Source: Rickettsiales bacterium (GTDB taxonomy: Bacteria > Pseudomonadota > Alphaproteobacteria > Rickettsiales > UBA1997). Taken from it: 26,735 bases of DNA. The translations under genes and the position numbers were made by a program. The stretch covers positions 1 to 26,735 of the forward strand of contig JBLHNE010000001.1 of the NCBI GenBank assembly GCA_047619265.1, read 5' to 3'. This document shows, one piece after another, positions 1 to 26,735 of this stretch (positions are counted from its first letter, which is position 1; every line of letters starts with the position of its first letter). Under the pieces are notes generated by a model, which saw only the letters and a program-made list of their open reading frames with translations, did not search any database and was not told where the DNA came from.

Positions 1-2
1 AA

Positions 3-1427
3 AAACAGTTAGCTGCTGATTTATATCAACATCGTTTTCAAACTAGAGAGGCTGATTTAGTTACTATCTCGATGAAGAATATTGGTAAATCCGAAAATCC
101 TAATGATTTCGAATTAAATGGTTTTTTTGAAAAACATAAAAATCAATTTGATTTACCTGAATTACGCAAAGTTTCATATATTGTTTTTGGAGATAATTAT
201 TTGAAACCATCAATAAAAATTAGCGATGATGAAGTTGCTTTGGAATATGAATCCAACAAAGATGAATATACAACTCCGGAAACCGCTGATTTTTATCAAA
301 TATTATTTTCTGATGAATCGGAAGCTAAAAATTTCTATCAAGAATTAAAAGATCAAACCGAAGTTTTGGATGCCAATAAGGCGGAAATTTTCATTAAGCT
401 AGCAAGTTCTAAAGGTAAGGATAGATCATCTATTAATCTTGATAAAATTAGCAAGAAATTATTGCCAAAAGAAGTTGCTAATCCAGCATTTGACTTAAGC
501 AAAGGTCAATTTAGTGAAGTTATTGAAAGCCAAATTGGTTTTCATGTGTTTTACTTAGTTAATAAAAATCCAGCATCTTTGTCGCCTTTTAGAGAAGTTA
601 GAGATGAAATTAAAAAACGATTACTGGCTCAAAAAGAAGAAAATCAAGTTCAGAATGGTTTAAGAAACATTTCAAACGAAATTCTAGCTACAAATTCATT
701 AGAAAAAGTTTCACAAACTTTAAAAATGTCTATCGATAAGTCTTTGCCTAAATTTGCAATAAATGGCCTAGATTCAAGGCAAAAACCAATTTCTGATTTA
801 CAAGACCTAACTGATTTTGCTAAAAACTCTTTTGATCTTGAGCAAGGTAAAGTTTCTAAAATATTTGCATCCAAAAATGGTAAATATTACATAATTTTAG
901 TTGAAAAAATTGATCAAAAAAGACAAAGAAGTCTTGATGAAGTAAGGGTTGCCGTAACGGACATGTGGATTAAGCAAGTGAAGCAGGAAAAAATGACTGA
1001 TTTCGCTAATAAAATAAGTCAAGAAATCAATAAGGAGGGTAGCAATCTTTTGAAGATTATTGCTAAAAACGGTTTAAGAATTGAAAAAAATCAACAATTT
1101 CCTAGATTTTATTTAATCGATTCTGGGAACGGCAAAAAAATTCCTTATGCCAATGAGTTGCTGAATGAGATTTTTGCTTTAAAAATAAATCAAGCTACAA
1201 ATCCGATTAAGTCAGGTAAAGATAAAGTTGTGATTGCTGTTTTGCGTTCCATTCAGAGCCCTGAAAAAAATGAATTGGAAACTGAATCTATTGCTAGCGA
1301 CATGACTAATGATTTAAGAAATGATATTCTCACCAGCTTTAATCAATATGTTCAAAATAAGTTTCCGGTTGAAGTTAATGAAAAATTAATGCCGACCGAA
1401 GATAATAAATCTAGCGATGACAAATAA
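3..1427 (+). CDS. ppiD: PpiD/SurA-like periplasmic chaperone with PpiC-type (parvulin) domain, 5'-partial
   Basis: The frame is open from base 3 (KQLAADLYQHRFQTREADLVTIS-MKNIG), so the gene starts left of the window. Parvulin-like segments are present (TPETADFYQILF, AFDLSKGQFSEVIESQIGFHVF). It lies directly upstream of trpE, a common alphaproteobacterial arrangement. Confidence 0.75.
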   Translation, partial: KQLAADLYQHRFQTREADLVTISMKNIGKSENPNDFELNGFFEKHKNQFDLPELRKVSYIVFGDNYLKPSIKISDDEVALEYESNKDEYTTPETADFYQILFSDESEAKNFYQELKDQTEVLDANKAEIFIKLASSKGKDRSSINLDKISKKLLPKEVANPAFDLSKGQFSEVIESQIGFHVFYLVNKNPASLSPFREVRDEIKKRLLAQKEENQVQNGLRNISNEILATNSLEKVSQTLKMSIDKSLPKFAINGLDSRQKPISDLQDLTDFAKNSFDLEQGKVSKIFASKNGKYYIILVEKIDQKRQRSLDEVRVAVTDMWIKQVKQEKMTDFANKISQEINKEGSNLLKIIAKNGLRIEKNQQFPRFYLIDSGNGKKIPYANELLNEIFALKINQATNPIKSGKDKVVIAVLRSIQSPEKNELETESIASDMTNDLRNDILTSFNQYVQNKFPVEVNEKLMPTEDNKSSDDK

Positions 1428-2946
1428 TAGCAGTTCCAATCATGCTTTGGCTTCGCCAGCGCTTGAAAATCAAGGATTTTCAAGATACCATTTACCATCT
1501 GAAAATGGTAAATGTTATAATCCTAAGGACAATAAGGTTTTTTCTAAACAAATTTCTGCTGACCTTCTTACTCCTGTATTGGCTTTGATTAAAATTCAAA
1601 GCCATTTCCCTTCTCACCATTTTTTATTTGAGTCAGTCGAAAAGGCTAATAATCGTGGGCGCTATTCAGTTATTGGTGTTTTGCCAGATTTAGTCTGGAA
1701 ATGTGAAAATAATATCGCTTACGTAAATTCTAGTTTCGAAAAAAATCCTGAAGATTTTGAAGAAATAAAAACTCACCCAATTTCCTCCTTAAGAAACCTA
1801 ATTAATGAATCCCAAATTGAAGGTGATTGCCCAGTTTTATCCTCGGGAATTTTTGGCTATATGGGTTATGACATGGCTCGTCTTATGGAAAAATTGCCAG
1901 ATAATAATTTAAGTGATGAAATTAAAATTCCTGATTCAATATTTATCAGGCCTCAAATTTTAATTGTTTTTGATGGCTTGTTTGACGTTGTCAATATCTA
2001 CGCCCCGACTTACCAAGGTGCTGAAAATAATTCTGAAGAAAATATTAATAAGGTTGTTCAAATTTTAAATGATTCTACCGAGCTTCCCCAAGTAAAAAAA
2101 CTTGGTGAAATTTTGGAATTTAATTCAAATTTCAGCGAAGAAGAATATTGTAGCACTGTTAAAAAAGCGCAAAAATACATTGAGTCTGGAGACATTTTTC
2201 AGGTTCTTCCTTCTCAAAGATTTTCTAGTAATTTTGCTAATGAAAATGCTCTGCATTTCTATCGTTCTTTGCGACGAATCAATCCTTCTCCATTTTTATT
2301 CTACGTTAAATTTGATGATTTTTGCTTAACAGGATCAAGTCCGGAAATTATGGTGGCGGTTAAGAATCAAAAAATGACTGTGCGCCCACTGGCTGGAACT
2401 AGAAAAAGAGGCGTAAATGAAGTTGAGGATAAAAAAATTGCTGTAGAATTGTTAAATGACGAAAAAGAAGTTGCGGAACATTTAATGCTAATCGATCTAG
2501 GAAGACACGATGTAGGAAGAGTTTGTAAAGCTGGAAGTGTTAAATTAACTGAGAATATGATTGTTGAGAATTATTCGCACGTCATGCATATTAGTTCTAA
2601 TGTAGAAGGAATTTTAGATGAAAAATATGATGCTCTAGATGCTTTAATTAGTGGATTTCCTGCCGGGACAGTTAGTGGCGCTCCAAAAATACGCGCTATG
2701 GAAATTATTGAAGAACTCGAAAAATGCAAAAGAGGTTTTTACGCTGGATGTGTAGGCTATTTTGCGGGAAATGGCGATATGGAAACTTGCATAACTCTTC
2801 GCTCCGCCTTAATTAAAAATAATAAAATTCACCTTCAATCTGGAGCTGGGGTTGTTTTTGACTCTGTTCCTGAATCTGAATATCAAGAATGTTTAAATAA
2901 GGCAGCCGCTTTGATTAAGGCAGCTGAAAAGGTTTTTGATTCTTAG
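1417..2946 (+). CDS. trpE: Anthranilate synthase component I
   Basis: 509 aa. Motifs: FLFES (Trp-feedback Ser), LRRINPSPF, PLAGTRKRG, EHLMLIDLGRHD, YSHVMH, FPAGTVSGAPKIRAM, QSGAGVVFDS. The start overlaps the ppiD stop. PabB cannot be fully excluded. Confidence 0.88.
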   Translation: MTNNSSSNHALASPALENQGFSRYHLPSENGKCYNPKDNKVFSKQISADLLTPVLALIKIQSHFPSHHFLFESVEKANNRGRYSVIGVLPDLVWKCENNIAYVNSSFEKNPEDFEEIKTHPISSLRNLINESQIEGDCPVLSSGIFGYMGYDMARLMEKLPDNNLSDEIKIPDSIFIRPQILIVFDGLFDVVNIYAPTYQGAENNSEENINKVVQILNDSTELPQVKKLGEILEFNSNFSEEEYCSTVKKAQKYIESGDIFQVLPSQRFSSNFANENALHFYRSLRRINPSPFLFYVKFDDFCLTGSSPEIMVAVKNQKMTVRPLAGTRKRGVNEVEDKKIAVELLNDEKEVAEHLMLIDLGRHDVGRVCKAGSVKLTENMIVENYSHVMHISSNVEGILDEKYDALDALISGFPAGTVSGAPKIRAMEIIEELEKCKRGFYAGCVGYFAGNGDMETCITLRSALIKNNKIHLQSGAGVVFDSVPESEYQECLNKAAALIKAAEKVFDS

Positions 2947-2961
2947 GATCTGCTCTTTTTT

Positions 2962-3006
2962 TCTAAATTTTTTCAAAATATTCCCGATATTTATCAAAAA
3001 TTTAGA
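2962..3006. terminator. AT-rich hairpin between convergent genes, possible bidirectional terminator
   Basis: TCTAAATTTTT (2962-2972) and AAAAATTTAGA (2996-3006) form a perfect 11-bp inverted repeat, with an inner AAATAT/ATATTT pair. Confidence 0.45.
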
Positions 3007-3062
3007 CAAAAATCGCTAAAAATTTTCTAAAAAACTGGGGCAAAATGAAATCGGAGTAGAAC

Positions 3063-3736
3063 TTAGATAATTTTTCTTAATTCTTTCAGAAAAACTTTGT
3101 GGCTTGTAAAATTAAGCAGAGAATTTTCTTTCTTAGAAGATTCAGATTCAAAAATTTCCTGTGGAATTGAATTTCTTTCACCATATAAAATTGGCCGACA
3201 CCCAGAATTGATCGCGCACCAAATATCGGTCATAGTGTCGCCAACAAACCATACTAAATCTTTTTGTGGATCGATATTAGATCCTTTTAAAACAAGATCT
3301 ACTGGCGCTTTGTGAGGTTTATCGAAAGCGGCATCTCCTGCTCCAACTATCGAAAAAAACTTATTATCTATTTTTAAATGACTAGCTTCAATTCTCAAAG
3401 CTTCACCTGTTTTGTTGCTAACGACAAATAGCAAAATATTTTTATTATAAAGAAAATCAATCAAATCGACAGCTTCGGGCAAAAATTTTACTTTTTGCAG
3501 ATGTTGTGATCGATAGCTTTTTTTAAAAAACTCTCTTGCTTCTTGCCAAACATCTCCAAACAATTCTGGAAAAAGATCGTCGGCAGATTTATGGATTCCT
3601 TTTTTTACTGCTTCTTCACTCCATAAATCTTTACCCATTTTTCCATGGTTTTATTGAGAGCAAAATGAATAACTGACCAGCTATCCACTAAAGTGTTGTC
3701 CCAATCAAAGATTATTGCTTTTGGAAAATTATTCAT
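3063..3736 (-). pseudogene. HAD-superfamily hydrolase (phosphoglycolate phosphatase-like), split by a 1-nt frameshift
   Basis: ATG 3736 reads MNNFPKAIIFDWDNTLVDSWSVIHFALNKTMEK (HAD motif I, DWDNT) and then stops at 3607-3605. The rest (MGKDLW...VSNK...KP...FVGD) is in another frame from 3638. One extra A in the A5 run (plus-strand T 3638-3642) restores a single ORF of about 224 aa. Confidence 0.8.
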
Positions 3737-3905
3737 TGTGTAGAATTTTTGTAAAAAAAATATTGTTAAGGATTAATTATCAAGAGCTTAATGTTTATTT
3801 ACTGATTTTCTGAAATGACGTAAAAATAATATAGACATTTTAATCGCTACCAAATAATGTCGCGGCCTTACTGCTCATCAATAATGTTACAATCAACATA
3901 AAAAT

Positions 3906-5159
3906 ATGCCAATTGAAATTCTAATGCCTGCACTTTCACCAACAATGAAAGAGGGAAATCTCGCGAAATGGATTAAAAAAGAGGGTGACAAAATTAAATC
4001 TGGAGATGTTATCGCTGAAATTGAAACAGATAAAGCAACAATGGAAGTTGAAGCTGCTGATGAAGGAACTTTAGGTAAAATTTTGGTTGCAGAAGGAACT
4101 GAAAATGTTCCAGTAAATGATTTGATCGCTTTGATTTTGGAAGAAGGTGAAGATAAATCGGCTCTTGATTCCTATCAGGCTGAATCTTCTAAAAAAGCCC
4201 CAGAAGCAAAAGTAGAATCTCAGCCAGAAGAAAAGAAGGAAGAGTCAAAATCTCCCATATCTCAAATTAATACTCCTCAAATTAGCAATAGTAGAATTGC
4301 AGCAAGCCCTCTTGCTAAAAGAATTGCAGCGGATAAAAATATTAATTTAAATAATATTTCAGGTTCAGGGCCCAGAGGAAGAATTGTTAAAGACGATGTG
4401 TTAAATGCTAAATCTTCAGGAAGAATTGCTGGCGCTATTAGTCGCAATCCAGAAGAATTTTCTTTATCAAAAAATAGCAATGTTAGAAAAGTTATTGCAC
4501 GTCGCTTGCTTGAGTCTAAACAAACTGTTCCGCATTTCTATTTGAGTTCAGATTTGAACATCGACAAATTGATGGAAGTTAGAAAAGCACTCAATGAACT
4601 TGCCAATCTTAACGATGCTGGCAAACCAGAATATAAAATTTCAGTCAATGATCTTGTTATTAAAGCGGTTGCTCTGGCTCTAAAAGCAGTTCCGGCGGCC
4701 AATAGCTCTTGGACTGACGATTCTATATTGCTTTACAATAATGTTGATGTTTCAGTTGCAGTTGCGGTTGATGGAGGTTTAATTACGCCAATAATTCGTA
4801 ATGCTGATCAAAAATCACTTCAAGAAATTTCTTCTGAAATGAAAATTTTGGCTAAAAAGGCTAAAGATGGCAAGCTACAGCCAGAAGAATTTCAAGGTGG
4901 TGGATTTAGTATTTCTAACCTTGGAATGTATGGAATTGACAGCTTTCAAGCTATCGTTAACCCGCCTCAAAGCTGTATTTTAGCGGTTGGAGCTGGAATT
5001 CAAAAGCCTATTGTTTGTGATGGAGATTTTGCTATCGCTTCAATCATGAATGTTACTTTGTCATCTGATCATCGTTCGGTCGATGGAGCTGTTGGCGCTG
5101 AATTTTTGAATTCATTGAAGAAATTCATTGAAAATCCAATTGCGATGATAGTTTCTTAA
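3906..5159 (+). CDS. pdhC: Pyruvate dehydrogenase E2, dihydrolipoamide acetyltransferase
   Basis: Starts [14 protein letters not shown]. Single lipoyl domain (ETDKA), E3-binding domain (SPLAKRIA) and catalytic DHRSVDG. Confidence 0.95.
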
Positions 5160-5191
5160 TCTTCCTTTTTTAAATATTAATAATTTTACTA

Positions 5192-5548
5192 ATGACTAAG
5201 ACTTTTGAGTTTATCCTAATTTTATTTCTTACAATCTTTTCTTTTGCTCTGGGAGTTAAATATTCTCCAGCAGTTATGGAAAAAGTGGGCTGGATGTTTG
5301 AAAACAATGACGAAACTCCTTTGCCAGATTTAACTAATACGCAAAATCCTGAAATGGATATGTCATATGACATAAATATAAATAATTATGCTGGTGAAGA
5401 AGCTGTTGATTCTTCAATAGAGGTTTTGGATGAAATTCCGTCAGAAGAAGTATCTGCGGAAGAGATTTTGATAGAAGTTCCGGTGGAGGATGTTCTTGTA
5501 GAAGAGATTATTGACGTTCCTGCTATGCCTTATGATATTATCAATTAA
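5192..5548 (+). CDS. Hypothetical membrane-anchored protein with acidic tail
   Basis: 118 aa. Hydrophobic N-terminus (FEFILILFLTIFSFALGV) followed by an E/D/V/I/P-rich low-complexity tail. Co-oriented 32 bp after pdhC. Confidence 0.7.
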   Translation: MTKTFEFILILFLTIFSFALGVKYSPAVMEKVGWMFENNDETPLPDLTNTQNPEMDMSYDININNYAGEEAVDSSIEVLDEIPSEEVSAEEILIEVPVEDVLVEEIIDVPAMPYDIIN

Positions 5549-5576
5549 TTTGATAAAAATTTAAAAGTAGCAAAAG

Positions 5577-5630
5577 CCTGTAAATAAAGAATTTTTAGCA
5601 AAAAATTGCTAAAGTTTTTTTATTTACAGG
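5577..5630. terminator. Long hairpin between convergent genes, probable bidirectional terminator
   Basis: CCTGTAAATAAA (5577-5588) pairs with TTTATTTACAGG (5619-5630). The inner stem is TTTAGCA/TGCTAAA. The whole stem is about 25 bp with 1 mismatch and 2 G-T pairs. Confidence 0.6.
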
Positions 5631-5645
5631 TTTTTTATTTACAGG
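5616..5645 (+). repeat. Exact tandem 15-bp duplication TTTTTTATTTACAGG x2
   Basis: 5616-5630 is identical to 5631-5645. It lies just past the prfB stop. Confidence 0.9.
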
Positions 5646-5650
5646 ATTTT

Positions 5651-6755
5651 TTATTGATCTTCCTGGATTCTTTGGCTTAAAGTAGCCATAATAAAACCAT
5701 CTAAATCGCCATCTAAAACTGATTGATAATTTCCTACCTCGTAGCCAGTTCGTAGATCTTTGACCATTTGGTAAGGCTGCATTACATAAGAGCGTATTTG
5801 ATGACCCCAACCATTATCTGTTTTTCCGGCATTAATTTTTGACTGTTCTTCCTCTCTTTTTCTAATTTCTGCCTCGTACATCCTTGATTTTAACATTTTC
5901 ATTGCTTCTGCTCGGTTTTTTATTTGAGAACGATCTGTTTGGCAGCCAACTACAATATTAGTGGGAAGATGGGTGATACGAACGGCAGAATCGGTTTTGT
6001 TGACATGTTGACCACCAGCTCCGCTGGCGCGGAAGGTGTCGATGCGTAAATCTTTGTCAATAATCTCAATATTAATACTGTCGTCAACAATTGGATAAAC
6101 CCAGATGCTGGCAAAGCTGGTTTGGCGTTTTCCATTAGCATTGAAGGGAGAAATGCGTACCAAGCGATGTACGCCGCTTTCGGTTTTTGCCCAGCCATAA
6201 GCTCCGCGACCCATAACTTTTATGGTTGCGGATTTTATTCCAGCTTCATCGCCATCTAGGCAGTGAACTAATTCGGTTTTAAAATTATGTCTTTCTGCCC
6301 ATCTTAAATACATTCTAAGAAGCATTGAGGCAAAATCGCAAGCATCAGAACCGCCCACTCCAGAATTGATTTCAATAAAACAATCATTTTGGTCGGCATC
6401 TCCTGAGAATAAGGCTTCAACCTTATTTTGGCCTGATTTAACTTTTAGCTGTTCAAGTGATTTTTCTACCTCAGAGATTATTTCAGAATCATTCTCATTT
6501 TCGGCAATTTCCAACAATTCAACATTGTCTTTTAATTCTTGCTTTAAAGATTCAAAGTCTTTTAGGAGGTTTTCAGCGATGCTTTTTTCTTGCATTAGCT
6601 TCCCCGCTTTTTCGTTATCTTGCCAATCTAGGGTTTCAACTTGTTTTTCTAGCTCTGCTAATTTGATTTTTAAATTAGGAACGTCAAAGACACCCCGCTA
6701 TTAATTTTAAAGATTCGGTAATGTCGGAAATTAAGGATGTTATTTCTGCTTTCAT
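5651..6755 (-). CDS. prfB: Peptide chain release factor 2 (programmed +1 frameshift)
   Basis: ATG 6755 reads MKAEITSLISDITESLKLIAGCL, then CTT TGA C. The +1 frame continues DVPNLKIKLAE...MQEKS. It contains the SPF tripeptide (RISPF) and the GGQ motif (GAGGQHVN). Confidence 0.96.
6683..6698 (-). promoter_or_regulatory. RF2 +1 frameshift cassette (SD-like GGGG plus CTT TGA C)
   Basis: The minus strand reads GCGGGG TGT CTT TGA C. CTT is codon 23 (6689-6687) and TGA is 6686-6684. Confidence 0.95.
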
Positions 6756-6828
6756 TTGGAAGGATAATTATTAATAATGTTCAGATATTCTAGTTATTAG
6801 TTTTAAATATTCCACCTGCCTAAAATCA

Positions 6829-7899
6829 ATGCAAATTAAACCTTTTCAAGCTGAAGCCTTCATCAATAATATTTTTAACAATAAAGATATTTTTGCCATC
6901 GTGCTTTACGGTCCAGAAGCTGGATTGATTCAAATTCGTGCCAAAAAAATATCCAGTCAAATTGTAGAAGATTTAAAAGATCCATTCTTAACAGTATCTT
7001 TAAATGAAAAGCAATTTGATGAAGATAAGGGATTGCTTAGTGATGAATTTAATGCGATTTCAATGCTTGGTGGCAGAAAATTAATTACCGTCGATGGCGG
7101 TAATAAAACCACTGAAAGTTTAAAAATAATTTTTGAAGCTCCAAAAATTTCCGCTAAAAAATCGGCAAAAAGAACAGATGTTGAAGAATTTAGAATCGTT
7201 GGTAATAATTTTATTTTAATTAATGCTGGAGAATTAGATAAAAGCTCATCACTTCGTAAATTTGCTGAGAGTTCTCCATATATTGCTGCAATAGCTTGTT
7301 ATGAAGATGATTCTGCAACTATTATGGCGATTATTCGTGGTAAATTAAAAGAATATAATTTCACTTTTGACGGACAAATAGTGCAAATGTTAATGGATAA
7401 ATTTGGCAAGAATCGTCAAATAATTTTAAATGAGATAGAAAAATTAGATTTAATGATGGGAAAGAATCGTCAGTTAACGGCGGATATTTTACAGGAAATA
7501 ATTACAGATATTGCTGAAGTTTCGGCCTTTGGATTAGTGGAGGAATTTGCTAATCGCAATCCTTTGAAAGCAATTTTCTACTTAGAAAAACTCTACATTG
7601 AAAAAACTTCGCCGATAATGATTTTAAGATTTTTGGTGAATTATTTTACTAAACTGCTTTTGGTTAAAGCCAATATTAAAAATGGCAGCAATTTGGATCT
7701 TGAAATGAAAATTCAAAGTGTATTTTTTAAGCAACAACCAATCTTTAAAAAACATTTAAATATTTGGAATGAGAAAGCAATTTCGAATCTTTTGCTTAAA
7801 TTACAAGAGCTTGAAATTAAATGTAAGAATAGTAATTTTGATTCTGAGCTTTTGCTGACCTCTTTTATTAATTTTGTTCTTTTGAAAAAATCCTCCTAG
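6829..7899 (+). CDS. holA: DNA polymerase III subunit delta
   Basis: 356 aa. Motifs: VLYGPEAGL, SMLGGRKLI, L..SSSLRKFAE, CYED, EIEKL. Confidence 0.9.
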   Translation: MQIKPFQAEAFINNIFNNKDIFAIVLYGPEAGLIQIRAKKISSQIVEDLKDPFLTVSLNEKQFDEDKGLLSDEFNAISMLGGRKLITVDGGNKTTESLKIIFEAPKISAKKSAKRTDVEEFRIVGNNFILINAGELDKSSSLRKFAESSPYIAAIACYEDDSATIMAIIRGKLKEYNFTFDGQIVQMLMDKFGKNRQIILNEIEKLDLMMGKNRQLTADILQEIITDIAEVSAFGLVEEFANRNPLKAIFYLEKLYIEKTSPIMILRFLVNYFTKLLLVKANIKNGSNLDLEMKIQSVFFKQQPIFKKHLNIWNEKAISNLLLKLQELEIKCKNSNFDSELLLTSFINFVLLKKSS

Positions 7900-7906
7900 A
7901 TTATGT

Positions 7907-10768
7907 TTAAAATAGATCAAACACATTTCTAATTCCACCTGGAATTATTGCTGATGCGGGGTTAATGCTAAATTTACCTTCATTGTCGTCTTTTTTGATA
8001 TAATCATAGCGAACTGCAAAAATTCCGCCGCCTTCTTCACCAACAATAATACTTCCTAAAATTGGAATTCTACCGATACCAAATAATTTATTTAGGGCAT
8101 ATCCTGGGATAATTAATCCTTTTAAGAAAATATCATTATTGTCTAAATTAATTTCTCCTTTAGCAGTAAAGCCCATTGTGTAGCTATTGGCGATTAAAGT
8201 ATTGATGTTTATTACTCCACCATTCAAGGCGAATTTTAGTTTTAGGTTGTCAAATTGAGTTTCGTTACTGTTTAAGATTTTATTTTTTAATTTAGCAAAA
8301 ACATTATTTTTGTAAATTTTTTCTACCACTTCATTTTTTAGAATTGTGAAGCCGGAATTAATGTTTATTGTTCCATCTAGGCCATTATCAGTAAATTTTG
8401 CTTCAATTTCTGCATCTCCATCAACCATTTTATTGGATATGCCAAAAGCTTTTGCCAATATTGAGACATCTTCGACTCGCCCCTTTGCTGTGCTTGGTTT
8501 GTTATTTTTTGGTGCAAATATCTTAATATCAATATTTTTTGTTGAATTTAATTTGGCGACAATATGTCCCTTTTCACATTTTGAACCATCACAATTAAAA
8601 TCGATATCTACATCTGATAATTTTTGATCATTTGCCAAATAAACTTCATCTAATGAAATTTTAATATTATTATGCTTAAAATTAATTAAAGATTCATCGC
8701 GATCAGGCCTTAGAATTGATCTTAAATTTACTCTTTCGCCATTTAATTTTAAAGATCGATAATCGTTAGATATTTTATAAGATGCAGCAAATTCGCTATC
8801 TGCGAAACCACGATTTTGTAAATTAAGCTCAGTGATTTTCAAAGGCTCCATTTGCAAGGAGAGATCTCCAGTAATAACTTCTTTTTCTTGATTCCAGGTA
8901 AATCTTTTTAAATATAAATTACTGTTATCAAAGGACAGAATAGTTTTTATTTTGCTGATCTCGCCAATTTTTTTGTTAAGATTTAATCTAGGAGTGTGAA
9001 TTTCTGATTTCGTTAAATCGATTTCTATCGCGAAATCATTATTGCCAAATTCTTTAGTGGTTAAAACTGTTACATCAGCATTTTTAATGCTGTAATTAGT
9101 AAGATTCTCAATATTTGAAGCCACCTTAATGTAAACATCTTTCAATCTTAAATTAGGGTCGATGGGTAATTTAATCTCTAAATTTGTGTGAGAATTGCCA
9201 TTAAAATATTTACTAACTCCTTTGGCAAATTGGCTTTTATAGCTAATATGTTTAAGGGAATCTTCTGCTGCGCCGTAAATATTGCCTTTAATTTCAAGCA
9301 TTACTTTTGAGGAATGAAAATTTGGAATTGCTACGGTGGCAAAATTAATTTTGCTTTTTAAAACATCTCCTCTGGAAATATCAATTTGCATCTGCTTTTG
9401 ATTAAAATAGGCAATTCCACCAACTTTTGATAAAGTAGGGAATTCTTTGTCATATTCCAAGCTTAAGCCGGAAAATGCCAGTTCTGATTCAATTTTTTGT
9501 AAATGGTTAGATCCATTTTTACGCCCCATAATCATTGTTGCGTAGCCATCTTGAATTACTCCATCTTGAATATGACTTAAAAACCAATCACGTATATTGT
9601 TCTGGTTTAAGAATGTTGGCCAAAGAAGTTTTAGAGAGTTGGTTGGAACATCACCGACTCTAAATTGCATCAAGGTTTTTTGTAGTTTGGAATCAAGAAA
9701 ATTATTGGTTGATAAAGACATGGCAAATTTAACATCGTCAAATTTGCAATCTAAATTATCTAAGGAAAAAGTTTTAAGGTTGTTATCTAGTTTTCCTGAA
9801 GCACTAAAATCTTGTAGGTTTATTTTATCGCTGAAGAATGCTGGGTAATGAAAACTTGAAGATTTAGACGTGATATTAAAATCGACCGTTTCCAGTTTTT
9901 TTTCTGCGGTTGCCACAAAGTTAACGGTTCCATCAAAACTACCGGTAATTTGTGTTAGTGCTGATAATTTTTTATCAAAAGATGAGATAGTTAAAGGTAT
10001 GAAATCTTTAAAGTTGATATTGCATTTTAGGCCATCATTTTTCTTGAATTTACAATTTGCCTCCGCCGTCAAGTCTGCTTCTTCAGGGTTGAAGCTAATG
10101 GTGTTTTCAGTCTTTAAATTGAGATAACCATCTGCGAAGAAAGTTGATATTGTCGCCTCTTTTATGGTTATGATTTTACTTCTATTTTTATTTTTGAGCT
10201 TAATTTTTCCATCAATAATTGTGAAATGCTTGATGGCAACCTGACTCTCATTTAGAGATATGAAAATTGATAATAGGTTGTGGAAATATTCTTTTTGCAA
10301 CAATAATTCTTGCGCATCAATTTCTTCTTTTCCATCTTCAAGAGCTATTTGAGCTTTTCCGCTGCTATTATCAATGACAATTTTGGGTGAAATTATTCTG
10401 ATTTCAGAGGGAAATATTTTGAAAAGAATTAAGTTAAAAATTGAGAATTCAGCTTCAATTTGAGGTAGAATTAAATCCTTTTTTTCGTCATTAATTAATT
10501 TTACATCATCAAATTTAATAATTATTTTGTAAAATTGGGAGAACTCGATCGAAGATTCCCCGATTTTAACATTTAAGCTTGAATGAAGGTTTTGATTAAT
10601 TCTTTCTTCAATTTTATGAGTTAAAAATGGAAATGATTTAGGTTTGGAGGAAATTAAAACCAGAAAATAGATTGCTGATATCAAAACAATCAGCAATCCA
10701 GAAGAAAGAATCGCTGATAGAATTTGAAGCGCGGTATTTATTTTTGATTTTTTTGATTTTACTGCCAT
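7907..10768 (-). CDS. AsmA-like / DUF3971 (YhdP-type) envelope protein
   Basis: 953 aa. N-terminal TM helix, beta-rich body, LWP...N.RDWFLSHIQDG motif, and an AsmA-type C-terminus (GFTAKGEINL...GLIIP...IPILG.II.GEEGGGIFA). Confidence 0.8.
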   Translation of the reverse strand: MAVKSKKSKINTALQILSAILSSGLLIVLISAIYFLVLISSKPKSFPFLTHKIEERINQNLHSSLNVKIGESSIEFSQFYKIIIKFDDVKLINDEKKDLILPQIEAEFSIFNLILFKIFPSEIRIISPKIVIDNSSGKAQIALEDGKEEIDAQELLLQKEYFHNLLSIFISLNESQVAIKHFTIIDGKIKLKNKNRSKIITIKEATISTFFADGYLNLKTENTISFNPEEADLTAEANCKFKKNDGLKCNINFKDFIPLTISSFDKKLSALTQITGSFDGTVNFVATAEKKLETVDFNITSKSSSFHYPAFFSDKINLQDFSASGKLDNNLKTFSLDNLDCKFDDVKFAMSLSTNNFLDSKLQKTLMQFRVGDVPTNSLKLLWPTFLNQNNIRDWFLSHIQDGVIQDGYATMIMGRKNGSNHLQKIESELAFSGLSLEYDKEFPTLSKVGGIAYFNQKQMQIDISRGDVLKSKINFATVAIPNFHSSKVMLEIKGNIYGAAEDSLKHISYKSQFAKGVSKYFNGNSHTNLEIKLPIDPNLRLKDVYIKVASNIENLTNYSIKNADVTVLTTKEFGNNDFAIEIDLTKSEIHTPRLNLNKKIGEISKIKTILSFDNSNLYLKRFTWNQEKEVITGDLSLQMEPLKITELNLQNRGFADSEFAASYKISNDYRSLKLNGERVNLRSILRPDRDESLINFKHNNIKISLDEVYLANDQKLSDVDIDFNCDGSKCEKGHIVAKLNSTKNIDIKIFAPKNNKPSTAKGRVEDVSILAKAFGISNKMVDGDAEIEAKFTDNGLDGTININSGFTILKNEVVEKIYKNNVFAKLKNKILNSNETQFDNLKLKFALNGGVININTLIANSYTMGFTAKGEINLDNNDIFLKGLIIPGYALNKLFGIGRIPILGSIIVGEEGGGIFAVRYDYIKKDDNEGKFSINPASAIIPGGIRNVFDLF

Positions 10769-10821
10769 GGATTAATTTGCGCCTTAAGGCAATGGAAATT
10801 GGCCAATATGTTGGCCAATAT

Positions 10822-11874
10822 CTATTGATCTTTTTTAACTACTCGATAATTAGGAACGGAAAAAATAATATTAGAATTATCATTACTATCTGAAACCTCA
10901 AGATGTAAACCTTGGCTACTCAGAACATCTGAAGAAATAGAGTTTAAAATTTGATTTTCCAAAATATCTTTTTCAATTCTAGCCTTTGGATAAATAATAA
11001 AAATTAACTGATCAAAATGATCGTTAAAGATTGCAATTTCTATGTTGCTATCCTCTTTTAACTTTAAAATCCCGCCAATTAATTTTTTAATAATTTCATT
11101 AAAAATTATTTTATTAATTTTAATATTAGGCAAATCATTATTATCTGAATAAGAGATTTTGATTTGTGATTTGAATTTATTATTTAACCCACCGATAAAA
11201 TCTTGAATCAATTGTAAGGGTTCTAAAATTTCATCTTCAACGTCTATTTGATCAGAAATTGCTGATCCGCTTAAGAAATTATTAACTATGGTTTTTAGTT
11301 TTATGGAGTTGAAGTATATTTTATTGATATCGTCTAGATATTTTTTATGAGGCAATGGACCATAAATTTCATCGCGCAAGGCTTTAGAAATATTATTGAT
11401 CATATCAACATATTGAAGCATTTCATTTGGTGCAATATTAGAAATTTGAGTTTTCAAATTACTGATATTTTTAGTGAAAACCTCTTTTTGCTTTTTAAGG
11501 CTGGAGGTTTTTTCCTTAATTTTGGCATCTAGCATTTCAAAATCGACCGGTTTAACGAGATAGTCGCTAGCACCCAGTTTAGATCCTTTTAAAATATCGT
11601 CTCTTTGCCCGAGCGCAGATAAGAAAATGAAGGGAATATTGCTATTATCGATTTCTTTATTGTTTCTGATTGATTCTAGAAGTTGGTGACCATCGGCAAT
11701 CGGCATCATAACATCGGAAATAATTAAATCGGGTCTTTTGTCTAAAAACACTTCCAAACCTTGCTTGCCATCTTCGGCTTGAAAAATCTCAAACCCATCG
11801 CTTTCTAGAATTTCAGCAAGAGATAATCTAATTTCTGGCTCATCTTCAACTAGAAGGATTTTTATTTTGTTCAT
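10822..11874 (-). CDS. Response-regulator receiver fused to a degenerate HisKA/HATPase (pseudo-kinase) region
   Basis: The receiver has E10-D11, phospho-acceptor D54, S86 and K108-P. The C-terminal half resembles PleC/DivJ-type DHp (SKALRDEIYGPL...Y) but lacks the His and the N/G boxes. Confidence 0.8.
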   Translation of the reverse strand: MNKIKILLVEDEPEIRLSLAEILESDGFEIFQAEDGKQGLEVFLDKRPDLIISDVMMPIADGHQLLESIRNNKEIDNSNIPFIFLSALGQRDDILKGSKLGASDYLVKPVDFEMLDAKIKEKTSSLKKQKEVFTKNISNLKTQISNIAPNEMLQYVDMINNISKALRDEIYGPLPHKKYLDDINKIYFNSIKLKTIVNNFLSGSAISDQIDVEDEILEPLQLIQDFIGGLNNKFKSQIKISYSDNNDLPNIKINKIIFNEIIKKLIGGILKLKEDSNIEIAIFNDHFDQLIFIIYPKARIEKDILENQILNSISSDVLSSQGLHLEVSDSNDNSNIIFSVPNYRVVKKDQ

Positions 11875-11951
11875 AAAATCTATTTTTGAATTTGAATTAA
11901 AGTTCTTATCTGATTTAAGGAGTTTGGAATGTATTAATCTACTTAATTTTT

Positions 11952-13205
11952 CTATTCAACTATTTTTGCTCCAGCAAAATTTCTCATCACTTCGCCAATT
12001 AAATCTTGGTTGGAATTGCCGCTTGAAACAGGGTTTGTATTTTCGATCGGAGTCTTTATTTCACCAGCATTTTTTGTAATAATTTGCTCCAAATTAGGAA
12101 GTTCAGCCAAATAGCACATTCTAACTATGAGCATTTCCATAGTCATTTTTTGCGAAGCGGAATTAGCCAGTTCTGCACCACCTTTTAAGAGCATTTGCCA
12201 AATGCGAATTAAATCTGCCAAACTAGCTTTATCTGCTAAATTTTTAATGTTTTCTAAAGCGGTGACTGAGAAAGAATGAGGCTTTAAATGGATAGTTTTA
12301 TTTAAAATAACAATGTGAGTAATTTTTTGTAAATCAATAATCAAGCTGATTAAATCGGTTGAGTTTTCATAGAATTTTTCTACAGATTCGATTGCCAAAT
12401 TAACATTTCCTTCAAGAATGCTAGTTAATAATTCGATGATTTTATTTTTATCATTCAGACCCAAAACTTCTTCTACTGAAATTGCGGTTAATTCTGGCTG
12501 ATAATTATTATGCGATAGAATTCTATCGGTAATTGAAAGTGCATCTCGCACTGAACCATCGGCGCTTTCAGCAATTAAATTTAATGCCATTTCTTCGGCG
12601 CTAAAATTTTCTTTTTGTAGAATATTTTTTAAATGTAGCGCTAATTCTGTAGAATCTAATCGGCGCAAATCGAAACGCTGACAACGAGAAAGAACCGTGA
12701 TGGGAACTTTGCGAATTTCTGTGGTGGCGAAGATAAATTTTATGTGTGCTGGCGGCTCTTCCAATGTTTTAAGTAGGGCATTAAAGGCACTATTTGAAAG
12801 CATGTGAACTTCATCGATAATGTAGACTTTGTATCTTCCTGCGGCTGGGGAATATTGAATTCCATCGATTAAAGCGCGAATATCGTCGACGCCAGTTTTT
12901 GAGGCGGCATCAATTTCCATAACGTCTGGATGGCTTGATTTGGAAATAGAGGTGCAATTAAAACAAACTCCGCAAGGCATTCTGGCAATTGCAGAAGATC
13001 CATCTTCGCCCAAGCAATTTAGGGCTTTGGCAATAATTCTGGCTGTGGTGGTTTTTCCAACTCCACGAATTCCAGTTAAAATGAATGAATGAGCAATTTT
13101 TTGATTATCAATGGCATTTGCTAGAGTTTGAACTAGAACTTCTTGACCAACTAACTCATCGAAATTATTAGGGCGATATTTACGAGCTAGAACTTGATAA
13201 GACAT
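11952..13205 (-). CDS. dnaX: DNA polymerase III subunit gamma/tau (short, 417 aa)
   Basis: Starts MSYQVLARKYRP. Walker A GIRGVGKTT, Zn module (C..CGVCFNC), DEVH and SRC motifs. Confidence 0.95.
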   Translation of the reverse strand: MSYQVLARKYRPNNFDELVGQEVLVQTLANAIDNQKIAHSFILTGIRGVGKTTTARIIAKALNCLGEDGSSAIARMPCGVCFNCTSISKSSHPDVMEIDAASKTGVDDIRALIDGIQYSPAAGRYKVYIIDEVHMLSNSAFNALLKTLEEPPAHIKFIFATTEIRKVPITVLSRCQRFDLRRLDSTELALHLKNILQKENFSAEEMALNLIAESADGSVRDALSITDRILSHNNYQPELTAISVEEVLGLNDKNKIIELLTSILEGNVNLAIESVEKFYENSTDLISLIIDLQKITHIVILNKTIHLKPHSFSVTALENIKNLADKASLADLIRIWQMLLKGGAELANSASQKMTMEMLIVRMCYLAELPNLEQIITKNAGEIKTPIENTNPVSSGNSNQDLIGEVMRNFAGAKIVE

Positions 13206-13293
13206 ATTAATGAGTTTTGAGTAGGAGAGTTTTAGGTGGTAGAAATGAGTTGTAAGGTTCTAGTTGATTAAACTTGCAACAACTGGATTTCTT

Positions 13294-13382
13294 AGGAAAC
13301 AAGTCGACCCGCTAAAATTTTGCCAGACTGCTTCTTTTCAGATCTGATCTATTAACCAAATCAAGCGCCCGTCTTGTTTCCC
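13294..13382 (-). ncRNA. ffs: Signal recognition particle RNA (4.5S)
   Basis: Terminal stem GGGAAACAAG/CTTGTTTCCT. The core AGATCAGATCT-GAAA-AGAAGCAGTCT matches the SRP helix-8 consensus (GGUCAGGUCC-GGAA-GGAAGCAGCC) with compensatory changes. Its position upstream of dnaX is typical. Confidence 0.9.
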
Positions 13383-13389
13383 GCTCAAA

Positions 13390-13417
13390 ATTATCAAGAG
13401 AGAAAAATTTATTGCAA
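13390..13417 (-). promoter_or_regulatory. Sigma70-type promoter for ffs
   Basis: TTGCAA (13417-13412), 16-nt spacer, GATAAT (13395-13390), 7 nt before the ffs 5' end. Confidence 0.6.
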
Positions 13418-13448
13418 GTGGTTTAGCAGGTTTTGGAATTTTTTAATC

Positions 13449-13892
13449 TTAGCGTGGAGATTTTAGGTTTTTAATTTGGTTTAGAACCCAGATTTGAGCT
13501 TTTTCAATATCGTTGTATCGAAAAGTTTTAACCTCGGCGTGAACCCTTTTTCTGGCGGTAATAGCCACAATCTTGGTGAAAAATCCACCCATTGAAAGTG
13601 CAGCTTTTTTAAATTTGTAATGATTATTCTCAGCAAATTTAAAATATTCGGCGCGATTTTGAGTTGAAACCCAATAAGGAAATTTTTTGGAATTGACGAT
13701 AATTCCTTTTAGTTCGCCATGTTTTGAGAAATATGGATCGATGATATCGGCAATAATATTAAAATCTTCCTCGGTAAAAGGGTTTTTTACATCTAAAAAA
13801 AGAACTCCTTCTTCTGGTTCGAATTGGCAGAATAGTTTATTAGGCGTGGTTATTTCCTGAAAAATAACTTCAAGATCAGCTTCTTCCATCAT
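13449..13892 (-). CDS. STAS/SEC14 (SpoIIAA-like) domain protein
   Basis: 147 aa. Family-like pattern: P.T.EDF..IADIIDPY...HGELKGIIV...FPYW...HH.KFKKAAL...EVKTFRY.DIEKAQIWV. Confidence 0.75.
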   Translation of the reverse strand: MMEEADLEVIFQEITTPNKLFCQFEPEEGVLFLDVKNPFTEEDFNIIADIIDPYFSKHGELKGIIVNSKKFPYWVSTQNRAEYFKFAENNHYKFKKAALSMGGFFTKIVAITARKRVHAEVKTFRYNDIEKAQIWVLNQIKNLKSPR

Positions 13893-13920
13893 TGATTTTT
13901 ATTTAAGTTAAAAAATAAAT

Positions 13921-15645
13921 CTAATTTTCCATTAATTTTCGCGCTGCCGCCAAAGATTCTTCGGTAATTTCCTCGGCTGAGAGCATTCGGGCTATTTCTT
14001 GTTCTCTGGTTTCTAAGTTTAAAGCTGCGATTGTGGTTTTAGTAATATTTTGCGTAGTGCTTTTTGAAACTTGCAGATGATGACTAGCTTTTGCGGCAAT
14101 TTGCGGGTGATGAGTTACCACCAGAATTTGTGCATTGCTAGAAAGTAGTTTGAGCCTTTCGCCAACAGCATTTGCAACTGCTCCGCCAATTCCAGAATCT
14201 ATTTCATCAAAAATTAAAGTTGGGGTTGATTTAACTTCTAAAAGCGCAACTTTAAGCGCCAACATGAAACGCGACAATTCTCCGCCAGAAGCAATTTTTG
14301 AAATATCGTCTAAATGGCTGTTGGCATTAGTTGCAGCGGCGAATTTAATGTTGTCGATGCCGTTTTTGTTGTAATTTTCTGGATTTAATTTTTCAATTAC
14401 AACTTCGAATTTAACTGCGGCCATTTTTAAATATCTCAGCTCATTTTCAACTTTATGGGTTAGTTTAGCGCCTGCCTCAATTCTTGATTTTCTAAGTTCT
14501 TCAGCTTTTTCTAAATATTCTTTTTCTAAAATATTTTTTTGTTTGAGCAAATCTTCTGCTGCAACTTTAAAGCTCTTAACTATTGATAGTTTTTCATAGG
14601 TATTTTCCAGAAAATAAGGGAGATCGGTGGTGGCAATATTAAATTTTCTGGAGAGGCTTCTGATTAAAAATAGTCTTTCTTCGATTTCGTCTAGATCGTA
14701 GTTTCTGCCGCCAATTCCTGATATTGCCGAATTGACAATATTTTTTGCCAGATCGTTTCTGGCGGAAATTTCATCTAGAATATTAATTAATTCTTCTAGA
14801 ATATTTTCCGGTGTATTCTCTTTAGAATTATCTTTGACATTATCTGAATCGCTTTCTTTTTGATTCAATAAGCTTCCTAAATTTTGATTGCGAATTAAAG
14901 CTTTACTGGCGGAAAAAATTCTGTTGTCAGCCTCGTTAACAGAGCTTAAAACTTCACTTAAAAGGTTGGTAATTTTTTCACCATTTAAAATTAATTCTCT
15001 TCTTCCTGATAAAATTTCTTCCTCTCCAGATTCAGCGTTGGCGCTTTTAAGCTCTTTAATAATATGCTCTAAATAATCTTTCTCTCTTTCATTTGCTTCG
15101 GCTTCGTCATTTAATTTTTGTAATTGTTTTTTAACATTTTCCAGCGAGCCAAAGGTTTGATTAACTTCTAAAATTAAATTTTTGTGATTGGCGTATGAGT
15201 CGAGAATGACGCGATGAAAGATTGGTTCTAGAAGGCTGCTAGCGGAATGTTGGCCGTGAATTTCAATGAGGCTGGATCCGACTTTATTGAGCAGATTAAC
15301 GCCAACAGAAATATCGTTTACAAAGGCTTTGCTGCCATTTTCGGTTAATATTCTTCTTAAAATTAAGAGATTGGAATTTTCAAAATTGGAAAGCCCATTT
15401 TCGCGCAAAATTTCCTGACAGATTAAGTTGTTTGAAATGTCGAATTCTGCCACTACTAAACCTTGATTTTCTCCTTTGCGCAGCAATCTGTTGCTAGATC
15501 TGTAGCCAATTGCAAGGCCAAGGGCATCGAGCAAAATTGATTTTCCTGATCCGGTCTCGCCAGTTAAAACTGAGAAATTATTTTCTAATTTAATTTCGAG
15601 CCGATCAATTAAAACAATATTGTGAATTAAAATTGAATGAAGCAC
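13921..15645 (-). CDS. recN: DNA repair protein RecN
   Basis: GTG start. Walker A TGETGSGKS, IHGQH, signature SGGELSRF, Walker B IFDEID, VTHHPQ. Confidence 0.96.
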   Translation of the reverse strand: MLHSILIHNIVLIDRLEIKLENNFSVLTGETGSGKSILLDALGLAIGYRSSNRLLRKGENQGLVVAEFDISNNLICQEILRENGLSNFENSNLLILRRILTENGSKAFVNDISVGVNLLNKVGSSLIEIHGQHSASSLLEPIFHRVILDSYANHKNLILEVNQTFGSLENVKKQLQKLNDEAEANEREKDYLEHIIKELKSANAESGEEEILSGRRELILNGEKITNLLSEVLSSVNEADNRIFSASKALIRNQNLGSLLNQKESDSDNVKDNSKENTPENILEELINILDEISARNDLAKNIVNSAISGIGGRNYDLDEIEERLFLIRSLSRKFNIATTDLPYFLENTYEKLSIVKSFKVAAEDLLKQKNILEKEYLEKAEELRKSRIEAGAKLTHKVENELRYLKMAAVKFEVVIEKLNPENYNKNGIDNIKFAAATNANSHLDDISKIASGGELSRFMLALKVALLEVKSTPTLIFDEIDSGIGGAVANAVGERLKLLSSNAQILVVTHHPQIAAKASHHLQVSKSTTQNITKTTIAALNLETREQEIARMLSAEEITEESLAAARKLMEN

Positions 15646-15803
15646 TAGATTTGCAGGTGTTTAAGGAGAAAAAATTGAAGTTTCATAAGTTACTTAATTG
15701 GTCGTCAATTATCAATATTAATCAGTCGCTGTAATATCAAATTAAAGCTATTTTTTGAAAATCCTTATTTGGCCCGATTTTCTATTCAAAAAAATTAATT
15801 TTT

Positions 15804-16634
15804 TTAAAAAATATTTGCCATTCCATCTTGCACAATCTTCTCATTTAAAAAGACCCCATTTTCAAAAATCTCAATTTTGCTTTGACCAGAAGTTTCGCTT
15901 GTCGATGTTAGTGGGTAAAAAATATCGCCAATAAACCTGCCAAAAATATCTACCTTGTTGGTGCGAACTACAACTTCACCTAAACTTGCCGCCAAATCTC
16001 GCAAATATCGGAAGGAATTTTGCCCTGCATCTGTTTTTATTTCTGGTGCGTCAATTTGCGCTAAGCGAATTCGCTGTTTTTTAAAAATATTAAAACCAAG
16101 ATCAACATTTAAAATTAGAGTGTCGCCATCAACCACATCAAGAATTTGAGCTTGGTAGAGGTAGTTGGCTTTAGTTGGTCTTTGAATTTTTTTGGACGAA
16201 ATTTCTCCACCAGAATTATTAATATTCTTAAGTTGCACTCCTAATTTTCCTGCTGACCAGCCTTCAAATTTAGCTTTTTCCTCTAAATCTAGCCGCAAAA
16301 CTTCATCGTTAATGGTGATTAAATAGCGGTAATGCGACCAAGAAAGTGTGCTATTAATGGGTAAATTGGGGTATGTAAGGAAAAATTGCACTGAACGGGT
16401 TAGGGTGTTTTTGCTAATTTTCAAATCATCAGAAAGTTGATTAATGATGAGCTGTGAATAATTGGCATTTTCGCTCATTTTTTCCAAATCAATTCTTTTG
16501 CCAATTTGCCAATAGGTTTGAACTAATTGATTTTTAGCGAATGTTTCAATCTTTTCTTTTGTGGCGAAAATGAGATTTGCTAGGTCTGCAGAGAGTTTTG
16601 AATATTGGCTTGCGTTGAGAATTTGATTTTCCAT
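15804..16634 (-). CDS. DUF1016 N-terminal domain fused to a thermonuclease (SNase) domain
   Basis: The N-terminal half has YhcG/DUF1016-N hallmarks (YWQIGKRI, LSWSHYRYL, R..LEEKA..EGWS). The C-terminal half has SNase motifs VVDGDT(169-172), IRLAQIDAPE (R190, D195, E198) and DIFGR (R233). No signal peptide is seen. Confidence 0.8.
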   Translation of the reverse strand: MENQILNASQYSKLSADLANLIFATKEKIETFAKNQLVQTYWQIGKRIDLEKMSENANYSQLIINQLSDDLKISKNTLTRSVQFFLTYPNLPINSTLSWSHYRYLITINDEVLRLDLEEKAKFEGWSAGKLGVQLKNINNSGGEISSKKIQRPTKANYLYQAQILDVVDGDTLILNVDLGFNIFKKQRIRLAQIDAPEIKTDAGQNSFRYLRDLAASLGEVVVRTNKVDIFGRFIGDIFYPLTSTSETSGQSKIEIFENGVFLNEKIVQDGMANIF

Positions 16635-16661
16635 TTTGAGTTGATTTAAGAATTATTTAAA

Positions 16662-16681
16662 AAATCCCCGCACGGGGATTT
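16662..16681. repeat. Perfect GC-rich palindrome AAATCCCCG-CA-CGGGGATTT
   Basis: 9-bp arms with a 2-nt centre, 27 nt upstream of the DUF1016-SNase ATG. Confidence 0.85.
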
Positions 16682-16853
16682 ATGTAATATTAAATTTTTA
16701 ATTCTACAGGTAAGAAATTAAGGAATCTTGAGAAAATTTAGAAACAGCAATAAATAATAGGGTTAAATCTATTTTCTTGAAAAAAGCAGCGACAAGGCTA
16801 ATGTTCAACTAGCTTAACCATCGTTCAAGATGCCTGATCAATAATTTAAAAAT

Positions 16854-17243
16854 ATGTTTGAACTACACAATCAATTAAAAAAAGATACGATTTTGGTTAA
16901 AGATTTAAAGCTTTGCCAAGTTTTATTAATTAAAAATGCGCTTTACCCTTGGTTTGTTTTGGTTCCTAGAAAACCAGATTTGGTGGAAATTATTGATTTA
17001 TCGAAAGATGATCAAATTTTATTGATGGAAGAAATTTCTTTGGTAAGTCAGCAAATTAAAGAAAACTTTAAAGCTGATAAATTAAATATTGCCGCTCTTG
17101 GAAATATGGTTCCCCAGCTGCATATTCACATTATTGCGCGATTTAGAAGCGATGAAACTTTTCCAAATCCAGTTTGGGTAAGCTCTAAAATGGCTGAGTA
17201 TGAGGAAGAAGAAATTCAGAGAATTATTGAGATTATGAAATAG
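16854..17243 (+). CDS. HIT-family hydrolase
   Basis: 129 aa. Motifs YPWFVLVPR, DKLNIAALGNMVPQLHIHIIAR, and PNPVW. Confidence 0.9.
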   Translation: MFELHNQLKKDTILVKDLKLCQVLLIKNALYPWFVLVPRKPDLVEIIDLSKDDQILLMEEISLVSQQIKENFKADKLNIAALGNMVPQLHIHIIARFRSDETFPNPVWVSSKMAEYEEEEIQRIIEIMK

Positions 17244-17263
17244 ATTCTAATTTTGCAAAATCT

Positions 17264-19006
17264 CTAAACTATTTTTCCGTAAATTGTTTTTCCGTTTTTT
17301 GCACTATCTTGATAGATGATGTTTTTAACAAATTCGGAATCAGTATCTCTAAATGCCTCAAGATCTCTATTGATTTCTTTCTTTTCTACTCCGGCCGATA
17401 AAAGACCGGCTTTTCCAAGCTGTAAGCCAGTTTCAAGATTTTTTGAAACCACCAAACTAGCTCCTACTCTTTTGAATCTATCGGCATTACTTAAAGTTTC
17501 AGTTTTGGTTACAAGAGTTATTTGCGGAAAATTTTCGTGAATAAATCTAGTAATTTTGATGCAGGCAAGCTCGTCTTCCATGGCCACAATCACTGTTTCT
17601 GCTTTGTCGATTCCGACATATTTTAAAATATCAAGATTCATGGCATCTCCATAATAAATATTGTATCCGTTGGATTTTTCTATTCTAACCACGCGATGAT
17701 TATTATCTAAAATGAGGTAGTTAATGTCGCGTTTGCGCAAAAGATGGCCGACAATGCGCCCAACTTTTCCAAAGCCAATGACCACAATATGTTTAGAAAT
17801 ATCGCCAATTTCTCTTTTAATTTTATTATCGTGAAGTACATCTTTAATGTAGATTTGGCCTTTAATTTTCTTACCAATGGAAGCCAATAATGGAGTGACT
17901 GCCATGCTAAGAGTTACCACAGTCATTAATATTTGCGATAGTTCGGGGCTCATAATTTTTTGTTGCACCGCAATAATAAACACGATGAAAGCAAATTCTC
18001 CGCCTTGAGCGAGAAGCAATCCAGAGTGAATTGAAGGCGCTAGAGGAAATTTAAATAGGCGACATAGGCCAATAACGATTAGAGCTTTACAAACAATTAA
18101 TGCCACAGCAATGACGATAATTAAATGCAGGTTTTCAAGAAGAGTTTGAAAGTTAAAAGACATTCCAATGGTGATAAAGAATAGGCCCATCAAAAGCGAT
18201 TCTAAGGACATTATCTCGTTTTCAACCCGATATTTGTATTCGGTTTCTGCAACCATTAATCCTGCGACAAAAGCGCCAAAAGCAAGGGAAAGACCGAGTT
18301 TGTAGGTAATTAAGGACGATCCAAAAATTACGATTAAAGTTACGCTTAAAAACAGAGCATTACTTTTTAAGGCAACAACTAGTTTGAATATTGGTTTTAA
18401 TAAGAATCGACCAATGACAAAAATAATTGCCATGGCAATTGAGGCATCGACAACTGCGCCACCAAAGGCTTTGGGAATGCTAAGATCGGGGTTGGATAGA
18501 AGTGGCAGTAAAACTAGAATTAGAATTACCGCTAAATCTTGCATGAGTAGAACTGAGAAAGAAAGCCTTCCAACCCTAGTAGATTTTTCACCACTTTCGT
18601 CGATGACTTGTAGAACAATTGCGGTTGAGGAAAGCGATAGAGCGGCGCCAATTAAGAGTGATAATTCGGGGCTTAAGCCTAGATTGTAGCAGATCAATCC
18701 GATAATGGCGGAAGTTATTATTATTTGTAAACTGCCAAAACCCAGCACATATTTTTTCATCGCAACAAGCTTGCTTAGCGTGAGCTCGAGGCCAATTGCA
18801 AAAAGTAGAAATACTACACCAAATTCGGCAATTGCGCTGGTAGTTTTGTTTTCTTGCAAAAGTGCTAAGCCGTTTGGGCCAATTGCTGCGCCAGCAACCA
18901 AATATCCAAGGGCAGGGCTTAAGCCTAATTTTTTAAAAACAATAACAATTGCAACCGAAGCAAGAAGTAAAATTAGGATGTCTTTTAAATAGCCAATATC
19001 GTGCAT
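17264..19006 (-). CDS. kefB: CPA2 monovalent cation:proton antiporter with TrkA-N domain (KefB/KefC-like)
   Basis: Many TM helices. Motifs GVVFLLFAIGLE, SSTAIV, QDL, GAFVAG and QGGEFAF, plus a C-terminal Rossmann fold (GFGKVG, YGDA). Confidence 0.85.
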   Translation of the reverse strand: MHDIGYLKDILILLLASVAIVIVFKKLGLSPALGYLVAGAAIGPNGLALLQENKTTSAIAEFGVVFLLFAIGLELTLSKLVAMKKYVLGFGSLQIIITSAIIGLICYNLGLSPELSLLIGAALSLSSTAIVLQVIDESGEKSTRVGRLSFSVLLMQDLAVILILVLLPLLSNPDLSIPKAFGGAVVDASIAMAIIFVIGRFLLKPIFKLVVALKSNALFLSVTLIVIFGSSLITYKLGLSLAFGAFVAGLMVAETEYKYRVENEIMSLESLLMGLFFITIGMSFNFQTLLENLHLIIVIAVALIVCKALIVIGLCRLFKFPLAPSIHSGLLLAQGGEFAFIVFIIAVQQKIMSPELSQILMTVVTLSMAVTPLLASIGKKIKGQIYIKDVLHDNKIKREIGDISKHIVVIGFGKVGRIVGHLLRKRDINYLILDNNHRVVRIEKSNGYNIYYGDAMNLDILKYVGIDKAETVIVAMEDELACIKITRFIHENFPQITLVTKTETLSNADRFKRVGASLVVSKNLETGLQLGKAGLLSAGVEKKEINRDLEAFRDTDSEFVKNIIYQDSAKNGKTIYGKIV

Positions 19007-19111
19007 TAATGTTGTTTATTTTTTGTGATTGAGTACCCAGATTGTTTTTATCGACCTTTGCTGCGTTCTTCTTTAGCTGGGTTTAAAGAAAATTTTGAGA
19101 GCCTATTAGAC

Positions 19112-19140
19112 TTGCAATATTCTTTTAAATCAAGTAAGTT
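19112..19140 (+). promoter_or_regulatory. Putative sigma70 promoter for dcd
   Basis: TTGCAA (19112-19117), 17-nt spacer, TAAGTT (19135-19140). The -35 hexamer is the same as at ffs. Confidence 0.5.
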
Positions 19141-19207
19141 CTCGCCTCTTTTTTAGAGGCATTAAGACCTCTTTTTGCAAATTATTAAATTTTTTTTACC
19201 AGATAAT

Positions 19208-19777
19208 ATGTCGATAATGTCAGATAAGTGGATTTCTAAAATGTCTAACGAAAATCAAATGATTTCACCTTTTGCAGAATCGCAGGTTAAAGAAGATGAA
19301 AACGGTAAAAAACTAATTTCCTACGGAAATTCCTCTTATGGATATGATGCTCGCGTTTCTGATGAATTTAAAATTTTCACTAATATCGATTCTGCTGTTG
19401 TTGACCCTAAAAATTTCTGCGACACCAGTTTTGTTGATCGCAAAACTCCAGTTTGTATCATTCCACCCAATAGCTTCGCGTTAGCCAGAACTGTTGAATA
19501 TTTTAAAATTCCCGAAGATGTTTTAGTCATTTGCGTTGGAAAATCAACCTATGCCAGATGCGGAATTATTGTCAATGTCACCCCACTAGAACCGGGTTGG
19601 GAAGGGCATGTAACTTTAGAATTTTCTAATACCACACCACTTCCAGCAAAAATTTATGCCTTTGAAGGCGCTTGCCAATTTTTGTTTTTCAAGGGAAACG
19701 AGAAATGTAAAACCTCATATTTAGATCGCGCCGGAAAATACATGGGTCAAACGGGTGTTACTTTGCCTAAGGTTTAA
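19208..19777 (+). CDS. dcd: dCTP deaminase
   Basis: I prefer the ATG 19208 start (MSIMSDKWI) to TTG 19175. Motifs [44 protein letters not shown]. Confidence 0.95.
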
Positions 19778-20030
19778 TAGTTTCTTCAGGAATACCAAAT
19801 ACCATCTTTAATAAACTTGATCTTTTGAGTCTAAATACCCTATTAAAGATAGGACTTAGTATAATTTAGTGTTCAAAAAAGGTTGATCCATCAGTAAGGT
19901 TAGCGACTAAAACCTCAAACAAAACTCCATCACAATTTTCCACAGATTTCACAGAAATATCACCCCAAAAGCTTTCATGACTCGCTTGTAAAATGGCAAT
20001 CCTAAACTTATTTTTCTTGGCCAGTTCGCC

Positions 20031-20053
20031 GGTCGTGGTTTGTAACCACGACC
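20031..20053. repeat. Perfect inverted repeat GGTCGTGGTT-TGT-AACCACGACC
   Basis: 10-bp arms with a 3-nt loop. Confidence 0.9.
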
Positions 20054-20184
20054 ATATCCGATGTCATAAAATCATCAAAAATAGAATCTATTTTATCCGC
20101 AGAAATGCCAAAAACACTTCGTCGCTTTTCGTCGCCTTCGGCTTGAAGACGACTCGTGCCCGAAAAAAATCACAGATTTTTTCC

Positions 20185-20225
20185 ATAAAACCTAAAAACA
20201 GCTGTTCGCTGTTTTTAGGTTTTAT
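20185..20225. terminator. Perfect 18-bp stem hairpin, terminator-like on both strands
   Basis: ATAAAACCTAAAAACAGC-TGTTC-GCTGTTTTTAGGTTTTAT. Confidence 0.55.
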
Positions 20226-20275
20226 CCATCCAAATATCAATTCGAGCGCGATAATAAAGCAAGTTTCTAATCAAA

Positions 20276-20326
20276 TGGGTAGCTTTACATAAAAGAACGT
20301 ATCCCGACACTTGATTTTTATAGAGT
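20276..20326 (+). repeat. Candidate Tn3-type terminal inverted repeat downstream of tnpA
   Basis: (T)GGGTAGCTTTACATAAAAGAACGTATCCCGACACTTGATTTTTATAGAGT, located just 3' of the tnpA stop with the GGG end pointing outward. Confidence 0.55.
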
Positions 20327-20344
20327 CAATTTTTAACCTTCCAG

Positions 20345-21505
20345 CTACCCACCCACCTCAAACCTTCCAATCTGCTCCATATCAAAATCAGAGCTATTTT
20401 GATTAGCAGCCGTAAAGTCATATTCTCCATAAAAATTAACATGGCGCCAAGTGATGATTGATCCGTTAAGTATTATTTTGATCATTTCTTGCTGCTTCTC
20501 TTCATCTTTTTGCTCCATAAGAAGCCTTGTCAAATAAAGATAATTCCACAGCACAATTACGTTTTGAATTAATCGCCGACAATTAACAATAATCTCCTGC
20601 TCTTCTTTACTCTCAACATCGAACTCCTGATTATTCCCAAAAAATACTGCCTTGGCAAATTTATGGGATAACTCAATTAGATTTAATTGTTTTTCAATAG
20701 CTTGTCTGAGTTCAAGGTCGTCATAATATTTTAAAATGAATATGGTTTTGGTAATTCTGCCAAATTCTTGAAGACCTTTATATAAAGGGTTCTGTTTGGC
20801 GTAAGAACTCAATCTTTTAAATATTTGAGAAGCTGATGAATGCTTAAGTTTTATGGTAGCAATCAATCTTAAAATATCTTCCCAATTTTCTCTCATATAT
20901 TTTTCATCAATATATTCTGAAGGTAATATTTTGTAGCCTTTATCCTTAAAATCTTTAATTTTTTGATCTTTGAAAGAGTAAAGTTTTTGCTTCTTTAGAT
21001 TTTTAATCCTTGGGGCAAAAAAGATTCCCAGCATATGAGTGGCTGCAAATATGGTCTCAGTGTAGCCATGGGTATCAGTTGAGTGAATATCACTTCTGAT
21101 TTCATCATTATGCATTAATCCATCAATCATAAATGGCGCTTCTCGCTCTGCACTACTGAAGGCGGAGTTGTAATAAGATCTGCCCTTTTCATCACCAAAA
21201 CTGTAAATGCTGACTCCTTTTTCTTTACCGTGATATTTGAAAGAATAATTAGAATTTAGAGAATCAACGGCAATATTAAATTTCTGCCCATCTGATGCGG
21301 TGTGGGATTTATTTTGGTTCATCAAAAATAGATTTGTCAGGCTCAAATTATCAATATGTTTATTGACGATGTTGTTTGCTGCATAGAGGCTATCCAAGCT
21401 AAAATACCAATTTATGGTATTTTGCAAGGTGTTGATATTTATCTCTTTTGAGGTTCTGGCTATTTTATTGGTGTCAATATCATCTAAATATTTTGATAAA
21501 AACAC
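20345..21505 (-). pseudogene. tnpA: Tn3-family transposase, 5'-truncated (catalytic DDE domain only)
   Basis: Motifs TASDGQ, HSTDTHGYT, QLNLIE...AVFFG, and WRHVNFYGEYDF. It is 386 aa versus about 1000 aa for full Tn3 TnpA. There is an in-frame stop at 21517-21515, and recognisable homology starts near 21480 (IDTNKIART). Confidence 0.9.
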
Positions 21506-21698
21506 ATCGAAGATTTAAAGAAAGCATGTAAAATCGTTTCAGTATAAAGACGTAAAATCCGATACCAAAAAAGAAAAGCATCAACAATCTATCAAGATTT
21601 TAGATCTGATGATTAAAAATAGTAAAAATCTTGGGAAAGACAGGTTTTAGTTTTTAACCTTTTTATGATTCCTGTATTATTTAACTCAATTTAAACAA

Positions 21699-22046
21699 AT
21701 GACCTTCATCAACAAAGCAATAATTCAAGGCAATCTAGGATCTGATCCTGTTATGAAGCCAAAAAAAGGCGGAAAATTCGTCATTTTTTCAGTTGCCACT
21801 GAGGTTGAATATTCAGACAAAAATGGCGTTCAAAGAAAATTTGTTGAATGGCACAATGTTGCAGTTTTTGATGATTTTCTAACGTTGCTTGCCAGAGGTA
21901 ATTTTAAAAAAGGTGACTTAATAAGGGTTGAAGGAACTCTATCAACAACAAGCTGGGAAGGAGCTGATGGTAAAACTAATTATCGAACTCAAATTGTGGT
22001 TAGAAATTCTAAAATTCATAAACTTGAAAAAATAAAACTTCCTTAA
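21699..22046 (+). CDS. ssb: Single-stranded DNA-binding protein, OB fold only
   Basis: NKAIIQGNLGSDP, FSVAT, EWHNVAVF, KKGDLIRVEGTL..W. Ends KLEKIKLP with no acidic tail. Confidence 0.88.
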   Translation: MTFINKAIIQGNLGSDPVMKPKKGGKFVIFSVATEVEYSDKNGVQRKFVEWHNVAVFDDFLTLLARGNFKKGDLIRVEGTLSTTSWEGADGKTNYRTQIVVRNSKIHKLEKIKLP

Positions 22047-22152
22047 AATCTCCCTTTTATGGAAAAATTTAATTTTCCAGAACGATTCCGATTTTCCCCC
22101 AAATTCATTCCATAAATTCCTCCACAAATCAAAGTGCATAAATATAATGCAT

Positions 22153-22180
22153 TTTTAGCATAAGTTTTATTAATATCGGA
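22153..22180 (-). other. dif/Xer-like site A (28 bp)
   Basis: Minus strand reads TCCGATATTAA-TAAAAC-TTATGCTAAAA. The right arm is 9/11 identical to the E. coli XerD arm TTATGTTAAAT. The left arm is degenerate. Confidence 0.4.
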
Positions 22181-22235
22181 CTTTAGTCTCGGCAATTATA
22201 TTAAAATAATTTTTTAGAATAATTTAAAAATAAAT

Positions 22236-22571
22236 ATGGAAATACCGAAAGATATAGAGGCGGAAATTTACTTTCTAACATCAAAAGAAGGTGGAAGATC
22301 TTCCCCAGCTTGTGATGGTTATAGACCCCAATTTTACTACAATAATCATGACTGGGATGCTCGTCATTTATACCCCGATGTAGAAAAAGTTAATCCTGGC
22401 GATACAGTTCGAACATATCTTGGCTTTATGAGTCCTCAGGAACATTTCGGTAAAGTTTATGTTGGTATGGAATTTTTGGTTCGCGAAGGCTCGCGTATAG
22501 TTGGGAAGGGTAAAATCACAAAAGTTCTTGAATTAGAAAAATCTGCAAAGAATTCCGCTGGTATTAGATAA
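22236..22571 (+). CDS. Stand-alone EF-Tu C-terminal (domain 3)-like protein
   Basis: EAEIYFLTSKEGGRSSP...GYRPQFY...PGD...GMEFLVREGSRIVGKG parallels EF-Tu EAEVY.LSKEEGGRHTP...GYRPQFY...PGD...GLRFAIREGGRTVGAG. No GTPase domain or domain 2. Confidence 0.85.
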   Translation: MEIPKDIEAEIYFLTSKEGGRSSPACDGYRPQFYYNNHDWDARHLYPDVEKVNPGDTVRTYLGFMSPQEHFGKVYVGMEFLVREGSRIVGKGKITKVLELEKSAKNSAGIR

Positions 22572-22600
22572 AATAAAAAGATTTTTTAAGAATAGTTAAC

Positions 22601-23248
22601 ATGAAAATCTACGCAATTAGCGGGCTTGGGGCAGATGAGAGAGTTTTTGATTTTTTAAAACTTGATTACGAACTTGTTCCAATAAAATGGATAGCACCAA
22701 AAGATAATGAGGATATTTCCAAATATTCATTAAGGCTTTCCAAAATAATTGATCAAAGTGAGAAATATGTAATATTGGGAGTTAGTTTTGGAAGCTTGAT
22801 TGCTGTGGAAATGTCAAAAAAGTTAAATCCAGAAATGACAATTTTAATTTCTTTCGTTGAAACCAGCAAAGAATTGAGGTGGATTTATAGATTAGTTGGA
22901 AAATTAAAATTGATAAATTTAATTCCAAAATCTCTTTTAATTCCGCCAAAAAAACTAATTCAATTTCTCTTTGATGCCAAAAATACCAAACTTCTAAATA
23001 AAATTCTTGATGATACTGACCCCAATTTTGCAAAATGGGCACTTAGGGTTTTACTGAATTGGGAGAGTGATTATAAATTAAAAAATTCTTTAAAAATAAA
23101 TGGTACAAAAGATAAATTAATTCCTCCTCCAAGAATTACTGATGGAGTAAAATTAATTAAAGACGGTGGACATTTTATGGTTGTTGATAAGGCTGATGAA
23201 ATAAGCCGAGAAATAAACAGTAGTTTGGCATTAATCACTCAGAACTAA
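22601..23248 (+). CDS. Alpha/beta hydrolase
   Basis: ISGLGAD oxyanion region, GVSFG nucleophile elbow, GTKD acid and GGHF His. It lies 29 bp after the EF-Tu D3 gene. Confidence 0.88.
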   Translation: MKIYAISGLGADERVFDFLKLDYELVPIKWIAPKDNEDISKYSLRLSKIIDQSEKYVILGVSFGSLIAVEMSKKLNPEMTILISFVETSKELRWIYRLVGKLKLINLIPKSLLIPPKKLIQFLFDAKNTKLLNKILDDTDPNFAKWALRVLLNWESDYKLKNSLKINGTKDKLIPPPRITDGVKLIKDGGHFMVVDKADEISREINSSLALITQN

Positions 23249-23347
23249 GGTCTAATAGAAAGATTGAAGATCTTCAGAAATGATTCCTCCATTTATTAAA
23301 ATCTAAATTCCAGAAAAAATCCAACATCCCCATTTTCTAAAAAAACC

Positions 23348-23377
23348 ATTCCACATAATCAGCTTTTTATGGAAAGC
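23348..23377 (+). other. Second Xer-like dyad with 8-nt spacer
   Basis: ATTCCACATAA-TCAGCTTT-TTATGGAAAGC. Confidence 0.3.
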
Positions 23378-23391
23378 TATTTTTAAAAAGC

Positions 23392-23419
23392 AGTAGACAT
23401 AACGCATTTTATGTTAACT
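23392..23419 (+). other. dif/Xer-like site B (28 bp)
   Basis: AGTAGACATAA-CGCATT-TTATGTTAACT. It has 11-6-11 geometry, a CATAA/TTATG core, and a right arm 10/11 identical to TTATGTTAAAT. Confidence 0.62.
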
Positions 23420-23547
23420 ACTTTTAGTTTTGAGTTAAATTTCAGGTGCTAGAATTTCGACAGAGTAGATTAGGTGTGCAAATGAGGTAATTTTAAAAAA
23501 TATTCCATTTCGCGTTTTTGTGATTATTATTTTTTACCATAAATTTT

Positions 23548-23572
23548 TTTTTGTAAAAAAAACTTACAAAAA
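23548..23572. promoter_or_regulatory. Operator-like dyad upstream of the 818-aa gene
   Basis: TTTTTGTAA-N7-TTACAAAAA, 33 nt before ATG 23606. Low complexity, so this is weak. Confidence 0.25.
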
Positions 23573-23605
23573 TAAACTTTCAGGATCTAACTTTAAATTT
23601 CATTT

Positions 23606-26062
23606 ATGAAACATCACATCATTCCGGTAATTATAAGCATTTCTTTATTTTTTATTTCCCATCACGCAAATGCGAAACAAACATATCTTGGTGATGATAT
23701 TTCCTATTTTGATGTTAAAGAATATAAGGGAAATGTTGATCTAATCCAATCCGCTCATGACGGAATCTTCGTGTCTGCATATCGCTTAATGAATGGCCTT
23801 GGTATGCCAGACAAGAATAAACTTAAATCACAAAAATATCACTCATACAATAATTTCGGCAGCGAATGGCAAAAAAAAGTAAAGAATATTTTAGACATTA
23901 ATAATTCCTCATGGAGAAGATGTATTTCGGAATTTACAATGAATCTTTTGGATGAAAGGATAAATAAATTGGGAATATCACATCAATATTTGAAAGATTG
24001 GATAAAAAATCAAGAACTGGTTTTTGACAATTGTCAATATAACTCTCCTTTGTCTTTACCAAATTCCTACAAAACAAAGAATAAAGATTCTGATATTTTA
24101 AAGAATTTCAAAAAATATGATCACCAATATCAAAAAGCATCAGCATATTTTTATGCCAGAAAATTTGATGAATCTATTGCAGAATATTCAAAAATAACCT
24201 TAGAAAATAATTCTCCTTACAGAAGCCTATCATATTACATGATTGCCAGATCTTTAATTCAAAAAGGAAATGAAGATGGTGCATATGATAAAATCCAACA
24301 GATTTTAAAGAATGATCAATTAACAGAAGTTCATCAATATTCTCGCGATTTATTAGCAGTTTTAGCCAACAAATCCGGCGATTCAAAATATCATCTTGCT
24401 CAATTGGAGCAGATATTAAATCCTTTATTAAAAGAAATGAAAACCGACGAAGATCGGAAGTTTCTGGAAGATGAATTTAAAACAATAAATTACAATTTAT
24501 GGTATTATTTAAGCTTCAATCAGGGCAATGTTGATTCTGAGATTTTTGCTAAATTCGATATGTTGGATTGGATTTTAACTTTCACAGTTCCGGGGATGTA
24601 TATTAAGGATACTAGTTGGGGTGATAAAATTTCAGATAATTGTGACGAAAATTGCGATGATGATTCCAAATCAATGCAAACCCTAGGTCATTCTATAGAT
24701 AAATGGCACCAAACCAAGAAATTGCATTGGTTAATTGTAGTGGCACTTAGAATACCTCAAAATCATCAATTTCAGGAAGAATATTTATCCACTTTTAAAG
24801 TTCTTAATGACAAAGTAAAAAATAATAAAGCTAGTGATGAAGAACTTTACGCCTACCCAACCATAATTCATCACGCCGTAAGATTGATGCTCAATGCAAA
24901 AAAATATGATGAAGCTGAAGCGATAATTAACTCATCTTTAAACTATCAAAAAGAATTTGCTCCAAGAATAGCTTTTCATTCTGCAAAATTCTTAATTGCA
25001 GCTGGAGAAAGTGAAAGAGCGCAGCGAATTATTAACGCAGCAATAAAGCAAGATGAATTTATAAATGCTGGCAGATTCTACAATCTAAAACAAATCTTAG
25101 CTAAAGATTTAGATGAATTAATATTAGTCAGCACAAAATCTTTAAAAGATCGCGGTAAATATTACAGCCCTTCAATCGATGATTCTCTGGCAAATATAAT
25201 AAATTTGCTGCCTTTAGATAAAATAGTGCAAATTAGTAACAATAAATTACTTCCCGCCGAAAAAAGATCAGACTTAAAACTAGTTGCATGGACAAGGTCC
25301 ATTTTATTAAAAAGATATGATGTTGCCGATAATCTGACTAGCGATCTTAAAAAAGAAATCCCCCAACTATTGCCTTATTTAGAAAGATACTCAAAAGCCA
25401 AGAACAAAATAGATAAGCAAAAAGCCGCAACTTATTTATTCCTCAAAAATCCTAGAGTCAGACCATATATTTATCCCATAAATTACTATGGCGATTATTT
25501 GCCTCAAGACTCCGCAAAATTAAGCAAGTTTGAAACCATAGATGTAAGAAATCACACTTATAATAACTGGTGGTGCGCAATTGATCCCGATGAGCTTTTA
25601 TCAAAAGCAAAAGAAGGAGTTTTCAATCAGGTTAAATCAAAAAGCATATTCGAATCAGGAAGCTTTTCTAGATCGGGATATTATCGAAACCCTCCAGCAA
25701 TCAATAATACTAAGTTTTTAAAAACAGTAAAAGACTTGGCCGATAAATATCCAATCTTTAAATTAGTAGATTACAAAGAGTTAGAAGAGTTGCAAAAAAC
25801 CGGTCATGCTACTCAATATTTGGTAAATCAATCTGTAATGTGGTACAAAAATAAAAGCTCATTTTCTAAAATGGATAAACTGTTGCCAGAAGCTCTACAT
25901 AGGGCGGTGAAAGTAACTAGATATGGGTGTAGTAAAGATCAGAACAAAGAAATATTTTCTAGAAAAGCATTCAAAACTTTGCATTATAACTACGATGCTG
26001 AAAATGAGTGGATAAAGAAAACCCCTTATTGGTTTGGATATGGGTTGCCTTCCAAATTATAA
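23606..26062 (+). CDS. Secreted helical-repeat (TPR-like) hypothetical protein
   Basis: 818 aa. Sec-type signal peptide (…LFFISHHANA|KQ), TPR-like helices (YQKASAYFYARKFDESIAEY), 6 Cys, and C-terminal motifs NNWWC, PEALHRAV..TRYGC and KTPYWF. Confidence 0.8.
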   Translation: MKHHIIPVIISISLFFISHHANAKQTYLGDDISYFDVKEYKGNVDLIQSAHDGIFVSAYRLMNGLGMPDKNKLKSQKYHSYNNFGSEWQKKVKNILDINNSSWRRCISEFTMNLLDERINKLGISHQYLKDWIKNQELVFDNCQYNSPLSLPNSYKTKNKDSDILKNFKKYDHQYQKASAYFYARKFDESIAEYSKITLENNSPYRSLSYYMIARSLIQKGNEDGAYDKIQQILKNDQLTEVHQYSRDLLAVLANKSGDSKYHLAQLEQILNPLLKEMKTDEDRKFLEDEFKTINYNLWYYLSFNQGNVDSEIFAKFDMLDWILTFTVPGMYIKDTSWGDKISDNCDENCDDDSKSMQTLGHSIDKWHQTKKLHWLIVVALRIPQNHQFQEEYLSTFKVLNDKVKNNKASDEELYAYPTIIHHAVRLMLNAKKYDEAEAIINSSLNYQKEFAPRIAFHSAKFLIAAGESERAQRIINAAIKQDEFINAGRFYNLKQILAKDLDELILVSTKSLKDRGKYYSPSIDDSLANIINLLPLDKIVQISNNKLLPAEKRSDLKLVAWTRSILLKRYDVADNLTSDLKKEIPQLLPYLERYSKAKNKIDKQKAATYLFLKNPRVRPYIYPINYYGDYLPQDSAKLSKFETIDVRNHTYNNWWCAIDPDELLSKAKEGVFNQVKSKSIFESGSFSRSGYYRNPPAINNTKFLKTVKDLADKYPIFKLVDYKELEELQKTGHATQYLVNQSVMWYKNKSSFSKMDKLLPEALHRAVKVTRYGCSKDQNKEIFSRKAFKTLHYNYDAENEWIKKTPYWFGYGLPSKL

Positions 26063-26221
26063 GAAATTTGGCATACGAAGTGGCAATAATCTTTTCTCGA
26101 ACACTAAATTAGGTAGATTTTAAGTATTTTCTATTCATCTTTTCGAATTCCACTGGAGATAAATAATTATTAGTTGTGATGAATCCGAATTCGAGAGTTT
26201 GTCCGATTGGGATTTAAAAAC

Positions 26222-26271
26222 ACTCTATAAAGTATCGGGGGTCCGTTTGGAGGATATGTTCACTAAACCCC
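26222..26271 (-). repeat. Candidate second Tn3-like terminal inverted repeat
   Basis: From the outer end it reads GGGGTTTAGTGAACATATCCTCCAAACGGACCCCCGATACTTTATAGAGT. It shares GGGT..ACATA..AACG.A.CCCGAYACTT..TATAGAGT with the 20276 end. Confidence 0.45.
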
Positions 26272-26281
26272 TGTTTAAAAG

Positions 26282-26542
26282 TTACTTATAAACCTCACTT
26301 CTATGCCCAAGCTCAATTATAATAATCGTTAATTCCTCATTTTCCTTAGAGCAAATTAAGCGATAATCGCCAATTCTAAATTTGTAATAACCAGTAAAAT
26401 CTCCCGTCAAAGGTTCAATAAATAAATCCGGATTAACCATTAACTTTTCAAGAATCGCTTTTTTGATTCGAGATTGAACAGATTTGTCCAAATTATTAAT
26501 TTGCTTCTGGGCTTTTTTGGTAAAAATTATTTTCCAGCTCAT
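26282..26542 (-). CDS. relE: Type II toxin, RelE/StbE family
   Basis: 86 aa. W.I.FTKKAQKQI..LD, L.GDFTGYYKFRIGDYRLI, GHRSEVYK. Confidence 0.9.
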   Translation of the reverse strand: MSWKIIFTKKAQKQINNLDKSVQSRIKKAILEKLMVNPDLFIEPLTGDFTGYYKFRIGDYRLICSKENEELTIIIIELGHRSEVYK

Positions 26543-26545
26543 GAT

Positions 26546-26734
26546 TTATTCAACATCCTTAAAAACTTCATCAAAAGATACAAATTCATTTTTAGCTTTT
26601 GCATCTGCCAAAGTTTTTTTAGCTTTCAAATAATCTTGCATATCTTGGAACTTTTCTTCCAAAAGTTCAGACAGACCTTTTTTGATATAATAGCTTTTTG
26701 GTCTTTCTTCAAATTCAGAAATCAATTGTAATTT
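26546..26734 (-). CDS. RelB/RHH-type antitoxin, 5'-partial (not in ORF track)
   Basis: Open from the right edge: KLQLISEFEERPKSYYIKKGLSELLEEKFQDMQDYLKAKKTLADAKAKNEFVSFDEVFKDVE*. The stop lies 3 nt before the relE ATG. It shows the R.KSYYI and SFDEV antitoxin-like motifs. Confidence 0.8.
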   Translation of the reverse strand, partial: KLQLISEFEERPKSYYIKKGLSELLEEKFQDMQDYLKAKKTLADAKAKNEFVSFDEVFKDVE

Positions 26735-26735
26735 T

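What the first reader, a model, noticed from the sequence alone, without database searches (positions are those of the whole stretch)
15804..16634. DUF1016-N DNA-binding domain fused to a catalytically intact thermonuclease instead of PD-(D/E)XK
Seen: YhcG/DUF1016-N motifs followed by an SNase fold that keeps the catalytic set (D169/D171, R190, D195, E198, R233), with no signal peptide. Established: DUF1016-N normally precedes a PD-(D/E)XK nuclease and is mobile-element associated, while SNases are usually exported. Inference: a nuclease-swapped cytoplasmic DNA-targeting protein, inserted between recN and HIT. It is a candidate defence/anti-plasmid or repair factor.
Basis: partly seen in the sequence, partly recalled or inferred. 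Interest (0 to 1): 0.68.

Follow-up and report, generated by a model that had tools for sequence, protein, structure and literature searches.

The report
Nuclease gene paired with palindromic repeats
The gene is a real, probably active cytoplasmic nuclease from a widespread but unstudied family. The domain fusion is ordinary; the new point is that each copy of the gene carries its own perfect DNA palindrome just upstream, and copies of that palindrome are scattered through the genome, much like REP repeats and their RAYT genes.

Summary
Window 15804-16634 (-) encodes a 276-aa protein with a DUF1016_N domain and a staphylococcal-nuclease (SNase) domain. The SNase catalytic residues are in place and there is no signal peptide. 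The gene lies in a 1.13-kb segment missing from three congeners, where recN and HIT are direct neighbours.

The fusion is not a local swap. It is the standard build of a large, uncharacterised family found in MAGs of several phyla, Leptospira plasmids and, split in two, staphylococcal phages. This scan has met the family before on other DNA.

New here:
- The 1.36-Mb Rickettsiales genome has three intact paralogs and decayed copies, with no conserved partner gene.
- Almost every copy has a perfect GC-cored palindrome 15-65 bp upstream of its ATG.
- Each paralog's palindrome is also a dispersed repeat family in the same genome (3-7 copies).
- Solo copies are lineage-specific insertions.
- Congeners without these genes lack the palindromes.
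- The N-domain fold resembles ParB/KorB HTH domains, which read palindromic sites.

Best reading (inferred): a site-specific nuclease that recognises its cognate palindrome, forming a REP/RAYT-like gene-repeat pair without a tyrosine transposase. A defence role is neither supported nor excluded.

The parts
15804..16634 (-). ORF of the two-domain nuclease (276 aa, P0001), stop codon included
16227..16580 (-). DUF1016_N domain (residues 19-136), all-helical, with a ParB/KorB-like HTH fold
   Evidence: Pfam; model; VIA Z 8.1 (ParB-parS), 7.4 (Spo0J), 6.8 (KorB-operator)
15807..16172 (-). SNase (thermonuclease) domain, residues 155-276, with D171, R190, D195, E198 and R233
16660..16683 (.). Leader palindrome. 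The perfect part is 16662-16681 (AAATCCCCG-CA-CGGGGATTT), 27-47 nt upstream of the ATG. It belongs to repeat family F5, whose other copies are at G000 C12:8876 and C16:2176.
15719..16853 (.). Segment absent from the recN-HIT spacer of congeners G003, G004 and G001. It holds the gene, 85 bp of 3' flank, and 219 bp of 5' flank that includes the palindrome.
15646..15718 (.). Ancestral recN-HIT spacer kept whole on the recN side. It ends in ...CAATTATCAATAT, as before the HIT ATG in G003 and G004.
16754..16783 (-). Promoter-like hexamer pair upstream of the palindrome. This is a consensus match only and is not above shuffle expectation.
13921..15645 (-). recN, the flanking housekeeping gene
16854..17243 (+). 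HIT-family gene, the flanking housekeeping gene

Best explanation
P0001 is a cytoplasmic, stand-alone, site-directed nuclease. Its helical N-domain (DUF1016_N, ParB/KorB-like HTH) is inferred to recognise a cognate GC-cored perfect palindrome, probably as a dimer. Its SNase domain is inferred to cut nucleic acid nearby in a Ca2+-dependent way. One copy of the palindrome sits in the gene's own leader, where binding would also give autoregulation. Further copies of the same palindrome are small insertions scattered in the chromosome. Gene and repeats therefore form a REP/RAYT-like pair, in which each paralog has its own palindrome family, but the enzyme is a hydrolytic nuclease and not a Y1 transposase. 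Shown: the domains, the catalytic residues, the indel, the paralog-palindrome pairing, the dispersal and the insertion polymorphism. Inferred: that the protein binds the palindrome, what it cuts, and whether it drives the spread.
For: Domains and active site.

The gene comes and goes: the empty recN-HIT site in three congeners; 3 intact plus decayed copies in 1.36 Mb; up to 11 matches in congeners; no shared neighbour gene in 24 loci.

Leader palindrome: 15 of 22 copies in the family have a perfect stem of at least 9 bp within 150 bp upstream, against 1 of 21 downstream. At a stem of at least 10 bp the count is 12 of 22, against 29 of 936 G000 ORFs (Fisher p 3e-12; kin are not independent). 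In distant homologs the count is 13 of 32 upstream, against 1 of 30 downstream and 1 of 27 far upstream. A GCTAC-NN-GTAGC core lies upstream of homologs only 36% identical.

Stem variation: each of the first 9 stem positions shows 3-4 Watson-Crick pair types across 26 palindromes. G000_C108 and G005_C30 differ by one symmetric C/G change.

Pairing with dispersed families in G000: F1 (7 copies) with the C108 gene, F2 (7) with the C95 gene, F3 (3) with the decayed C94 gene, F5 (3) with this gene. The same holds in G002, G005, G006 and G042.

Co-occurrence: GCTACNNGTAGC counts are 19, 14, 8 and 8 in G000, G002, G005 and G006. They are 0 in congeners G001, G003 and G004, and 0-3 in 34 further relatives.

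Solo copies are insertions: a 32-bp element right after a stop codon, absent in three orthologous spacers; a copy inside a 185-bp spacer where the genes abut in G006; a 21-bp, 7-codon in-frame gain in a conserved 986-aa gene.

No Y1/RAYT transposase was found in G000, G005 or G006.
Against: No binding or cleavage has been measured.
- This gene's own family F5 is small (3 copies). Its A-tract/GC-stem/T-tract shape is also that of a bidirectional terminator.
- G003's two paralogs and the Leptospira plasmid homolog have no palindrome, so the link is not obligatory.
- The genomes carrying both features may be only one or two lineages (single-marker tree), so the co-occurrence is few independent events.
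- The N-domain fold matches are middling for a helical domain (Z 5-8).
- No residue segregates cleanly with core type.
- Perfect arms of 15-25 bp are longer than an HTH dimer needs, which points to a hairpin or cruciform, or to a copying mechanism.
- An SNase cannot rejoin DNA, so how the palindromes spread is unexplained.
- The genomes are fragmented MAGs (84% complete, 174 contigs).
Confidence: 0.55

Rival explanations
1. It is a single-gene anti-phage or anti-plasmid nuclease (YhcG / PDC-S02-like). The leader palindrome is only its operator or terminator, and the dispersed palindromes are unrelated mini-elements that share a common hairpin design.
For: The N-domain matches 25 PADLOC PDC-S02 models. 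Presence is patchy, paralogs are diversified, and decayed copies exist, as for defence genes. Homologs occur on plasmids and in phages.
Against: PDC-S02 is an unvalidated candidate, listed only in surveys. The PADLOC matches do not cover the nuclease domain. The gene sits among housekeeping genes with no defence island. The solo repeats match their paralog's leader over whole 32-bp arms, not only in design. A nuclease that reads a site present in its own chromosome would need self-protection, and no partner gene exists.
Confidence: 0.2
2. The palindromes act as RNA hairpins (terminators, attenuators or mRNA stabilisers). The protein is a hairpin-directed RNase that controls its own mRNA and the messages that carry solo copies.
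For: SNase cuts RNA as well as DNA (established knowledge). The leader hairpin folds as predicted and is followed by a U-run. Solo copies often lie 0-30 nt from stop or start codons. The stems show compensatory variation.
Against: The stems are perfect, with no G-U bias detectable in the few imperfect copies. Family F3 has its T-run before the stem and its A-run after it, which is not a terminator. The ParB/KorB-like HTH fold suggests duplex DNA. Some copies lie between divergent genes or inside ORFs.
Confidence: 0.12
3. The unit 'palindrome + gene' is itself a homing-type selfish element. The nuclease cuts solo palindromes, and repair copies the gene beside them.
For: Between clade-A orthologs, similarity ends at the stop codon and 15 bp beyond the palindrome. 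Orthologs sit in different contexts and at synteny breaks or contig ends. There is an empty recN-HIT site.
Against: Each palindrome family has only one gene copy per genome. Paralogs are 45-69% identical and their clades predate the species, so there is no sign of recent gene copying. The empty recN-HIT sites carry no matching palindrome. SNase is not a known homing-endonuclease fold.
Confidence: 0.1
4. It is a housekeeping DNA-repair nuclease working with RecN.
For: It is adjacent to recN.
Against: The adjacency is unique to this genome. recN has other neighbours in five congeners, and the other copies of this gene lie in other loci. The gene is absent from the 97%-complete congener G001.
Confidence: 0.03

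Closest known systems
YhcG / DUF1016 nucleases (Pfam PF17761 + PF06250; PADLOC candidate PDC-S02)
   Same: Same N-terminal domain, including the conserved SWSHY motif. Stand-alone and patchy in distribution, and associated with mobile DNA in Rickettsiales (PMC4316617). Uncharacterised.
   Different: The C-terminal nuclease is an SNase OB-fold and not PD-(D/E)XK. In this lineage the palindrome lies in the leader and not inside the coding sequence.
REP / REPIN elements and their RAYT (TnpA_REP) genes
   Same: A gene present once per family, next to a cognate palindromic repeat that is dispersed in the same genome. Several gene-repeat pairs occur per genome. Repeats are uniform within a genome and turn over between species. 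Repeats persist beside a decayed gene (PMC3116915, PMC5581495).
   Different: The enzyme is an HTH + SNase hydrolase and not a Y1 HUH transposase. The repeats are perfect palindromes of 20-50 bp, with GTAG in the centre and not as an unpaired end tag (PMC3733652). Only one copy, upstream, flanks the gene. Copy numbers are low (3-7).
Staphylococcal nuclease / thermonuclease (PF00565; also YncB, RP4 ParB nuclease)
   Same: Fold, and the Ca2+-ligand and catalytic residues.
   Different: No signal peptide, and fused to a DNA-binding domain. D40-equivalent is Asn in several family members.
ParB / KorB / SopB HTH DNA-binding domains
   Same: The N-domain (residues 36-141) superposes on them at Z 5.4-8.1. 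These proteins read inverted-repeat sites as dimers.
   Different: No sequence similarity was detected, there is no ParB N-terminal CTPase domain, and the Z values lie in the range where helical domains can match by chance.
Rickettsia palindromic elements (RPEs)
   Same: Short palindromic insertions in a Rickettsiales genome, some of them in frame inside conserved genes.
   Different: RPEs are 100-150 bp and have no assigned gene. These are 20-50 bp and each family is tied to a nuclease paralog.

Membership tests
DUF1016_N (PF17761) | Profile match above Pfam's gathering score | tested here: met
   59.7 bits against 32.8, residues 19-136
YhcG / DUF1016 full-length family | C-terminal PD-(D/E)XK nuclease domain (PF06250) | tested here: not met
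   No PF06250 match at E<=1. The C-terminal half is SNase.
SNase / thermonuclease (PF00565) | Profile match above the gathering score, and OB-type SNase fold | tested here: met
   24 bits against 21; Foldseek TM 0.68, rmsd 1.8 A; VIA Z 12.2
SNase / thermonuclease (PF00565) | Catalytic and Ca2+-binding residues D21, R35, D40, E43, R87 | tested here: met
   D171, R190, D195, E198 and R233 by profile alignment. All conserved in the family except D195, which is D or N.
SNase / thermonuclease (PF00565) | Ca2+-dependent nuclease activity | not testable with these tools
   Needs an enzyme assay
REP/RAYT systems | Y1 HUH tyrosine transposase (PF01797) | tested here: not met
   The protein has no such domain. 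No PF01797 match in G000, G005, G006 or G001; one in G002.
REP/RAYT systems | Gene adjacent to a repeat whose family is dispersed in the same genome, one family per gene | tested here: met
   F1, F2, F3 and F5 pair with the C108, C95, C94 and C1 genes. The same holds in G002, G005 and G006.
REP/RAYT systems | Enzyme binds and cleaves its cognate repeat | not testable with these tools
   Needs EMSA and cleavage assays
PADLOC PDC-S02 (candidate defence) | Full-length match to a PDC-S02 model | tested here: inconclusive
   25 models match, but only over residues 1-167, that is the N-domain and part of the linker
ParB/KorB-type HTH DNA-binding domain | Shared fold well above background | tested here: inconclusive
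   Z 8.1, 7.4, 6.8 and 5.4 over 89-99 residues. The tool warns that Z below about 13 for helical domains may be a common arrangement.
Free-standing homing endonucleases | Known homing-endonuclease catalytic fold, and a target site in the empty allele | tested here: not met
   The fold is SNase, and the empty recN-HIT sites carry no cognate palindrome

The most novel reading that the evidence does not exclude
DUF1016_N-nuclease genes are the master genes of a second class of gene-repeat partnership that does not depend on RAYT. Each paralog's ParB-like HTH domain reads its own perfect palindrome, and nuclease action at these sites generates, maintains or spreads the mini-palindromes through small genomes, including in-frame insertions into genes. 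This would assign a gene to a class of bacterial palindromic repeats that so far has none.
Probability: 0.3. Interest if true: 0.85.

Novelty: new variant of a known kind. Interest (0 to 1): 0.68.

Why it matters
The DUF1016/YhcG family is very large and appears in mobilome and defence surveys, yet no function is known for it. Many palindromic repeat families, for example the CGTC-type REPs and the Rickettsia RPEs, have no known enzyme. A nuclease whose paralogs each pair with a distinct palindrome family gives a direct experiment: cognate against non-cognate binding and cutting with three natural protein-site pairs from one genome. It would also extend the REPIN-RAYT idea of long-lived gene-repeat partnerships to a different enzyme class, and it may explain how small palindromes enter genes in reduced Rickettsiales genomes.

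Tried and rejected
Contexts were taken with the fetch from genomes and the search for related loci instead.
- No conserved neighbour such as an antitoxin, methylase or transposase was found in 24 loci.
- This gene and its close paralogs have no internal coding palindrome. Such palindromes exist only in distant homologs, at aa 90-99.
- No alignment column separates GCTAC-core from GCCC-core proteins cleanly.
- There is no Rfam family in 15400-17300. The leader fold's z-score is only -1.6. The promoter scan is not above shuffles, and the terminator scan misses the hairpin because its loop is 2 nt.
- A target-site duplication at the recN-HIT insertion could not be established. An ATCAATA(T/A)T motif and a 9-nt TTAACCATC match occur on both sides, but the junction is not exact.
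- Two genus searches hit genes unique to G000 and gave no empty site.
- No solved structure matched the N-domain by sequence.
The statistics were recomputed from files.
- The Leptospira plasmid homolog has no palindrome.

Full report
**1. The observation**

Window 15804-16634 (-) is an open frame of 276 codons.
- Pfam finds DUF1016_N at residues 19-136 (59.7 bits, cut-off 32.8) and SNase at 188-274 (24 bits, cut-off 21).
- PHROG 452 'endonuclease' covers 151-244.
- An AlphaFold2 model built on 39 family members has mean pLDDT 86.4. It shows a helical N-domain (8-140), a disordered linker and an OB-type C-domain.
- The C-domain superposes on staphylococcal nuclease (Foldseek E 1e-6, TM 0.68, rmsd 1.8 A; VIA Z 12.2).
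- A profile alignment to SNase equates D171, R190, D195, E198 and R233 with D21, R35, D40, E43 and R87. All are conserved across the family except D195, which alternates with Asn.
- The N-terminus is polar and helical, so the protein is most likely cytoplasmic.

**2. The fusion is not local**

- A word-indexed search found about 65 protein clusters with the same two domains and the same length. Where named, they are called only 'endonuclease YncB (thermonuclease family)'.
- Related loci occur in MAGs labelled Rickettsiales, Omnitrophota, Planctomycetales, Myxococcales and Elusimicrobia.
- A 332-aa version sits on Leptospira weilii plasmids as WP_039931878.1.
- A version split into two ORFs sits in Staphylococcus epidermidis phages.
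- No paper in the library holds both 'DUF1016' and 'thermonuclease'. DUF1016 itself is treated as uncharacterised, for example in Rickettsia (PMC4316617).
- Earlier notes of this scan reached the same view of the architecture on other genomes.

**3. The gene is an indel and a multi-copy family**

In congeners G003 and G004, recN and HIT are divergent neighbours separated by 68 bp. In G001 the gap is about 220 bp. In this genome that whole spacer survives next to recN (15646-15718), and 1.13 kb (15719-16853) follows before the HIT ATG.

The 1.36-Mb genome (84% complete, 174 contigs) has two more intact paralogs, at C108 and C95, which are 55-58% identical. It also has a decayed copy (C94) and an N-domain fragment (C162). 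Congeners G002, G005 and G006 have 6-11 matches each. G001 (97% complete) has none.

A tree shows paralog clades that predate the species. Divergence within them is like that of RecN. Across 24 loci no neighbouring gene recurs beyond orthologous housekeeping genes. Many copies lie at contig ends or synteny breaks.

**4. The palindrome**

Lining up the 5' flanks shows a perfect palindrome with a GC-rich centre and AT-rich outer arms, mostly 15-65 bp upstream of the ATG. In the window it is at 16662-16681.

| Test | Upstream of the gene | Control |
|---|---|---|
| Genus and family copies, perfect stem of at least 9 bp | 15 of 22 | 1 of 21 downstream |
| Genus and family copies, perfect stem of at least 10 bp | 12 of 22 | 0 of 21 downstream; 29 of 936 G000 ORFs (Fisher p 3e-12; kin are not independent) |
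| Distant homologs, stem of at least 9 bp | 13 of 32 | 1 of 30 downstream; 1 of 27 far upstream |

Across 26 leader palindromes the stems are 9-21 bp. Each of the first 9 positions shows 3-4 Watson-Crick pair types. The inner 6 bp are 66% GC and the outer arms 25% GC.

Two core types dominate: GCTAC-NN-GTAGC and GCCC(C/G)-N-(C/G)GGGC. The first also lies upstream of homologs only 36% identical in a MAG labelled Planctomycetales.

Several distant homologs instead carry a palindrome inside the coding sequence at aa 90-99, one of them with the GCTAC core. This agrees with earlier scan notes on YhcG-type genes. This gene has no internal palindrome.

**5. Each paralog's palindrome is a dispersed family**

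Families in G000:

| Family | Copies | Paired gene |
|---|---|---|
| F1 | 7 (the 32-mer, at most 3 mismatches) | C108, intact |
| F2 | 7 | C95, intact |
| F3 | 3 | C94, decayed; its leader keeps the F3 arms but has lost the core |
| F5 | 3 | this gene (C1:16660; the others at C12:8876 and C16:2176) |

- The flanks of solo copies are unrelated, so the palindrome itself is the repeat unit.
- In G002 the leader palindromes of the C15 and C43 genes recur at 3 and 4 further sites.
- GCCC-type leader cores recur 2-6 times in G002, G005 and G006.
- A more distant Rickettsiales MAG has 5 sites with exactly its gene's core.
- GCTACNNGTAGC occurs 19, 14, 8 and 8 times in G000, G002, G005 and G006. It occurs 0 times in congeners G001, G003 and G004, and 0-3 times in 34 other relatives. 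The reversed-pattern control gives 0-1 in G000-G006. My estimate of the chance expectation is about 0.35 per genome.
- A single-marker tree groups G000 with G002 and G005, so these are few independent events.
- No Y1/RAYT transposase was found in G000, G005 or G006.

**6. Solo palindromes are insertions**

- At G000 C32:9535 the 32-bp F3 element follows a stop codon directly. The orthologous spacers in G002, G005 and G006 are 9-20 bp and lack it.
- The F5 copy at C12 lies in a 185-bp spacer between two genes that abut in G006.
- The F5 copy at C16 coincides with a 7-codon gain in a 986-aa gene that five congeners lack. This equals the 21-bp palindrome inserted in frame, although the exact gap placement is ambiguous.

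**7. Reading**

The N-domain's nearest solved folds are the HTH DNA-binding domains of ParB (bound to parS), Spo0J, KorB (bound to its operator) and SopB. All of these read inverted repeats. The Z values of 5.4-8.1 are only suggestive for a helical domain.

The following facts point the same way:
- the palindrome is inherited with the gene through speciation (F1 in G000 and G005, with one symmetric change; F3 arms in G002 and G000);
- its core is conserved over deep divergence;
- the pairing is one-to-one.

The most economical explanation is that the protein recognises its cognate palindrome and that its SNase domain cuts nearby. The leader copy would also give self-control. The relationship works like REP/RAYT, but it fails the defining RAYT feature, the Y1 transposase.

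How a hydrolase could spread the repeats is unknown. Perfect arms of up to 25 bp suggest hairpin or cruciform forms, or a copying step, and not only protein contacts.

Exceptions are G003's two copies and the Leptospira homolog, which have no palindrome. This gene's own family is the smallest and looks like a terminator.

A defence role, RNA-level action, and homing of the gene itself remain as rivals.

**8. Verdict**

The domain fusion alone is an ordinary member of an uncharacterised family. Its cognate palindromic repeat families were not described in the papers searched, although this scan has noted related palindromes in YhcG-type genes before. They make this a good, directly testable case.

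Noticed in passing
G000 C16:2176-2196 (locus L201): An F5 palindrome lies inside a conserved 986-aa gene and coincides with a 7-codon gain absent from five congeners. It looks like an in-frame mini-insertion in the manner of Rickettsia RPEs. F2 copies also lie inside long ORFs at C14:9867 and C42:2974; these were not compared with orthologs.
   Followed up: partly
G000 C12:8900-9040 (locus L194): The 185-bp spacer that holds the F5 copy also holds a second hairpin with 19-bp arms and a loop of about 15 nt. The two flanking genes abut in G006.
   Followed up: partly
L023:1300-1440 (G001, recN-HIT spacer): G001 has no gene of this family, but its recN-HIT spacer carries a different inverted repeat with arms of about 40 bp. 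Similar GC-rich repeat motifs lie downstream of G003's two copies. This is probably another repeat family of the genus.
   Followed up: no
G000 C5:4240, C19, C35:5099 region; C50:2321, C50:7918, C94:4340: There are other multi-copy palindromes with no link to the nuclease genes: a CACTAAAATC...GATTTTAGTG type and a GGTCTGGGTT...AACCCAGACC type.
   Followed up: no
G002:C2:60090-60170 (locus L044): A solo palindrome of the G002_C15 type keeps about 25 nt of that gene's leader beyond the palindrome. It may be a relic of a lost or partly copied gene.
   Followed up: no
window 23606-26062: The 818-aa ORF has no counterpart in the six congeners at E<=1e-50.
   Followed up: no
L197:1839-2594 (Staphylococcus phage vB_SepS_BE01): The phage relative is annotated as two adjacent ORFs, a 132-aa hypothetical protein and a 117-aa thermonuclease-like protein. 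Together they align to residues 41-240 of this protein, so it is either a split form or a missed frameshift.
   Followed up: no
L028:6667-8431 (G005 C50): The closest relative of this gene (68% identical) also lies near kefB, but in the opposite orientation and with two other small genes between. The kefB-HIT-recN neighbourhood therefore varies within the genus.
   Followed up: partly

Follow-up and report, generated by a model that had tools for sequence, protein, structure and literature searches.

A stand-alone relative of EF-Tu domain 3 from a horizontally mobile gene family, with a putative role in immunity or defence

In a window of 26,735 nucleotides (the whole stretch of contig JBLHNE010000001.1 of a Rickettsiales bacterium that was analysed), the gene at positions 22236-22571 on the forward strand encodes P0001, a real stand-alone protein related to domain 3 of elongation factor Tu (EF-Tu). 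It has the fold of that domain and belongs to a widespread and unstudied family that is under purifying selection, is horizontally mobile, has no fixed neighbour, and has kept one set of EF-Tu residues and lost another. A role in immunity or defence is putative. We put at roughly 0.4 the probability that P0001 protects as a decoy, binding toxins or phage proteins whose contact on EF-Tu is domain 3.

The gene and its product

The open reading frame (117 codons) is uninterrupted and specifies a protein of 111 aa. Its sole Pfam match was GTP_EFTU_D3 (PF03143) at residues 5-97 (E 2e-12), with a score of 47.8 bits against the curated cut-off of 27, which places P0001 in this family. The NCBIfam models of EF-Tu covered it only at profile positions of about 303-396. 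Alignment with E. coli TufA gave 40% identity over 92 aligned residues and paired Ile88 (codon ATA, 22497-22499, forward strand) with TufA Thr383 counting the initiator Met, that is, Thr382 of the mature protein. The AlphaFold model (pLDDT 94) consists of a six-stranded barrel, a four-residue insertion with His70, and a C-terminal helix at residues 100-109. It superposed on EF-Tu domain 3 with a Z score of 15.6 and an rmsd of 1.7 over 92 residues, and its best structural matches were EF-Tu chains. P0001 is thus a PF03143 member by both sequence and fold. The earlier note had described a 111-aa protein matching only EF-Tu domain 3, with Ile88 (ATA) at the Thr382 position, and had proposed a GTP_EFTU_D3 search. 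The Pfam, alignment and model results agree with the description.

The possibility that P0001 is a tuf gene was considered and rejected: the G domain and domain 2 are absent from the chain, the NCBIfam score was 57 bits as against 522, and the upstream gene is ssb. A homodimer prediction scored 0.03, which gave no answer and was counted neither for nor against anything. The gene was present without differences in contigs of two public ice-metagenome runs, X1, which covers 22019-22605 and is possibly the source sample, and X2, which covers 22318-22567. Two further runs, X3 and X4, cover the gene thinly or not at all and were given no weight; no RNA run with the gene was listed, which has no bearing on its expression.

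Family, integron cassettes and genomic setting

A search with P0001 returned at least 207 clusters, the best 120 of which were 58-79% identical to it and mostly 105-130 aa long; a wide search returned 1842 representatives, EF-Tu among them. Family members were found in Gammaproteobacteria, Betaproteobacteria, Acidobacteriota, Verrucomicrobiota, Planctomycetota, Chloroflexota, Myxococcota and Bacillota with a patchy distribution. For 400 gammaproteobacterial species, the only tally in which genome G104 is counted, one further stand-alone copy was present among the top matches listed, and 60 relatives of the host gave no stand-alone copy, only matches at the level of tuf (at most 88 bits as against 199). 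A pattern search of IMG/VR detected no family member, and a phage collection gave tuf-like matches only. Entries named 'EF-Tu C-terminal domain-related protein' in UniRef and RefSeq (WP_007020618.1 of Neptuniibacter, a Thr-bearing member; WP_415878123.1) belong to P0001's own family, the name being automatic only, and members are often mislabelled as elongation factor Tu. Literature searches found no study of the stand-alone domain-3 family and no description of a stand-alone EF-Tu mimic. The median dN/dS in the family was 0.09 for unsaturated pairs, and length and termini are kept across it. For the P0001 gene itself dN was 0.15-0.36 and dS was saturated. EF-Tu formed a separate clade in a quick tree (support 99, branch 1.33).

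A search for longer proteins returned two fusions and then EF-Tu. Most domain-3 fusions of about 200-300 aa carry unrelated partners (CPCC, DUF5071, DUF6881, SnoaL) and may be read-through of adjoining cassettes. Eleven representatives (P0150, P0160, P0164, P0168 at L177:5001-5699, and others) combine a domain-3-like part with one common unnamed C-terminal domain of about 120 aa, and these look like a true two-domain subfamily; one of the eleven is on a plasmid of Chondrinema (Bacteroidota).

Many homologs lie in arrays of short co-oriented ORFs with attC hairpins between them. The attC sites were called by a strict rule together with a covariance model, in place of a looser hairpin heuristic that proved too permissive. 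The covariance model was trained on 33 sites, of which a single one adjoins a family gene. The model gave 254 matches, all on the expected strand. Among 135 loci, a number that includes near-duplicates, an attC site adjoined the family gene in 46 and flanked it on both sides in 31; for the closest loci the count of genes with an adjoining site was 24 of 35. Of the 4 variable positions, 3.77 agreed between the upstream core and the inverse core downstream, compared with 2.54 across loci, and intI adjoined the arrays in the two genomes checked (G063 and G064). A more distant, unannotated member (L176:3866-4345, Aeromonas plasmid pKPC-1ac6, NZ_CP026227.1; also NZ_CP026123.1) occupies the third cassette position in a class 1 integron with intI, where aac(6')-Ib4 and a LysE cassette precede it; its core equals its inverse core and its attC is seemingly cut short. 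Judged from these loci, family members exist chiefly as integron gene cassettes. Many homologs resemble the BRiCs and other cassettes of unknown function of Kieffer et al. in being a single promoterless-type ORF between attC sites; EF-Tu is unmentioned in the accessible parts of the text and supplement of that study (10.1101/2024.07.02.601719). The P0001 gene, unlike such cassettes, has no attC: no match was obtained beside it even with the filters off, and the next gene is 29 bp away. No intI exceeded the cut-off in the host assembly, which is 84% complete. This copy was thus rejected as an integron cassette.

This copy lies instead with an alpha/beta hydrolase gene (22601-23248, forward strand; 215 aa, GxSxG at residues 59-63) between two inverted sites of XerC/D type, a dif-module layout found under a loose rule. 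The left dif-like site (22153-22180, reverse strand; 11-6-11, XerD-like arm TTATGCTAAAA) is the weaker of the pair. The right site (23392-23419, forward strand; spacer CGCATT, XerD-like arm TTATGTTAACT) recurs, together with a leader of about 45-60 bp, beside other cargo in the same-genus genome G005 and in contig L077, where homology stops at the XerD-like arm. G005 and L077 share both arms of the dif-like site, and no inversion joint was listed. The rule was set after the fact and gave 8 matches in the whole 1.36 Mb genome; in relatives the pattern occurred at control level, G005 excepted. A second Xer-like site with an 8-bp spacer and a cer-like layout (23348-23377, forward strand) is located just upstream of the right site. 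A possible sigma-70 promoter precedes the domain-3 and hydrolase genes (22121-22148, forward strand; 10/12), such matches being at chance level in the region. Upstream are ssb (21699-22046, forward strand) and a fragment of a Tn3-family transposase, the C-terminal DDE part only (20345-21505, reverse strand). The ssb gene is identical in L075 and L076, in which a different 513-aa gene follows it; the divergence falls at about 22105-22116, some 40 bp before the left dif-like site. Since the right site recurs with other cargo, and since the Tn3 fragment and ssb are common to other strains in which the different 513-aa gene follows, the region is mobile and strain-variable. Xer-mediated cargo exchange at the putative dif-like sites is plausible only, because the strain breakpoints lie outside the spacers. 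In the pdif modules of Acinetobacter plasmids, XerC/D sites flank one or two genes. The domain-3 and hydrolase genes are likewise two genes between inverted 11-6-11 sites, the right one of which recurs with other cargo, but, unlike in clear pdif modules, the left site is weak and the breakpoints fall outside the spacers.

Several other elements were observed in and around the region. A Tn3-like end at about 20276 coincides exactly with the start of the L077 homology and has an identical copy on contig C56, and a proposed right Tn3 end near 26271 is weakly similar to it (about 15-17/45). Short repeats at 20110-20240 and 26090-26195 of the window have many diverged genomic copies, many at loose contig ends, and are probably miniature mobile elements. 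Immediately past the right dif-like site, positions 23606-26062 encode an 818-aa TPR-repeat protein with no PADLOC match, and at 15804-16634 a DUF1016_N domain is fused to a staphylococcal-nuclease-like domain. The 513-aa protein that replaces the two-gene module (L075:8531-10072) has no Pfam match; the genes after it encode YhcG, a resolvase and an Mrr/helicase protein. Right after priA (L095:4830-4857, contig C79 of G000) there is a dif-like site whose spacer, TGTATA, is of the E. coli type and which is possibly the chromosomal dif; the dif-like site of G005 is in the same nuoD-priA neighbourhood.

Residues kept and lost, and possible functions

Conservation was mapped in E. coli EF-Tu numbering for 119 close and 118 distant members, and compared with lists of EF-Tu contacts. 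G316, G317, R318, Y326, R327, Q329, R377, E378 and G379 were conserved at 80% or more in both groups, and P0001 retains the EF-Tu face formed by R318, Y326, Q329, R377, E378 and G379. The family has lost H319, T320, R333-T335, H364, and also M349 and M351, which we take to be EF-Ts contacts (1EFU); T338 is replaced by Asp and F323 is variable. New and conserved are W40, D41, A42, H/Q44, F64, H70, G72 and the helix at 100-109. W40 was conserved in 97% of close and 78% of distant members, D41 in 95% and 77%, and H70 in 98% and 80%, all three being absent from EF-Tu. P0001 therefore shares the barrel and the EGGR, YRPQF and REG loops with EF-Tu domain 3 (PF03143; TufA residues of about 300-393; PDB 5I4Q_C, 1EFU), but differs from it in having lost the residues facing the G domain and EF-Ts, in having gained a DWDA..H signature, the insertion and the C-terminal helix, and in being accessory and mobile.

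In the decoy reading, P0001 is a domesticated, free-standing EF-Tu domain 3 from a family that crosses phyla as one accessory gene, most often as an integron cassette. This copy would be a recent arrival that lacks attC and lies in a mobile Tn3/dif-like region; the host genome, recovered from an ice metagenome, is small and AT-rich, and dnaX scores suggest that it is alphaproteobacterial, perhaps Rickettsiales-like. Remodelling of the faces toward the G domain, domain 2 and EF-Ts would make the barrel stable alone, the former domain-2 side probably being covered by the C-terminal helix, W40 and the insertion that bears H70. The surface of the EGGR loop, Y326/R327/Q329 and R377/E378/G379 would be left exposed as bait. 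P0001 would then bind and titrate some foreign protein, either an interbacterial toxin or a factor of phage origin, for which this face of EF-Tu is the recognition surface, acting as a stoichiometric decoy or an orphan immunity protein, and the Thr382 position would be irrelevant. The solitary mobile lifestyle and the selective retention of one face argue indirectly for this reading, as do the separate capture of domain 3 on pNP40 described below and the fact that protection is common in assayed cassettes: of 129 mobile-integron cassettes without assigned function, 45 protected against phage (10.1101/2024.07.02.601719). Domains 2-3 of EF-Tu are a recurrent contact in conflict systems, including Avs7 and the Leviviridae replicase (PMC13581612) as well as CdiA and Qbeta complexes. 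The earlier note had proposed a non-phosphorylatable decoy for EF-Tu-targeting toxins or phage factors; the decoy remains plausible for a real, selected domain-3 protein, but its basis in Thr382 does not hold.

Several results weigh against a decoy. No partner, toxin or defence gene recurred in 137 family loci, the sole repeats being near-duplicate contigs and two likely chance pairs, which indicates that the protein works without a linked partner. A cognate toxin was found neither in these loci nor in four distant plasmid loci (Paraburkholderia, Ralstonia, Spartinivicinus, Deinococcus); the Paraburkholderia copy is about 1.8 kb from a PAAR gene, again with no cognate toxin. Two queries of 400 Gammaproteobacteria gave no toxin-adjacent relatives. 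A TreTu_C search of five carrier genomes gave no match, and the controls were likewise silent. PADLOC 2023 returned no match for P0001, and many cassettes are not defensive. H319, T320 and T338 on the same face are changed, so that the mimicry is imperfect. E378 bonds to Y326 and R318 in an internal network of hydrogen bonds and salt bridges (PMC12221289), and the conservation of this triad may therefore be partly for folding. Moreover, a small protein must outcompete EF-Tu, which makes up 6-10% of the proteome (PMC13581612). As to known systems, the TreTu/TriTu pair of Salmonella Rhs-main likewise involves an interbacterial toxin that targets EF-Tu, but TreTu modifies D21 in the G domain, and TriTu, an unrelated protein that forms a beta-lid, does not imitate the target (PMC9825190). 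Orphan immunity genes are hoarded without toxins (PMC3482391); no cognate toxin was found for the domain-3 family.

A minority possibility is that the barrel serves as a scaffold and that a new site (D39-W40-D41-A42-x-H/Q44, F64, S66, H70) binds a small molecule, a metal or a protein that is not a partner of EF-Tu. The conservation of W40, D41 and H70 in close and distant members and their absence from EF-Tu are consistent with such a site, and many cassettes encode small ligand-binding proteins. Domain 3 alone also has a small-molecule pocket, the surface formed by R318, H319 and E378 that accommodates KKL-55 (PMC11409059). However, in more distant members (Aeromonas, Spartinivicinus, Paraburkholderia, G394) the new site varies and the EF-Tu-like loops are better kept, the site holds no known catalytic motif, and residues of the W40/D41/H70 type may merely cap the former domain-2 face.

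It is rather improbable that P0001 is an RNA-binding modulator that holds tRNA or tmRNA on its T-stem face, either to keep nucleases away from the RNA or to adjust translation or trans-translation. R318, Q329, E378 and G379 are kept, and in EF-Tu E378 contacts the T-stem and tunes tRNA binding, the pocket being important for tmRNA binding (PMC11409059, PMC12221289). On the other hand, H319, T320 and H364 are lost, T338 is now Asp, the median pI of the family is 5.9, and tight tRNA binding needs all three domains of EF-Tu (PMC5851678).

Thr382 of EF-Tu is the target of Doc phosphorylation; in the closed form of the factor the residue lies buried at switch II (PMC5851678). The alignment of I88 with this site, the retention of the phosphate-binding R377 and the presence of three ORFs with Fic/Doc motifs in the host genome would fit a non-phosphorylatable decoy trapping Doc-family kinases. 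This reading fails because the column is Thr in 61% of close members (Ile 24%, Val 13%) and in 31% of distant members (Val 39%, Ile 19%), being mostly Thr in the former and free among the three overall. In addition, the G-domain-facing neighbours R373, A375, G380 and A385 have drifted, and no Fic/Doc gene recurs beside the 137 family loci. The mixture is ordinary variation at a beta-branched strand position freed of the G domain, where selection neither favours nor opposes a phosphorylatable residue. We thus give the Doc trap little credence; replacement of the Doc target, which the earlier note had taken as a design feature, does not stand as one, and the Thr382-to-Ile substitution itself is incidental.

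Even less credence is given to P0001 as a modulator that sequesters EF-Ts or as an obligate partner of the adjacent hydrolase, both of which had been suggested earlier. Domain 3 of EF-Tu does touch EF-Ts (PMC9529903), but M349 and M351 are unconserved and F323 is variable. The two genes are separated by a 29 bp gap within one module, but no hydrolase homolog lies beside the family gene in any of the 137 other loci, and the nearest named homologs of the hydrolase are from Bacteroidota. The hydrolase is a co-passenger and not a conserved partner. The neighbourhood analysis that the earlier note had called for upheld the stand-alone status across the 137 loci; the cassette lifestyle and the dif-like flanks had been overlooked there. 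Separately, a TriTu immunity domain (PF24689, E 2e-9) was found joined, by fusion or read-through, to P0317, the top homolog of the hydrolase.

Finally, a decaying tuf fragment or functionless passenger has next to no chance of being correct: although the tuf C-terminus was not found in the 84% complete host assembly, P0001 is 37-42% identical to the EF-Tu domain 3 of relatives as against 58-79% to its family, EF-Tu forms its separate clade, lengths and termini are kept, and dN/dS is about 0.09, in place of the near identity to host tuf and the dN/dS of about 1 named beforehand as marks of decay. With no near identity to host-lineage tuf and no relaxed selection, a tuf-fragment origin is refuted.

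A second capture of domain 3 and significance

An operon on the Lactococcus lactis plasmid pNP40 (L180:665-4252, NC_010901.1) encodes a WYL regulator, a BnzB-like protein (PADLOC E 1.9e-13) and a third protein of 486 aa. The C-terminal part of the 486-aa protein is an EF-Tu domain 3 in which the Thr is kept (Pfam E 7e-23). This domain scored 106 bits on the EF-Tu profile and 50 on the profile of the stand-alone family, and it was captured independently of that family. The operon may be a Bunzi-like defence system into which an EF-Tu bait has been built. Taking the cassette family and the pNP40 fusion together, it is tentatively possible that domain 3 has been repeatedly cut from EF-Tu and spread as a mobile antidote that mimics the target. 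If this is true, some as yet unrecognised group of toxins or phage proteins would attack EF-Tu via the domain-3 face and could be neutralised by decoys.

EF-Tu ranks among the main targets in conflicts between bacteria and with phages, and a strongly conserved mobile family of 110-aa proteins has already reached a resistance plasmid within a class 1 integron. Recognition of the family corrects the mislabelling of its members as elongation factor Tu, and the P0001 family may be usable as bait for attackers of EF-Tu domain 3.
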